This document shows positions 1 through 64,000 of a DNA stretch of 64,000 nt, piece by piece. How positions within the stretch are numbered: the first letter of the stretch is position 1; every line of letters begins with the position of its first letter. A model generated the notes under the pieces. It was not told the origin of the DNA. It searched no databases and was given only the letters and a program-made list of their open reading frames with translations. Made by a program: the position numbers and the translations under genes. The stretch is from an uncultured Nitrososphaeraceae archaeon (GTDB lineage Archaea; Thermoproteota; Nitrososphaeria; Nitrososphaerales; Nitrososphaeraceae). The DNA lies in contig CAVSMN010000009.1 in NCBI GenBank assembly GCA_963729045.1, forward strand, positions 170,480-234,479, given 5' to 3'.

Positions 1-902
1 GTAAAATTCTTAGAGTATCAGATTCGATCTCCTGCACTGAATATAATGGTAATCAATCTGAAATACCCTGTGAATCAAACGATTCTGATGAAGATAGTCT
101 TAAGATAGATAATTTTGGAGACAACGGTCATCTATTAGCCGACACAAAATTTGATCAACAATATTCATTTGAATTAAATGATCCCGTGGGTCAAGACAAA
201 AAATTCAGAGTAACTATGGACTTTGATAAACATACACAAAGCGAGAATAATGATATAAACTCACCTCGATTAGAGATAGTAAGAGAAGATTCAGAAGGAG
301 TACCAGATATGTCTGCCGCAAAGAATCAGGAAATAATTTGGCATGGAAACATACATGAGTATTTTAAGGAACCTAAAGATAAATTTGAAAATGAAACATA
401 CATATCTCTTCAATTTAATACCGGACGTCACGGAAGCAATGACCCAGATGAAGAGCGTGGCTTTGGAATATTGTTTGATGTTTCTGGCAGTAGTAACCCA
501 AACCTATTAGAATATCGGGATGATGGCAAGTATGTAAAATATGATTTTAATACTACAAAGGAATTAGCACAGGACAGTTTTATTTTCCATCAATTAGATA
601 AGAATGGTAATCCCATATTTAATAACAATCTGACAAACAAAGAAAATGTAGAACTTAAAGTAAGAACGTTGTTGACAGACAAAGATACTAGAATGATCGA
701 AACATTTATTGATAATGGCTCGGGTAAGGAAATTCCCTATTGGACCTTAAATAATCTCTCCAAGTTAAAGGAACAAGATGATGTTGATGACCAAAACGGA
801 TTCATGGAGACTATAAATCAAGGATCTGGATATGTTATTGCACGCACTGATAACATTGATACCAGGCCCTCGTCCTTTAAGTCATTTTCTTTTGATTTGT
901 AG
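1..902 (+). CDS. Hypothetical protein, 5'-truncated by the window edge
   Basis: The frame of ORF 186..902 stays open back to position 3 (KILRVSDSISCTEYNGNQSEIPCES...), so the real start lies upstream of the window. Asp/Asn-rich, no recognisable motif. Confidence 0.7.
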   Translation, partial: KILRVSDSISCTEYNGNQSEIPCESNDSDEDSLKIDNFGDNGHLLADTKFDQQYSFELNDPVGQDKKFRVTMDFDKHTQSENNDINSPRLEIVREDSEGVPDMSAAKNQEIIWHGNIHEYFKEPKDKFENETYISLQFNTGRHGSNDPDEERGFGILFDVSGSSNPNLLEYRDDGKYVKYDFNTTKELAQDSFIFHQLDKNGNPIFNNNLTNKENVELKVRTLLTDKDTRMIETFIDNGSGKEIPYWTLNNLSKLKEQDDVDDQNGFMETINQGSGYVIARTDNIDTRPSSFKSFSFDL

Positions 903-1068
903 TATTCTATCCATCTTAATTTTACGGGCTTTGGTTTTTCAGCTGATAGGATAAAAATCAAATAAGGTCATAAACAATAATTTTTTTTGCTATAGGATGT
1001 ATTAATCGATCAAGTAACCGGATTGGTATAATATTCACATTAATAAAAAATACCATATTTAGTCCTGA

Positions 1069-1335
1069 TTATTCAAAATCAAACATCTCGTCAGGGGAGG
1101 CATCTTTACGATATTCACCCTTGTAAAAATAATAACCCTTATCTTGTCCATCACAAACATTGTTTTTTTCCGATTGATTTCTTTCATGAAGTTCAATCCC
1201 AATGTTGTTATTAGCAGCTATTTTTTCGATTTCACCGCAATCTAACCATATACCTTTACATTCAGGGCATTTATCCAATTCCACGCAGAATCCATAGGTC
1301 AAAGCCATTTCAGAAAAACAATTTGGACATTTCAA
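1069..1335 (-). CDS. TFIIB-type zinc-ribbon (zf-TFIIB) domain protein
   Basis: CPNC...CPECKGIWLDxGE motif and C-terminal FDFE; paralog of 40010..40351. Confidence 0.8.
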   Translation of the reverse strand: MKCPNCFSEMALTYGFCVELDKCPECKGIWLDCGEIEKIAANNNIGIELHERNQSEKNNVCDGQDKGYYFYKGEYRKDASPDEMFDFE

Positions 1336-1576
1336 AATATCAAATGAATTTCTGTTGATGATATATATAAAATGATCCTATCAATTAAATTCTTAGAATA
1401 ATTATTGTGATTTTATAATATAATATAATTTCTACAAGTTCATTTCTATAATACTGGAATAATTGAATTGATAATCCATATCTATTGCTACAATTAGCTT
1501 CTGTAATTATTTTCGGCCCCATATCATAATAAATGTCAATCAATAATCTTATTTACTATAGAGACAAATTTAATTA

Positions 1577-1864
1577 ATGAGCGAATCTACGAAATTTAAT
1601 TATTCGATAGTTAGAGAGAATTCAATTAATAATTTCATCAAGGATCTGCTAGAGGACAGGATTGAATTTGATTATTCAAAGGGTATTAAGGAAGATAAAA
1701 ATGAAGTTTTTAATGCTGCTATGGATTTAAAGGCAAAAATAATTCCATATCTAGCTGTTGAAAAGGACTACGCCAATAAAGAATATCACAAGCTTCAAGA
1801 AAATATATTTTCTTGTTATCTGACCCTAAAAATTTTTGGAGTAATACGTCCAAAATTAAGTTAG
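1577..1864 (+). CDS. Hypothetical protein
   Basis: 95-aa ATG ORF with normal composition, alone in its interval. Confidence 0.6.
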   Translation: MSESTKFNYSIVRENSINNFIKDLLEDRIEFDYSKGIKEDKNEVFNAAMDLKAKIIPYLAVEKDYANKEYHKLQENIFSCYLTLKIFGVIRPKLS

Positions 1865-2183
1865 GTTACTTACCTTTCATGTGTTTTATGAAAGAGAATA
1901 ATATCATCACATGATTCAACTGACATAGACAGTTTGTTTTTATAATGACCATCCGTACATTTTTTGTTCGACATTAAGTAATCAAAACTTATTTTCAACT
2001 CTGATTAAATATTCCTCTAAAAGACATACAGTTCAATTAATTGGTACGTAAAAACCGAAACTAACTGGATGAATTTTTTGTGTAGTAGTATAATCAATAA
2101 ATAAATTTCTAATTGGTAATATTTATGGACCATATTTCCTGTATTTAACATTAAAGTATAAGATTTATTTACAGAATGTTATT

Positions 2184-3155
2184 ATGACTAATAATTTCAT
2201 TGGTGTTGAAAAAACTACAAAAAGTTTTTTAGATAAACTACAAAACAATCCCGGTCCCCCTATTTACAAATTATCGCCTAGCGATGCTCGAAATGTATTA
2301 TCAGGTCTTCAATCGGTACCAGTTGCAAAGCCTGCAGCTGATGTACAGGATCTCTCCATCTCTGGCAAATCAAATGAAAAAATAGATATTCAAATTATAA
2401 GACCGTTCAATAGCGGCGATAAAACCCTTCCGGTTGTGGTCTATTTTCATGGTGGCGGATGGGTTTTAGGAGGAATAGATACTCATGACAGACTGGTAAG
2501 AGAATTGACCAACTCCATTAATGCTGCAATTGTATTTGTTAAATATAGTAGATCTCCTGAAGCTAAATATCCAAAAGCTCTAGAAGAAGCCTATGATTCA
2601 ATAAAATGGATTTCAGAAAATGGTAACTCATTGAATTTAGACTCTTCTAGAATGGCTGTCGTAGGAGACAGTGTTGGCGGCAACATGGCAACCGCTGTTG
2701 CGATGCTTGCCAAGGAGCGTCAGGGACCAAAAATTCTTTATCAGGTCCTTTTCTATCCGGTTACCGAAGCAAATTTTGATACCGAGTCATATCGATCTTT
2801 TCAAGAGGGTTACTTTTTGACTAGAGAAGCCATGAAATGGTTTTGGGAAAGCTATGTTTCAGATAAAGCCGATTTGAAAAAACCCACAGTTTCTCCATTG
2901 TTATCTTCAATAGAACAGCTCAATGGTTTACCACCAGCACTTGTAATAACAGGCGAGTTTGATGTATTAAGGGATGAAGGGGAAGCTTACGCACATAAGT
3001 TGATGGAAGCTGGCGTAAACGTAACTGCATGTAGATATCAAGGCACTATTCACGATTTCGTAATGTTAAACGAAATTGCAGGTACGCCAGCAACAAGAGG
3101 TGCAATTGAACAGGCATCTGATAAATTAAGAAAGGTATTATGGGAAAGAGAATAG
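2184..3155 (+). CDS. Alpha/beta hydrolase, HSL-family esterase/lipase
   Basis: HGGGW oxyanion motif, GDSVGG nucleophile elbow, DVLRDEG acid and HDF histidine. Confidence 0.92.
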   Translation: MTNNFIGVEKTTKSFLDKLQNNPGPPIYKLSPSDARNVLSGLQSVPVAKPAADVQDLSISGKSNEKIDIQIIRPFNSGDKTLPVVVYFHGGGWVLGGIDTHDRLVRELTNSINAAIVFVKYSRSPEAKYPKALEEAYDSIKWISENGNSLNLDSSRMAVVGDSVGGNMATAVAMLAKERQGPKILYQVLFYPVTEANFDTESYRSFQEGYFLTREAMKWFWESYVSDKADLKKPTVSPLLSSIEQLNGLPPALVITGEFDVLRDEGEAYAHKLMEAGVNVTACRYQGTIHDFVMLNEIAGTPATRGAIEQASDKLRKVLWERE

Positions 3156-3172
3156 ACATTTTAGATACTGTT

Positions 3173-3191
3173 TGGTCAATTTTTTTGACCA
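3173..3191 (+). terminator. Hairpin with T-tract after the esterase gene
   Basis: TGGTCAA-TTTTT-TTGACCA inverted repeat 18 nt after the stop codon. Confidence 0.4.
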
Positions 3192-3575
3192 TACCATTTC
3201 TCATTATTTACTGAAGAAAGAAATACGATTGTTTTCAATAGAGTTTTGTGAAATCCATAAAGTACGTATATCTATTTAAAAGACTAGATAGAACATGTTA
3301 CTAACATTATTGTTATTATTTTCAATATTTTTGAAGTGGTCCAATGATAATTGTATCAAGGATATAATGTGATTGGATCGGATTTGATTGAAATAGTGTA
3401 ATACCCGTAAAGCTGAGTAAATTGATCCATATGTTCATATTCAGAATTCCATTTGTTGATGTCTGTCTGTCTGTTTATATGTCTATGAATGTCATTTTTC
3501 AAGTTTTTCAAACAGGATTGAAATCGACTTGATGAATTTATTAAATATCAATACAATAATTAGGTAGAAAACATA

Positions 3576-4313
3576 TTGGATAAAGTACAAAGTTATCACG
3601 TTGAACCTCACATAAAAGAAAGTAACTACATTAGAGATATTGTTTTTGGTTTTGGTGATGGAGTTAATACTTCTTTAGGAATAGTAGCTGGCATAGGTGG
3701 TGCCTCTGTGGGTGTGGATATAGTCATTTTAGCTGCGGTAATAGGAATGTTTACGGGTGCTAAAGCCATGGCAGTACAAAATTATCTTGCTGTTAAATCC
3801 CAAATAGAGATTTTACAATCCGAAATCAAAAGAGAAGAATATGAAATTGAAAATACTCCCGAGGAGGAAAGAAAAGAGATAGAAGAAATCTACAAGTCCA
3901 AAGGGTTTGTCGGTGAAGAATTGAATATGGTTGTAAATAAGATTACATCCAATAAGGGAGTTTGGTTGAAAACGATGTTAACAGAGGAGTTGGGTCTGAA
4001 TCTAGAAATCCTAGGCAATCCTATAAAAGGAGCTATTGTTATGTTCATATCATTTTTGGTAGGAGGTATCTTACCAATACTACCATATTTCATAGTCAAA
4101 ACTGGCTTAATCAACAATTTTACGGCATTACTAATAGCCATTTCTATGAGTTTATCGTCATCTTTTATGATTGGTGCAATCAAAGGTAGATTAGCTAAAA
4201 AAAGCTGGGTAAAAGGAGGATTGGAAATGTCTCTATTAGGAACAGGAATTGCGTTACTTGGTTATGGAATTGGATCTGAAATGAATAACCTAGGAGTGGT
4301 TGACTTTGAATAA
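3576..4313 (+). CDS. VIT1/CCC1 family Fe/Mn transporter
   Basis: RDIVFGFGDG N-terminal motif, Glu-rich cytoplasmic segment (EIKREEYEIENTPEEERKE, MLTEELG), about 5 hydrophobic helices. Confidence 0.88.
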   Translation: MDKVQSYHVEPHIKESNYIRDIVFGFGDGVNTSLGIVAGIGGASVGVDIVILAAVIGMFTGAKAMAVQNYLAVKSQIEILQSEIKREEYEIENTPEEERKEIEEIYKSKGFVGEELNMVVNKITSNKGVWLKTMLTEELGLNLEILGNPIKGAIVMFISFLVGGILPILPYFIVKTGLINNFTALLIAISMSLSSSFMIGAIKGRLAKKSWVKGGLEMSLLGTGIALLGYGIGSEMNNLGVVDFE

Positions 4314-4368
4314 CAGATATTGGTGTTAAGGCATTTGGTTTAGATATATGCAACAGATGAGAAAGAAT

Positions 4369-6510
4369 TTAAGAAGAATATTTTTTTTTCAATTTCTTGG
4401 CTAGTTTTGGACCTATTTTTGGGATCATAGATAGTTTTGATTCTGAAATTAGTAGGAGATCGTTAGGTACGTTGATTCCAGCCCCATGAAGAGATCGCGC
4501 TCTGGCCCTGCCTATATCTTTCATCTGTACCAATGGAACAAGCTCTGCCTTTACTCCATGCTTAATTCGACTTTCGAGTGAAAAAAGAACGGGTAAAAGA
4601 TCGTTTCTGTTTAACAATTTACATATTTCGAATATTGAAGAGATTAACCAATTAGACACTTCGACAATTCTATGTATATCGCCTGGCTCTACACCAATTC
4701 TCTCATTCATCCTTTTTTCTGTAGACTCATTGATCCATTCGTATAGAGTCCATAGACTTCTAGAACAATCCATTATTTCTACGTCTGAAAAAAATTCATC
4801 ATAATTGTTATAAAACAAATAACTGAACTCTTCGATGTCTTGTTTTCTAAACGAAAGTTTAGGATAAAAGTCTGGGCAAGTGGTAATCATATGAAGGAAA
4901 CCAAATACGTTGTTGATTTTTACAGACCTTGGTTTTATATCATCGATGGTCTTCCTAAACGCAACAGCAGTCTCAGGATTAAGATATAAATTTGAAACTA
5001 ATTTTCCAAATCCGGTCACATTATACATATTGTTTTGCAATCGAATTAGATCTTCTTCTAGAAAATAATCTAAAGATGAATCTATTTTATCAAATAGGGA
5101 AGTATTGTTCCTATCTTGAAATGAATAAAATGTCTTTGAGAACAAGTCATAGATATCATCTAGACTAATTCCGTTAAATGAAGCAATTACACCCAGTAGA
5201 TGGATTTTGATCGCTATTATATTCCCAAGGTTTGAATTTAGAGGTTCAGGAATCCCCAATATATAATGATCATACAAGTCTTCATAAGATGTTCTTGAAT
5301 CTGAAATAATTATAGATTCTCCATAAGCATCATATTGAGGTCGTCCAGCTCTTCCACAAAGTTGTTTATATTCAAGCACACTAATAGGAACTGAAGCACC
5401 GTATACAAAATCATACCGGGTAACATTTGTTATTATGACTCTACGTGCAGGGAGGTTGACGCCAGCAGCTAGTGTGGGTGTTGCAAACAGGGATTTTATG
5501 ATTCCACTTTTAAAAGCCTCTTCAACAACCCCTCTACTTGAAAGACTTAATCCTGCATGATGAAACCCTATGCCAGTAGATATCAAATTTGACAAATTTT
5601 TAGTTAAATCCGTGTCATCACCCTCCTCCAAAATTTGTTTAGAAACCTTTAAGGTATTTTTCCTTTCTTCTGGTGATAGGGTTTTGGATACAACCTCTGA
5701 AACCTTCTTAGCTAAGGATACGGCTCGTTTTCTTGTTTCAACAAAAATAAGATTTTGTCCATTACTATTTAGAGAATCCATGACTAAATCGATAGCCATC
5801 GAAGTGGTGTCCTTCCCTGACTCAGAAACTTTAATTCTGGAATCGTCATTAGAATATATTATCCCATCAGAATATACCCCTTCTATCAATTTTGTTGGTC
5901 TCCAAGTGCTTTCTATTAATCTTGATCCTAACCATCCTGCGATTTCGGAGGCATTAGTGATTGTAGCACTTAAGCCAAGAATCTGAGATGATGAATAGTA
6001 TTTTTTTATTTTGGTTAGGACCATTTCTAAAACCGGTCCCCTATCTTGATCTCCGATTAAATGAATTTCGTCTGAAATAAATAGTCCAACATTTGATAAC
6101 CATGAAGCATTATGTCTAAGAATCGAGTCAATTTTTTCGTTTGTCATAATAATTATGTCGGCTGAACTTAAATCGGCGTTTGAAGTATTAAAATCGCCAG
6201 TGCTAATCTTTATTCTTATTTTTCTGGAAAATATACCAGATTTATCTATAGAAGTAAATTCCAAATATTTTTCATAAGCTAATGCTCTTAATGGTGTAAG
6301 ATATACTACTTTCTTATTTTTTTCTAAGGATTTAATTGCAGCTAGGATGGCAATTAATGTTTTCCCGCTTGCGGTAGGAGTAGTAATTAAAATATTAGAA
6401 TCTTCTAACAAGCCTTTTTCTATAGCCAATTGTTGTGGAGGATATAGAGAGGTATAACCTAAAAATGAAAGATAAGAAGAAATCCTATCATCACTTAACT
6501 TCAATTGCAT
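4369..6510 (-). CDS. hel308: Hel308/Hjm Ski2-like DNA helicase
   Basis: PTASGKT Walker A, DEIH, SAT, TPTLAAGVNLPA, QLCGRAGRP, C-terminal RARAR motif and HhH. Confidence 0.92.
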   Translation of the reverse strand: MQLKLSDDRISSYLSFLGYTSLYPPQQLAIEKGLLEDSNILITTPTASGKTLIAILAAIKSLEKNKKVVYLTPLRALAYEKYLEFTSIDKSGIFSRKIRIKISTGDFNTSNADLSSADIIIMTNEKIDSILRHNASWLSNVGLFISDEIHLIGDQDRGPVLEMVLTKIKKYYSSSQILGLSATITNASEIAGWLGSRLIESTWRPTKLIEGVYSDGIIYSNDDSRIKVSESGKDTTSMAIDLVMDSLNSNGQNLIFVETRKRAVSLAKKVSEVVSKTLSPEERKNTLKVSKQILEEGDDTDLTKNLSNLISTGIGFHHAGLSLSSRGVVEEAFKSGIIKSLFATPTLAAGVNLPARRVIITNVTRYDFVYGASVPISVLEYKQLCGRAGRPQYDAYGESIIISDSRTSYEDLYDHYILGIPEPLNSNLGNIIAIKIHLLGVIASFNGISLDDIYDLFSKTFYSFQDRNNTSLFDKIDSSLDYFLEEDLIRLQNNMYNVTGFGKLVSNLYLNPETAVAFRKTIDDIKPRSVKINNVFGFLHMITTCPDFYPKLSFRKQDIEEFSYLFYNNYDEFFSDVEIMDCSRSLWTLYEWINESTEKRMNERIGVEPGDIHRIVEVSNWLISSIFEICKLLNRNDLLPVLFSLESRIKHGVKAELVPLVQMKDIGRARARSLHGAGINVPNDLLLISESKLSMIPKIGPKLAKKLKKKYSS

Positions 6511-6798
6511 GTATAAATTACTATTATTAAGAAATCGTATTACATATTAAATTTCTTTCATTGATAAACAAGTTATTGTTATTAAGGATAGGTAAGGATT
6601 TCATCGATAAAATTCTTGCTTGCTCCGGGTTGTGCGTTTGAAATCAATTGGCCTTTGATTAACTAAAATGAATTGAAAAATGCTTATGATCACGATAATT
6701 GACATTTTTTCCGTCTGGTGGTTATTATTATAATATTACTAACAAATTAATAATAATTAATAAGTAAACTTTATATTATTAATAACCAAATTATTTTC

Positions 6799-7764
6799 AT
6801 GCGAGAGAATTATAAGACTTGGATCTCTTTTTGCTTTATTGTTTTAACCATAACTTTATTTTCTTCAATTATTCCAAAGTCTATTGCTACCAGTAATTTA
6901 TCACAAAATAACAATAATAATAATAGTATCAAAGAATCAGAGGGTCAGAGCTTAATTTCATCAAATAATACAAATCTAAAAATTTTCGCATCCTTTTATC
7001 CGATTTATGATTTTGTCAAGAAAATAGGCAAAGACAGAGTGGATGTTTCAACTATAGTACCTGCCAGTATAGAACCCCATGATTTTGAACCTACAGCCAA
7101 ACAAGTAATTGAACTACAAAAAGCTGATGTGATTTTTATTAATGGAGCAGGATTTGAATCCTGGATTAATAAGATAGGAAATGCAAACGTAGTTGACTTG
7201 AGCAAGGATCTCCCAATTGAAAATATAGGATCTACTCCAGATCCCCATATTTGGCTTGATCCCAATTTGGTTAAAGCATATTCAAAAACTATATTTGAAA
7301 AATTAATATCTTTAGATCCTCAAAATACAGATTATTATACGAGCAATTTTAATGAATTTAATAGCAAACTAGAACTACTAAATTCAGATATTAATATGAA
7401 CTTGACTAATTGTGATCTGAATGATTTTATCGCATTTCATGATGCTTTTGGCTATTTTGCAAAAAGATACGGGTTAACTCAGCATTCAATTAGTGGTTTA
7501 TCACCTGAAGGAGACATTAATCCTCAAAAAATTACAGAGGCAATAAAATTAGCTGAGCAATTAGGTGTAAACATTATTTTTTCAGAAGATAATATTGAGC
7601 CTAGACTTTCAGACACAATAGCAAATGAAATAGGAGGGAAGGTAATGAGATTGAGTCCGATTGAAATGATTACACAGGAAGAACAAACTTTAGATAAAGA
7701 TTATTTCTCAAAAATGTACGATAATTTAGATAATTTGAAAATAGCGCTCAAATGTGAAAATTAA
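6799..7764 (+). CDS. Metal ABC transporter substrate-binding protein (ZnuA/TroA family)
   Basis: N-terminal signal/TM segment; EPHDFEP, DPHIWLDP and FHDAFGYF metal-site motifs. Confidence 0.9.
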   Translation: MRENYKTWISFCFIVLTITLFSSIIPKSIATSNLSQNNNNNNSIKESEGQSLISSNNTNLKIFASFYPIYDFVKKIGKDRVDVSTIVPASIEPHDFEPTAKQVIELQKADVIFINGAGFESWINKIGNANVVDLSKDLPIENIGSTPDPHIWLDPNLVKAYSKTIFEKLISLDPQNTDYYTSNFNEFNSKLELLNSDINMNLTNCDLNDFIAFHDAFGYFAKRYGLTQHSISGLSPEGDINPQKITEAIKLAEQLGVNIIFSEDNIEPRLSDTIANEIGGKVMRLSPIEMITQEEQTLDKDYFSKMYDNLDNLKIALKCEN

Positions 7765-7806
7765 TTATTTGAATTATATGGAATATGAAAAAAGAATTGA
7801 ATAGAA

Positions 7807-8646
7807 ATGATTGAAATTCTCCAGTATGAGTTCATGCAACGTGCCCTTATTTCTGGAATAGCAATTTCTATAAGTTGTTCGCTAATTGGACTGTTTCTTA
7901 TATTAAAAAGATTTTCTTTGTTTGGGGATGCAATGTCGCATGTAGCTTTTGGAGGGATCGCATTAGGATTGTTTCTAAAGTCTAATCCTATTTGGGTATC
8001 ATTAATTGTTTCGATAATTGGAGCATTAGCAATCATAAAATTGAATTCAAGCAAAAGAATCTATTCAGATTCGTCTATCTCAGTTCTATTATCTCTAGGG
8101 CTAGCGATGGGATTGGTATTAATCAGCTTATCTGGAGGATTTTCTATAGATATAACAAGTTATCTTTTTGGAAGCATATTATTAGTCAATATCGAAGAAA
8201 CATTGAGTACCATACTTCTAAGCGTTATAGTTATTACATTTGTTATCTTTTATTATAAAAAATTAATATATCTTGTATTTAATGAGGAACAAGCATTAGT
8301 AAATGGCATCAATACAGTTGTATTAAATATTTTATTCATTACTTTGGCAACCATTGCAATTGTAATGTCCATTAGATTGATAGGAGTACTAATGGTTTCG
8401 TCTCTCTTAATAATTCCTAATGTTTCTTCGTTGCTACTAGGATATGGATTCAAGAAAACCATACTATTCTCAATTTGTTTTTCTTTGATATCTGTTATTT
8501 TGGGAATAATATTAGCATATGAATGGAATATTACACCTAGTGGAATGATAGTAATAACATCCGCTGGAATATTCTTTGGAGTAAATGTATTAAAGTTATT
8601 TTCTTCAAAAATAAAAAACAAGACTGAAACAAAAATAAGATCTTGA
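7807..8646 (+). CDS. Metal ABC transporter permease (ZnuB/ABC-3 family)
   Basis: FMQRAL, GDAMSHVAFGG and YLFGSIL motifs; multiple TM helices; follows the binding protein. Confidence 0.9.
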   Translation: MIEILQYEFMQRALISGIAISISCSLIGLFLILKRFSLFGDAMSHVAFGGIALGLFLKSNPIWVSLIVSIIGALAIIKLNSSKRIYSDSSISVLLSLGLAMGLVLISLSGGFSIDITSYLFGSILLVNIEETLSTILLSVIVITFVIFYYKKLIYLVFNEEQALVNGINTVVLNILFITLATIAIVMSIRLIGVLMVSSLLIIPNVSSLLLGYGFKKTILFSICFSLISVILGIILAYEWNITPSGMIVITSAGIFFGVNVLKLFSSKIKNKTETKIRS

Positions 8647-9590
8647 CAATTAATAGTTTTTATCAGCTATTACCCGATATTATTATGTACTTGTATAACC
8701 AGTATGTTTTTAAAGAAATGAATTTTGGTATGAAATTTACGTTTGTCTTTCTTTTTGCTTCATCACTTTTATTTTTTACTTGCTTACTTATTTTTGACGG
8801 TATCACAGTCTTTGCTCAACAAGAAAATAATACCACCACCATAAATACAAATGATCAATTCGGTATTGAAAAAATATATCCTACCAAATCCGATGGCAGG
8901 GAATGGTATGTTAACATGTCTAACCCCAAAAATGATCCAAATGTAACTTTTACTTTTAATCCTAGATTAGCCAAACAGGATGATGGATCTTGGAAAATAA
9001 GGGATGACAAAATTCGAATTAATGTAGACACATTAAATGGGACAGAAGAATGGAAAAATGTTGAAATTACGGGATATGTGAAAATAGACTCGATAATCAA
9101 TCCGCGTAAAAGTGTTATAACAGACATTGACTGGGTAGCAAGAACTGATCAACATAATGAAGACTTTCCATGTCATGGCCTATCCCTTCACGGGGGCATT
9201 TATCCGGATGGTTCTGTAGCATGGAAAAAAGAAATATGGTTTACCGGAGGATATACTAAAGAAAAATCAGTCCCTAAAATAACCGACTCATTGATGAATA
9301 GATGGATTGGCTGGAAAACTGTGATCTATAATACAAATAATGATTCCGCGGTTAAAATGGAATCATATTTAGATAACTCAAATTCTAATCATTGGGTCAA
9401 AGTTTTTGAAATTACGGATAACGGAGGCTGGTATGCAAGTAGTTCGGATAAAGTATTCTACAGTGCAAATTGTGGTAGATCCAAAGATCATATGGTTTTG
9501 AATTCAGGACCTATTGTTACGTTTCGCGCAGATAACGTAGTTTTGAACTTCAAGGATTTGAGCATAAGAGAAATAGAGCCACCAAAGTAG
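8643..9590 (+). CDS. Secreted hypothetical protein (true start probably ~8718-8730)
   Basis: Signal-peptide-like MKFTFVFLFASSLLFF..VFA followed by a Trp-rich, probably beta-rich domain (DQFGIEKIYPTK, WKNVEITGYVK). Confidence 0.7.
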   Translation: MTINSFYQLLPDIIMYLYNQYVFKEMNFGMKFTFVFLFASSLLFFTCLLIFDGITVFAQQENNTTTINTNDQFGIEKIYPTKSDGREWYVNMSNPKNDPNVTFTFNPRLAKQDDGSWKIRDDKIRINVDTLNGTEEWKNVEITGYVKIDSIINPRKSVITDIDWVARTDQHNEDFPCHGLSLHGGIYPDGSVAWKKEIWFTGGYTKEKSVPKITDSLMNRWIGWKTVIYNTNNDSAVKMESYLDNSNSNHWVKVFEITDNGGWYASSSDKVFYSANCGRSKDHMVLNSGPIVTFRADNVVLNFKDLSIREIEPPK

Positions 9591-9668
9591 GATAATACTG
9601 ATTTATCCATTGGAAATTACTCGTAAATGGAAAAAACAAATATTATGAAATGATCATAATAAAAAACA

Positions 9669-10052
9669 TTGCCAATCATAAGCATTTCACTGAATGAAAA
9701 CATAATCCAAGAACTAGATAAATTGCAAAAGTTTTTGGGTTTTTCAGGCAGATCAGAAATCGTAAGAGCTAGTGTTAGAAACCTACTTTTAGAAGAGAAA
9801 AGAATAGATGAATTGTCAGGAGTTCTACATTCAGTTCTTCTAGTAATACATGATGAAAAATCCGATCAAGAAATCAGTGAAATTCGACATGGATTTGATA
9901 AAATAATTAATACCCACATTCACAATAAGATAGACGAAGATAGATGCCTTGAAATTTTTGTACTTTATGGTGATGCAAGAGAGATTAAAAATATTACCAA
10001 GAAATTTCAAGGGAACAGAAAAATGGATCAAGTTAGGTTAGTGGTAACATAG
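9669..10052 (+). CDS. NikR-family (RHH + metal-binding domain) transcriptional regulator
   Basis: N-terminal ribbon-helix-helix (IISISL...RSEIVR); C-terminal H..HxH..C ligand pattern (IRH, HIH, RCLE). Confidence 0.85.
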   Translation: MPIISISLNENIIQELDKLQKFLGFSGRSEIVRASVRNLLLEEKRIDELSGVLHSVLLVIHDEKSDQEISEIRHGFDKIINTHIHNKIDEDRCLEIFVLYGDAREIKNITKKFQGNRKMDQVRLVVT

Positions 10053-10074
10053 TAATTCAACATATTAATTTGAA

Positions 10075-10148
10075 AGCCATAAGTGGGATTTGAACCCACG
10101 GCCTAAGGTTTACGAAACCTTCGCTCTGCCAGGCTGAGCTACTATGGC
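10075..10148 (-). tRNA. tRNA-Thr(CGT), intronless
   Basis: Reverse complement GCCATAGTAGCTCAGCCTGGCAGAGCGAAGGTTTCGTAAACCTTAGGCCGTGGGTTCAAATCCCACTTATGGCT folds as a cloverleaf; anticodon arm AAGGT-TTCGTAA-ACCTT; T-loop TTCAAAT; no encoded CCA. Confidence 0.96.
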
Positions 10149-10233
10149 GGCAGCGTTAGAACCAATCTGCGAACAATTTCCAAGTATTAGAAGTATGAAA
10201 AAGTTAAATAATAATGTATTTTTTTTCTATGAT

Positions 10234-10554
10234 GTGACAAAATGCAACTTACATGAATTTTTTTTTGACTGGAATTGTAATGATTGCAAAGAAGAATATA
10301 AGAATTTGAAGGGAACTAACAAAATTGAAGAAGAGTCACATGAGGAAGTAGAACCGATAAAGGCAAAGAAAATAAAGAAGAAGAATGATTACAAAGAATT
10401 CACAGAAGAGAGAGCTAAAAAACTCTATGAAGAAATTTTTTTGCAGTATTTAAAAAAGGGTAACATAAGTGAAGCAGAATCCATTGAACGCTCAAAGAAG
10501 ATAATAAGAAAACAGTGTTTAATGCGCAACATTGAGCCTTGGTCATGGGTCTAA
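10234..10554 (+). CDS. Hypothetical protein with N-terminal CxxH..CxxC motif
   Basis: The ORF-track start (10144) overlaps the tRNA and its promoter; GTG at 10234 gives (M)TKCNLHEFFFDWNCNDCK... followed by a charged helical region. Confidence 0.6.
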   Translation: MTKCNLHEFFFDWNCNDCKEEYKNLKGTNKIEEESHEEVEPIKAKKIKKKNDYKEFTEERAKKLYEEIFLQYLKKGNISEAESIERSKKIIRKQCLMRNIEPWSWV

Positions 10555-10617
10555 TCCAGATTCAGAATTAAATAGTTAAGTTAAACCTAAATAACAAAAA
10601 AAAGTTATTTAACTTTA

Positions 10618-10845
10618 TTGTCATCACCGAATAATCAATCTAATATCTTACAAGGAAGTGTAAATAAAGACATCCTTCTAAAACTAAAAGGAAAGAGAAC
10701 TATCAAGGGAAAGCTGAAAAGTTTTGATCAATACATGAATTTAACACTGGAAAATGCAACTGAAGTTTTAGAGGGAGATAAAGTTCAACAAATGGGAGAA
10801 ATATTCATCAAAGGCGAAAACATTGTTATTATAGCAACAGATTGA
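10618..10845 (+). CDS. Sm-like archaeal protein (LSm/SmAP)
   Basis: Sm1 motif GKLKSFDQYMNLTLENA and Sm2 motif IFIKGENIV. Confidence 0.92.
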   Translation: MSSPNNQSNILQGSVNKDILLKLKGKRTIKGKLKSFDQYMNLTLENATEVLEGDKVQQMGEIFIKGENIVIIATD

Positions 10846-10918
10846 TTATATGAATAAACAGTGATTCTTGTTAATAATTATAATCAAGTTTTTCAAAAGA
10901 TTAAGTTAAATTATTTAA

Positions 10919-11207
10919 AACTACCTCGATCTTTGGCACATTCAATAATTTCCGAGTCAGATAGATAGTTATCAATGCTAAATGCTCTATCAAAACATGC
11001 AGAGATTTCCTTTGAATGTTTGTTATCAGTCTTACCGTCATTGTCATTATTATTCTTAATGTTGTCGCTTAAAGCATAATTGTGAAGGCTATTTTGAGAA
11101 TAACTACCTCGATCTTTGGCACATTCAATAATTTCCGAGTCAGATAGATAGTTATCAATGCTAAATGCTCTATCAAAACATGCAGAGATTTCCTTTGAAT
11201 GTTTGTT
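10919..11207. repeat. ~106-bp direct repeat x2 (period 183) encoding NKHSKEISACFDRAFSIDNYLSDSEIIECAKDRGS
   Basis: 10919..11024 matches 11102..11207. Confidence 0.9.
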
Positions 11208-11296
11208 TTTGCCATCTAGAGACTCACCTAATTCGCTATTAGTTGGATTAGTATAGATATTTTTGTTGATTGATTTATGGAATGACTGGAATGAAT

Positions 11297-11520
11297 AAGG
11301 GTTGGATACTGGTTGATTCATATTTTGCTGTTGTAACCCCGAGAAGGTTGAAGGGTTGGATACTGGTTGATTCATATTTTGCTGTTGGAGCCCCGAGAAG
11401 GTTGAAGGGTTGGATACTGGTTGATTCATATTTTGCTGTTGTAACCCCGAGAAGGTTGAAGGGTTGTCTTTGGGTGGAGACTTGATAAAGGTTGAAGGGT
11501 TGTCTTTGGGTGGAGACTTG
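11297..11520. repeat. 54-bp tandem repeat x3 followed by 36-bp tandem repeat x2
   Basis: Encode NPSTFSGLQQQNMNQPVS x3 and KSPPKDNPSTF x2 on the minus strand. Confidence 0.9.
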
Positions 11521-11673
11521 AAGGTATCCATATAATTGCCATTAGCTGTATTTGATGAATCAGAAGTAAAAGTGGGAGTACGAACGTCACCGTCAGCAGT
11601 ATTTTTGCTCTGAAATTCATGATAGAATGGATTATTCTTACTTAAATTGTAAGGATTGCTACTAGAGGAGGAG

Positions 11674-11986
11674 GATACAGAAGTAGTACTATCAGGGGCT
11701 TTGTCTGGAGTGAAGAAGATACAGAAGTAGGACCATCAGGGGCTTTGTCTGGAGATGAAGAAGATACAGAAGTAGTACTATCAGGGGCTTTGTCTGGAGA
11801 TGAAGAAGATACAGAAGTAGTACTATCAGGGGCTTTGTCTGGGATGAAGAAGATACAGAAGTAGTACTATCAGGGGCTTTGTCTGGAGATGAAGAAGATA
11901 CAGAAGTAGTACTATCAGGGGCTTTGTCTGGAGATGAAGAAGATACAGAAGTAGGACTATCAGGGGCTTTGTCTGGAGATGAAGAA
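11674..11986. repeat. 45-bp tandem repeat, ~7 copies
   Basis: Unit TCTGGAGATGAAGAAGATACAGAAGTAGTACTATCAGGGGCTTTG, encoding SSSSPDKAPDSTTSV on the minus strand; no spacers. Confidence 0.93.
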
Positions 11987-12484
11987 TTTATTTTATTGAA
12001 GTTGTCAGTACAATCAGAATTTATACCAATAAGCGCACTAGTCATCATGCTCGTAATACAATCAGTAGTTTGGGCGATCAATGAATTATCAGGAACCAAA
12101 CTTATTTGACCGTACGAAGGAGTAAATGTTGCATATATAGTTGAAAACGATATCAATAAAAACACCATTAGAATGGGACTGATTTTATTTGCTATGTGCA
12201 CGAAAAAATAAAACAATCATACTTTATAATGAGCACTTTAGAATGCTAGTATTAACTTAACAATATATCTATTATACATAAATAAGATAGATTTTTTTTA
12301 TAAATTAAAAGGATGATTTGGTATGTTTATGATGTGATCTTAGTCTGTTATAGACTTGTTTTATGTGTAAAGTGTTAGGTGATACCTCGATAGAATCAAT
12401 TTTGTACTATCATTAAAAACAAAATTGTAGTTTTTTGGTTAAATTGACCCATATTATATATATAGATAATCTATAATAAAATAG

Positions 12485-13495
12485 TTGTTTTTGCCTAATT
12501 TTGAAGAGTTAGTAATAGGCACTGTTATCGCATCTATTATCGCTTTTCTAATAAATCTAATTTTAATGCCAAGTTTTATTAAATTTCTAAAACTCAAAGG
12601 AAAGGTTGTAAATGATAATCACAAACCAAATAAACCCAAGGTTCCTAGACCTGGGGGGCCGATATTATTATTAAGCATTGTCATTGGGGAACTAATTTTA
12701 TATTTCATTACCGGGAATCTCGAGATAGTAAGTATTTTACTTACTACGACTATTGCCTTCATAATAGGAATTATTGACGATTTTAGAATAATGCCGGGAT
12801 GGTTTAAACCAGGAGCATTGATTTTAGCCTCAATACCTCTAATTATTTTTCACATATATGATAACGAATTAAACGTGATTTTTGGGAGTGTGTTTATCCC
12901 CATCCTATACATCCCATTAATATTAATATCAATACCACTAGCGGGGAATACAGTAAACTCGATAGACGTATTCAACGGGGTAGCGACAGGATTCATGATT
13001 ATAACGATGTTTCCAATAATAATTAGTACCTTTTTGTTTGGAAATCTGGAAATTCTTATGATCGAGATACCATTTTTAGCGGCTTTGTTAGGATTTTATA
13101 TATTTCACAAATACCCCAGTAAGATATTTCCAGGAGATTCAGGTACGCTATTGATGGGAGCTATGTATGGAGCATTAGCAATTGCGTCTAAATCAGAAAT
13201 AATTGCAATCATAGCATTATTACCAGCAATAATGAACTCATTTTTGTTCTTGAGTAGTGTAAGGAAGATTGTTGAACACAGAGAATTGAAATCTAGACCA
13301 ACTATACTAAATGAAGATTATACACTACAGGCTTCAAAGGATAAGAACGCGCCCATAACCCTAGTTAGATTAATTTTGTTGGATGGAAAACTTTCTGAAA
13401 GAGAAATAGTCATGAAAATTTATAAATTGGCTACCTTTTCGTCATCGCTTGCACTAATAACAATATTATTACAATTTATTATATCCAGTGGATAG
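12485..13495 (+). CDS. Polyprenyl-phosphate GlcNAc-1-phosphate transferase (MraY/GPT family, AglH-like)
   Basis: GIIDD, NTVNSIDVFNG and IFPGDSGT motifs; polytopic membrane protein. Confidence 0.88.
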   Translation: MFLPNFEELVIGTVIASIIAFLINLILMPSFIKFLKLKGKVVNDNHKPNKPKVPRPGGPILLLSIVIGELILYFITGNLEIVSILLTTTIAFIIGIIDDFRIMPGWFKPGALILASIPLIIFHIYDNELNVIFGSVFIPILYIPLILISIPLAGNTVNSIDVFNGVATGFMIITMFPIIISTFLFGNLEILMIEIPFLAALLGFYIFHKYPSKIFPGDSGTLLMGAMYGALAIASKSEIIAIIALLPAIMNSFLFLSSVRKIVEHRELKSRPTILNEDYTLQASKDKNAPITLVRLILLDGKLSEREIVMKIYKLATFSSSLALITILLQFIISSG

Positions 13496-13772
13496 AGTAG
13501 GAGGAGTAGGAGGAGAAATGAATTTTTTAGATCTCAAATTCTTTATCTTGTTTATGTGGGTGCTGGTCATGACAGCATGTATTTTTATTATTTTTGTTAT
13601 AGCCCCAATCAGTAAATTTCAAATAGATCAAAATGATTCGCTATCTTTTCTAAAGACTTCATTTATTCAGGCAATATTAGCAGTTATTATAGTTGGAATT
13701 TTAATAATTGTACTGAATAAATTTAAGAAAGTATATTTGTTAAAAAAACTTTCGGGTAAAAATAAAAGTTAA
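13488..13772 (+). CDS. Small two-TM membrane protein
   Basis: Two hydrophobic helices and a basic tail; directly follows the GPT gene. Confidence 0.6.
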   Translation: MDRVGGVGGEMNFLDLKFFILFMWVLVMTACIFIIFVIAPISKFQIDQNDSLSFLKTSFIQAILAVIIVGILIIVLNKFKKVYLLKKLSGKNKS

Positions 13773-13978
13773 TCTATTTCTGCAGTATAAACCTGGATTA
13801 AGTTAGAAAATCCCTTTTTCTCTACAAAATTCCAAATCTTTCCACAAATTGAACATGTTATTATATTGTCTTTAGATGAATACTCTAAGCTATAATGGCT
13901 ACAACGAATTTGATACTCATATTTGAGCGACTCTAATTCTTTAATCGTATCTATATGCCTGACAGAATTTTCTGTCAA
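13769..13978 (-). CDS. Small putative zinc-binding protein
   Basis: CSH...CSICGKIW motif in a 69-aa ORF. Confidence 0.55.
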   Translation of the reverse strand: MTENSVRHIDTIKELESLKYEYQIRCSHYSLEYSSKDNIITCSICGKIWNFVEKKGFSNLIQVYTAEID

Positions 13979-14161
13979 TATTATTACTTAGAATCAACAT
14001 AATATAATCTATTAATCATGAAAATTAATATAGTTTCAAAAAAAATAAGTGACCTATAGTCGAATTCATATAGATATAGTAATAATATTGAATAACAATG
14101 TAATAACCATTATTATTAAGAATCTATATATATAAAATCAATAGTATAGATAGGTATAATA

Positions 14162-15238
14162 TTGAATAAATTGAATTCGGACATTAGAAAAATTCAATTT
14201 ACAGGTAGATCCACATACATTTTATCATTACCCAAAAAATGGATTGAAGAAATGAATCTTAAAGCAGGTGACCATGTTTCTATCTCCCGAGGTTCAAACA
14301 ATTCGCTATGTATTACTCCAGAGCAGGAGAAGAGATTACAAGACTCGACAAACGAAGTTAGCACTCAGGTATTGATTGATGAAGGTCCCAACACCCTAAA
14401 GAGAAAGATTGTTTCAATGTATTTATCAGGATATAACCTGATAAATCTAAAAGCGAAATCTGCAAGGATTCAACCCATACAAAGAGAGGCAGTTAGAGAA
14501 GTGGTAAGAAGAAGTTTGATAGGAACAGAAATTATTGCAGATTCCTCCGATATAATTACCATCCAAGTTTTATTAACACTACCGGAACTATCAGTTAACA
14601 CGGCTGTACGGAGGATGTTTCTGATTGCTTCCTCAATGCATAGAGATGCCTTAGTGGCGTTAAAAGAAAAAAATTATGATATAGCGATGGGAGTAATCAG
14701 ATCGGATGATGAAGTGGATAGATTTAGTCTCTACATATTAAGAAATCTAGTCATGGGTACTAATAATGAAAGAGTATTACAGGAAATAGGGTTAAAAAAT
14801 GCCTCCGATTGTCTTAGCTATCGAGTTACTGTAAAAAGTATCGAAAGAGTTGCTGACCATGCATCGAGAATTGCTTCAAAATCAATGGAAATTCAAAGTT
14901 TGATCCCTCCTTTGATAACCGAGAAATTGGAGAAATTGAGTAATTCTGCTTTGGAGGTTTTGACATCTGCAGTTGAGGCTTTCTTAAGAAGAGACTACAA
15001 TTTGGCTGATAAAATTGCAGATAAATCAGATAACGTTCTTGGTATTGAAAGAGAGATAATGTTGTTCTTGGATTCATTAGAAAATAAGGATATCGACAGT
15101 CACAATATCAATGCGGGAGTAAAATTAATACTTGAAGATATACGCAGAACTGTAGAACATGCAAGTGATATTGCAGAATCAGCCATGAATCAAACTGTAG
15201 GAGAGATAATTAAAGTAGAGAAAAAGGGAGAGAATTGA
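14162..15238 (+). CDS. phoU: Phosphate uptake regulator, AbrB DNA-binding domain + PhoU repeats
   Basis: RKIQFTGRSTYILSLPKKW AbrB motif; DDEVDR, ERVADHA and RRTVEHASDIAE PhoU motifs. Confidence 0.88.
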   Translation: MNKLNSDIRKIQFTGRSTYILSLPKKWIEEMNLKAGDHVSISRGSNNSLCITPEQEKRLQDSTNEVSTQVLIDEGPNTLKRKIVSMYLSGYNLINLKAKSARIQPIQREAVREVVRRSLIGTEIIADSSDIITIQVLLTLPELSVNTAVRRMFLIASSMHRDALVALKEKNYDIAMGVIRSDDEVDRFSLYILRNLVMGTNNERVLQEIGLKNASDCLSYRVTVKSIERVADHASRIASKSMEIQSLIPPLITEKLEKLSNSALEVLTSAVEAFLRRDYNLADKIADKSDNVLGIEREIMLFLDSLENKDIDSHNINAGVKLILEDIRRTVEHASDIAESAMNQTVGEIIKVEKKGEN

Positions 15239-15465
15239 AATTAGATATTGGTTTGTAGTAAAATTTGATTTATTTTAGAACAAAGACTACAGTGCATATT
15301 GCAATTATCATGAATACAAATGGATCTAAGCGAATTACATACAAAACACCAAACTTGTTTATCCATGGAGTTAAGAAAATAACAATTATTATAAATATTA
15401 TGAATAAATAATAACATTAATTAGATAATAGATCGGAATAATATGCTATTTTAATATTAAAAATA

Positions 15466-15804
15466 TTAAATGGCAGATTCGCCTCTAGCCTTTGTTCTTA
15501 TGTCTATTGCCTCCTGCACTTCCGATATGAAAATTTTGCCACCTATTTTATTACTAAGTGTATCCAATAAATTATTGACTAGTTTATCTACCACATCGTC
15601 CCTCACAACTATTTCAATTTTTGTTCTAGGAACAAATTCCGGAGTGTATTGCATAGTACCTCTCCCAATTGAAACAGGTTCGGCTTTAGATATTCCTTTT
15701 CCTTGAACTCGATAGTGACTCATTCCTCCGATGTTATTATCCTTTAAAACGGCACCAACAGTTTGTAGTTCTCTGTCTGGAATTATTATTTCAATCTTTT
15801 TCAC
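15466..15804 (-). CDS. P-II family nitrogen regulatory protein (GlnB/GlnK-like)
   Basis: 112 aa; MKKIEIII, VQGKG, T-loop RGTMQY, GGKIFIS and IDIRT..RGESAI. Confidence 0.92.
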   Translation of the reverse strand: MKKIEIIIPDRELQTVGAVLKDNNIGGMSHYRVQGKGISKAEPVSIGRGTMQYTPEFVPRTKIEIVVRDDVVDKLVNNLLDTLSNKIGGKIFISEVQEAIDIRTKARGESAI

Positions 15805-15858
15805 TATTATTGATCAACCATCATATTTTTTATATAACATATTTAAAACATCAATGTG

Positions 15859-15877
15859 TTCACTGCATTGCAGTGAA
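15859..15877. promoter_or_regulatory. Palindromic candidate operator upstream of the P-II gene
   Basis: TTCACTGCA-T-TGCAGTGAA perfect 9-1-9 inverted repeat, 55-73 nt upstream of the P-II start. Confidence 0.5.
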
Positions 15878-16073
15878 ATAGTATCATAAAATAATTGAAA
15901 AAGATAATATTTATAAAATCTATTAACTATATTATGGGCATATTACTATATATAAATTTTAAAAGTATATTGTAAAATAGTAAAGAATGTAGATCGAATG
16001 TTCTGATCGAAAGACATGATCGAATGGACAGCTTTTAATAAATACTTGATCTACAATGTTCTATTTGATAATA

Positions 16074-16334
16074 ATGAAATATAGAAGTAGAACAGAAATA
16101 ACTGTCTTAATACTAGAAGCAGCAAATGGTGGGGCTACAAAGACAAAAATCATGTACAAATCATTCCTTTCATACGCACAGTTAAAAGAATACTTTACAA
16201 TGCTAATTGAGAATGGTTCGCTAGAATATGAAAGTGGATTGTTAAATATCTATAGAACAACAGAAAAAGGCTTACGACTATTAAAGATATATAATCAGAT
16301 AGAAGAAATAATACCACAAGTTCATTCAAATTAG
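16074..16334 (+). CDS. Small winged-helix protein (HTH_45/DUF4364-like), copy A
   Basis: MKYRSRTEI...GATKTKIMYKSFLSYAQLKEY...YRTTEKG; start set at MKYRS by comparison with paralog 32818. Confidence 0.88.
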   Translation: MKYRSRTEITVLILEAANGGATKTKIMYKSFLSYAQLKEYFTMLIENGSLEYESGLLNIYRTTEKGLRLLKIYNQIEEIIPQVHSN

Positions 16335-16420
16335 TGACGTTCATTTATTATTACATAGGCAAACTAAAACTATAGATTTTGATAAATAATAATCTCTGAT
16401 TCATTGTAATTATTTTATAT

Positions 16421-16849
16421 CTATTTAACCACTAGTACCGGAATTTTACTATGATGTAATACTCGATGAGAAACACTGCCCAGTATGGCGTGTTTGAATT
16501 TCCCTCTACCTCGACTCCCTATAGTAATATAATCAAAATTGTTTTTCTCGATATAATCAATTATTATGGACCCAACATTTTGTCCTTCCAAAAATATGGT
16601 TTCTGGTTCTAAACCATAGTTTTTTGTTCTATTAACAGCATTTTCAAGAACAATTTTGGCTTCTTTTTCTAGCTCTGCCATTATAGAGTTTACTAGTTTT
16701 TGAGATTGAATATAAACGAAAGGAGGGATTTCAAGTACATATAGGACTATCAATTTTGAGTCTAATTTGGAACTCAAGAATGAAGCATGATCTAAGGATC
16801 TCATTGAATTTTCAGAACCATCCACTGGAGCAAGTATTCTGGAATTCAT
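16421..16849 (-). CDS. Universal stress protein (UspA family)
   Basis: ILAPVDGSENS and IGSRGRG....LGSVSHRVLHHSKIPVLVVK. Confidence 0.93.
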   Translation of the reverse strand: MNSRILAPVDGSENSMRSLDHASFLSSKLDSKLIVLYVLEIPPFVYIQSQKLVNSIMAELEKEAKIVLENAVNRTKNYGLEPETIFLEGQNVGSIIIDYIEKNNFDYITIGSRGRGKFKHAILGSVSHRVLHHSKIPVLVVK

Positions 16850-16965
16850 TAGATAATATGAGTGAATTCAATGATATAAATCTAATATTTGAAATATGTT
16901 CTCATAAAAAGTAAATAATTTAGGAAAAAATTTTGTATCTTAGATATAAAAATTAAAAGAATATA

Positions 16966-17241
16966 TTAAAAAATGTCTTTATTAGAGGTATTTATTGTGC
17001 TTGGGATTAATTCTTCTATCTGATTATATATCTTTAATAGTCGTAAGCCTTTTTCTGTTGTTCTATACTTTTGAGTTCCATCTTCATATTCTAACAAAGC
17101 ATTCTCAATTAGCATTGTAAAGTATTCTTTTAACTGTGCGTATGAAAGGAATGATTTGTACATGATTTTTGTCTTTGTAGCCCCACCATTTGCTGCTTCT
17201 AGTATTAAGACAGTTATTTCTGTTCTACTTCTATATTTCAT
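16966..17241 (-). CDS. Small winged-helix protein, copy B
   Basis: Same sequence as copy C with a different C-terminal tail (NTSNKDIF). Confidence 0.88.
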   Translation of the reverse strand: MKYRSRTEITVLILEAANGGATKTKIMYKSFLSYAQLKEYFTMLIENALLEYEDGTQKYRTTEKGLRLLKIYNQIEELIPSTINTSNKDIF

Positions 17242-17633
17242 TATTATCAAATAGAACATTGTAGATCAAGTATTTATTAAAAGCTGTCCATTCGATCATG
17301 TCTTTCGATCAGAACATTCGATCACAACAACTGACATAATAATCTATTTCATAAAAAATATGACATTTACTAATTTCGAGTTCCTTAAGTATGTAATAGA
17401 AAATCTTAATGAATTAATGTTATTAATCTATTTAGCTATTTAGTTACGAATTTGCTGAAACCAAATTTTAGTTTATTTTACTTTGGTATAAACAAATATT
17501 CAATTAAGTTGAAATCGTTGAAATCAATATGATATATTTTAACAAGTTTGTTTTTTTCGAAAACAAGGATAAGATATGGTCTCTAGGGTTTAGATTACGA
17601 TAATTATTTAAATTACAATCAGGCAATGATCTC

Positions 17634-17936
17634 ATGTCTTATGGGTCTGCTACTCCATCGGAGCCTTCAACGAAGAAACTAGTATTAATTTTTGGTATTA
17701 TTGCTATAGGTGCATTTATTGTTTTGAGTATTTTTGTATTTCCTATTAAAAATTTAATCAGAGACGATGTTACTGCCGAGGTTAAAATATTAAGTAAAAA
17801 TGAAGGAATTTGTGTTGTTGATACTGCTGATCATCCTAGAGGTATTAATCAATGTCCCTACGAGGCTGGAGATATAGTAATAGTAAAATACAAAGAGGGA
17901 ACTTCAGACATAATAAGTCACGAATTAAAACTCTAA
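17634..17936 (+). CDS. Membrane-anchored hypothetical protein
   Basis: Single N-terminal TM helix followed by a small domain with two Cys. Confidence 0.7.
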   Translation: MSYGSATPSEPSTKKLVLIFGIIAIGAFIVLSIFVFPIKNLIRDDVTAEVKILSKNEGICVVDTADHPRGINQCPYEAGDIVIVKYKEGTSDIISHELKL

Positions 17937-17984
17937 AAATAAATATATTATTTGGTTTTAGTTATTTGAGTTGAATTAAAGAAA

Positions 17985-18239
17985 TTATTTTATTGTGCTT
18001 GGGATTAATTCTTCTATCTGATTATATATCTTTAATAGTCGTAAGCCTTTTTCTGTTGTTCTATACTTTTGAGTTCCATCTTCATATTCTAACAAAGCAT
18101 TCTCAATTAGCATTGTAAAGTATTCTTTTAACTGTGCGTATGAAAGGAATGATTTGTACATGATTTTTGTCTTTGTAGCCCCACCATTTGCTGCTTCTAG
18201 TATTAAGACAGTTATTTCTGTTCTACTTCTATATTTCAT
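17985..18239 (-). CDS. Small winged-helix protein, copy C (directly downstream of cdc6)
   Basis: Same motif set as copies A and B. Confidence 0.88.
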   Translation of the reverse strand: MKYRSRTEITVLILEAANGGATKTKIMYKSFLSYAQLKEYFTMLIENALLEYEDGTQKYRTTEKGLRLLKIYNQIEELIPSTIK

Positions 18240-18319
18240 TATTATCAAATAGAACATTGTTGATCAAGTATTTATTAAAAGCTGTCCATTCGATCATGTC
18301 TTTCGATCAGAACATTCGA

Positions 18320-19537
18320 TCACAACAACATAGATAAGAAATTATCATCCTTTAGTGCTTTGGATACAGTATCAGAAGAAACAGCCATTTTTATTATTTG
18401 AGAACGGCCATACCTACCATGGCTAACGACGTTTGAAGTAATTAATCCAAGTTGATCCAATTCACTAATTATTTGAGTGACTCTTCTTTGGGTCAAAGAA
18501 TCATGTTCAATCTGTTTACATAATGAAGTATAGATATCATAAACATCTCCAGTCATACCAGTTTGAGATTTCATGATAGATAGAACAATCAATTTTGTAT
18601 GTGTAGTGGAATTTTTAATGACCTCATAATTAGTGTCTTTTTCAATCTTTTCTTGTGCTTCTCGAATATGATTTTCAGTAACCATATCAGCCCTTTCTCT
18701 TTCCGCTATTTCAGCCGCTACTCTTAATAGATCAATTGCCTTTCTAGCGTCCCCATTTTCCTTCCCGGCCACTGCTGCACATAAATTAATCGCTGCCTGA
18801 CCAATAGATCCCTCATTAAATGCAAGTTTTGATCGATCATTTAGGATTTCTTTTAATTGAATTATTGTATATGGATTGAATATTATTTCCTCCTCACTTA
18901 GACTGCTTCTAACTCTTGGGTCTAGTTTGTCTTTAAATGTAAGACTATTAGATATTCCTATCAAAGATACAAACCCGTCTCCCAACATACGTTCATTTGC
19001 TCTAGTAAAGTTATATAAAACATCATCTCCATTCCTATCAACCAAGGAATCAATCTCATCTATAATTAAAACTACATGAAGATTATTTTTTTTTAAATAT
19101 TCAAGAATCCTATCAGTGGCTTCGCCCATAGACAAACCAGTAAAATGAACTTTTAATTTCCTGTCGAAGCGATTAATCCCTATATCCTCCGCAATATCAT
19201 ATAATACCTTGTATGAAGTATTTGAAGTCTTTGCGTTAATGATAGTAACGGTAATCTCTATTCCATGTTCTATTGATTTTTTTTTTAATCTAGTAATTAC
19301 ATTTTTTACAACAGCAGTTTTCCCAGTTCCAGGTTTTCCAAAAACTAAGAGATTAGAAGGTCTACCATTCTTTAATACGACTGATAATACTTGCGCGATT
19401 GTTTTAGACTCTTCGTCTCTAAATGGCAATTTTTCAGGAACATAATCGATTGTTAATGTTTTTCTATTCTTAATTAAATTAGCTCCAATAACAGCCTTAT
19501 CAAATATATTATCTAAATAATCTGAATCCATCATCAT
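18320..19537 (-). CDS. cdc6: Orc1/Cdc6 replication initiator
   Basis: YVPEKLPFR, Walker A GKPGTGKT, Walker B IIDEID, LDPRVRSSL, GDARKAIDLLR, C-terminal wH with GRYGRS. Confidence 0.96.
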   Translation of the reverse strand: MMMDSDYLDNIFDKAVIGANLIKNRKTLTIDYVPEKLPFRDEESKTIAQVLSVVLKNGRPSNLLVFGKPGTGKTAVVKNVITRLKKKSIEHGIEITVTIINAKTSNTSYKVLYDIAEDIGINRFDRKLKVHFTGLSMGEATDRILEYLKKNNLHVVLIIDEIDSLVDRNGDDVLYNFTRANERMLGDGFVSLIGISNSLTFKDKLDPRVRSSLSEEEIIFNPYTIIQLKEILNDRSKLAFNEGSIGQAAINLCAAVAGKENGDARKAIDLLRVAAEIAERERADMVTENHIREAQEKIEKDTNYEVIKNSTTHTKLIVLSIMKSQTGMTGDVYDIYTSLCKQIEHDSLTQRRVTQIISELDQLGLITSNVVSHGRYGRSQIIKMAVSSDTVSKALKDDNFLSMLL

Positions 19538-19544
19538 TTCTTTC

Positions 19545-20040
19545 CGTTAATAGTATTGATAAATCAACACAGACACACCCCTATTTTTCTATTCGAATGA
19601 TAAAAAGATAATGTCATGTTAATATGCTAACTGTTATTAACATTTAATTTTAAACAGGTTAATCAATTATTTTATACATAATAATTAAATAAATTAATAT
19701 AATTCTACTATCAAAATCAATATTAATTGCATAAGAAATAGAGGGGCCTGTGGCTTTCAAACCAAATTAACATTAATCTTAACAGTTAAAAATCATTTGA
19801 TAATAAACGTGAATTAACCCCTTTATTTCCACTGGAGGAATTCTAAATTCATTCACAACGATAATAAACGTGAATTAACCCCTTTATTTCCACTGGAACT
19901 AGAAAACCTTTAAGATGGATAATCAAATTAACTTTAGAAATATAGACATCAATAATTATGTGCTTATTTTAGTTAACAAAAACTAATCTTTTAGTTATCA
20001 ATTTTTATTCCATATTGTTAAGTTAACATATGTTATCAAA
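19545..20040. other. Chromosomal replication origin (oriC)
   Basis: AT-rich intergenic region upstream of cdc6. Two canonical ORBs (reverse complement TCCAGTGGAAATAAAGGGGT at 19817..19836 and 19878..19897, inside a 38-bp direct repeat 19799..19836/19860..19897) plus degenerate ORBs at 19577..19597 (-) and 19727..19747 (+). Confidence 0.88.
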
Positions 20041-20057
20041 TTCACAGAGACGATAAA

Positions 20058-20639
20058 TTGTCCACTGGAAAAAAGAGAATAAAAATTGAATTAGAGGATG
20101 CTGAAGGTGGAAAATATAATTTATCTCTAGAAGGCAATTTATCAAAAGACAAAATTCAAAAGGTTCTTCAATTAGTGGAATCATTGAACATCTCAAAGGA
20201 TGATTTAGATAATAATATCCAAATTCCTATGGAACAAAATAATAGTTTACAAAAGTATGACTTAGGACTCAATCAATCTAATAACTCGATTGGATCAAAG
20301 ATATGGGCATTGATCGAAAACAACTTTGCATTTAGTTCTTTTACATCTTCAAATGTAGCCGAATCCTATGAAGAATCATACGGTGAACAGTTACAACTTA
20401 GTCTCATATCCACTTATTTATCAAGATATTTTGAAAAGCAAAAATTGGTAAGGAGTAAAAGAGGGAAAGAATGGATTTATAAGTTAATTAGAATTCAAAA
20501 AGATGTTATTTCGTCCGTTGGGACACCTACTACTTCTCAATCAAGTCGTTTAATGGATTCACATTACTCGGAAGATCAGGGTGAGAATGACTTTTTGAAG
20601 CAGAATGCTTTGACAACAGTTTACGACCTTCGACTGTGA
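20058..20639 (+). CDS. Origin-adjacent hypothetical protein with probable winged-helix domain
   Basis: Small N-terminal domain, linker, then FTSSNVAESYEESYGEQLQLSLISTYLSRYFEKQKLVRSKRGKEWIYKL, a wHTH-like helix/wing pattern. Confidence 0.75.
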   Translation: MSTGKKRIKIELEDAEGGKYNLSLEGNLSKDKIQKVLQLVESLNISKDDLDNNIQIPMEQNNSLQKYDLGLNQSNNSIGSKIWALIENNFAFSSFTSSNVAESYEESYGEQLQLSLISTYLSRYFEKQKLVRSKRGKEWIYKLIRIQKDVISSVGTPTTSQSSRLMDSHYSEDQGENDFLKQNALTTVYDLRL

Positions 20640-21253
20640 TAGTATACCTGAAGGGCTTTGTGCTCATATCTCTATCAACTAATTTCTCTTCAAATAATTT
20701 TTTCATTAATCTAGAAGTGTGTTCTCTAGTCCTACCTACTACTCTTTGAACCTCCCTAGTAGTCAGAGATTTATCCTCTAATTTTTTTAGGATGTATTCT
20801 ATTGTACTATTCTGACGGTCTTCTTCCTGATCCACCGACTTGATAGAGTCTTGTGATGTTATGTCGTGATTAGGTAGTGATGTTTCAATTTTTGGATTGC
20901 TTACGTAGTTTTGGAATGGTGATATTACAGAATTCTGTGACTTGATCTTGTTGTTGAGATATTATATTTTCATCTAATAATTTTATTAAACTTTGGATAT
21001 CGGTTAATTTTTCGTTGGTCTTATTAGTTCTGTCATATAAGACTCTAAATTGTTCAGAAATGAGATTAGTCTTATTAATTTGATCCTTTATTTGACTTTC
21101 AAGCTGAGAGATTTTTGTTTCAATATTGTATTTCTTAAATTTTTTGTTTTTTAACTGCTTGTAAATTTCTAAAGCTAGAATTGATAATGCTATAGCTGAA
21201 ACAAATGGAATTAAGGTATAATTTAATATTAGTGATGCAATATCTATGCTCAC
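20530..21253 (-). CDS. Membrane-anchored coiled-coil protein with C-terminal winged helix (one frameshift at ~20943, possibly sequencing error)
   Basis: ORFs 20885..21253 (TM + coiled coil) and 20530..20835 (LTTREVQRVVGRTREHTSRLMKKL wHTH) join: the downstream frame is open through SQNSVISPFQNYVSNPKIETSLPNHDITSQDSIKSVDQEE. Confidence 0.75.
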
Positions 21254-21333
21254 ATATAATTTAGCAATACAGTGTGATATAACTTTATTGTATGTGATAA
21301 TTTGACATTTAATATTATAAACTTAGTGATATA

Positions 21334-21699
21334 TCACATATCGATTATTCTATTAATCAAATCTTCTATTACATTTATCACATTAGTTATCTCTTTATCG
21401 TGATATTTAGCGTGATTGTCTTCAAGCATTCTAAGCTTGATTAACATGGAGTTTAAGGCGGTAATTTGATCATCTTTCATTACATTTATTAGATTTAGTA
21501 GTAGGATGGAATAGAACAATTTCCGCAGTTTTGTCTTTGATTGCTTAACTTCTCTGTAATATGCGCCTGAACTTATTTCCTTCGGCCTTTTCTCTTTTTT
21601 CTTGAAATTATAAATTATTTGTATTTGTCTGTTGGTAAATAGAGATTTTTCAATTAATTTGGAAAGAAATAAATTATTTATATCTTCTTTGTTTTCCAT
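21334..21699 (-). CDS. Hypothetical protein, possible HTH
   Basis: SLFTNRQIQII...ISSGAYYREVKQSKTKLRK resembles a sigma-region-4/Tfx-like HTH. Confidence 0.65.
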   Translation of the reverse strand: MENKEDINNLFLSKLIEKSLFTNRQIQIIYNFKKKEKRPKEISSGAYYREVKQSKTKLRKLFYSILLLNLINVMKDDQITALNSMLIKLRMLEDNHAKYHDKEITNVINVIEDLINRIIDM

Positions 21700-21702
21700 C
21701 AG

Positions 21703-21720
21703 CTATACAATATTGTATAG
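21703..21720. promoter_or_regulatory. 18-bp perfect palindrome, candidate operator
   Basis: CTATACAATATTGTATAG, immediately upstream of the 21699 start codon in the divergent promoter region. Confidence 0.55.
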
Positions 21721-21793
21721 TTAATTATACTATTTTAAATAAACTTAGCACAATCATTAAATTTAATTCAATTAGTATACGTGTAGTATTAGA

Positions 21794-22531
21794 TTGAGTC
21801 GGGTAGAGAACTATATTAATGATGAATTGAAAAAGCATAAAAAAATATGTTTTGCTTTATTAGATTCGGAGAATTTTGAAGACATTGCTGGTGTTGCGAA
21901 AAAAGTTGAATCACTTGGTGCCTCAGCTATTTTGGTGGGAGGTTCGTCTGCCATAGATCAACTGGATTTAGACAAATTAGTAATATCAATAAAGTCTATA
22001 ATATCTATTCCTGTTATTTTATTTCCAGGAAACGTTACAGGTGTATCTCCTAATGCCGACGCGATTTTATTTACCTCATTGCTAAATTCCGAGGATCCAT
22101 ATTTTATTTCAGGAGCTCAAGCACTAGGTGCATTGTTGGTAAAAAAGTATAATATTGAACCATTGCCAACAGGATATATAATAATTGGTGATAATACTAC
22201 AGCCTGGTTTATTGGGAGAGCAAAAGGTATACCTTTTGAAAAATCTAATATCGCTGTTATGTATTCATTGGCCGCACAGTATTTGGGTATGAGGTTTGTT
22301 TACCTGGAGGCTGGATCCGGTGCAAAAAAGAATGTATCTGCGGAAATGATTTCAAATGTTAGAAAGTATTATGATGGCTTATTAATTGTTGGAGGGGGCA
22401 TTAAGAATTCCTTGATAGCTAAGGAATTAGCGGAGGCAGGGGCAGATATCTTAGTTGTAGGAACATTATTAGAGCGGGATCCGGATTGGGAAAAAAAATT
22501 TAACGACATTGTTATGGCCATTCGTTCCTGA
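21794..22531 (+). CDS. Geranylgeranylglyceryl phosphate synthase (PcrB family)
   Basis: ILVGGS, PVILFPG, SLLNS, YLEAGSGA, VGGGIK and GADILVVGT motifs. Confidence 0.93.
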   Translation: MSRVENYINDELKKHKKICFALLDSENFEDIAGVAKKVESLGASAILVGGSSAIDQLDLDKLVISIKSIISIPVILFPGNVTGVSPNADAILFTSLLNSEDPYFISGAQALGALLVKKYNIEPLPTGYIIIGDNTTAWFIGRAKGIPFEKSNIAVMYSLAAQYLGMRFVYLEAGSGAKKNVSAEMISNVRKYYDGLLIVGGGIKNSLIAKELAEAGADILVVGTLLERDPDWEKKFNDIVMAIRS

Positions 22532-22551
22532 ATTAGTGCGATTGAATAATT

Positions 22552-25500
22552 ATGAATTTGATTGATGAGGCCAAAGTAAGATTAAAAAATATTTCAATTC
22601 CAAGTTACTATTTAGAGTATCAAATTGGTTTGCTGGAACAGGTAAATAAGCTTCATTTGGTAGCCGAAAAAGCAAGAAAAAAAGGTTTAGATGTTACGAC
22701 TTATGTTGAACCAAAAATTGCCTACGACTTATCTGACAGAGTTGCAAAAATGCATAATATAGATATATCAGACCGATTAAGGACATTACTAAATTATACT
22801 ACAAAAGAGAAAGCGGCTCTTAAAATAGCCGAGGAAATTGCAAAGGGGGAATATGGATCTGGAGATCTTAGGACAAGATTAGAAAATGCGGTTAGGGTAA
22901 GTTTGGCTGTGGTGACGGAAGGAGTCACTGTAGCTCCATTACAGGGTATATCTGACGTACAATTGAAAAATAATAAAGATGGTTCACAATATCTCTCCAT
23001 TTCATTTGCTGGCCCAATAAGATCTGCTGGAGGGACTGAAGCAGCACTAACTATGCTTATAGCTGATCATGTAAGGAGAGTGTCTGGACTTGCAAAGTAT
23101 CAAACAAATTCTTTTGATGATGAAACTGGCAGGTTTATAGAAGAATTAAGATTGTATGAGAGGGAAGTAGGGAACTTTCAATTTAAAGTCTTAGATAAAG
23201 ATGTCGATTTTTGCATCTCTAATTTACCAGTTGAGATCGATGGAGTAGATACAGACCCAGTTGAGTTAGTAATTCATCGGGAGATGAAGAGGATAAAAAC
23301 GGATAGAGTTAGAGGAGGAGCACTCAGGGTTATGAACGACGGTTTGATAGGTAGATGTAGAAAACTCACAAAATTGGTCGAAACACTCGAGTTAGAAGGT
23401 TGGGATTGGCTTGCAAATATGAATGGTGCAATCCAAACAGGCGATGATGATACTGTGAGTCATAGGATGTCTGAAGTAATTACAGGAAGACCCGTGTTAT
23501 CTATGAACAAGAAAATTGGTGGATTTAGGTTACGATACGGAAGGTGTTTTAATACTGGATTCGCTACGATAGGAATTCACAACACGATTCCTGTACTATT
23601 GAATTCTGCCGTAGTAGTTGGAACGCAAATTAAAATGGATGTCCCTGGAAAAGCTTCTACAATCGCCCTTGTGGACACCATTGAACCACCAATAGTAAAA
23701 TTAGATGACGGAACGGTCTTGCAGATCAATACCGTAGAACAAGCCCTAAATTTAAGATCACGAGTAGTCAAAATATTATACCTAGGAGACATTCTGATTA
23801 GTTACGGAGATTTTCTTGAGAATAATGCACAATTATTACCAGCAAGTTATGTTGAAGAAATATGGACCCAGGAATTATTTGAAAAATTGAGTCACATCAA
23901 TGAAGTCAAAAATGACTTTGTTGTTGAATATGATAAGTTAGTTAAATTGAGTTCGAATCCCTCTACAATACCCCTATTTAGAGAGGCATTGAAAATATCG
24001 ATCCAATTCGACATTCCACTACATCCTAAATATTCCTTCTACTGGGAAGCTATATCAATAAAAGATTTTTTAATAATTAGAAATGTCTTGATATCTTTTA
24101 TTTCTCTATTTAACAGAAACGGAGAGATTGAATCAACTACCGAGGAAATTAGTCTATCATATGATCATAAACTAAAAAGTATTCTAGAAAAACTAGGCGT
24201 GTTCCATCGTCTAGATACATCTAGTAATACTATAGTATTGTTAGATGGGTCTCAAATTATTGCGTTAGTGTGTTTATGTATTCCTGAATTTCAATCCATA
24301 CTCTCATTCTTATATGAAACTCGCGATAAAATCCATTTTTCAACAATTTCTAATTATATATCAAAGGATGGATTTATAGGAGATATAGGTGAAATTGTTG
24401 AAAGTTTACAGTCGGAGAAGGGTGAAGGTAAAACAACTGTCATCAAACTAATAAATTCCATTTCATCAATTAAAATACGTTCAAAATTTTCTTCTTCCAT
24501 ATCTGTTAGAGTTGGTAGACCTGAAAAAGCCTCAGAGCGTAAGATGAAACCCCCAATTCATGTTTTGTTTCCAGTAGGTAACAAAGGTGGTCCCATGAGA
24601 GACCTCCTAAAGGCTTCAAACGCAGATTCTTTTTATTCTGAAAAATCAAATCGATATTGTTATAATTGTAATATTCCATCCTTAGGTACTAACTGCAACT
24701 ATTGCAATCAAGCGACTCCTATCAAATTTATTTGCAATGTCTGTAAAGTTGAATCTCTTGATTTATCATTTGATCCTATTGATAATATAAAAAAAAGGAA
24801 CAAATGTTTAAAATGTGGTAACGAATATAAAACATTTTCTCCAATTAAGTTTCCTTTAAAGACCTTGATAGAAAAAGCCGAAACAAGGTTGAGCTTTAGG
24901 GTAACTTCTCCTTTAAAGGGAGTGAAAGCATTAATGGGGAAAGACAAGGAAGCGGAACAAATTGAGAAGGGCATTCTTAGAAAAAAATGTGGTTTATCTG
25001 TGTTTAAGGACGGTACCATAAGATTTGACGCTACGAATGAACCTCTTACTCATTTCATGCCATGTTTTATCGATACATCCATTTCAAAATTAAGAGAATT
25101 AGGGTATAAATTTGATTATCGACAGAATGAACTTGATTCTGATAGACAAATCGTAGAATTGCTGATTCAAGATGTTATAATTCCATTAGATTCTGCAAAA
25201 TATCTCTTAAAAACGGCTAAATTCATAGATGAAGAATTAGTTACCTTATATGATTTACCACCGATTTATAATGCCTATACCGAAAATGATCTGATCGGAC
25301 ATTTAATAGTGGGATTAGCTCCACATACTTCTGTCGGTATTATTGGGCGTATAATAGGTTTTACAGAATCACAAGTTTGTTTGGGTTCTCCAATATGGCA
25401 TTCCGCAAAAAGAAGAGATTGTGATGGTGATGCCGATTCAATTATCCTACTATTTGATGCATTCTTAAACTTTTCATATTCTTTCTTACCCGATAAAATA

Positions 25501-26169
25501 GGCGGATTAATGGATGCTCCATTACTAATACAACCTATTGTATTACCTCATGAGGTTCAACGACAAGCTCATAATGTTGACATTGTGGAAAAATATCCAC
25601 TAGATTTTTATAAAAATACGTGGTTGGGGGTTAAAGCAGCTGATGTTTCTGATACGATTGAAATACTAAAAAATCGAATAGGGAGTGATAAACAATTTTA
25701 TGATTATGGGTTTACCCATACTAGTAGCACTTTAATATCCAACATAAATCGAAGTGCTTATTCTACATTAAATACAATGGGCGAAAAATTAGAAATGCAA
25801 ATATCCACAGCAAATCTTATTAATTCTGTAGACACAAACGAAGTGATCTCTATGGTCTTGACGACACATATTATTCCTGATATAATGGGTAATATGCGTT
25901 CTTATTGTTCGCAGTCGTTTAGGTGCAATAAGTGCGGTGATAAGTATAGGCGAATTCCTTTGTATGGTAAATGTCTTACTTGTAATAATACTTTACTACA
26001 GACGGTTACTCGAGGTTCGGTAGAAAAATATGTTCTTTTAGCAGAAAACTTGAGTAACAGTTTTAAAGTCACTAATTATCTAAAGAGTAGAGTTGAATCA
26101 CTTATTGTGGAGCGAAATTTTGTTTTTCAATCAAAGAAAGAACAACCTACATTACTTGATTATTTATAA
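22552..26169 (+). CDS. polC: DNA polymerase D large subunit DP2
   Basis: AGPIRSAGGT, GGFRLRYGR, RVGRPEKA, FKDGTIRFD, catalytic KRRDCDGDAD and C-terminal Zn finger; no intein. Confidence 0.97.
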   Translation: MNLIDEAKVRLKNISIPSYYLEYQIGLLEQVNKLHLVAEKARKKGLDVTTYVEPKIAYDLSDRVAKMHNIDISDRLRTLLNYTTKEKAALKIAEEIAKGEYGSGDLRTRLENAVRVSLAVVTEGVTVAPLQGISDVQLKNNKDGSQYLSISFAGPIRSAGGTEAALTMLIADHVRRVSGLAKYQTNSFDDETGRFIEELRLYEREVGNFQFKVLDKDVDFCISNLPVEIDGVDTDPVELVIHREMKRIKTDRVRGGALRVMNDGLIGRCRKLTKLVETLELEGWDWLANMNGAIQTGDDDTVSHRMSEVITGRPVLSMNKKIGGFRLRYGRCFNTGFATIGIHNTIPVLLNSAVVVGTQIKMDVPGKASTIALVDTIEPPIVKLDDGTVLQINTVEQALNLRSRVVKILYLGDILISYGDFLENNAQLLPASYVEEIWTQELFEKLSHINEVKNDFVVEYDKLVKLSSNPSTIPLFREALKISIQFDIPLHPKYSFYWEAISIKDFLIIRNVLISFISLFNRNGEIESTTEEISLSYDHKLKSILEKLGVFHRLDTSSNTIVLLDGSQIIALVCLCIPEFQSILSFLYETRDKIHFSTISNYISKDGFIGDIGEIVESLQSEKGEGKTTVIKLINSISSIKIRSKFSSSISVRVGRPEKASERKMKPPIHVLFPVGNKGGPMRDLLKASNADSFYSEKSNRYCYNCNIPSLGTNCNYCNQATPIKFICNVCKVESLDLSFDPIDNIKKRNKCLKCGNEYKTFSPIKFPLKTLIEKAETRLSFRVTSPLKGVKALMGKDKEAEQIEKGILRKKCGLSVFKDGTIRFDATNEPLTHFMPCFIDTSISKLRELGYKFDYRQNELDSDRQIVELLIQDVIIPLDSAKYLLKTAKFIDEELVTLYDLPPIYNAYTENDLIGHLIVGLAPHTSVGIIGRIIGFTESQVCLGSPIWHSAKRRDCDGDADSIILLFDAFLNFSYSFLPDKIGGLMDAPLLIQPIVLPHEVQRQAHNVDIVEKYPLDFYKNTWLGVKAADVSDTIEILKNRIGSDKQFYDYGFTHTSSTLISNINRSAYSTLNTMGEKLEMQISTANLINSVDTNEVISMVLTTHIIPDIMGNMRSYCSQSFRCNKCGDKYRRIPLYGKCLTCNNTLLQTVTRGSVEKYVLLAENLSNSFKVTNYLKSRVESLIVERNFVFQSKKEQPTLLDYL

Positions 26170-26190
26170 AATCATGTGATTTTTGGTTTA

Positions 26191-27810
26191 TTAGTTTGCA
26201 AAATTTATTTGATATGGTCTTAAAGTGGCCAAATTAACTACAATTGCTATACCAGGGGTAGGAGTAATTCCCATAGCGCGCTGAAAGGGTGTTTGGGTTT
26301 GCCATGCGCCAGAATTCACTACCAAAGTTCCCTTATAGCTATCCACATCAATTACATGTACATGACCAGAATGGAAAATATCCGGAACGTCTTCAATAAC
26401 CATCATATCCTCTAATTCTGGAGCAATAGGTGTTCTTTGACCGTATATAGGTGAGAGATGTCTTGATTTAAGTAAAATCTTCATCGCCTCTGCTGGTTTA
26501 GAATAACTTAAACCAGGAATTGTAGCAATCGTATCGTCCAAGCTTTGACCATGAAACATTAATGTTTTTACTCCGTCCATATTGATCATGCAGGGATTTC
26601 CTAGCATAGTGATATTGCTTAAAGAGTAAATCTTATCAGCATATTTCCTTGGTATTGCTGGCTGGGGCAATGCTCGTCTTCCCAGGTCGTGATTTCCTGG
26701 AATCATAAAAACCTTAATGTGCTTAGGAATCTTCGCCAACAAATTTGTAGCATGCTCCATCTGGGAAAATGAATCCTTTTCAAATAATTCTCTGTCTTGA
26801 TGTGGAAATATCCCTATTCCATCAATTAGATCCCCACAAATACAAATATACTTTATTTTAGAAACAATATCTTTATTCTCTTCTTTTCCATTTAACCAAT
26901 TCAAAAACATTTGAAATTCATCTTCCATGAAGAATTTACTACCTATGTGCAAATCAGATATTAACACGCTATATACCTCAGAATGAGATCTGTTTGGAAT
27001 TCTGTCTGGTACATCTAATGAGAATATTTTTTTTATTATGTGGTTCTTTCTTTTTGAATTATTCTCAAGTTCTACCATTACCATTTGATCCAAAATTAAT
27101 GATGAAATCTGTTTTTTTAAATCTTCATCGTATGCAAATGCCTCTAATAATCCACTCTGATCATCAATAGTTAAATTATAACTATTCTTTTTGATCTTCT
27201 TTTCCATAATTAATCCTGCTATGAATAAAGATTCTTCCAAATTCTCCTTAGACTGTGACTTTGGATTTAACCTTGATTGGTTAAGAAATTGTTTAATGAA
27301 CGCTATTTTTTTTATTCTTTTACTGTCTGGTCTATTGGATAAAATTTTTAAGGATTTATCAAATCGGCTTCTAAACAGTGATGTATACCCTTCAACCCCT
27401 TCACCACTATTAATACTATTATTGGAATCATAAATTATGTTGTTAACATAATAGTTATTCTCCAAATCATCAGAATCGCGAGTTACCAATTCTAAAATAG
27501 TCTCTTCATTATTTTTTTTAATATCCATGATTTCCGAATGATCTAGCTTGTTAACGATAGTAGTACCATTATTAGCATTATCATTTACAATCAGTGAACT
27601 ATTTGTTGAAAACTTTAAAATACTCTTTATATCGTCGGATAAAATAACCTTAGACCCGTCTCTCTCTCTTTTGATCATAAGAATCTCTTCAACTATTTGA
27701 TACACATCTACCTGTAGATTCTCAATTAACACTAAAGCATCGGGATGAATCTGAAATCCTTTGCTGGTTATAAAGGAAATTATTTTTAAGAGATTGGAAT
27801 TATCGGTCAA
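26191..27810 (-). CDS. polB: DNA polymerase D small subunit DP1 (proofreading exonuclease)
   Basis: Calcineurin-like motifs SDLHIGS, GDLIDG, PGNHD, FHG, HSGHVH and NSGAWQTQT. Confidence 0.95.
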   Translation of the reverse strand: MTDNSNLLKIISFITSKGFQIHPDALVLIENLQVDVYQIVEEILMIKRERDGSKVILSDDIKSILKFSTNSSLIVNDNANNGTTIVNKLDHSEIMDIKKNNEETILELVTRDSDDLENNYYVNNIIYDSNNSINSGEGVEGYTSLFRSRFDKSLKILSNRPDSKRIKKIAFIKQFLNQSRLNPKSQSKENLEESLFIAGLIMEKKIKKNSYNLTIDDQSGLLEAFAYDEDLKKQISSLILDQMVMVELENNSKRKNHIIKKIFSLDVPDRIPNRSHSEVYSVLISDLHIGSKFFMEDEFQMFLNWLNGKEENKDIVSKIKYICICGDLIDGIGIFPHQDRELFEKDSFSQMEHATNLLAKIPKHIKVFMIPGNHDLGRRALPQPAIPRKYADKIYSLSNITMLGNPCMINMDGVKTLMFHGQSLDDTIATIPGLSYSKPAEAMKILLKSRHLSPIYGQRTPIAPELEDMMVIEDVPDIFHSGHVHVIDVDSYKGTLVVNSGAWQTQTPFQRAMGITPTPGIAIVVNLATLRPYQINFAN

Positions 27811-27895
27811 TAATCAAATTAACTAGTTGATGATATTCTTTAAGTCTTTTTATATAAATAATAAAGTATTATAATTGATAAAAAAAGTATTATAG

Positions 27896-28423
27896 TTGGT
27901 TATGCTTATTACATTTAAAAAGAGACTGGTGTTTTTCTTTATTGCCATGTTATTTTTCTTGGGTATTTTTTATCTTGGATTTTCCTTTAGAATGGATGAA
28001 TCATTTTCTAAGGAGTTATCAAAAAACTTTATTAATCAGATAACTGACATAGACGAATTTGGTATATTCTTAAATAACCTAAAAATAGCATTAGTGATGT
28101 TTATTCCAGTCATAGGCCTTATAATGGGAACTATTTCTGGATTTTCTACCGGTTTAGTGTTTAATTCAATAATGAACCTATCAGATGTTACGTATTCTAA
28201 TCCCTTGGTCATTTTCTTGACACCATTTGGAATCCTAGAGCTAGCCGCGTATGGACTAGCAATTTCTCGAAGCTGTATTTTATTTTTTGAAATACTAAAG
28301 AAGAAATTTACAAAAAAATCTTTATTTTATCTGCTAATCGAAGTAGCATTAGTTTCTGGAATGCTTTTTGTCGGGGCAATAATAGAATGGATGATGATTG
28401 AAAATATTCCAAAAAGATTATAA
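27896..28423 (+). CDS. SpoIIM-like (DUF95) membrane protein
   Basis: IFLNN, PFGILEL and GAIIE motifs in a polytopic protein. Confidence 0.75.
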   Translation: MVMLITFKKRLVFFFIAMLFFLGIFYLGFSFRMDESFSKELSKNFINQITDIDEFGIFLNNLKIALVMFIPVIGLIMGTISGFSTGLVFNSIMNLSDVTYSNPLVIFLTPFGILELAAYGLAISRSCILFFEILKKKFTKKSLFYLLIEVALVSGMLFVGAIIEWMMIENIPKRL

Positions 28424-28529
28424 TCATCTGTCATTCGTGCATGGCTTTTGGATTATTTTATATCATTGTTATAAAATGCCATAGTGTTTAAATAGTTTTA
28501 ATGAAGATTTACCTACAGTGAATTATTAG

Positions 28530-28823
28530 ATGCCAGTAGCAATACTTCCAGATGTTAGTGAACAGCATTGTATTGGGTGTGCTTTATGTGTAGAAATTTG
28601 TACAGCTCTTGGTCCAGATGTATTAAGAGTAAAACCTGTGGAAGGTTGGAAAAGAGGTAAAGCATTTGTCTTTTATCCAGAACGATGTATCTCTGATGGT
28701 GCTTGTATTGGCGTTTGTCCAACAAAAGCAATTTTCTGGATGAGACCAATGGATTATACACCAGGACAACCAATTCCATTAAAGAAAAACGCCATATTTA
28801 CGAAAGGCTGGGAAGAGGGCTAA
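28530..28823 (+). CDS. Dicluster [4Fe-4S] ferredoxin
   Basis: CIGCALCVEIC and CISDGACIGVCP motifs (second cluster has Asp in place of one Cys). Confidence 0.92.
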   Translation: MPVAILPDVSEQHCIGCALCVEICTALGPDVLRVKPVEGWKRGKAFVFYPERCISDGACIGVCPTKAIFWMRPMDYTPGQPIPLKKNAIFTKGWEEG

Positions 28824-28974
28824 CTCTCCACCAATTTTTATTTTTTCTCTAAATTTTAGAATTCAGTAACCATTACAAAGCTGATAAGATTTACATTTAG
28901 TGTATTAATATTCTAATATAGTTTTCTCTAATAATTAGTACTTAAATATCCAATAGAATTACTAAAATGGCTAA

Positions 28975-29697
28975 TTGACAAAAAAATTGTATGTTATAGG
29001 CGTAGGTCCAGGATCAAAAAAATATCTGACGGATTTTTCAAAAGAAATTATCAAACAATCTCGTTTTATTATAGGATATAAATATACTCTAAATACGATA
29101 GATCACCTACTTGATAGATCATTTAATCAAGTATTTGAAATAACCATGAAAAATCAAGAGGAGATTTATTTGAATGTATATAATAATTTAATGAGAGAAA
29201 ATGATATATGCACTGTTCCATTTACAGGAGATGTAAATTTCTCAGAATCAGAAGTTGTGGACCGGCTTTTATACCTGTTCGGTGATGAAAATGTCTGCAT
29301 TGTCCCTGGCATCAGTTCTATACAAATAGCAGCTGCAAAGTCTAGAGTTCCATTGGATAAATCTACCATCATGACTTTTCATGTCACCGGTGAGATTGAA
29401 GAAAAAAAAATAGAACTGGTTAAATCAATTGTTGATAAGAAAAGTGTAATATTAGTGCCAAGACCATGGCCGTCGGACCCATCAAAAAACTTTATGCCCT
29501 CTGAAATTTCATTATTTATCAAAGAAAAAGGACTGGACACTTCAAAAATTGATGTTTGGGTATTTGAAAATTTGACAAATGAAGAAAAGGAAACAACTTT
29601 TACTGGAAAAATGAGTTCGCTAGAAAATAAAGACTTTAGCGATTTATCAGTAATGGTTATAGATCAAAACAAACGACAAACTTACTTGGAGTTCTAA
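28975..29697 (+). CDS. cbiE: Cobalt-precorrin-7 C5-methyltransferase (cobalamin synthesis)
   Basis: VIGVGPG, TGDVNFS, PGISSIQIAAA, FENLT..E and FSDLSVMVI tetrapyrrole methylase motifs. Confidence 0.85.
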   Translation: MTKKLYVIGVGPGSKKYLTDFSKEIIKQSRFIIGYKYTLNTIDHLLDRSFNQVFEITMKNQEEIYLNVYNNLMRENDICTVPFTGDVNFSESEVVDRLLYLFGDENVCIVPGISSIQIAAAKSRVPLDKSTIMTFHVTGEIEEKKIELVKSIVDKKSVILVPRPWPSDPSKNFMPSEISLFIKEKGLDTSKIDVWVFENLTNEEKETTFTGKMSSLENKDFSDLSVMVIDQNKRQTYLEF

Positions 29698-29776
29698 ATT
29701 TATTCTTTCCCTATTTGTATTATTTAAGTTTTGAATGTAAATAAAATATATTACAATTAACTTTGTATAATGTTGA

Positions 29777-29872
29777 ATGAGCAAGAACGAATTTAGATGT
29801 TGTATTGAATGTGGTTCAAAAATGTCTAAAAATATTAAATTATGCCCAGCCTGTGGAGAATCTCAGGGCTAG
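29777..29872 (+). CDS. 31-aa CPxCG-type zinc-ribbon microprotein (not in the ORF track)
   Basis: MSKNEFRCCIECGSKMSKNIKLCPACGESQG*; CxxC-x10-CPxCG; AT-rich TATA-like sequence ~30 nt upstream. Confidence 0.7.
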   Translation: MSKNEFRCCIECGSKMSKNIKLCPACGESQG

Positions 29873-29992
29873 ATTTAAATATTTTTGCTAGACTCATTTT
29901 CCATTTTATTGCTCTTATTTTTAGATAATCATGACAGTTTATTTTCACATATAGTCATTATTAAAATACCTCTATTTTTTAATAATTAGACG

Positions 29993-30484
29993 ATGGTAAA
30001 AAAAATAACTCTCCTTATTCCCGTGATTATTTCAGCCTTTGTAATAGGGATTTTAGGAATTATCTTTGTTCCATCAGATATTAAGAATGCAAACATCAAT
30101 TTTTCAAAAGGAACTATAAAAATAGACGAAAAACTTTTGACCGTCGAAATTGCTGATTCGGATTTTGATAGACAACGATGGTTAACATTTAGGAACGACA
30201 AACCTGATTTGGATTCCGGGTTACTATTGATATATGATAAACCTGATTTATATTCAATGTGGTTGTTAAATATAAAATATCCATTAGATTTAATGTGGTT
30301 TGATCGAAATGGCGATATAGTTTATATTAAAAAAGATGCCCAACCCTGTGATAATATACTTGATTCATCCAAATGCACATTTAAGAATACAAAGCCGGCA
30401 GGATTTGTGTTGGCTAGTTCGTCGGGATTCATCCAACACAACAACATAACAGAAAGTTCAAAATTAGAAATAATTTCAGTTTGA
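29993..30484 (+). CDS. DUF192 domain protein, membrane-anchored
   Basis: N-terminal TM; VEIAD, L.FR, MWLLNIKYPLDLMWFD and AQPC motifs. Confidence 0.85.
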   Translation: MVKKITLLIPVIISAFVIGILGIIFVPSDIKNANINFSKGTIKIDEKLLTVEIADSDFDRQRWLTFRNDKPDLDSGLLLIYDKPDLYSMWLLNIKYPLDLMWFDRNGDIVYIKKDAQPCDNILDSSKCTFKNTKPAGFVLASSSGFIQHNNITESSKLEIISV

Positions 30485-30650
30485 AACTCTATTTTTCTCT
30501 TTTACTACACATTACTTTTGTCAAGAGCAGTATCACTAACTCTTAAGTTCGACAACAAGAAAGTAAAAGACAGAATTGCTTTAAACCGGTAACAAATAGA
30601 GTAGGATGTGGCTTAATTAGAGAATCAAGAGTAGCCATATTGTATTATTT

Positions 30651-32585
30651 TTATAAATGCTTATTTATTTCTTGTAGTTCATGAGTTATTTCTTCAATGG
30701 ACGCCTCATCCTCAAGGGTAGTGATATCTCCAATAGTCTCGTTGTTTACAATAGATTTTAGAAGTCTTCTCATTATTTTGCCACTTCGTGTCTTTGGTAA
30801 CTTATTTACAAAATAAATCTTTTCAGCAGATGCAATTGGCCCTATTGTATTTTTGATGTGCTCATTTACCTCTATATCTAAGTGCGAAGATAATTCTGCT
30901 CCTTTTCTTAGTACCAGAAATGCGATGATTGTTTCACCTTTGATTTCATCCTTTTTACTAGTGACAGCTGCCTCAGCGATTGAAGGATGAGAGATAAAAG
31001 CACTTTCAAGTTCTATAGTTCCTAATCTGTGACCGGCAACCTTCAATATATCATCTGCTCTTCCTAGTATCCAATAATATCCATCATTATCTACATATGC
31101 AAAATCACCTGCAAAGTAACTATTATGTGTCTTTTCCCAGTACGTTTTTTCATATCTTTCGTTATTGTTCCACAATGAAAGGAGCATTCCGGGCCAAGGT
31201 TCTTTTACAGTTAAATATCCTTTTTTATTGGCTTCTACTTTTTTACCATGGTCATCTACTATTTCTAATTCTATGCCTGGTAATGAAAATGTTCCAGAAC
31301 CAGGTTTCATTTGGATAATCTCAATTCCGGTACACATACTTATCATGATACCACCAGTCTCAGTTTGCCACCACGTATCTATTATAGGACAATTACTTTT
31401 ACCAATTGTATTGAAATACCACATCCAAACCTCTGGATTTATTGGCTCTCCTACCGTGCCCAATAGTCGCAAACTTGATAAATCATACGAATTGGGTATG
31501 TCATTTCCATATCTCATATATGATCTCAAGGCTGTGGGTGTGGTATATAGAATGGTTACCCCGTGTTTTTCAATAATATTCCAATATTGACCTTGGTCAG
31601 GGTAATCTGGTGCACCCTCATAAATAATTTCAGTTACTCCATGCATCAATGGTCCATATACTATGTAGCTATGTCCGGTTACCCAGCCTATATCTGCTGT
31701 ACAGAAAAATACATCTGTTGGGACAAAATTGAAGACCCATTTTGCCGAGTTAAACAAATGAGTCAAGTATCCTCCGCTTCCATGGACAACACCTTTCGGT
31801 TTACCTGTGGTCCCTGATGTATATAATATAAACAAAGGATCGTTACTTTCCATCCATTCTGACTCACAATAGTTGGATTCTTTGTTTACTAAATCTTCGA
31901 ACCACATGTCTTTTTCATCGATGTCTATATCTTCATGCGTTCTTTTAACGACTATTACTTTTTCAACAGTAGGGGTTTGTTTTACAGCTTCATCAACTAT
32001 TTTTTTCAATGGTATTATTTTCCCTCTTCTATATCCTCCGTCTGCTGTAATTATTATCCTGGATTCAGCATCATTCACTCTGTCAATGATTGATTGAGAA
32101 CTAAACCCTGAAAAAATAACAGAATGAATTGCTCCTATTCTAGCACAAGCAAGCATTGATATGACTAATTCGGGTATCATCGGTAGGTAAATTGTGATTC
32201 TGTCTCCTTTTTTTATACCAAGCCTTTTGAGTGCGTTGGCCAGTTGATTCACTCTATAAAACAATTGATTATAGGTAATAGTAACAGATTTTCCATCTTC
32301 CCCTTCCCAAATAATCGCTGCCTGATTCTTCTTTTCACTTGTTAGATGTCTATCAAGACAATTATAGGCGGCATTTAGTTTACCTCCTAAGAACCATCTA
32401 GCAAAAGGAGGGTTCCAGTCCAATACTTGCTCCCATTCTTTAAACCATGCCAAATTCTTTGCACAATTTGACCAAAATTGTTTTGGATCTATTTGGGATA
32501 TTCTTTTTAATTCTTTTATCTTATTTCCATCTAGAGAAATGATTTCTTGATGTCCATCATCCTTGCGATATTGAGGATCAATCAT
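30651..32585 (-). CDS. acs: Acetate--CoA ligase (AMP-forming acetyl-CoA synthetase family)
   Basis: YTSGTTGKPKG, TVGEPINP, DTWWQTETGG, GRADD and PKTRSGKIMRR. Confidence 0.92.
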   Translation of the reverse strand: MIDPQYRKDDGHQEIISLDGNKIKELKRISQIDPKQFWSNCAKNLAWFKEWEQVLDWNPPFARWFLGGKLNAAYNCLDRHLTSEKKNQAAIIWEGEDGKSVTITYNQLFYRVNQLANALKRLGIKKGDRITIYLPMIPELVISMLACARIGAIHSVIFSGFSSQSIIDRVNDAESRIIITADGGYRRGKIIPLKKIVDEAVKQTPTVEKVIVVKRTHEDIDIDEKDMWFEDLVNKESNYCESEWMESNDPLFILYTSGTTGKPKGVVHGSGGYLTHLFNSAKWVFNFVPTDVFFCTADIGWVTGHSYIVYGPLMHGVTEIIYEGAPDYPDQGQYWNIIEKHGVTILYTTPTALRSYMRYGNDIPNSYDLSSLRLLGTVGEPINPEVWMWYFNTIGKSNCPIIDTWWQTETGGIMISMCTGIEIIQMKPGSGTFSLPGIELEIVDDHGKKVEANKKGYLTVKEPWPGMLLSLWNNNERYEKTYWEKTHNSYFAGDFAYVDNDGYYWILGRADDILKVAGHRLGTIELESAFISHPSIAEAAVTSKKDEIKGETIIAFLVLRKGAELSSHLDIEVNEHIKNTIGPIASAEKIYFVNKLPKTRSGKIMRRLLKSIVNNETIGDITTLEDEASIEEITHELQEINKHL

Positions 32586-32817
32586 GAAAAAGGAAAGATT
32601 TTTCTTTACTTAAATGCTTTCGTTATTTATTATAGTGTATTATCTATATGCGATTCCTCTATCAAAAACCATTCACAATCATACCAATTTACACATATTA
32701 TTCATTCAAAAATTTTTCTTTCAGTGGCAATTTCAAATTACATAATAAACTTATATAGGAATGTTATATTTGATTGTTGCAATAAACTAAAATAAATAAA
32801 GAGAACGAAAATAAAGT

Positions 32818-33075
32818 GTGAAATATAGAAGTCGAACTGAAATAGTGGCCATGATACTGGATGCAGCCAACGGCGGAGCAACCAAGACAAAAATCATGTA
32901 TAAAGCATTTTTAAGTTATGCCCAGTTACGTGAATATTTATCAGTATTAATTGAAAATAATCTAATCGAATATGTTGAAGGTTCTCAAACTTACAAAACC
33001 ACCGAAAAAGGCTTAAACTTTCTTAAAATGCACAATGAAATTGGAGAACTCTTAAGTTCAACTACTCAAAAGTAA
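32818..33075 (+). CDS. Small winged-helix protein, diverged fourth paralog
   Basis: MKYRSRTEIVAMILDAANGGATKTKIMYKAFLSYAQLREY...YKTTEKG. Confidence 0.88.
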   Translation: MKYRSRTEIVAMILDAANGGATKTKIMYKAFLSYAQLREYLSVLIENNLIEYVEGSQTYKTTEKGLNFLKMHNEIGELLSSTTQK

Positions 33076-33242
33076 AACTACTTTTCAAATTTTTATAAAT
33101 TCTTGTAATTTATGTTTTTTTTAATAAATTTTACAAGTGTAGTCAATCAAATAAATAAAGAGTGAAGGAATGATCAAAAAACAACTGTGGCTTTCTAACC
33201 AAATACCTGCATATTTCAGATCTTTTTTGTTATTTGTACTCA

Positions 33243-34130
33243 TTAATTATTTGTAGCCATTATATGGGTGGATTCGTTGTTTTCTATATTATTTCCTAAT
33301 GACGCCTCTACATAGTTAGTTACTTCATTGGTAGAACTTTCACCACCTTCTGCATTTGATCCCATCTCTTGTTGTTCCTGGTCTTGTTGAATCCCTTGAT
33401 TATAATTCGTATCTTGTTCCGATTCTTGGGTTAGCTTTTGAATATTGTAATCTAATACCTCTTCTTTATCTTCATTTTGAACGTTTAATTGATCATTCTT
33501 GATTTCGCTATTGTTTGAGGTAACTGTATTGTCTACTGTTTGTTGTGTAAGCTTGTTAATTATGTTGTTTATTTCTGTTTTTTCTAAGTTGACGTGTTCT
33601 ATTAATTCATTAGTGTGCATAGTTATCTGTTGATAAATATCTTCTGTTATTTCGTTACTCTTATATTGCAACTTTGCATCAAATAAAACTGCTTTTATCC
33701 TTTTCGATTCCATATCTATTTCAGATATTCTCTGATGAAGTCTCTCGATAATCTCTTTGGTGTTTTCGCCTAAATCATCCAACCTTTTTTCATACTTTAA
33801 GTATACCAATTCTGCATCATCTTTCATATTGTCGTTATCAGCTACGATTTCTTGCAAAGCTTTAATCCTCTTCAATGTCAAAGATTTTTCTCGCAAGAGC
33901 TTTTGTGCATCTAAGCGCCATCTCGGAATAAAAATGACATAGTCTCCTTGTACCAACAGTTGTTCATATGGTAAATTTTTTATACCACTTGATCCACAAT
34001 CAACACTAACAGACTCTATAGATCCTTCTATATCTGTGATGATACCTACAACTTTTCCAATGAATGTTCCATACATGTCTTTAACTTTTTTACTGACAAA
34101 TTCGAGCTTCAATTCGCTCATGCAATTCAA
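33243..34130 (-). CDS. cdvA: CdvA-like cell division protein
   Basis: N-terminal PRC-barrel-like VKDMYGTFIGKVVG, FIPRWR, long coiled coil and acidic tail. Confidence 0.82.
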   Translation of the reverse strand: MNCMSELKLEFVSKKVKDMYGTFIGKVVGIITDIEGSIESVSVDCGSSGIKNLPYEQLLVQGDYVIFIPRWRLDAQKLLREKSLTLKRIKALQEIVADNDNMKDDAELVYLKYEKRLDDLGENTKEIIERLHQRISEIDMESKRIKAVLFDAKLQYKSNEITEDIYQQITMHTNELIEHVNLEKTEINNIINKLTQQTVDNTVTSNNSEIKNDQLNVQNEDKEEVLDYNIQKLTQESEQDTNYNQGIQQDQEQQEMGSNAEGGESSTNEVTNYVEASLGNNIENNESTHIMATNN

Positions 34131-34226
34131 TTTGTAGATGAGTATAATGCTCGCTGTGTGAAAAAGATTTTATAATATTGTAAGATTTAATCAACTATAA
34201 GTACAATTACATGTATACAATAAACT

Positions 34227-35924
34227 TTGAATAAGAAATTGAATCAAGAAAATTTTAATAATGATGAAAGAAAAAAACTTGAATCTCATTTTTCCAATTC
34301 AGACAGTAGTGTATTTGTAATAATTACTCCACATCAGGTCGATCGTGGAGCTTTGATGTCTAGATATTCTAGGACTGATAAGACGATGAGAAGGATATTT
34401 ATTGATGAATTTCTACCAAATCCCAATAGAGGTCTGGAATTTTATAACAGAGTCCTTTTAGAATATGGCGATGAATCTGTAGCTGAACTCGGGACAGCTC
34501 AATGTGCTTTGGAATGGATATCCAATATATCTGCACAAAAAATAGAAGATCATAGGATCGGATTATCATTTTTAGAAAAATCATCCCGCTACGTTGCATT
34601 TGATAAAAAAATTAACGGAGTTTATAAATATTTTAGGGATAAAAAAATCATGTCTTCCGTTTATGCCGACAAGTATATACAGTCATGTGATTTGGCATTT
34701 GAAACTTATTCAAAGAATATCTTACCTATGCAACAGTATTTAAAAGAAAAAATTCCAATAGATAATCTTGTTTTTAATGATTCTGAAACAAAAACTGATA
34801 CCCTCTTTAACAACCTAAAAAGCTCTAAAGATATTGACAATGCAAAAAAAATATATAATTCATCCATCAAGGCCAAAGCTTTAGACATATTGAGAAATCT
34901 CCTTCCATCTTCAACTCTCACTAATCTGGCAATTACAGGAAATGGAAGAGCGTTTGAATATCTTTTGTTTAATATGAACTCCTCCGAATTAGGAGAAATC
35001 AAAAATTTAGGTGATTTATTATATAAAGAACTGGAAAAGTACATTGAACCATTTATCAAACGATCAAAAGATAGACACAGCATTTCATATTGCAAATACC
35101 TTGATAATACCGAGAAATCAATTTCAAGAATTCTGGATAAGGATCTTTATCAAAAACATGATGAGATTTCCGTTAATGACATTCCATTAGATACTTTCAT
35201 TAATATCAAAAGTTTCACAGGTGTCAAATTGCTTTATCATATACCCAATATTGAAGCAGAAATCAAATTGGTTGCCTCTATTTTGCATGAATATGGTAGA
35301 GGTCTATCCATGTCTTTTTTACTAGATCTTGTTACTACCTTCTCTGAAGAAAAGCGACATGAGATTATTCGTGCATATTCTCATTTTAGAGAAAATAGAC
35401 GGCATAGACCTGGAAGAGCTTTTGAGGTAATTGATTATTCATTTGAATTAGTAACTAATTATGGAATGTTTAGGGATCTTCATAGGCATAGACTTTTGAC
35501 TATGAGTCGACAGTTGTTATCTACAAAATATGGGTTTGATGTTCCAGAGGAGATTAGTGAATTAGGAATAGAAAAGGATTATAGTGATTGTATGTATCAT
35601 AGTGCTGATACTTACAAGTTAATCTCATCTACGATGCCTGCAGAAGCACAATATGCTGTAACTTTTGCTTATAGGTATCCATATTTTATAAAAATGAATC
35701 TTCGTGAAGCATGTCATATGATTGAACTAAGGACAACTCCGCAGGGCCATCCAGACTATCGAAATGCGTGTCAGAAAATGTATTCACTGATAAAGCAGGT
35801 CAATCCTGTTATTTCTGAAGGTATCAAATTTGTAGATATGAATAGTTATGATTTAGAAAGATTCAAATCAGAAAAAAATACCGTATTGAAAAAATCTAAA
35901 TATAAATTAATCGATACATTCTGA
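34227..35924 (+). CDS. thyX: FAD-dependent thymidylate synthase (tandem Thy1 domains)
   Basis: [31 protein letters not shown] and [13 protein letters not shown]. Confidence 0.9.
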
Positions 35925-35963
35925 TTTCTTCTTATAGTATCTCCAATATTACTACTTTTTTCA

Positions 35964-36993
35964 TTAAAACCATTTGTCAAGAGATTGACTTCTTTTAACA
36001 ATACTTTTTTCAAGCCTTCCCAAGTGGTTGATAACCCTTTCATTGGAGAAATTTTTCTCATCACAAAGATATTTTATGGTTTTTTCCTTCTCTATCTCAT
36101 TAAATTCAATATTTAAGTCCTCTATGTCAGTAACTTGGGGATTCAGAAATATTTCCCTAATTTCATTGTATGGAGTGGTCAATAGTTCTGCTTTTATTTT
36201 TTCTATGTCTTCAATCTTCTTGTACTTTTGTATCAATTTTAGAGCATTTTTTGGACCGATGCCACTAAATCCATCAGGATTAAAGTCAGTACCAATCAAG
36301 ATTCCAACATCCACAAGCTGCTGGTGAGTTAGATTATTGGTCTTTAGTACTCTGAGAGTACTCTATTATTTCTGGTACGATATCAACATACACATTTCTG
36401 TTGGGGATTTTTCTTTTCCCACTAACTGTCAAATTCCTTATCAACCTTTTAGCACCAAATAGTATTGAATCATAATCTTGACTCACGGATGAATATGCTA
36501 AATCCTTCTTAGATAGAAGTGCGGCGGTTGCTTCCCCTTCTGACTTTGCAGTAATATATGGAATACCCATCAATGACAATAAGCATTTTGATTCTTCAAT
36601 CATTTTAGAGGTTAGAATTGAAGTTCCCTGACTAAATTTTTTTGCGTCATCTAATCTTCCCTCTTCCAATGCTACATTATACTTTTCAGTTGCTTCTTCT
36701 TTGACTTTTCTTCTTCTTTGAATTTCTCCTGATTTCAATCTATGAGGTAATCCGTCGAAAATATATACTAATTTGACTCCATCACTAAGTAAATTTATGT
36801 TTCTATAAAAAAGTCCACTGAGATGACTGGTGGGTTCTCCTTGGTTGTTTGCTAGTAATTCTCCAGTGGGACCTCTAATTGTCGCTAAGAATTGATAAAT
36901 TACATTGAAAGCATCTATCGCAACCACTTTTCCATCTAAATCAGAAATTCTGATAGGATTAGATGTAATCAATGGTTTTAGGTTTAATCCCAT
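35964..36993 (-). CDS. fen1: Flap endonuclease 1, split by one frameshift at ~36353 (probable sequencing error)
   Basis: IDAFN, QFLATIR, TSHLSGLFYR, EGEA and SQDYD in 36334..36993; the second frame reads RVLKTNNLTHQQLVDVGILIGTDFNPDG..GIGPK and ends in the PIP box QSLDKWF. Confidence 0.92.
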
Positions 36994-37399
36994 ATTCTGA
37001 TGTTCTACCCTTTATGATTTTTAAATATTTGATATCTTACAGTCTTGTAATAACGAGACTACTATTTATTATTCATAATAAGATCAGTTCAAATAAATAA
37101 GCCTACCAAAAGTAAAATTTAAACATTGATACATAAATTATTCAATACGGTGTATAGGCAGTAGCCAAATAACTAATTCTAATACCTGTATCAGGACTGG
37201 TCAACTATAGAATAATGAATGTCACATAGTTAAGACGGTATTAACAATAGTTCGCACAGGATATTAACCGGTTCTAATTATACAAGAGATCTATTGTATA
37301 TGTCTTAAATTCTATTTATAATTTGTCCCTGGGTATTATTCAAATCTCTTAGAACTATCTTTGATTCGTTAATTTCCTGCTTCAACCCATCCTTCTCTA

Positions 37400-38009
37400 A
37401 TATCATTTGATCTAAATATTGTGGAAATTCTGAAAGAGGTAAAGGCTTGTTTTCCTTCTTTCTTTATACATTTGTTTATTCTTCTTTTTCTATTTGACCA
37501 TCAAATACTTTGCCGTTTTCATGTTGAAATCCTGTGAAATCAACAAATCCATCAAGTAAATCCATTCCTTTTTCAGCATGTGGATTCATTCTTTAGGGTT
37601 AATATTTCCATTTGATTTTGAAAAATTTATTAGATCGTAAATAAATCACCTATGAAACCTGGGATTATATTATTACGTGTGCAAATTAAATAAATGTCCC
37701 GAACAAAAGAAAAAAAATTTATCATCGTCATTCACTCCTAGTAATTTCAACATTTTGCCATTCCTAAACCCCTCTGCACATTCACCAACGGCAATGCCTG
37801 ATTTTTTAACTAAAATGGCAGATTCTCTTAAATTTTCTATATCTGGCATTCACCATTTTTTCTTTCCATTTTGTAATTATCCCTGTGACGGTGCCTTGAC
37901 TAATGCTAGTTTCTTTTGCTATTGTGTCTCTTGTTTTACGTTTTAGCAGTCGTATCACTAGTGATTCCTTTAACGACTGCCTTTGATCAATTAATTCTAC
38001 AAGAATCAC
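37400..38009 (-). pseudogene. Degraded gene with N-terminal HTH
   Basis: LKESLVIRLLKRKTRDTIAKETSISQGTVTGIITKWKE is HTH-like; downstream frames are interrupted by several stops and shifts. Confidence 0.5.
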
Positions 38010-38338
38010 ACTAATATGGCTAGGTTTAAAAGCAAATAGAATTTATCGTCATTTTCTCCGTCAATTCTGTCATTTTATACCTTTTTCTCATGTAGCGTAG
38101 AAATAAGAAGAATATTGATTCACAATAATAAAAGAATTTTTGTAAGAAATTAATAAAATGATAAAATATAATAAACTTGTATATACTATAATAAATTAGA
38201 AAAGAATTTGGAAATTAGTTAATGAATATCATGATTTATTATTAATCTTTGAATCTGTCTAAATGGACTAACCTTTCAGAGTTTTTAGAATTAACAACCT
38301 CTACTAAAGGTTTAATCTTGGTACCTGAAAATCTATTA

Positions 38339-38380
38339 TTACCTATGAGAAGAGGTTTGGGTTTAACTTCTCATAGGTAA
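38339..38380. repeat. Perfect 14-bp inverted repeat with 14-bp spacer
   Basis: TTACCTATGAGAAG-AGGTTTGGGTTTAA-CTTCTCATAGGTAA. Confidence 0.85.
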
Positions 38381-39051
38381 GAGATACTATTGAATACCTT
38401 GAATATTTTCACTATTAATTTAGAATTTAAGTTTTAATAGAACAAATTTCTGTTCGATTATACTATAAAGATCTATAACCAGGTATAGTTCTGTTCTATC
38501 TCCAAGAAAAACAGCTCCTTTAAATATCAGGTCTATAGCGAGCTTTTCAAAGCGGATGAAATCCGGTTTAGAGCATTCAAATCTGTGCATTCTTTCACAA
38601 TATATAGATCTTGATTTCTTTTGACGACTATATTGATTTTCATATTGGTAACAAACTATTTGTTATGGGAGTAATTCGGAGATGAGATTATCTTAATGAA
38701 GTAGTAAATCCGAGTGGGTCTCTAAATGGATTATCATAATGTTTTAAAACATCTATTCCCAAAATACTTGATACATCAACTGCATCTTGGTTACCTTTTA
38801 TTTTACTCATGATATTTAGTTTGTATAGTTTAATCGTATGTAAGCCCTCGTTTGAATTGAAAACTATTTTTACATAAGATAAATTGTTAAAATGATATTT
38901 TTTCCGTTCGTTTTCATATATTTATTATCCTCGATTAAAACCTCGGTGAAACTAATCCTATTCTATATTCATTGTGTCAACTTAACTGAGTAGTACAAGC
39001 ACAAGTATCTAAAACGAATCATATATCCGTTGGTTGATATAAAAAAAGATA

Positions 39052-39828
39052 CTATAGTTTAGCTGATATTCCCCCATCTAGCGTCATCACTGTTCCGGTT
39101 ATCCACTTTGAATCATCTGAAGCTAAAAATAAAATGGCATTAGCAACATCCTCTGGATCGCCAATCCTTTTTAATGGAAATGATCCCTCTAACATCCTTT
39201 TTGCGTTTTCGTCCTGTAAATATGGCTCCATCATAGGACTGCGAATGGTAGACGGTGCTATACAATTACATCTTATATTGTATTGTCCGTATTCTACTGC
39301 TATACTTTTTGTTAACATTATGATACCTGCCTTTGTGACACCATATACTGAAAACGGTACCTTTGGAATGGCTCTTATTCCCAATAATGATGATATATTG
39401 ATGATATTACCTGATTTTTGTTCGATCATCAAGGGAATCACTGCTTTGATAGGCTGAAACGTTCCTTTTAGATTAACATTCATCAAGTTCGTCCATTGAT
39501 CTTCAGTCATTAGATGGAATGGTGTAGGATCATTAATTATTGCTGCACAATTTATGAGACTATCTATTTTATCAAAAGCAGTCAAAGTTTGTTCAATGAC
39601 ACTTAATACTTCAGATTCATGAGATACATCCGCCGCCATATGTATCAAATTATCATTCTTGCCCAACTCCTCTACCGTTTTTTTTAATTTATTTTTATTT
39701 CTAGAAACTAAAACCACTTTACTACCTTCTTCAAGTACTTTTTGTGCTACTGATTTTCCAATCCCACCAGATGCACCTGTAATAATAGTTACTTTTCCAT
39801 TCAGTTTCATGAAATAATTACGTTGCAA
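39052..39828 (-). CDS. Short-chain dehydrogenase/reductase (FabG-like)
   Basis: TGASGGIG, NISS, YGVTK and ITGTVMTLDGG. Confidence 0.92.
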   Translation of the reverse strand: MQRNYFMKLNGKVTIITGASGGIGKSVAQKVLEEGSKVVLVSRNKNKLKKTVEELGKNDNLIHMAADVSHESEVLSVIEQTLTAFDKIDSLINCAAIINDPTPFHLMTEDQWTNLMNVNLKGTFQPIKAVIPLMIEQKSGNIINISSLLGIRAIPKVPFSVYGVTKAGIIMLTKSIAVEYGQYNIRCNCIAPSTIRSPMMEPYLQDENAKRMLEGSFPLKRIGDPEDVANAILFLASDDSKWITGTVMTLDGGISAKL

Positions 39829-40009
39829 TTAATTAAAAGGCTTTTCAATTTTGCCCGTACAATTCTCGATGTTTATGTAAAAAGGTACTAAAAATGTAGT
39901 TATTGATAGAATGTAATGAATATAATTAATTATAATCGGGCAATATTATCTATTTAACGATAAGAATTACGACAAAATAGATTAATATTGGAAAAATCTT
40001 ATTTTTTAT

Positions 40010-40351
40010 ATGGTTAACGAATTAACTTGTCCTAATTGTTCAACCATGATGCGCGCCAATCAAAGATATGGAGTTGATATCGATTTCTGCCCATCTTGTA
40101 AAGGTATATGGCTAGATAGAGGAGAAATAGAAAAAATCGCTAATGCTTCTAAAAGATATGATGAGGACCCTGCATATTCAAATGGTCCTGCATATTCAAA
40201 TGAACGTCTTGGAAATTATGACGAATATCCAAGGGAAGTAAGAAAATACCGAAACGACGACGATTATGATCATCATCGGTATGAATCTAGTCAATATGGT
40301 TACAAAAAGAAAAAACGAGGATTTTTCACCGACTTTTTTGATTTTGATTAA
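40010..40351 (+). CDS. zf-TFIIB domain protein
   Basis: CPNC...CPSCKGIWLDRGE; tail KKKKRGFFTDFFDFD. Confidence 0.85.
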   Translation: MVNELTCPNCSTMMRANQRYGVDIDFCPSCKGIWLDRGEIEKIANASKRYDEDPAYSNGPAYSNERLGNYDEYPREVRKYRNDDDYDHHRYESSQYGYKKKKRGFFTDFFDFD

Positions 40352-40437
40352 CAAGTAACAAACATCATATTTTTCAAGCCATTCGAAATTTATCAATCTA
40401 TCTTATTCGAAATTATCAAGAATCCAGAACTTATCCA

Positions 40438-40647
40438 TCATAACTTAGGGTTCCCCTCTCTATTTCGATTTTTGCTGCTATTTTTGATATCGATTTTCTT
40501 TTCTCTGTTTAGTATGATTATTATGAGAAGAGGAAATATGAAACCTACAAGAATCATTATTTCTAATGTAATGACTATAAAAAAACCATTAATAATCAAC
40601 CAAACGTAGCAAATTGTTGAAATAAAGTCATACGTACTCTTCAGCAT
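40438..40647 (-). CDS. Small membrane protein
   Basis: ATG start, two hydrophobic segments and a basic tail. Confidence 0.4.
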   Translation of the reverse strand: MLKSTYDFISTICYVWLIINGFFIVITLEIMILVGFIFPLLIIIILNREKKIDIKNSSKNRNREGNPKL

Positions 40648-40884
40648 ATAATTTGGATATATTTTACTTTATAATAAACTAAAAGATCAAGGTCTAAAAA
40701 ATTAATAAAACATCTCTCATCTCCTCGAGGCACAACCCAAAAGATTTCATGAATCTCCATAATACATAAGGAATCTGACTAGTCTATTCTTGGTTTTTCA
40801 TCTGTATTATCATCCTTGATGATTAAATATTGATTATATCATTTTGAAAAAATTGCATTTAATAGCACGCAGAGATTACCATGA

Positions 40885-41895
40885 TTGGATCGGTATATTA
40901 TAATAATATTTGGGAGATTGGTCATTCTTGACATGAATATCCGTAGGGCCAGATCCTCTGACAAAAATAAAGTCTTGGATTTTTGCGTAAATACGTTTGA
41001 ATGGGGGGATTATATTGATAGAGCTTGGGATAATTGGATAAGTGAGCCATCTAGTCTGCTATTTGTCTGTGAAACTCAGTTATCATCTTTCATTTCAAAA
41101 TCAGATCTCGTAGGAGTAATCCATATTCTTCAATGTTCAAATAATTCATTATGGATTGAAGGGCTACGGATAAATAAGCTATATAGAAACAATGGTTTTG
41201 CCACCGCCCTCTTAAATCATAGTATTGATTATGGAATCGAGAATAACTTAAATGAATGCTGTGCTTTGGTTTCTCAAGGTAATTTTGCTTCGCAAAAAAT
41301 GCTAGAAAAATTAGGATTTTTGAAACTCTTCATCTGTACTTATTATAATGTAAAGTTAGAAAAATTAGGATTTATGGGTAAGAAATTGTCCACATTTACA
41401 AATATGTCATCAATCAAATTAGTTATTAAAACACCACATTTGGCTGACGTCACCAAGATTCACAGATACTTATCTAATCCAAATACAACAAAGATTATGG
41501 ATGATAGATATTTTGATTCCTGGAGATTCTACAAATTCAATATGGATTATTCAAACTTAGTTTTACTAATAAAAAGTAATGAATTATTGATTGTTTTAAA
41601 TGAAGATGATAGAATAGTAGGAGTTATAATGATGAAAACAATTGTTAGTCAAGATAGCTTCGACAAAAAATCTGTGATACAAATTAGTTACTTTAATTGT
41701 ATCAAAAGGTCGTTATACTTAAAAGTCTTATACCTATTACTAGAGAAATATCATAATGATATGCGATTTGATAATATTCAGGTTTTTTTACCGACTTTTC
41801 TAGGATTAGGAAAATTTCTTAGTTTCGAATCAATTGATTACTCAGATCAGTTCTGTCTATATACAAAAAAAATTAAGGATATTCGGAATAAGTAA
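40885..41895 (+). CDS. GNAT-family acetyltransferase (start probably 40933)
   Basis: IRRA, WGDYI, WIEGLRINKLYRNNGFA acetyl-CoA motif and NFASQKMLEKLGF. Confidence 0.85.
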   Translation: MDRYIIIIFGRLVILDMNIRRARSSDKNKVLDFCVNTFEWGDYIDRAWDNWISEPSSLLFVCETQLSSFISKSDLVGVIHILQCSNNSLWIEGLRINKLYRNNGFATALLNHSIDYGIENNLNECCALVSQGNFASQKMLEKLGFLKLFICTYYNVKLEKLGFMGKKLSTFTNMSSIKLVIKTPHLADVTKIHRYLSNPNTTKIMDDRYFDSWRFYKFNMDYSNLVLLIKSNELLIVLNEDDRIVGVIMMKTIVSQDSFDKKSVIQISYFNCIKRSLYLKVLYLLLEKYHNDMRFDNIQVFLPTFLGLGKFLSFESIDYSDQFCLYTKKIKDIRNK

Positions 41896-42133
41896 TAATT
41901 TATCTCATGATTAAAACAACATAATATATTGTTGCATTATTATTGCTTAATCGATTCTAATTTACTAGATATATCCAGCAGAAGTGAGAATTCAAATAGT
42001 TGTTGTTCGAAATCGATATTGTTCATTGATCCAAAATATACTTTGGATAGGGATATCAATAATATCGACGTCAACTCGAATAACCATATATACAAAGTTA
42101 AATTCGAAATAATTCTGATGAGGAGTGAAAAAT

Positions 42134-42664
42134 CTATCTGGTTTCCTCTTTTACTTCTTTTCCACTCAATATTAACTTATAATGAATTAACATTCTTCTA
42201 GGCATACTGGCTAACGCAGCTTTCCCGTAAATTAATAAAAATTCAAAAATAATTGTAACCAGTAAAAATATCGTCATAGCCTCTCCAAAGAAAAAGAAAG
42301 TCAATTTATAATCCATCTTTGTTTTTTCGAGTAATCCAAGCCTCAAAATTATACCACAAGAAGTAATTACTATACGTGTTATGGTGGCCAGTATATAGGA
42401 GAAGTTGGAAAACCGTCCGAGATCAACAAAAATTATACCATTCCTATTTTTATAGAATCCTAATGTCTTATCAGAATATTTGTTGGCTAAATATAGGGAG
42501 ACACCAAAAGCAATCAAATAGGGGACTATAAATTAGATTGGAACCCCAATGATGAAAAATGAACTATAGAGTAAAAATAATGTAAGCACGAATTGTATAA
42601 TTGAATGGGTGATAACTTTTCTCTTATTTAATTTTTCAACTTTTATTACTGATTTAAATCTCAT
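42134..42664 (-). pseudogene. Membrane protein with in-frame stop
   Basis: MRFKSVIK...FFIIGVPI*FIVPYLIAFGVS; TAA at ~42533-42535 interrupts an otherwise continuous hydrophobic ORF. Confidence 0.6.
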
Positions 42665-42750
42665 GTCTATGCCACTAGTTCATCTTATTCTTTGATTCAT
42701 CAATTGTGTAATTTTGTATTCAAGCAAGATATGGTTAATGATATCTGATT

Positions 42751-44232
42751 TCATATCGATCTAATCCTTGACTTCATCTTTATACCATTTTTTGGATTAA
42801 GTGTGATTCCGGGATCCATTCTAATTTTTTGATTTGGGATAAGCTCTAATTTCCAATAACTTGAAACGGTAGCAATTAATAGTATGCCCTCTTGCCATGC
42901 GAAAGATTCCCCTATACAACCACGTATTCCTCCTCCAAATGGGAAATAACTAAACCTTGGTAAATGTCTTTTAAACTCATCAGTCCATCTGTCAGGATTG
43001 AATTCGCTCGGATTATCATAATATCGACTATCATGGTGCATAACATATTGACTCATTAGGATTGAAGATCCCTTTGGAATCGTATATTTATCAATCAAAT
43101 AATCCTCTTCAACCAATCTACCAATGCTCCAAACAGGTGGATAAATGCGCATTGATTCTCTAAATATTTTTTCAATATACTTGAATTTAGGAAGATCTTT
43201 GATTGTTGGATTTCTATAAGTCTTTTTCTTTCCATCTATATTTTTTAAAAGTACGGTATCTATTTCTTCAAACATTTTTTGTTCTACCTCCGGATGTTGG
43301 GATATGAGATAATAAGTCCATGTAACTGCATTTGATGTGGTTTCGTGTCCTGCTATGAGCATGGTTATAACATTGTCTCTAATTTGGTGATCAGTCATGG
43401 GGTTAAAGTCCGATACGGTGCTTGTTTGATGCTCGTCAAATTCATTATTTTGTTCCACTTTTGAATTAATGGTTGATAGTAATTGTGCTTGTATTAGCCT
43501 TGATAACAAGTCATCCTGCTTCTCTACTTGTTTACTTGATCCTTCACCTTCATCGATAACGGTAGTCTTCTTTCTATCTTCAATTAATTGATAAACTATG
43601 GAATCAAGTGTTTTTATCGATTCCCTGCTTTTATGTACTTCTGGTAGAATTTCAAAATGATCCAAAATGTGTCCTATTGGATGTTGAAGGCGTTTAAAGT
43701 ATTTCTTTGAAACTTCTAATGCAGACGAAAATTTAGATGCCTCGTCGGAATCAATTTCATAATTCATAATAGATTTACAAATTATTCTTAGAGTAACATT
43801 CATCATTTCTTTATGAATATCCATGATGCAGCCATCTTCCCATTCTTTGCACATCAAGGATGTCTTGTCTACAACGATTTGACCATAAGAAGCAATTCTC
43901 TTTGGTAGAAACAACGGGTGAATTATTTTTCTTTGACTATCATGTTTCTCACCCTCACTTGTTACTAAGCCTTCGCCCAACAATCTTTTGGCTGTTTGCA
44001 GCCTTTTACCTTTTCTAAAATTTTTATGATTATAGATCAAAATTTTTTCAATGTAATCTGGATTATTTATTAAATATACATGACCATTACCAATTTTAAA
44101 GTGAGTGATCTCTCCATAACTTTGTGCAAAATTACTTAAGGTTTTGATTGGATCTTTTGACAATTGACGTAGTAATCTTAGAGAAAATTTTGATGATGGT
44201 CCTGGAGGAAATTCTAGTATTGTCTTTGACAT
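42751..44232 (-). CDS. Cytochrome P450
   Basis: I-helix AGHETTS, ExxR (ESMR), FNPDRW and heme-ligand motif FGGGIRGCIG. Confidence 0.95.
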   Translation of the reverse strand: MSKTILEFPPGPSSKFSLRLLRQLSKDPIKTLSNFAQSYGEITHFKIGNGHVYLINNPDYIEKILIYNHKNFRKGKRLQTAKRLLGEGLVTSEGEKHDSQRKIIHPLFLPKRIASYGQIVVDKTSLMCKEWEDGCIMDIHKEMMNVTLRIICKSIMNYEIDSDEASKFSSALEVSKKYFKRLQHPIGHILDHFEILPEVHKSRESIKTLDSIVYQLIEDRKKTTVIDEGEGSSKQVEKQDDLLSRLIQAQLLSTINSKVEQNNEFDEHQTSTVSDFNPMTDHQIRDNVITMLIAGHETTSNAVTWTYYLISQHPEVEQKMFEEIDTVLLKNIDGKKKTYRNPTIKDLPKFKYIEKIFRESMRIYPPVWSIGRLVEEDYLIDKYTIPKGSSILMSQYVMHHDSRYYDNPSEFNPDRWTDEFKRHLPRFSYFPFGGGIRGCIGESFAWQEGILLIATVSSYWKLELIPNQKIRMDPGITLNPKNGIKMKSRIRSI

Positions 44233-44431
44233 TTTAGATCAAAACAGGGACAACTTACTTATATAAGTTGGTTAGCTTTTCTATCCATATGATAATAAAT
44301 ATTTTATGAAAAATTATCTTATCTGAAATGTTATCGTAGTTATCGTATCGTAGAACTCTAGCTTACATTGGTTAGAAAAATAGATTATTAATAATTATAC
44401 GTCTAGTATTATATTTTAGAAACAATAAGGG

Positions 44432-45295
44432 TTAGCATTGCCTGAGATCAATTGAAGCAATCGATTCAAGCAAAATTCTAGAAGCTAGAATTGAAGTTGC
44501 GTTATTGATGTCAAAATCCGGTAAGAGTTCTACTATATCAAGACCGAGAATACCTGAACCAACTGCCACCTTAATAAGAGTTATCAAATCAATACTTGAT
44601 AGGCCCCCTGCTGAGGGGACTGAAACTCCCGGAGCAAAGGCTGGGTCCAAACAATCAAGATCAATGGAAATATACTTGTTACCTTTGTTACTTTTTGCTT
44701 TCACTTTATCCATAATTTTCGCAATTCCGAATTCATTTATATCTAGAGGTGTAACAATGTCTAATCCTGCTTTAAAAGCATTATCTAATTCTTCTGGCTC
44801 GGCCGAACGCGTTCCTATCAAAATACTTTCATTAAAATCTATCCATCTTGAAGCATCATGCAATACGGAACCATAATAGTCATCTGTCGTTGAAACAAAA
44901 TCGGGATGAGCATCAAAATATACTAGTCCTGTCTTACCAATATAGTCCCCTATTGCATGCAATATAACAGTAGTGATCGAGTGATCTCCTCCTATGACGA
45001 TGGGAATTTTTTTTGAGGAAACTAGTTCAAATATTAGTCGGTACAAGTCTTCTCTCCTAATATTACCATAATCAAAAATACATTTTCCATCTATTATTCC
45101 ACGCATTGGGCATATTGGAATAGTTTTTCCTCCTCTCTCAAAAAAGTTAGACTCGTTAGATGATCTTCGAAGAATGTCTGGACCCTTTATTGTACCCTTT
45201 CTCTTCGCGTGGGATTTAGATTCATCAGGTACACCAATTATAACAATATCAGCTTTTGAGACCTCATTTACATTTGAATAATTAAGAGTAATCAT
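44432..45295 (-). CDS. Ureohydrolase (agmatinase/arginase family)
   Basis: GGDHSIT, FDAHPD and SIDLDCLDP metal-binding motifs. Confidence 0.9.
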   Translation of the reverse strand: MITLNYSNVNEVSKADIVIIGVPDESKSHAKRKGTIKGPDILRRSSNESNFFERGGKTIPICPMRGIIDGKCIFDYGNIRREDLYRLIFELVSSKKIPIVIGGDHSITTVILHAIGDYIGKTGLVYFDAHPDFVSTTDDYYGSVLHDASRWIDFNESILIGTRSAEPEELDNAFKAGLDIVTPLDINEFGIAKIMDKVKAKSNKGNKYISIDLDCLDPAFAPGVSVPSAGGLSSIDLITLIKVAVGSGILGLDIVELLPDFDINNATSILASRILLESIASIDLRQC

Positions 45296-45400
45296 GTATC
45301 AATATTTCATTAGTTTTCATAATAATCTTGCTCCAGCTTAATTCATCCGACAATGGATCTTAATATGGAAGTAGATGTACGGCAAGCGTCACTATGAATT

Positions 45401-46045
45401 TCAATTTCTATTTTTTCTCAACGATCTTATTTTTACAAAAAATCTTTCGAGAAAAACAGCCCATTTAATCTTTAGGAAGAATACGAATAAAATACCAAAT
45501 ACGATTATTGATATTATTACTGTAACAATTAACGTATTAATATCTAACGACATTTCAGAAAAATTTCCTATTATTGGTTTGCCAATAATTATTGTTCCCC
45601 ACACTACTATTACATTCAATAACATTTTGGAAGAAAATGTGATCAAGATGAATTTTAAAGGATTATATCTGTACATTCCAAATGGAATAAAAATAATATT
45701 GTCCGGAATAGGTGTAATACCTGCCAGAAATATCGTTAAACCTCCATATTTTCTTAGGATCCTATAAGTTTCTGGATAATCTTCTGAATTAAAGTTTCTT
45801 TTTAAATTACCAATGTTTGTTCCATAATAGCTAATCATATATACAATTGATTTAGCACTTACGGCTCCAAGTGCACCAAATAGAACTATTAAATTTGGAT
45901 CTAAATCAGTGACTAAAACTGCTGTCATTAGAATGGGAAAATAAGGAATTGGAACAATAATTAGCACCGCAGAAATAAATGTCAAAAGAAATATCGCTAA
46001 GTAATCCATTCCCTCAATGAAGTGTATAAAGTCAAATATCTCCAT
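45401..46045 (-). CDS. DedA/VTT (SNARE-associated) membrane protein
   Basis: IVPIPY, GALGA and TPIPDNIIFIPFG motifs. Confidence 0.8.
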   Translation of the reverse strand: MEIFDFIHFIEGMDYLAIFLLTFISAVLIIVPIPYFPILMTAVLVTDLDPNLIVLFGALGAVSAKSIVYMISYYGTNIGNLKRNFNSEDYPETYRILRKYGGLTIFLAGITPIPDNIIFIPFGMYRYNPLKFILITFSSKMLLNVIVVWGTIIIGKPIIGNFSEMSLDINTLIVTVIISIIVFGILFVFFLKIKWAVFLERFFVKIRSLRKNRN

Positions 46046-46623
46046 GGTAATAAGTACAATACTTATACTTGATTAATTACTGTTTTTTTTAACCAAGATG
46101 GGGTCTTTGTGTAATCATTGCCCAAAAAGACATCCGAACTTGTTAACCTCAAATCTTTTTGATATATTTGAAATTATTTAATCAATAAATAATGATTTAC
46201 TATAATCTATTCCAATTTTGTCTATTCATTTTATTAAATTCAACCTTCTGGAATATTTTTAGTGAATCTATAGTCAAATATTAATATGTTACCTCCGTAA
46301 ACTTTAGATTTTTGCAGGATTACCTGTGTTTGCCTACGCGGATAAACCTAGATAGGCGCGATTTCGATTGTCAGATTTGTTAATTTTGGAAATAATTAAA
46401 ACTCGGGGGATCATAATTACATTACTCGTCTGAATAAGTAATTGGAATTGTAAGAATCATCCTCTCATAGGTTTAGATATAATCAAAAATCTTGAATTTA
46501 GCCATTATAGTCAATATTCTAGTGACAAAATATTAGATTTTGAGATCGTTACTATGTTTTTATTGTATTTCAATTCAAATTAGAGCCAATAAATTTATTT
46601 AATACCCTATAATAGATTGATTA

Positions 46624-46906
46624 TTGGATAATAAACAGAAAAGCAACAAAAGCAACAAAAGCAACAAAAGCAACAAAAGCAACAAAAGCAACAAAAGCAA
46701 CAAAAGCAACAAAAGCAACACCTGTAAAAAGTGGAACAAAAGCAACAAAAGCAACAAAAGCAACACCTGTAAAAAGTGGAACAAAAGCAACAAAAGCAAC
46801 AAAAGCAACACCTGTAAAAAGTGGAACAAACGATATACCCGTGGTCAAAAAGACTGTAACCAAAACCAAATCAAAGCCATCTACAAAGAAAGAGAAATCT
46901 CTGTAA
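46624..46906 (+). CDS. Putative Lys/Ala/Thr-rich histone-H1-like protein (needs one indel near 46639)
   Basis: The frame starting 46640 reads (KAT)9PVKSGT(KAT)3PVKSGT(KAT)3PVKSGTNDIPVVKKTVTKTKSKPSTKKEKSL*, followed by T-tracts; the TTG start at 46624 is in the neighbouring frame. Confidence 0.5.
46639..46827. repeat. 9-bp tandem repeat (AAAAGCAAC) nested in a 45-bp higher-order repeat
   Basis: 9 copies, then ACCTGTAAAAAGTGGAAC, 3 copies, same 18-mer, 3 copies, same 18-mer. Confidence 0.93.
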
Positions 46907-47528
46907 GTTAGTTTTTTCACAATTTTTTCATATTTTATTAAATCTGGTTCTCTATTTTATTTGCTCTAGCATTTGAATGACAAAACCTCAATTCATTGAA
47001 TCGTGATACAACAGAATGTTCAAAATAACTAGAATTAGGATCGTCTACAATCGTGAGTTCACCGATAGCAAGAACCATGTCCTTACAAGTGTAGTAATAA
47101 AAAAAACTCTTAGTTAAGATGATTAACATGTCTAGATAAGAACCTTTAGTAAGAAGAATCAAAGTTGACCAAGGTTGTTGAACAATATTCGTTCTTTTGT
47201 TATATATTATTAGATAACATTACCTAAAATGGATTACATTGTACAGATAATTCTGTAAAGTCACAAAAATTAGGGTCATTCTTTAATTTTATCTTCGGTA
47301 TATCATACTATAAAGGCTTACCTCGGAATAGATTATACTTTGTCTATGCGAATGTGATTACAATAAACAAATAATATGATGTTTGTATAATGTTTGAATT
47401 TTAAACATGGCGTTAAGATTAGTCATAGAATAATCTTGGGAACTGTTGCTTTCTACTTGGGCCATCATAAAATGACTATTAATCAAGTTGTAGTTTACAT
47501 AGATAAAGGGGACTCAAGTTAAGTAGAT

Positions 47529-47831
47529 ATGGGAATTAATATAGTATATACTTCTGAGGACAATAAATTTAAGCCATTCAATCTATACTTTGAGCCATAT
47601 ATTTCTGAAAGCAACGCCGCTAATCATTCTACTCTGAAGCTAGTTAACAAGGATTTGGCATTAGAAATTTACTTGGAAAATAATGATAATGAACTTATCA
47701 TAAATCAAAAAATACAGCGCGATCTTATGCTGTCATATGAAAAAATTGTGATCGAATATGATGATAGTAAACAAATATTCCGAACTTTGAAAAAAGTTAA
47801 AGCAAATTTAGAGAACTTAGTTAACCAATGA
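47529..47831 (+). CDS. Hypothetical protein
   Basis: 100-aa ATG ORF with protein-like composition. Confidence 0.5.
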   Translation: MGINIVYTSEDNKFKPFNLYFEPYISESNAANHSTLKLVNKDLALEIYLENNDNELIINQKIQRDLMLSYEKIVIEYDDSKQIFRTLKKVKANLENLVNQ

Positions 47832-48627
47832 TTAGAATATTACAAATATTGCTATTGAAAATAGAGGCGTACGGTCAAACATGTATACAACCGGTAAATT
47901 AAATTAATATATTGATAATTAAAAACAAGGGCGATTTTTATTTTCAACAATGACTTTGAATACAAATACTTTTTTCAAGTGTACATAACATGAAATTTGC
48001 ACTTGGACTTATTGATATCAAATGTCTCCTTTATTTAATTCCCATTATACTTTGATATTTGTTAGATATTTGTTAGTGGTACTTGATGCCTACTGAGTCA
48101 ACGTTTCTTTCTTTTCTCAAGATGCCTATTTTTCTTTAATCACTATTAAATTGTCTTAACCAGGATTGCTGAAACATGTTAAAGAATAGAGACATAATAT
48201 TAGTTGACAATATAGTACAATATTACACTGCGTAATATATATAAATCTAGTAGATAATTAAATGTAATGAATAAAAAAAAGCAAATGATAAAACTGAAAA
48301 TTATTAGTCGATCTCCATACCTAATGGGCATAAGAAAAAGGATAAAGATACATAGTGAAAAATAAAGAAATATATAATAAATGAAGTATATTATAAATAA
48401 AGTAACTAATATCATATTGGCATTATCCCATGATATATTCTTCTATTTATCACCATATTATGAACTCTATCTTGGAACTCTTAACCTTGAAGCACTAAAA
48501 CTATATAATAGTATCATAAATATGTTCGATCAATAGGTACAACTGACTGTTCTAAATATTACTACGAAATATTGTAAATAATCTTTTTAATACTAATTTT
48601 ATATAATATGATTACTATTATATTCAT

Positions 48628-48943
48628 ATGACTCTCATTGAAAAAAATAGTGATTTTGTAACTCTAATAAATTTATTCACAGTCGACCAATCAAAACAAA
48701 AAATACTTATAGATATGTTGATAGAAGCTACCGAACAAATTATGAAAAAGCAGGAGGGCTTCATATCAGCTAATATACAACGTAGCCTGGATGGAACTGC
48801 CGTAGTAAATTATGCACAGTGGAAAAGTAAGGATGCATTTGAAAAAAATGCTCAATAACCCCAAAGCACAAATTCACATGAATGATATCTTAAATATAGC
48901 AGGATCAGATGGAAGGCTGTACGAAGCAGTTTTTACCGAGTGA
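48628..48943 (+). pseudogene. Antibiotic biosynthesis monooxygenase (ABM) family protein, frameshift in A7 run at ~48842-48848
   Basis: TLINLFTV, GFISANIQRSLDG and VNYAQWKS; continues MLNNPKAQIHMNDILNIAGSDGRLYEAVFTE* after the shift. Confidence 0.75.
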
Positions 48944-49252
48944 AAATCTTCCAGTTAACTATTTTTTGTCCATTTAGCGACTTGATCCATTGACGAAATC
49001 CAACTAGACTATATGTTGAATCATGTGGCATAGAAAGTAGCCACTTGCTACCATTTCATTATACATACGGATACTTATTTTTTGGAAACAATAAATACAT
49101 ACAAGAAAATGGTGTCATTAGGTAAAGATTGTAGGATGACGAAAGTGGCAATTTTCTTAAAAATAAAATTTTTTTTAATAGTTAAATTATGCATTATACA
49201 GTTACGAAGGTACAAATTAAATAAAGTTTGATACTTGGATCATTATTTTATC

Positions 49253-49738
49253 TTAAATTTGAAGACATGCGACTAAAAGTAGCATTATCTGTTCTCTTTG
49301 TTTTCTATCATCTAATTTCTCGTCAATCTGTTTTTGAAGTTCTTTATATTTTTTATATTTTTTATCCCATTTCAAAAGCACAAACCATTGTCTGATTCCT
49401 ATACCTAACCACACAAGAACAATTATTATAGGTACTAGGGGCAAAAATCTAAAAGAAGGGCTTGGTTTGGTATCCCATGACTTTTCATCACTAGTTTCAT
49501 TCCTGCTATCAAAGGGAAATGGCTAACCCAAAAGTGAAAAGCTCAACATACATGCTATAGGAGGAATAATAATAATAGTTAGTAACATTATAATGAAAAG
49601 TTTCTTGGTTTTATTTAGTTGATCAATTATCCCATCCATTATGTAAAAAATACTAGAATCTGATCTTGTATTGTTGTTATCAGAATTATTTTTGTTGTCA
49701 TTGTTATCTTCGTTATCATTATTGTTTGATTTTTTCAT
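49253..49738 (-). pseudogene. Two-TM membrane protein, frameshifted
   Basis: ORFs 49523..49738 and 49253..49444 look like halves of one gene (IFYIMDGIIDQLNKTKK..TM..TM..WLGIGIRQWFVLLKWDKKY). Confidence 0.65.
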
Positions 49739-50039
49739 TAGTCTCGCCTCTCCTTTTCATTATTTCTTGGAAATAGTTCTTCATAAGGTGCCAGAATTTC
49801 ATTCAAAATTAATCTTCCTCTTTCTGAGACTTTGTAGTTGATTATAACTTTGCTACCTAATTTTCTTCCATTCTATTGATCAATTCTTTTCTGACCATAT
49901 CATCCAAGATTTCTTTATGTTTAACATTATTCAAACCACAGTAACTCATAAGCTTACTCTGATTAATTTCACCATATTCACAAAGTTTCAAGAGAATATC
50001 CTTCCTGATAAATATTCGATCACGGTATTCATGAACCAC
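49738..50039 (-). pseudogene. Winged-helix regulator (HTH_45-like), frameshifted; translationally coupled (TAATG) to the membrane gene
   Basis: YRDRIFIRKDILLKLCEYGEINQSKLMSYCGLN; after a shift at ~49858 it continues GSKVIINYKVSERGRLILNEILAPYEELFPR...*. Confidence 0.7.
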
Positions 50040-50395
50040 AATGAATCAATCAGACTAAATTATACATTGATTAATATTAAAATTTTTGATATAGATAAGT
50101 ACATTGGCTAGTCTTCATGTAATGGTAGAAAATAATTTATGACCTAAGATTTTATCCACTTTGCCGATACTCACACTCCTATCTATGAGGGGGAAGAATT
50201 ATGGGATGGATTTGTTATATTGTAAGGATCAAATATAGAGATGTTTTGTAGCAAGATGTCTAAAAATAAAAAATAAAAAATATCAAGCAGGTTATGAAGA
50301 GTTTACTAAAACTTTTAACACCTGGATCAGGCTATTAATGGGGAGTTCTCTCGCATTAATGCTTATTAGTATCGAAAAAGGATATAGTAGAATAA

Positions 50396-50812
50396 ATGAC
50401 AACAAAAATTTTCGTGAACCTGCCTGTGAAGGATCTAAACAGAGCGGTAGAGTTCTTTACTAAACTTGGTTTTAAGTTTAATCCTCAATTTACGGATAAG
50501 AATGCAACATGTATGATAATCAGCGAGGATATTTTTGTCATGCTACTAGTTGAAGAGTTTTTTAAAACCTTTACTAAAAAAGAAATTTGCAATACTTCAA
50601 AAAATATAGAGGCTATAATAGCACTATCGGCTGAGAGTAGAGAAAACGTTGATGAAATGATTAATAAAGCAATAGAGGCTGGAGGGACTGAACCGAGAAA
50701 ACCACAAGACCATGGATGGATGTATGATCGTGCTTTTGAAGATATTGATGGACATCTGTGGGAGATAATATACATGAATGAAAGCGGGTTAAAATCAAAT
50801 GACACAGCATGA
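50396..50812 (+). CDS. VOC/glyoxalase family protein
   Basis: IFVNLPVKDL, FFTKLGF and DHGWMYDRAFEDIDGHLWE. Confidence 0.9.
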   Translation: MTTKIFVNLPVKDLNRAVEFFTKLGFKFNPQFTDKNATCMIISEDIFVMLLVEEFFKTFTKKEICNTSKNIEAIIALSAESRENVDEMINKAIEAGGTEPRKPQDHGWMYDRAFEDIDGHLWEIIYMNESGLKSNDTA

Positions 50813-51124
50813 TAATACAATAAAAGATAGACTTGATCTTGTTGCTTATATCAAGTGACATCTAACAAAAAACTAAAAAAATTTAAAATGAACTATAGTG
50901 GAGATGTATAGGAATTCAAGTAGTTGATTTTCTAATCTAATATATTTTACTGAGTCAGATCTCATTACTCCATATATTGTGCATGATTTTACAAATGGCT
51001 TGTTTAATAAGGTGGATAAGACTCGAATTATTCCTGCATATCAAAAGTTATGAATCATCTTCATAAAAAAATTAATACCGTTTAGATTAAATAAAATGGA
51101 ATGTTTTCTTGCATGATGCTATAG

Positions 51125-51691
51125 ATGACTTCTAAGGTAATAAATGAAATTAAGATTAAAGGTGGTAGGGTGCTGACACTAGTTGAGGGGGATATTACTG
51201 AAAGAATTGTCGATGTAATAGTCAATCCCGCAAATTCTTACTTACAACATGGTGGTGGAATTGCTAGTACTATAGTAAGGAAAGGAGGGAGTATTATACA
51301 GGAGGAAAGTGATAAGATAGGTTTTGTTCAAGTAGGATCATCCACAATAACTTCTAGCGGAATTTTGCCATGTAAAGCTATCATACATACTGTAGGTCCA
51401 AGAATGGGTGAGGGGAATGAGGATGAAAAATTGAACAAAGCCATCAATAGCTGTCTTGAACTTGGCTTGCGAAAAGGATTTGAAAGCATCTCAATCCCTG
51501 CAATCAGTTCAGGTATATTTGGTTTTCCAAAGGATAGATGTGCCAAAATATTAGTAAATGAAACGATATCTTTTCTGGAAAACCTGGAAGACTCACCCAC
51601 AGGTATTAAGTTAGTAGAATTCTGCATACTTGGGAAAGACACCTTACAAGCTTTTCAATATGAATTCGAAAAATCAAAACCAGAATCCTAA
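51125..51691 (+). CDS. Macro domain protein (ADP-ribose binding/hydrolase)
   Basis: GDIT, IVNPANSYLQHGGGIA, IIHTVGP and PAISSGIFGFP. Confidence 0.93.
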   Translation: MTSKVINEIKIKGGRVLTLVEGDITERIVDVIVNPANSYLQHGGGIASTIVRKGGSIIQEESDKIGFVQVGSSTITSSGILPCKAIIHTVGPRMGEGNEDEKLNKAINSCLELGLRKGFESISIPAISSGIFGFPKDRCAKILVNETISFLENLEDSPTGIKLVEFCILGKDTLQAFQYEFEKSKPES

Positions 51692-51889
51692 AATCAGTAC
51701 AATTGTTCTTCAATTATATATTTATTTGACTTTAGCTAAGAAAGGAATAAGAATTAATATTTATGAATTTTTCCTGTTGTTGATTAAAAAAAACAAACTG
51801 TTATCATTATTATCTTTTCTGAAGAGCAACAGCAGGAGGATGACATGATTTAGTGCTAATTTTTATATACTCACTCACTTTGTTTATCG

Positions 51890-52684
51890 ATGATTATCAT
51901 ATTAATAACAAACTTACAACTAATGGTTATATTTTTTTTCTTGTTTGTTTATTTCCGTTTCAATTATAATTGTTAATTCAGAACCCATTCAGATTTTTGC
52001 TCAAACAGTTTCTATTGAAAATGATAATAAAACAGGACAAGAATATGTTAACAACACCCTATTTATTTCAGGAACTGCAACTGAAAAGCAAAATCAGACT
52101 TGGTAACAATTTCAATTGGAGTAGAAACCACTAACAGAACCGCGACTGATGCGGTAGCTGCAAATTCATTAAAAATGAATAATATTGTTTCTGCTTTAAA
52201 GAATAATGGTGTAAGTGAGGACGAAATTAGCACCTCTCAATTTAGTATTAACCCTAACTACAATTTTTCTCAATCAGGTAATATCCTAGAACTACCGGAT
52301 TTACTGTAACCAACGCACTAAAAATTCAAAGCATGAACCTGAGTAACATTTCTTTATGGATTGATTCCGCGGTAAATGCCGGAGCAAATACTATTGGTGG
52401 TATTGATTTTCAAGTGTCTGAAAAACGACTGGATAATTTAAGAAATATGCTAATTGAAGATGCGATTGCCAATGCCAGACAAAGCTAATATCGCATCTTC
52501 CGCAGTTGGATAAATATTATTGGGATTAAATCTATGATAATTGATACCGACGGATTTAATCCGCCACAACCATTTGCGAATGAATTTGTGCAAAGATCTG
52601 TTCTCAGGGGCTCCTACAACTCCAATAATACCTGGAGAACAAGAAATTTCAGTGTCTGCACATATTGCCTATTTGTTGAGATGA
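51890..52684 (+). pseudogene. SIMPL/DUF541 family protein, multiple frameshifts
   Basis: Fragments VTISIGVET..A...N...MNNIVSALK..GV..I.TSQFSINPNY, GFTVTN, IDSAVNAGAN.IGGIDF and PIIPGEQEISVSAHIAY lie in different frames. Confidence 0.75.
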
Positions 52685-52987
52685 CCACCAAAATTTCAAT
52701 AAAGTCCCGTTTGGGTCAATACATTTAAAGAAGCAACCTTGTGAATTGATGATATGATATTTAAAGCTATTGAACTTCTGCCAACAGGACGAAGTAATAA
52801 TAAAATTAACGGTTGCAATAGTAACTTATTGGTCAGAAATAATGATCTTCTCGATCATTTAAAGGCTTCAGACCACTTTTATGAGCGGAGTACTCTAAAG
52901 CGGATAACGAATCTACTGATGCTTATTCTTCATATACCAAATAATCATTCTAGTATATTTTAATATTAGATAAACTAGACTTGATAG

Positions 52988-53710
52988 GTGTTGTATGTGG
53001 ATGGAAAAATAGCTAATAAAAAAATTGCATTGGTAACAGGTGCCAATAGGGGGATAGGATTTGAAACTTGTAAACAACTTTCGCAATTAGATATAACTGT
53101 TCTGTTAACCTCTCGTGATCCTACAAAAGGTGAAGCTGCAGCTAGACAACTAACAGACAAGGGACTAGATGTAATCTTTTTTCAATTGGATGTATCAAAT
53201 AAAAGTAATATAGAGGATATCTTTACAAAGATAAAAAGACAATTTGGACGTCTTGATATTTTGATTAACAATGCTGCGATTCTATATGATAAAAATCAAT
53301 CTACTATTAATGCAGATCTAGAATTGGTAAGTAAAGCATTGACAACAAATCTATACGGTCCATGGCTTTTATGTCAAGCTTTCATTCCACTGATGGAAAA
53401 AAACGGCTATGGCCGTATAGTTAATGTATCCAGTGGTGCAGCTTCCCTGCATTATATGGATGGTGGAACACCCGCCTATGGTATATCAAAAGTTGCACTT
53501 AATGCCTTGACTAGAAAATTAGCATCAGAATTAGGACGAAAGAATGTATTGGTAAACTCGATTGATCCTGGATGGGTGGCAACAGACATGGGTGGTCGTG
53601 GTGGACGCCCAGTAGAAGAAGGTTGTAGAGGGATCGTATGGGCTGCCACCTTGCCAAATAATGGCCCGAGTGGAGGATTCTTTTATGACGGAGAACCTGA
53701 ACTTTGGTAA
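52988..53710 (+). CDS. SDR, carbonyl-reductase-like
   Basis: TGANRGIG, LINNAA, NVSS, YGISK and DPGWVATDMGG. Confidence 0.92.
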   Translation: MLYVDGKIANKKIALVTGANRGIGFETCKQLSQLDITVLLTSRDPTKGEAAARQLTDKGLDVIFFQLDVSNKSNIEDIFTKIKRQFGRLDILINNAAILYDKNQSTINADLELVSKALTTNLYGPWLLCQAFIPLMEKNGYGRIVNVSSGAASLHYMDGGTPAYGISKVALNALTRKLASELGRKNVLVNSIDPGWVATDMGGRGGRPVEEGCRGIVWAATLPNNGPSGGFFYDGEPELW

Positions 53711-53829
53711 TGATTCTAATGAAAAGATAGTTCCGTCGTCTATCTTGTTTCCTATCTACTTACAGGCACCAAACCATTCTGGATCTGAACCTTGGCTCGT
53801 AAATTTAGAATGATTCAATAATGAATTAT

Positions 53830-54761
53830 TTGACTAAATTACCTTTGATGTTATATTTTTTCCATTCACTGTTATACGCAGCATAACACCAAAATAAAAA
53901 TTCTATCAGGGAAAATATGGATCGTATTATTCCATCATTCAGACAATCGATCGAAATTGAAAAATAATTGGTCTGAATTTAAATAAAATTATCATTTAAG
54001 AATGATGGACAAACGTTTGACCTAATTTTTGAAAATGCTAAACTATACATCCTATCTATCTAATACCTGTAATCCCCATCTAATTTGATTCCATTATTAT
54101 GGGAACGCTTTTTCATAACCATAAGGTACTAGTATAAATTAATTTGAAAGACGAAAATATTAGTAGTTCTTTACTACATTGTTCCATTAGAGAATTTATT
54201 TCATCATGAATTTCTTTATGATTAGTTAATATCCTCTGATAATTCAATTTATCGCGATATTCTATCTCTTTTAATCTATTTGCTATAGGAGTTGCGATTT
54301 CCCATAATCTATTAAATAATGTTTGTTGACTATCTACTAGTGCTTTAGTATTACTAAATAATGCCTGAGCAGGAGGTTCATTTTCCTTGTGAAATATTTG
54401 CACCATATAAGCCCTGTTATCCAATACAGCAAAGTTACTTCTTATATTATCAATATGCTTTATTTCGTGATAATTTAATGACTTTAAAGATTCCATGTTT
54501 TCTTTCGTTATTTCAACAATCAGTCTAAATTTGATACCTTTTTCTTCGGCATGTTTTTCAGCAAGGAGTATACCAACTTTATAAAACTTTCCATAAGAAA
54601 TCAAGCATTATTCTATCCCATACTATGTCAAATCCTCTTTCAGGACTATTAATGGCAACTATACCCATTTCTAACATTTTATCTGAATCAAAAATGACAT
54701 CTGTAATCTCCGGATGATAATGTTTTGACTCCATTAACTGTCTAAATGTTAAATCATCCAC
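53830..54761 (-). pseudogene. Degraded paralog of a sensor-type domain protein (copy 2)
   Basis: ORFs 54579..54761 and 54113..54604 join; motifs FRLIVEITKEN, IKHIDNIRSNF and QQTLFNRLWEIA; 3' part decayed and end approximate. Confidence 0.6.
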
Positions 54762-54912
54762 TATTGTATCGGTTTCATTTTATTAAAAAGTTGCCCTATT
54801 CAACCATTGAATATTGTAAGGACAAAGTGAATCGTGCATGTATTTATGTGAAATAAAAATATTGGACGACATACTTTAGAATGAGGATCCAAGTGACTAG
54901 AGTCCAACCGTA

Positions 54913-55890
54913 TTAATTATTCCTCGCCGTAAGGCTCTCTACTTCATTCCAATATTTTTCAAAAATTACCCCTTGAACTAATATAGAAACTTTTTCATTA
55001 GAAAACGAAGCCATCAACTTGTTATTTTGGTCATATTTGACCTGAAGTAGGGACACTGTTGTCAGACAATATTACCAATTCTTCAAATTGCCCAATTCGT
55101 GACTATACAAAAACTGAATCATATTATAGCCAATTTCTGCATTTAGTTGAGTAATATATCGCATCAAATGTTGGTCAACACCGTCAATTAATATTCGAAT
55201 GGTTACTTCTCTTTTTAACAACCGAGATAATTTATTTAGATAATTATTATTGTTAAGAATAATGTGAATTAACTTGATGGATGAGAATATTATCAATTCC
55301 TTGGTGCATCTCTCAATTAATGAATTTATTTCAGTATTAACTTCATTGGAATCTGTTATTTCCAGGGTCTGGTTAGTCATATTTTCATATGTCATATCTT
55401 TTTTTTCACATCAAAGGGAATAGCACTATCCCATAGGGTATCAAAAAGATACCTTTGTTGTCTTACTAGATTCTTGGAATTACTAAAGAATATTTGGTCG
55501 GGCTTTATACTTTCTTTATGGAATATGGCAACCATATAGGCACGTTTATCAAAGATTCCAATATTGCTTCTTATTCCGTCTAAATGCCTTATCTCATGAT
55601 AGGTCAACGAATTCAGAAAATCTATGTTATTTTTGGTGATTTCACCTACTAATCTTAACTTAACACCTTTTTCATTAGCCTTTTGTTCGACAAATTTAGT
55701 TCCATCACTATAATGATTACATATGAATTTACACATAGTAATGTCCCAAAGCATATCATAACCATCTTGAACAAGATTTAATGAGTCTGTTGCAATCGTC
55801 AACATGACGTCAGAATCGAAAATAACTTCTGTAACTTCAGGATGATGATATCCAGATTCCTTTCAATTGCCGAAATGTTAAATCATCCAC
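54913..55890 (-). pseudogene. Tandem paralog of a sensor-type domain protein (copy 1), at least 3 frameshifts
   Basis: Same start MDDLTFRQL as copy 2; LRLVGEITKNN, IRHLDGIRSNIGIFD and QQRYLFDTLWDSA; ends VQGVIFEKYWNEVESLTARNN*. Confidence 0.65.
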
Positions 55891-56100
55891 TATATTGTAT
55901 TAAAACTCCATTTTATTAAAAAGTTGTAATAAAGAACAAAATTGTGTTTTGGAACCTTTTACATGTAAAAAGCAAGTGACCGAGATTGAGTATTATTGAT
56001 GAAATTCGACAATAATCATTCAACTGCCAATATAGTCATCAATCGTTAATTTCGCAAGACTTAATGATTTTAATATTATTGTGATCTATTTACAAGAAAA

Positions 56101-56933
56101 ATGACTTTCAATATAGGCTGCTCTGGCTGGAGTTATGAAGGTTGGAAAGGTAATTTTTATCCAAAGGATATGGAAAATAAAGACTATTTGTCTTATTACT
56201 CTAAGTTCTTTAAATTTGTTGAAATCGATTCTACATATTATCATATACCATCTAGATCTTCAGTTAGAAGTTGGAAGGACAAAACTCCTGAAGATTTAAA
56301 TTTTCATTGAAATTTCCCAAAGTAATAACTCATGAAAAGAAATTGGAAGATGTTGTTAAGCCACTTTCAATATTATTTTACTCATTAGAACCTTTGATTG
56401 AAAAAACACTTACATTGTTAATACAACTTCCACCTTTTCTTTCAGAGAAGAAAGGGTTTAATCCTTTACAAGGTATGATTCGTCATCTGGATAAAAGATT
56501 CAGATATTCTTTAGAAGTTCGACATTCATCATGGTTTAATGATAATTTGTATGATTTACTAAGAGAAAATAACATTTCATTGGTATGGAGTGTAAGAGAT
56601 AAACTAGTATCTCCATCAATTGTAACTTCAGATCAGGTTTATCTCAGATTTATAGGTGATAGAAGCATCTCAGAAAAAGACTTTGGTATGATAGTAAAGG
56701 ACAGAAGAAAAGAGATGCTCGAATATGTTAAAAAGGTTAGAGAAACGCAAAATGAAAATTCAAATATCAGTGATGTGTTGATAGCATTTAACAATCATTT
56801 TGCAGGCTTTGGTCCTCAATCAGTGAATGATTTCTTAAAATTGATGAATATGCCCGAGATAGAGTGGAAGAGTGAATTGGAGAGTTATGAAAATAATTCT
56901 GCTCAATCAAGTTTGTCTGATTTCTCTATATAA
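56101..56933 (+). pseudogene. DUF72 family protein, one frameshift at ~56300
   Basis: IGCSGWSY..W, VEIDSTYY, KFPKVITH, LIQLPP, LEVRHSSW, YLRFIG and FNNH. Confidence 0.85.
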
Positions 56934-57377
56934 GTTATATCAATATTTTTTTCACTTCTTGTATTTACTACTGAATAATAGTAACGCTATTCTAACAAAA
57001 TATAGGATATGAAACCTACACTAAATCATATAGCCAGGTTAATGAGTAATTTTCTACTTTGGCTCTTATTGGTTTTATCAATGTTCTATATGTTCCGTTT
57101 GAAGATGATCAGTGACTTTATCACCTACAAGAATGAAATATAATATATCAAATATTGCAAAACCAGTTAATTGTTTATGTTTATTTGCATAGTGGTTTAA
57201 GATACATGCGGATTATCAAATTAAGGTTTCTATCTTCTTCTTTTCATATGAATATCTTTACCATTTAAATTAAAGAATTAAGTCATTATTTTCAATTAAA
57301 GCTTTTAAAAAAGCGATTGAACCTACAGACATAGATTTAGCAATATGAATATTAGTAAGTGTATAGATTAATGGATA

Positions 57378-57587
57378 ATGTTAACCTTATCCTGTAAAGA
57401 CGTAGGTGTAGATTGTGATCATGTGTGTAAAGCCGAAACTGAGGAAGAACTACTGGAAAAAGCAAAACAACATGCAATAGAAGATAATCATTTTAGCGAA
57501 GAAGAAATATCAAAACCTGAAACACAAAATAAAATAAGATCCTTTATTAAAAGATACCTAATTTTGAAATCCTATTTCTCAAAATAG
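57378..57587 (+). CDS. DUF1059 small metal-binding protein
   Basis: LSCKDVGVDCDHVCKAETEEELL....HA...H. Confidence 0.85.
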   Translation: MLTLSCKDVGVDCDHVCKAETEEELLEKAKQHAIEDNHFSEEEISKPETQNKIRSFIKRYLILKSYFSK

Positions 57588-57704
57588 ACCTTTTTATTTT
57601 TTACAGGCTGAAAGTCTATAACAATACTGTTTCACAGTTGGAGCATATAGTATTCTCTAACTTTTATTTTTATCAAATAACGATAGTCAAATACCTTAAT
57701 AGTC

Positions 57705-58115
57705 ATGTTCTACCGAATATCCCCGCCTTTATCTATAATGATAGTTGAGGACGAAGGAGATCTGTCTCATCTTTACAAATTGTATCTAGCAACATTAGGA
57801 ATTGATTCGATCATTTTCGCTAATGCATTAGAAGCTTTGGATCGTTATCAAAACAGTCATGGTAGATATGCACTTGCACTTTTAGATTGAGATCTACCGT
57901 TTATGAATGGTCTGCAACTTGCAAAGAGGATAAGAAAAATTAATTCCGAGGTCCATATACTCCTGTTAACGGGCTATTATATTAAAGACAAGTTACTTGT
58001 GGATGAATTTAGAGGGGCCAAAATCGAGGAAGTATTATTAAAGACAGTAGATATGAGTGATCTCGGATCCCGTGTAATTAAACTGTGTAAAGAAAGTTGC
58101 AAAGGTTTGATATAA
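57705..58115 (+). pseudogene. Single-domain response regulator with in-frame TGA
   Basis: IMIVEDE...ALLD*DLPFMNGLQLAKRIR...LLTG...LLK; stop at 57888..57890 directly after the phospho-acceptor Asp, downstream ORF in the same frame. Confidence 0.8.
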
Positions 58116-58170
58116 CAAAAAGGGAAAAGTTTGACTTTATGGAATGTAAAAAATGTTAACAGGACCTTGC

Positions 58171-58467
58171 TCAACGAACAGATTCTATCAGTTGTCTTAA
58201 GAAAGGTCTATCAAACAGTGGTAGAAAGTTCAATGTATCCATATCGGAATCATTGGGATTGGTTGTAAGAAATATTGTTCTATCTGGGGATGTTTTTGAA
58301 AATACATTCTTTTTCGTTTCTCTATCATAAGTAAAAAAGGAACAAGCCCCTTCCCTAATTAAAGTCTCTATTACTACAATATTCTGGATGCCATAGCCTT
58401 TGACACCACAATGTGACGGGATGCCATTTTTATCTTTTACAATACATGTAATCTCAAATTCATCCAA
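58171..58467 (-). CDS. Hypothetical protein, DUF3892-like
   Basis: FEITCIVKD...I..G...FFT...FLTT.P.....LNFLP pattern. Confidence 0.6.
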   Translation of the reverse strand: MDEFEITCIVKDKNGIPSHCGVKGYGIQNIVVIETLIREGACSFFTYDRETKKNVFSKTSPDRTIFLTTNPNDSDMDTLNFLPLFDRPFLRQLIESVR

Positions 58468-59243
58468 TATTTAACAAAACCATTCTAAATATTTAAGGTA
58501 TTCTTAAATATATATTTTGATTCTTCCTTACAATAGAATTAAGCCACCAACTCCAGAGTGCGAATTGCTTAACAAGCTAGTGTAACCCGTATTTAAGAGA
58601 TATCTAATTTGAAGGAAAAAATTGATTTTATTGATTTGATAAGGTAGACAACAGAGCAGTTTTGTCTAACGATGAAGTGGGGGTGACCGAGGAAGATATT
58701 CTCATCTGTACTTTTTTGTGACTGGTAATCCTGATTAAATCAATTTCCACAATAGTAACAGAATTTTGCTATTTCAAAGTGTCCTTCTAGGCTACAATTC
58801 AAACAAGATAGCATCCATAATTTTTCATCATGATAATGTTAAATAATGCTTTGAATTGGGGTTTTTTTCAAAATCCTTTAGACTCAAACACACACATCTA
58901 TCCTACGTCTAGATCGATGGTTGTTATAATGTACTGTAAAGTCATTTTCGCTATTATTTACCTTTAATAAGTAGATAACGACCTGATCCTATAACCCTCT
59001 CTAGATCTAATGGCATCCAATCCACCAGATACTATGATCTGTTACAGTCATTAGATATTAATAAGGTAATTATTATGCGTGGAGTTATTTGGTTATCATT
59101 TTGTTAGCTTTTTTTTGTTATCTTGACAGTCTTAATTTTTTCTAATGCTAATACTTCACATATAATACATGTACAAATGGTAAAGTCCGTTACTGGTAAA
59201 AAATCTTGTAAAACTTTTATAGTCGATATTGAAGATTAACCCA

Positions 59244-59876
59244 ATGCTAAATAAGAATATGATAATAGCATTATCTATTTTTTTGATGTCTATTTTTTTG
59301 ATGTCAGCCATAACTACAAGTGTGCTTTCTGTCGATGGTTGAGATATTCCAGAAGCACTCAAAGCAAATTATGCTGGCCCTTTTTTCGGTATCAACCTCC
59401 CATCCGGAGTCGAATCATCTGCTTTCATCGGGAATGTAACCCAGTTGGCAAAAATGGGGTTTGATTCGCCTCAGAATGCCAAACTGTTTATTCAACTTGA
59501 CTCTATTGCTTTGAATTCTTCCTCCCATCCAGGAAATCGAACCTTAACAGCCCCTACAATTGAGCGTTTAACATCCATTTACAATCAAATGAAAAGTAAT
59601 AATTCTACAGGTGGATTTACAGAGATAGCCACTGTAGCTATGCAGGCTCTAGATAAAAGATCATTTTTTGACGGTGCCGGCCGTAACATAACAGTGGTTC
59701 CAAATGGCCTAGATTTTAGTGATATACTAAAGTTTGGAACTTTGGGAGCTGAATTTGTATGTGGAACAGGTTTGAATAGTAGTGGAGATTCTGCTGCGGA
59801 TATATTCAAGTCCGGGCCATCGTGTGTAGCAGGTGCTCTTGGCGCTGCGGGAGTTAAGCTAACCACCCTAAGCTAA
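59244..59876 (+). pseudogene. Secreted hypothetical protein with in-frame stop and frameshift
   Basis: MLNKNMIIALSIFLMSIFLMSAITTSVLSVDG*DIPEALKANYAGPFFG, then a shift into the frame of ORF 59445..59876. Confidence 0.55.
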
Positions 59877-60415
59877 TCACCTGAAAGGAGAAGCAACCAC
59901 TTCTTTTACTTATAGCCAGGTAGATTAGTAATCCGTCATTAGAAAAACAAATTGAAGTATCTATTGGTTAGATTTGAAGGCTTTAGCGCCCTTGATGCAT
60001 AAAACATTGACCACTAATCAACCAATTATATTTGACTATTAGGTTTCTGCATTATTTTCCTCCACTGGTCTATTTTTGAGACTCATTTATACCACGTATG
60101 TTATCTGAATAGTTGTTATTATACATCTATTTAGTAACTCAGTAACTTTTCATATTTCAAATTTTGTGGAATTAACCTATGTTTCTACATCGATATTGTT
60201 ACTAATCAGAGTAGAATTAGGCTGACTAAAAAATTTATTTGTCTTTAATTGGAGAATTTTGCCGAATGTGTAGACAAATATAAACAACTATTCCAAATGA
60301 GTATTATAAGAACTTTATAGAAAACTATTACAAATTTTTTTAATAGAACTAAATTTGCAAAGTATATTCAAAAATTATTATATCATATATTATTACTAAA
60401 GAAGGCAAGAATAGA

Positions 60416-61378
60416 ATGTTAAAGTCAAATAACACAAAATTAACTGCAGTATTAGCTGTAGCAGTATTTGCTACATTAATGACGCTTGGTCCTACAACAT
60501 CCAATTTTCAAAACGCATTTGCACATTATGGAGTGGATATAGATCAATGTAAGGATGATGAAGATTACTACAAAGATAACGAAGAAGCATGTGACAAGAA
60601 CCTAAGAGCACACTATGATGACGATTATGATGGCGATTTTGGTTCTAAAACCATCGATGAAGATAATGATAACGGCGATAACGGCAATAACGGCAATAAC
60701 GGCAATGGAAACAGTGCTTCACAAGGCATAGGCCAATCTCAATCTTCTAGTCAAAACTCCCAATGTGTCTCTGGTGATGATACAAATGACTCTTGTAACA
60801 ACGTAAGTGTCCAAAACCAGGATAATGATGGAAACAATGCAGCTGCTCAAGATGGCGGAAACGGTAAAAAAGGCAAGGGCGGTAATGATGCTGACCAAGG
60901 CATAGGCCAATCTCAATCTTCTAGTCAAAACTCCCAATGTGTCTCTGGTGATGATACAAATGACTCTTGTAACAACGTAAGTGTCCAAAACCAGGATAAT
61001 GATGGAAACAATGCAGCTGCTCAAGATGGCGGAAACGGTAAAAAAGGCAAGGGCGGTAATGATGCTGACCAAGGCATAGGCCAATCTCAATCGTCAAAAC
61101 AGAATTCCCAATGTGTCTCTGGTGGTAGTCTGGGTAATTCATGTAACAACGTAAGTGTCCAAAACCAGGATAATGATGGAAACAATGCAGCTGCTCAAGA
61201 TGGCGGAAACGGTAAAAAAGGCAAGGGCGGTAATGATGCTGACCAAGGCATAGGCCAAGATCAAGATAGCGAACAGAATTCCCAATGTGTTTCAGGTGAA
61301 GATGCAACTGTTTCTTGTAACAACGTTAGTTTCCAAAATCAAGTAAATAGTGGGAATAATGCGTTAGCACAAGACTAA
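60416..61378 (+). CDS. Secreted Gln/Asn/Gly/Ser-rich repeat protein
   Basis: Signal peptide ending AFA, acidic two-Cys domain, then four ~58-aa repeats each with a Cys pair. Confidence 0.85.
   Translation: MLKSNNTKLTAVLAVAVFATLMTLGPTTSNFQNAFAHYGVDIDQCKDDEDYYKDNEEACDKNLRAHYDDDYDGDFGSKTIDEDNDNGDNGNNGNNGNGNSASQGIGQSQSSSQNSQCVSGDDTNDSCNNVSVQNQDNDGNNAAAQDGGNGKKGKGGNDADQGIGQSQSSSQNSQCVSGDDTNDSCNNVSVQNQDNDGNNAAAQDGGNGKKGKGGNDADQGIGQSQSSKQNSQCVSGGSLGNSCNNVSVQNQDNDGNNAAAQDGGNGKKGKGGNDADQGIGQDQDSEQNSQCVSGEDATVSCNNVSFQNQVNSGNNALAQD
60722..61375. repeat. 174-bp intragenic tandem repeat, ~3.7 copies
   Basis: Unit encodes QGIGQSQSSSQNSQCVSGDDTNDSCNNVSVQNQDNDGNNAAAQDGGNGKKGKGGNDAD; copies 1 and 2 look identical. 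Confidence 0.92.
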
Positions 61379-61667
61379 CATCCTTTTTTTTATTATTATT
61401 CTGACTATATTGATTTGAAAATAAATTTAATATATCAAATTCTGTCTTCTAACTAAGTAAACTTTATCATTTATCTGTAATCATCGCATTTAAAATCTTA
61501 CCTGTTTTAATTTTTTTTGATAACTAATAAGCAAATTTTTGATTTGAATTTCTTATTTATTCATTGTTTAGAATATTGACTTTTATTTTTCAAAATAAAG
61601 GTCAATTTACCTACGAAAAACCATGTTACTAGATTATCTATTTAACATATATTCTATAATTTGAAAC

Positions 61668-61883
61668 ATGACACATGTAGCAAAAATAATAGAAATAGTA
61701 GGCTCATCGGACAAGGGCTGGGAGGATGCTGCTCAGGTAGCATTAACTGAAGCGACAAAAACAATTCACGGTATAACTGGAATCGAGTTAACCGATATGA
61801 CAGCTAGGGTGGATCCAAATACGGGAAAAATAACTGAATATCATTCTACGGTAAAGATAGCCTTTGGGGTGGAACATTCCTAA
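61668..61883 (+). CDS. Dodecin family protein
   Basis: VAKIIEIVGSS..GWEDAAQ.A..EA.KT....ITEY...VKIAF. Confidence 0.9.
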   Translation: MTHVAKIIEIVGSSDKGWEDAAQVALTEATKTIHGITGIELTDMTARVDPNTGKITEYHSTVKIAFGVEHS

Positions 61884-62107
61884 GAATCACCAGATAAGGG
61901 ACTTGAATTTCCTTTTTTCCATAAATTAGCTTTATTTTTTTGTCATGATACGCCTTGGGTAGGAAAAATTGTGATCGCGACTTTCTATATATATACAAAA
62001 ATTTAGTATGATTTGCTGTTTTGGTTTATATGATATTCTGCTATTAAAATAGAAAGAATTCTTTAGTAAGATATCTTGACATTTCTTTTAGCCCAAATGA
62101 TTATTTT

Positions 62108-63841
62108 GTGTTTGTGAATAAAAAACGTAATATTATTACAAAATTGATTGTAACTTTTTTTATAATGACAACGGGATTCTTGTCATCTATTTCTGCACCG
62201 ATATCATATGCACAAAGCGGTGGTGGTATTCCTGATATTCCTTTTTTTGATTTTAATAATGATAATAAATTTAACAATAATGAAAATTTTTATGGCGATA
62301 TTAACAACAAAGAGAATAACAATTTAAAAGAATTATACGACATGATTCCAGGTCTAAATAAAAAAGACAACAATGATGTAGGCAATTCAGATTATAAAAC
62401 TGGTAACAAAGATGCTCATGAAAAGACTTTGAATGAAAAGTCCGTAGATTCAAAAAATAATGATGAAAGCAAAATTAATGATTATGAAGTCTATTCTGAT
62501 GATGCAATAGATGGGATAGGCAACTCGGGTTCTGGAAACGAAAAAGATGAAGGAACAACAGCAACAACTCCCAGCATTCTTACCTCTATCCTAGATAAAT
62601 TGCCTAACTCTGATGTTTTATCTAATTCTTTGTCACCATCCTCCTCCTCCTCCTCCTCATCTCCACCACCTTCTTCCTCAACATCTAAAATGGGAGAGGT
62701 AATACCGGGTCAATACATTGTGGTACTAAATGATGACGCCTTGAATTTGCGTGACATTCTTTCAGAGGTTGCAAAAAAGGTAAATATTGAGGGGACTGAA
62801 ATACTCCATATTTATGACGATGTATTAAATGGATTTGCAATTAGCGTTCCAAATGAAAGAGTTATCGAGGTGCTTGAACAAAGCCCATTTGTAGATTATA
62901 TCGAAAAAGACAAGACAGTTAAAGCATTTGCTCAAACACTGCCAAGTGGAGTCAATAGGGTTGATGGAGACCTAAGCTCTACCAAGTCAGGGAATGGTGG
63001 TGGAGCCATCAATACAGACATAGCCATCCTGGATAGTGGAATACATACTAGCCATTCTGATCTAAACATCTATCACCAGAAATCCTTTGTCTCAGGTACG
63101 TCGTCAGGAAATGATGATAACGGTCATGGGACCCATGTTGCAGGAATTGCAGCAGCCAAAGACAATTCCATAGGAGTAGTTGGAGTAGCACCTGGAGCAA
63201 AACTGTGGGCAATCAAGGTGTTGGATAAAAACGGTTCAGGAGCCTTATCGACAATAATAAAAGGTATTGACTATATTAGACAATACGCAAGTCAAATAGA
63301 GGTTGCTAATCTTAGTCTTGGTTGCGAATGTAAATCTTCTGCGTTTGATACTGCAATAAACAATGCTGTAAAGGCTGGAATCACGTTTGTAGTAGCTTCG
63401 GGAAATTCGGGAAAAGATGCTTCTACATTCTCCCCTGCCAATAATCCCAATGTTATAGCTGTTTCAGCCATTGGAGATAGTGATGGCAAATGTGGAGGAA
63501 CGGGTCCTAGCACGGGTTTTGGAAGGGATGACACACTGGCAAGTTTCAGCAATTATGGTGCAGTTGTAGATATGGCAGCACCTGGAACCAAGATATATTC
63601 TACTTACAAAGGGAACTCATATGCAACAATGAGTGGATCAAGCATGGCCTCACCACATGTTGCCGGAGCAGCTGCATTATATGAGGCCTCTCATCCTGGT
63701 GCTTCACCTTCAGAAGTACGCAATGCGTTATTAAGCATTGGATCAACATCATCAACAACATGTGATGGAAAAGGCCATGGTTACTTTACAAGTGATAGAG
63801 ATAATTATAGAGAACCATTGTTGTATGTAAAAAATTATTGA
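62108..63841 (+). CDS. Secreted subtilisin-like S8 serine protease with I9 propeptide
   Basis: Signal peptide, low-complexity linker, IPGQYIVVL I9 domain, catalytic ILDSG / HGTHVAG / GSSMASPHVAG. Confidence 0.94.
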   Translation: MFVNKKRNIITKLIVTFFIMTTGFLSSISAPISYAQSGGGIPDIPFFDFNNDNKFNNNENFYGDINNKENNNLKELYDMIPGLNKKDNNDVGNSDYKTGNKDAHEKTLNEKSVDSKNNDESKINDYEVYSDDAIDGIGNSGSGNEKDEGTTATTPSILTSILDKLPNSDVLSNSLSPSSSSSSSSPPPSSSTSKMGEVIPGQYIVVLNDDALNLRDILSEVAKKVNIEGTEILHIYDDVLNGFAISVPNERVIEVLEQSPFVDYIEKDKTVKAFAQTLPSGVNRVDGDLSSTKSGNGGGAINTDIAILDSGIHTSHSDLNIYHQKSFVSGTSSGNDDNGHGTHVAGIAAAKDNSIGVVGVAPGAKLWAIKVLDKNGSGALSTIIKGIDYIRQYASQIEVANLSLGCECKSSAFDTAINNAVKAGITFVVASGNSGKDASTFSPANNPNVIAVSAIGDSDGKCGGTGPSTGFGRDDTLASFSNYGAVVDMAAPGTKIYSTYKGNSYATMSGSSMASPHVAGAAALYEASHPGASPSEVRNALLSIGSTSSTTCDGKGHGYFTSDRDNYREPLLYVKNY

Positions 63842-64000
63842 TGATGTTGTTAATACCAATATTTAACCAACAAGTATGTAAACAAGCATTAGAAGCAGAA
63901 ACGAAATATGTATTTTTATACTATTTCTGTGATTCCTGTTTTAAGCCTCGGGAGTGAGACTCGAATCCATACCATATAATCACAGATTCATAAATTAGAA

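Follow-up and report, generated by a model that had tools for sequence, protein, structure and literature searches.

A conserved, origin-linked gene trio in Nitrososphaeria and a repeated non-ORB hexamer as the candidate target of a winged-helix member

Three small genes, here called A, B and C, lie beside the orc1/cdc6 initiator gene and the replication origin of an uncultured Nitrososphaeraceae archaeon. The reading favoured here, held as a whole with modest confidence, is that they form an ancient origin-linked set of DNA-binding genes rather than a chance cluster, and that A is an origin-bound accessory factor binding arrays of the hexamer TGTTAA or TGTGAA. What is newly recognised is the array itself, a repeated non-ORB word in the origin spacer which, from the way its spelling varies with one residue of A, is probably read by that protein. 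An earlier note on the window (the whole stretch of 64,000 nucleotides that was analysed) had described three genes beside an ORB-containing origin, one of them with a broken frame, and this is how the locus reads:

18320..19537, minus strand: orc1/cdc6 initiator gene, divergent from A (Pfam Cdc6_lid 2.3e-25, Cdc6_C 3.9e-22, AAA_22 6.9e-13)
19538..20057, unstranded: oriC spacer from cdc6 to A, 520 bp, with ORB elements, an AT-rich stretch and seven TGTTAA/TTAACA hexamers
20058..20639, plus strand: gene A, 193 aa, a β-hairpin-helix domain and a winged helix (wHTH)
20530..21253, minus strand: gene B, a TM anchor, coiled coil, linker and TrmB/MarR-like wHTH with the invariant motif REH..R
21334..21699, minus strand: gene C, 121 aa, five helices, with a LuxR/sigma-r4-like HTH (weak) at the N-terminus and a helical hairpin at the C-terminus
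21794..22531, plus strand: GGGP synthase (GGGPS, PcrB family), bordering the block and divergent from C (Pfam PcrB 3.1e-51)

The trio occupies the interval between cdc6/oriC and the genes for GGGPS and PolD-large. The three proteins all score below the curated cut-offs of the Pfam and NCBIfam families, and searching PDB sequences with profiles of all three brought up no relative of solved structure. An Orc1/Cdc6 gene here adjoins an intergenic region with repeated ORBs, as expected of an Orc1/Cdc6-ORB origin, and an alignment of 13 genomes of the genus reveals conserved blocks:

19578..19596, plus strand: degenerate ORB-like element CCCCTATTTTTCTATTCGA, adjoining the cdc6 start, in a block conserved in the 13-genome alignment
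19727..19746, minus strand: putative inverted ORB-like element (…GAAATAGAGGGG), conserved in the genus alignment
19799..19836, plus strand: 38-nt exact direct repeat, copy 1, ending in ORB1 CCCCTTTATTTCCACTGGA (19818-19836)
19860..19897, plus strand: 38-nt exact direct repeat, copy 2, ending in ORB2 (19879-19897)
20060..20071, plus strand: mini-ORB-like GTCCACTGGAAA, overlapping the TTG start codon of A

The 2.85-Mb genome has exactly two copies of the ORB core CCCCTTTATTTCCACTGGA, and both lie in the cdc6-A spacer. Resemblance to ORB1 and ORB2 suggests that the element at 19578..19596 is a further ORB, and the assignment of 19727..19746 as an inverted ORB-like element is similarly tentative. 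The GTCCAC core of the mini-ORB-like stretch is kept in 13/13 genus genomes and the full 12-mer in 9/13; since this stretch is also coding, either coding or ORB constraint could explain its conservation.

Interleaved with the ORBs, at no fixed offset from them, are seven hexamers (starting at 19617, 19637, 19767, 19779, 19973, 20016 and 20023), against a genome mean of 0.50 per 520-bp window and a frequency of 0.037% among 10,918 windows for those that reach seven. At least four copies of TGTTAA or TGTGAA are present in 101 of 115 cdc6-A spacers, where they are often paired 7-11 bp apart, and their density in spacers is 10.7 per kb as compared with 1.5 per kb in the remainder of the same loci. 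When all strand-collapsed hexamers were ranked over 83 cdc6-A spacers by the number of loci with at least four copies, TGTGAA came first (49/83), with TGTTAA reaching that number in 26/83 and the ORB-core word TGGAAA in 23/83. The genome also holds three further clusters of at least five hexamers in 300 bp outside oriC (four clusters in total); one of them, with seven copies of TGTTAACA, has a tRNA gene and the remnant of an integrase as neighbours. A factor with a broader role may therefore be what uses this word.

The candidate reader is encoded at the edge of these arrays. A comprises an N-terminal β-hairpin and helix (residues ~6-46), a variable linker, a wHTH (~78-143) and a genus-specific disordered tail. 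In the AF2 model, pLDDT exceeds 90 over residues 80-145, and the predicted elements (helices 78-89, 97-108 and 114-126, strands 130-135 and 138-143) make up the three-helix bundle and β-hairpin wing of a winged helix, in which residues 114-126 form the recognition helix with L116 in its first turn. The model superposes on the Fur DNA-binding domain with a VIA Z of 11.1 and an rmsd of 2.0 over 70 residues. A Foldseek search of the PDB with this model returned wHTH matches only above E 0.001; at the level of sequence, A matched 0 Pfam families at E <=1 and fell below the cut-offs of the BlaI/MecI/CopY, ArsR and Fur families (NCBIfam CopY_TcrY, 18.8 bits against 121.95). The family itself is large, with 4407 proteins at E <=1e-5 that, where named, belong mostly to Bathyarchaeia or Nitrososphaerota.

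The residue at L116, position X of the motif LS[X](I/V)STYL, tracks the hexamer type in 99 of 102 informative loci, being T with TGTGAA in 50 and I, L, V, A or E with TGTTAA in 49; of 114 loci, three (L089, L107 and L146) are discordant and 12 ambiguous. Locus L013, in which cdc6 lies downstream of A, is also discordant. Among A columns that of L116 is the top predictor of hexamer type (mutual information 0.84 bits, 97% accuracy, n=103), followed by the wing residues K134 and K137, and in a 41-locus subset the A column reaches 0.996, where the best columns of B and C each give 0.71. On the cdc6 tree the association involves 6 and 5 changes, or ~5-6 independent switches, and four independent pairs on well-supported branches gave two concordant, none opposite and two without difference (sign test p 0.5, a test that cannot reach significance with the switches available). 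With so few switches the association is suggestive and short of proof, and it suggests A as the reader. In the mechanism proposed, A would be a sequence-specific winged-helix protein, most likely acting on the hexamer arrays interspersed with Orc1/Cdc6 boxes, and readout of the fourth, variable base of the hexamer would fall to the opening turn of its recognition helix, where L116 lies. Adjacent A molecules on hexamer pairs would serve the origin as an accessory factor, with a possible influence on its firing, on the divergent promoters of cdc6 and A, or on both, and with a logic comparable to that of ucm/UBP in Sulfolobus or IHF/Fis at bacterial oriC.

A was found in 38/41 related genomes, 136/151 genomes of the class (a tally that includes the unpublished genome G169) and 201/301 of the phylum. 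The earlier note had made conserved linkage to oriC in relatives a condition of its proposal, and such linkage is present: of 141 loci with A, 115 have cdc6 <=1.5 kb upstream of it. In 60 long loci, cdc6 is <=1.5 kb from A on either side in 17/20 at the level of the order, 19/20 of the class and 12/20 of the phylum; B lies <=300 bp from A in 18/20, 13/20 and 9/20, respectively (40/60 in total), and is convergent with A in 39 of these 40; and C adjoins B on the same strand in 20 order-, 13 class- and 5 phylum-level loci. B lies away from the origin in L037, L062 and L069, and is absent from the fetched locus in eight others (L039, L041, L042, L044, L052, L055, L056 and L061). Where the block has broken up, B and C stay with GGGPS in the L037 lineage and with A in other lineages.

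Across the class, PolD-small, cdc6, A, B, C, GGGPS and PolD-large form a single syntenic block, so some of the linkage between cdc6 and the trio may be inertia. This is the starting point of the possible, if unlikely, alternative that A, B and C are ordinary regulators of local transcription which synteny alone keeps close to oriC, with no action on replication or chromosome position, and that the hexamers are operators of A at the cdc6 and A promoters. It accords with the hexamer pairs found just upstream of A in many lineages, with the database names of the locus proteins (transcriptional regulators or hypothetical) and with the palindromes beside B and C (listed below), which are single-copy as autoregulation predicts. 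The arrays, however, are interleaved with ORBs and extend beyond the promoters, and cdc6 and A remain linked across classes in which most of the other neighbours differ. The arrays also stay with cdc6/oriC when A is elsewhere: in loci L115 and L116, with the A gene at distances of 60 and 500 kb, arrays remain at the cdc6-side origin and none is found in A's own upstream region. In L113 and L114 (both f33) neither arrays nor ORBs were found beside the best cdc6 orthologue. The hexamer repeat fills the spacer and tracks the recognition helix of A, which makes an origin role plausible at least for A, and to that extent the suggestion of the earlier note that the locus could regulate origin firing gains some support; its other half, a tether or segregation device, would depend mainly on B and stays hypothetical.

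In the window, B is in two pieces on the minus strand, 20885-21253 with the TM segment and coiled coil and 20530-20835 with the wHTH. The features around B and C are as follows:

20956..20957, unstranded: frameshift site in B, with one base here that is missing from the contigs of 4/4 public runs
21274..21293, minus strand: conserved box upstream of B, ATACAATAAAGTTATATCAC on B's strand
21326..21337, unstranded: palindrome GTGATATATCAC, upstream of B, between the C stop codon and the B promoter
21703..21720, unstranded: 18-bp perfect palindrome CTATACAATATTGTATAG, 3 nt upstream of the C ATG, a candidate operator

The frameshift is real in this assembly, in which the window is two bases short relative to 7/7 close relatives; in the contigs of the four public runs, from four studies, one further base is absent at 20956/20957 and the frame is restored. 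B is therefore probably intact in nature, and the idea that the frameshift marks a true pseudogene was dropped. B is a single-copy gene in this genome and a single ORF of ~160-250 aa in 20/20 order-level loci examined. Another assembly, P0274, has a 101-aa call. RNA-library contigs (X15) cover B, which is not proof of transcription.

All of 17 B orthologues have one N-terminal hydrophobic 19-mer (Kyte-Doolittle >=1.96), as expected of a single-pass membrane anchor, and in 16 of them a K/R-rich stretch follows, with 2-5 K/R in the next 15 residues; the exception, from L021, has a second hydrophobic stretch. On the N-terminal side of the TM segment there are 0-2 K/R and only 1-27 residues outside the membrane, which suggests an anchor rather than an external sensor, and by the positive-inside rule the wHTH would be cytoplasmic. 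The recognition helix is invariant. Pfam matches at E <=0.01 among the 17 were to TrmB PF01978 in 13 (best 2.5e-9), PF01047 in 8 and PF13463 in 11. The copies of the window and of L030 score under the curated TrmB/MarR cut-offs (for the wHTH piece of the window, TrmB 16.9 bits against 25.6 and HTH_27 20.3 bits against 22.2), and an ESM Atlas search with B returned only hypothetical or MarR/TrmB-labelled archaeal clusters. Upstream of the gene, a core box …ACAA.AA..TTATATCACA is conserved in 7/7 genus genomes; the box is unique in the genome at <=3 mismatches, and 21274..21293 is probably the BRE/TATA region of B. The palindrome GTGATATATCAC has one exact copy in the genome and is kept with <=2 changes in 5/7 genus genomes.

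B would be inserted in the membrane by its N-terminal anchor, probably as a dimer through the coiled coil, and would present a TrmB/MarR-type winged helix to the cytoplasm, where it could hold DNA, possibly that of the origin region, at the membrane. That the trio, and mainly B, physically attaches oriC to the membrane or serves to segregate it, as the earlier note proposed, nevertheless seems improbable to us, even though the anchor and a predicted cytoplasmic wHTH are found in 17/17 orthologues and B is beside A and oriC in those 40 of the 60 loci. In oriC no clustering of candidate B sites was seen, the B and C palindromes are each unique in the genome, the recognition helix of B does not vary, and B leaves the origin in several lineages, e.g., L037, L062 and L069. 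Recurrence of these palindromes in oriC or elsewhere as a centromere-like array was considered and rejected for the same reason, their uniqueness fitting local autoregulation. The earlier note had correctly reported the absence of a ParA/SegA gene: ParA-like PF13614 has no match on the contig bearing the window (four matches lie elsewhere in the genome), and no ParA/SegA Walker ATPase gene stands beside a DNA-binding gene at the locus, as it does in ParABS/SegAB, so that a tether would need some other mechanism. A predicted complex of A (1-150) and B (35-225) scored 0.00, which has no bearing for or against contact. Similarly doubtful is a bolder version in which A would be a second, sequence-specific factor of the origin, a co-initiator or licensing partner coating TGTKAA arrays between the ORBs, and B would capture the A-marked origin at the membrane in a ParA-free attachment controlling firing or segregation in Nitrososphaeria and Bathyarchaeia.

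For C the predicted fold is less clear. The earlier note had treated all three proteins as helix-turn-helix proteins, and a DNA-binding fold is indeed predicted for A and B; for C, whose AF2 model has a pLDDT of 82.8, the HTH is weakly supported (VIA Z 6.8, 6.1 and 5.7 against LuxR-type and archaeal HTH domains). C had no Pfam, NCBIfam or PDB sequence match, its profile-search hits being designed helical repeats, and Foldseek of the model against the PDB gave nothing at E <=0.001. The palindrome CTATACAATATTGTATAG is kept with <=2 changes in 7/7 genus genomes while its flanks diverge, and its 16-bp core is unique in the genome; C, co-directional with B and just upstream of it, would probably repress its own promoter through this site. 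Each gene has a motif of its own beside it, as had been noted earlier: the hexamer arrays upstream of A, GTGATATATCAC at B and CTATACAATATTGTATAG at C.

The C palindrome lies in the ~94-bp spacer between C and the divergent GGGPS gene, which raises the possibility, in our judgement a slight one, that B and C regulate membrane-lipid synthesis through GGGPS and that nearness to oriC is incidental. GGGPS is in the locus, <=~2.6 kb from A, in 19/20 order-level loci, and in L037 B and C remain with it, 6 kb from A and cdc6. Against this, B is, in other classes, with A in seven loci where no GGGPS was found (L051, L058, L060, L063, L066, L067 and L070) and in L053, where GGGPS is ~4 kb away, and in several families a further small gene stands between C and GGGPS. 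Least probable is a reading in which Orc1/Cdc6 itself recognises the hexamers as part of an extended ORB, or an abundant chromatin protein of another kind does so, and the match to the A residue is a phylogenetic coincidence. In its favour, the switches are few, hexamers often abut ORBs (e.g., GTGAATTAACCCC in ORB1 and ORB2) and clusters occur outside oriC too; against it, the hexamers keep no fixed offset from ORBs and the best Cdc6 column carries 0.65 bits against 0.84 for A L116.

If the preferred reading of A as an origin accessory factor is right, the locus supplies a second origin cis-element, the TGTTAA/TGTGAA arrays, together with a named candidate reader, and yields a residue-level prediction, namely that changing L116 of A to T should switch the preferred word. 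B represents a phylum-wide family of membrane-anchored winged-helix proteins, and if it does hold origin DNA at the membrane, it would bear on chromosome positioning and segregation in archaea without an obvious partition machine. Ammonia-oxidising archaea and Bathyarchaeia are globally abundant and hard to culture; for initiation in these groups, the open literature searched describes a single Orc1/Cdc6 gene and one mapped origin. That literature, which did not extend to the primary paper on origin mapping in Nitrosopumilus, contains no description of the trio genes or the hexamer arrays. Haloarchaea may have conserved origin-adjacent genes named 'oap'; the term is absent from PMC3528665, and the 'Oap' papers found concern OLE RNA proteins.

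Each component of the locus resembles known systems in part. The C-terminal domain of B matches the TrmB/MarR wHTH models (PF01978, PF01047 and PF13463); classical members are soluble dimers, whereas B also has a coiled coil and, at its N-terminus, a membrane anchor. ToxR, CadC and TcpP are membrane-bound regulators in which the order is wHTH, TM segment and periplasmic sensor; like them, B is a single-pass protein whose winged helix, predicted to be cytoplasmic, would draw DNA to the membrane, but its order is the reverse (TM, coiled coil, wHTH) and it has essentially no external domain. RacA/ram and ParB/parS are origin-proximal anchoring or partition systems with DNA binders at origin-near sites. 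With these, and with SegAB, described as a partition system in passages of PMC7617429, the locus shares the idea of DNA binders acting on origin-near sites; unlike them it has no ParA/SegA gene in the window and no array of B sites was found, and B would itself be the membrane component. Residues 18-76 of C align with the LuxR/FixJ-type proteins EsrB (7vim; Z 6.8, rmsd 3.2 over 59 residues) and DesR (4ldz; Z 5.7), yet C differs from LuxR/FixJ and sigma-70 region 4 proteins in that its Z values are all <8, there is no sequence match and a loop of 10-25 residues precedes the putative recognition helix.

For A, the comparison is with origin-binding proteins of Sulfolobus. WhiP has two WH domains related to Cdt1, and its origin lacks ORBs; A, in contrast, has one wHTH, gives no Pfam CDT1 match at E <=1 and co-occurs with Orc1/Cdc6 and ORBs. 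In common with WhiP, the winged-helix initiator of Sulfolobus oriC3 named in PMC12141716, A is a winged-helix protein encoded beside an origin, on which it is proposed to act. Passages of the same paper describe UBP as a 111-aa protein with a β-rich saddle fold that binds DNA via β-hairpins, has over 300 genomic sites and recognises ucm, a short non-ORB oriC word that is needed for origin activity and also occurs outside origins (PMC12141716). A differs in being a predicted wHTH protein with an extra N-terminal domain, rather than a β-rich saddle, and in having only four hexamer clusters in the genome; its gene sits at the origin, a linkage that the passages of PMC12141716 do not report for UBP. 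What the A locus has in common with ucm/UBP, as far as those passages describe it, is a short non-ORB word in oriC together with a candidate small, non-initiator protein to bind it.

As the earlier note had proposed, three HTH-type genes (A, B and C) lie beside the ORB-bearing oriC, and the product of one, B, is membrane-anchored. The source genome is AT-rich (33.8% G+C; 2.85-Mb assembly), and among its close relatives the source name is Candidatus Nitrosocosmicus. The locus is laid out as follows:

18320–19537, −, orc1/cdc6
19538–20057, oriC spacer of 520 bp between cdc6 and gene A
20058–20639, +, gene A
20530–21253, −, gene B, split into two pieces
21334–21699, −, gene C
21794–22531, +, GGGP synthase (GGGPS)
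22552–26169, +, PolD large subunit
26191–27810, −, PolD small subunit, beyond PolD large

The spacer contains two exact 38-nt repeats, each with the ORB core CCCCTTTATTTCCACTGGA at its end; the assembly holds exactly two copies of this core, both in the spacer. A degenerate ORB adjoining cdc6 and an inverted ORB-like element are also present. Another ORB-like element, GTCCACTGGAAA (20060–20071), lies across the TTG start codon of A, and its GTCCAC core is found in 13/13 genomes of the genus (full 12-mer in 9/13). Orc1/Cdc6 might occlude the A start through this element; the overlap is genus-specific, since A starts differ in other families (MPRRR…, MARKK…). Elsewhere in the genome the 19-nt ORB has just one near-match, GCCCTTAATGTCCACTGGA, with three mismatches, at G000:C12:102258, outside the window. 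Across cdc6 from A are three near-identical winged-helix genes of 90–97 aa (16056–16334, +; 16966–17259, −; 17985–18257, −), a triplet present too in the six Nitrosocosmicus loci with long flanks (L025–L030); the one copy scanned matched Pfam HTH_45 at 9.1e-19. The origin block is flanked by the genes for the PolD small and large subunits (22552–27810 with 18320–19537). PolD-small abuts cdc6 in most non-Nitrosocosmicus loci and is placed past PolD-large in Nitrosocosmicus; it lies less than 1 kb from cdc6 in 9, 15 and 11 of 20 loci at the order, class and phylum level, respectively.

Gene A is deeply conserved, being present in 38 of 41 related genomes (28/28 of the high-quality ones), in 136/151 genomes of the class (a tally that counts the unpublished genome G169) and in 201/301 of the phylum, where certain families had none (f28, 0/13; f44, 0/10; f48, 0/10) or few and weak matches (f36, 2/20). 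Linkage to cdc6, which the earlier note had suggested checking, is conserved: cdc6 lies within 1.5 kb upstream of A in 115 of all 141 loci with A. Synteny was scored in 60 loci with long flanks.

Synteny around gene A (20 loci per level)
Same order: cdc6 within 1.5 kb of A, 17; B within 300 bp of A, 18; C beside B on the same strand, 20
Other orders of the class: cdc6, 19; B, 13; C, 13
Other classes of the phylum: cdc6, 12; B, 9; C, 5

All three same-order loci lacking cdc6 within 1.5 kb stop at a contig or genome end. Where adjacent, A and B are convergent in 39/40 cases, and their adjacency is retained without a nearby cdc6 in four loci (L054, L066, L067 and L070).

AlphaFold, given an alignment of 14 orthologues, models the 193-aa A protein as a β-hairpin plus helix (residues 6–46; pLDDT about 70–76), a disordered linker and a winged helix with pLDDT above 90 (helices 78–89, 97–108 and 114–126; wing 130–143). 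The top VIA-align match is the Fur DNA-binding domain (Z 11.1; rmsd 2.0 over 70 residues), with numerous PadR, ArsR and MecI-type domains ranking after it, and Foldseek returned the same kinds of domain (E about 5e-3). Searched as a profile, A matched 4407 proteins (E up to 1e-5); the named matches, from Bathyarchaeia and Nitrososphaerota, bear hypothetical, ArsR- or BlaI-like labels, and a Methanosuratincola label is also attached to an identical orthologue. A and B run convergently into each other, sharing 110 nt at their 3' ends in the window (20530–20639) and 94–118 nt in six further genomes from the genus; in other lineages the overlap is at most about 50 nt. Read antisense, the conserved wing of B yields the genus-specific tail of A (…NALTTVYDLRL; pLDDT under 50), and the conservation of this tail may therefore be a side effect.

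The spacer is dense in short repeated words. In the window it holds seven TGTTAA/TTAACA hexamers against a genome mean of 0.50 per 520-bp window, a count reached in just 0.037% of 10,918 genome windows, and in distant lineages it is dominated either by this word or by TGTGAA/TTCACA. The hexamers are often paired, 7–11 bp apart, and stand beside ORBs and just upstream of A. When all strand-collapsed hexamers in 83 spacers were ranked without bias by how many loci carried four copies or more, TGTGAA came first (49/83), with TGTTAA at 26/83 and the ORB-core word TGGAAA at 23/83. At least four copies of either TGTTAA or TGTGAA occur in 101/115 spacers, and hexamer density is 10.7 per kb in spacers versus 1.5 per kb elsewhere in the same loci. 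In two lineages (L115 and L116), 60 and 500 kb separate the A gene from cdc6; the region upstream of cdc6 retains ORB-like elements with three and six TGTGAA copies, and almost none lie upstream of A. The arrays thus belong to the origin rather than to the A promoter. Two f33 genomes showed neither arrays nor ORBs next to the best cdc6 orthologue.

At a site outside the window, G000:C11:165670-165923 (L111:2671-2924), the palindromic octamer TGTTAACA is present seven times, with a tRNA-Ala gene on one side and, on the other, an archaeal phage-integrase ORF that is split (PF16795, E 1.9e-5, below cut-off), such that an origin-type hexamer is clustered in an apparent integrated-element remnant. 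Beyond oriC and this cluster, the only genome sites with at least five TGTTAA/TTAACA in 300 bp, both outside the window, are G000:C20:87968-88263, intergenic between divergent genes of unknown function, and G000:C11:29413-29658, within coding sequence.

Across 114 loci, hexamer type follows residue X of the A recognition-helix motif LS[X](I/V)STYL (L116 in the window). The majority hexamer is TGTGAA where X is T (50/114) and TGTTAA where X is I, L, V, A or E (49/114); three loci are discordant (L089, L107 and L146) and 12 ambiguous. L013, where cdc6 is downstream of A, is discordant too. Ranked without prior choice, this column predicts hexamer type better than any other in A (accuracy 97%, 0.84 bits, n = 103), K134 and K137 in the wing coming next, and the top Cdc6 column reaches 0.65 bits. 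In the 41 loci with all three proteins, the A column gives 0.996 bits versus 0.71 for the best B and best C columns, which are high-entropy positions, none of B's best lying in its recognition helix. A hydrophobic side chain facing thymine and a threonine facing a G·C pair would be chemically reasonable. Phylogeny limits the association: the cdc6 tree holds just six residue changes and five motif changes; of four independent pairs on well-supported branches, two changed the same way, none opposite and two showed no difference (sign test p 0.5), significance being out of reach with so few independent pairs. We infer that A would bind the hexamer arrays, either assisting the origin as an accessory factor or regulating the promoters of cdc6 and of A.

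Gene B, single-copy in the genome, is a single ORF of about 160–250 aa in 20/20 order-level loci examined. All 17 orthologues have one N-terminal hydrophobic segment, preceded by just 1–27 residues and followed in 16/17 by a K/R-rich stretch; then come a heptad-like region with a conserved R-L-D-x-x-E stretch, a variable linker and, at the C-terminus, a winged helix with an invariant R-E-H-x-x-R (Pfam TrmB in 13/17, HVO_A0261_N in 15/17). The frameshift described in the earlier note is present in the assembly, the window being two bases short relative to 7/7 close relatives. At 20956/20957 one further base is missing in contigs from 4/4 public runs (three DNA, one metatranscriptome; four studies), which places them three bases net from other species and leaves B open. 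The break therefore reflects either a mutation private to this genome or an error of assembly, and B is best regarded as intact at the population level. In a different strain's assembly, P0274 (the cluster of the L030 B protein) is a 101-aa call covering the winged-helix part alone; split or truncated B may thus occur in more than one assembly. B would dimerise at the membrane and bind DNA.

The 121-aa C protein is modeled as five helices (mean pLDDT 82.8), residues 18–76 weakly resembling LuxR/FixJ-type and an archaeal HTH domain (Z 6.8, 6.1 and 5.7) and the rest forming a helical hairpin; of the DNA-binding folds anticipated, the winged helix is predicted for A and B, and the HTH of C is weakly supported. 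Three nucleotides upstream of the C ATG is the perfect palindrome CTATACAATATTGTATAG, which recurs in 7/7 genus genomes, exactly or with up to two changes, despite diverged flanks; the 16-bp core of this palindrome is found just once in the genome. Upstream of B are GTGATATATCAC and a conserved TTATATCAC box, each likewise unique. The idea that each gene has its own motif holds for the hexamers at A and the palindromes at B and C; as single sites at their own promoters, the latter point to autoregulation and away from a centromere-like array, and C would repress itself. Several other families have a small zinc-ribbon ORF (CPxCG … CGxCG) between C and GGGPS, presumably resembling an Elf1-type protein (L012:11083-11343, L014:10110-10412, L015:10049-10279, L016:10167-10415, L024:1916-2152); none of 40 aa or more was seen there in the window.

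The suggested tie between oriC and the membrane agrees with the conserved origin linkage and the B anchor, but nothing found places B on oriC. B and C may instead serve the adjacent lipid gene GGGPS; at one locus (L037) they adjoin it 6 kb away from A.

Source annotations of the three proteins are hypothetical or generic regulators. Neither A nor C falls within a Pfam or NCBIfam family (for A, nothing in Pfam at E up to 1 and a sole NCBIfam match far below threshold), and B matches just generic winged-helix models. No description of the trio was found in the literature searched, a scope outside which the primary Nitrosopumilus origin-mapping paper falls, and passages of two reviews (PMC4010727; PMC7617429) hold nothing of the kind. 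The precedent for A as a binder of origin arrays is the Sulfolobus ucm motif with its binder UBP, both required for origin activity, UBP also contacting MCM (PMC12141716). The UBP fold differs from that of A and, unlike A, its gene is not described as origin-linked in the passages covered (PMC12141716). The trio is akin to origin accessory DNA binders and to membrane-bound winged-helix regulators, with a testable prediction at the level of a single residue.
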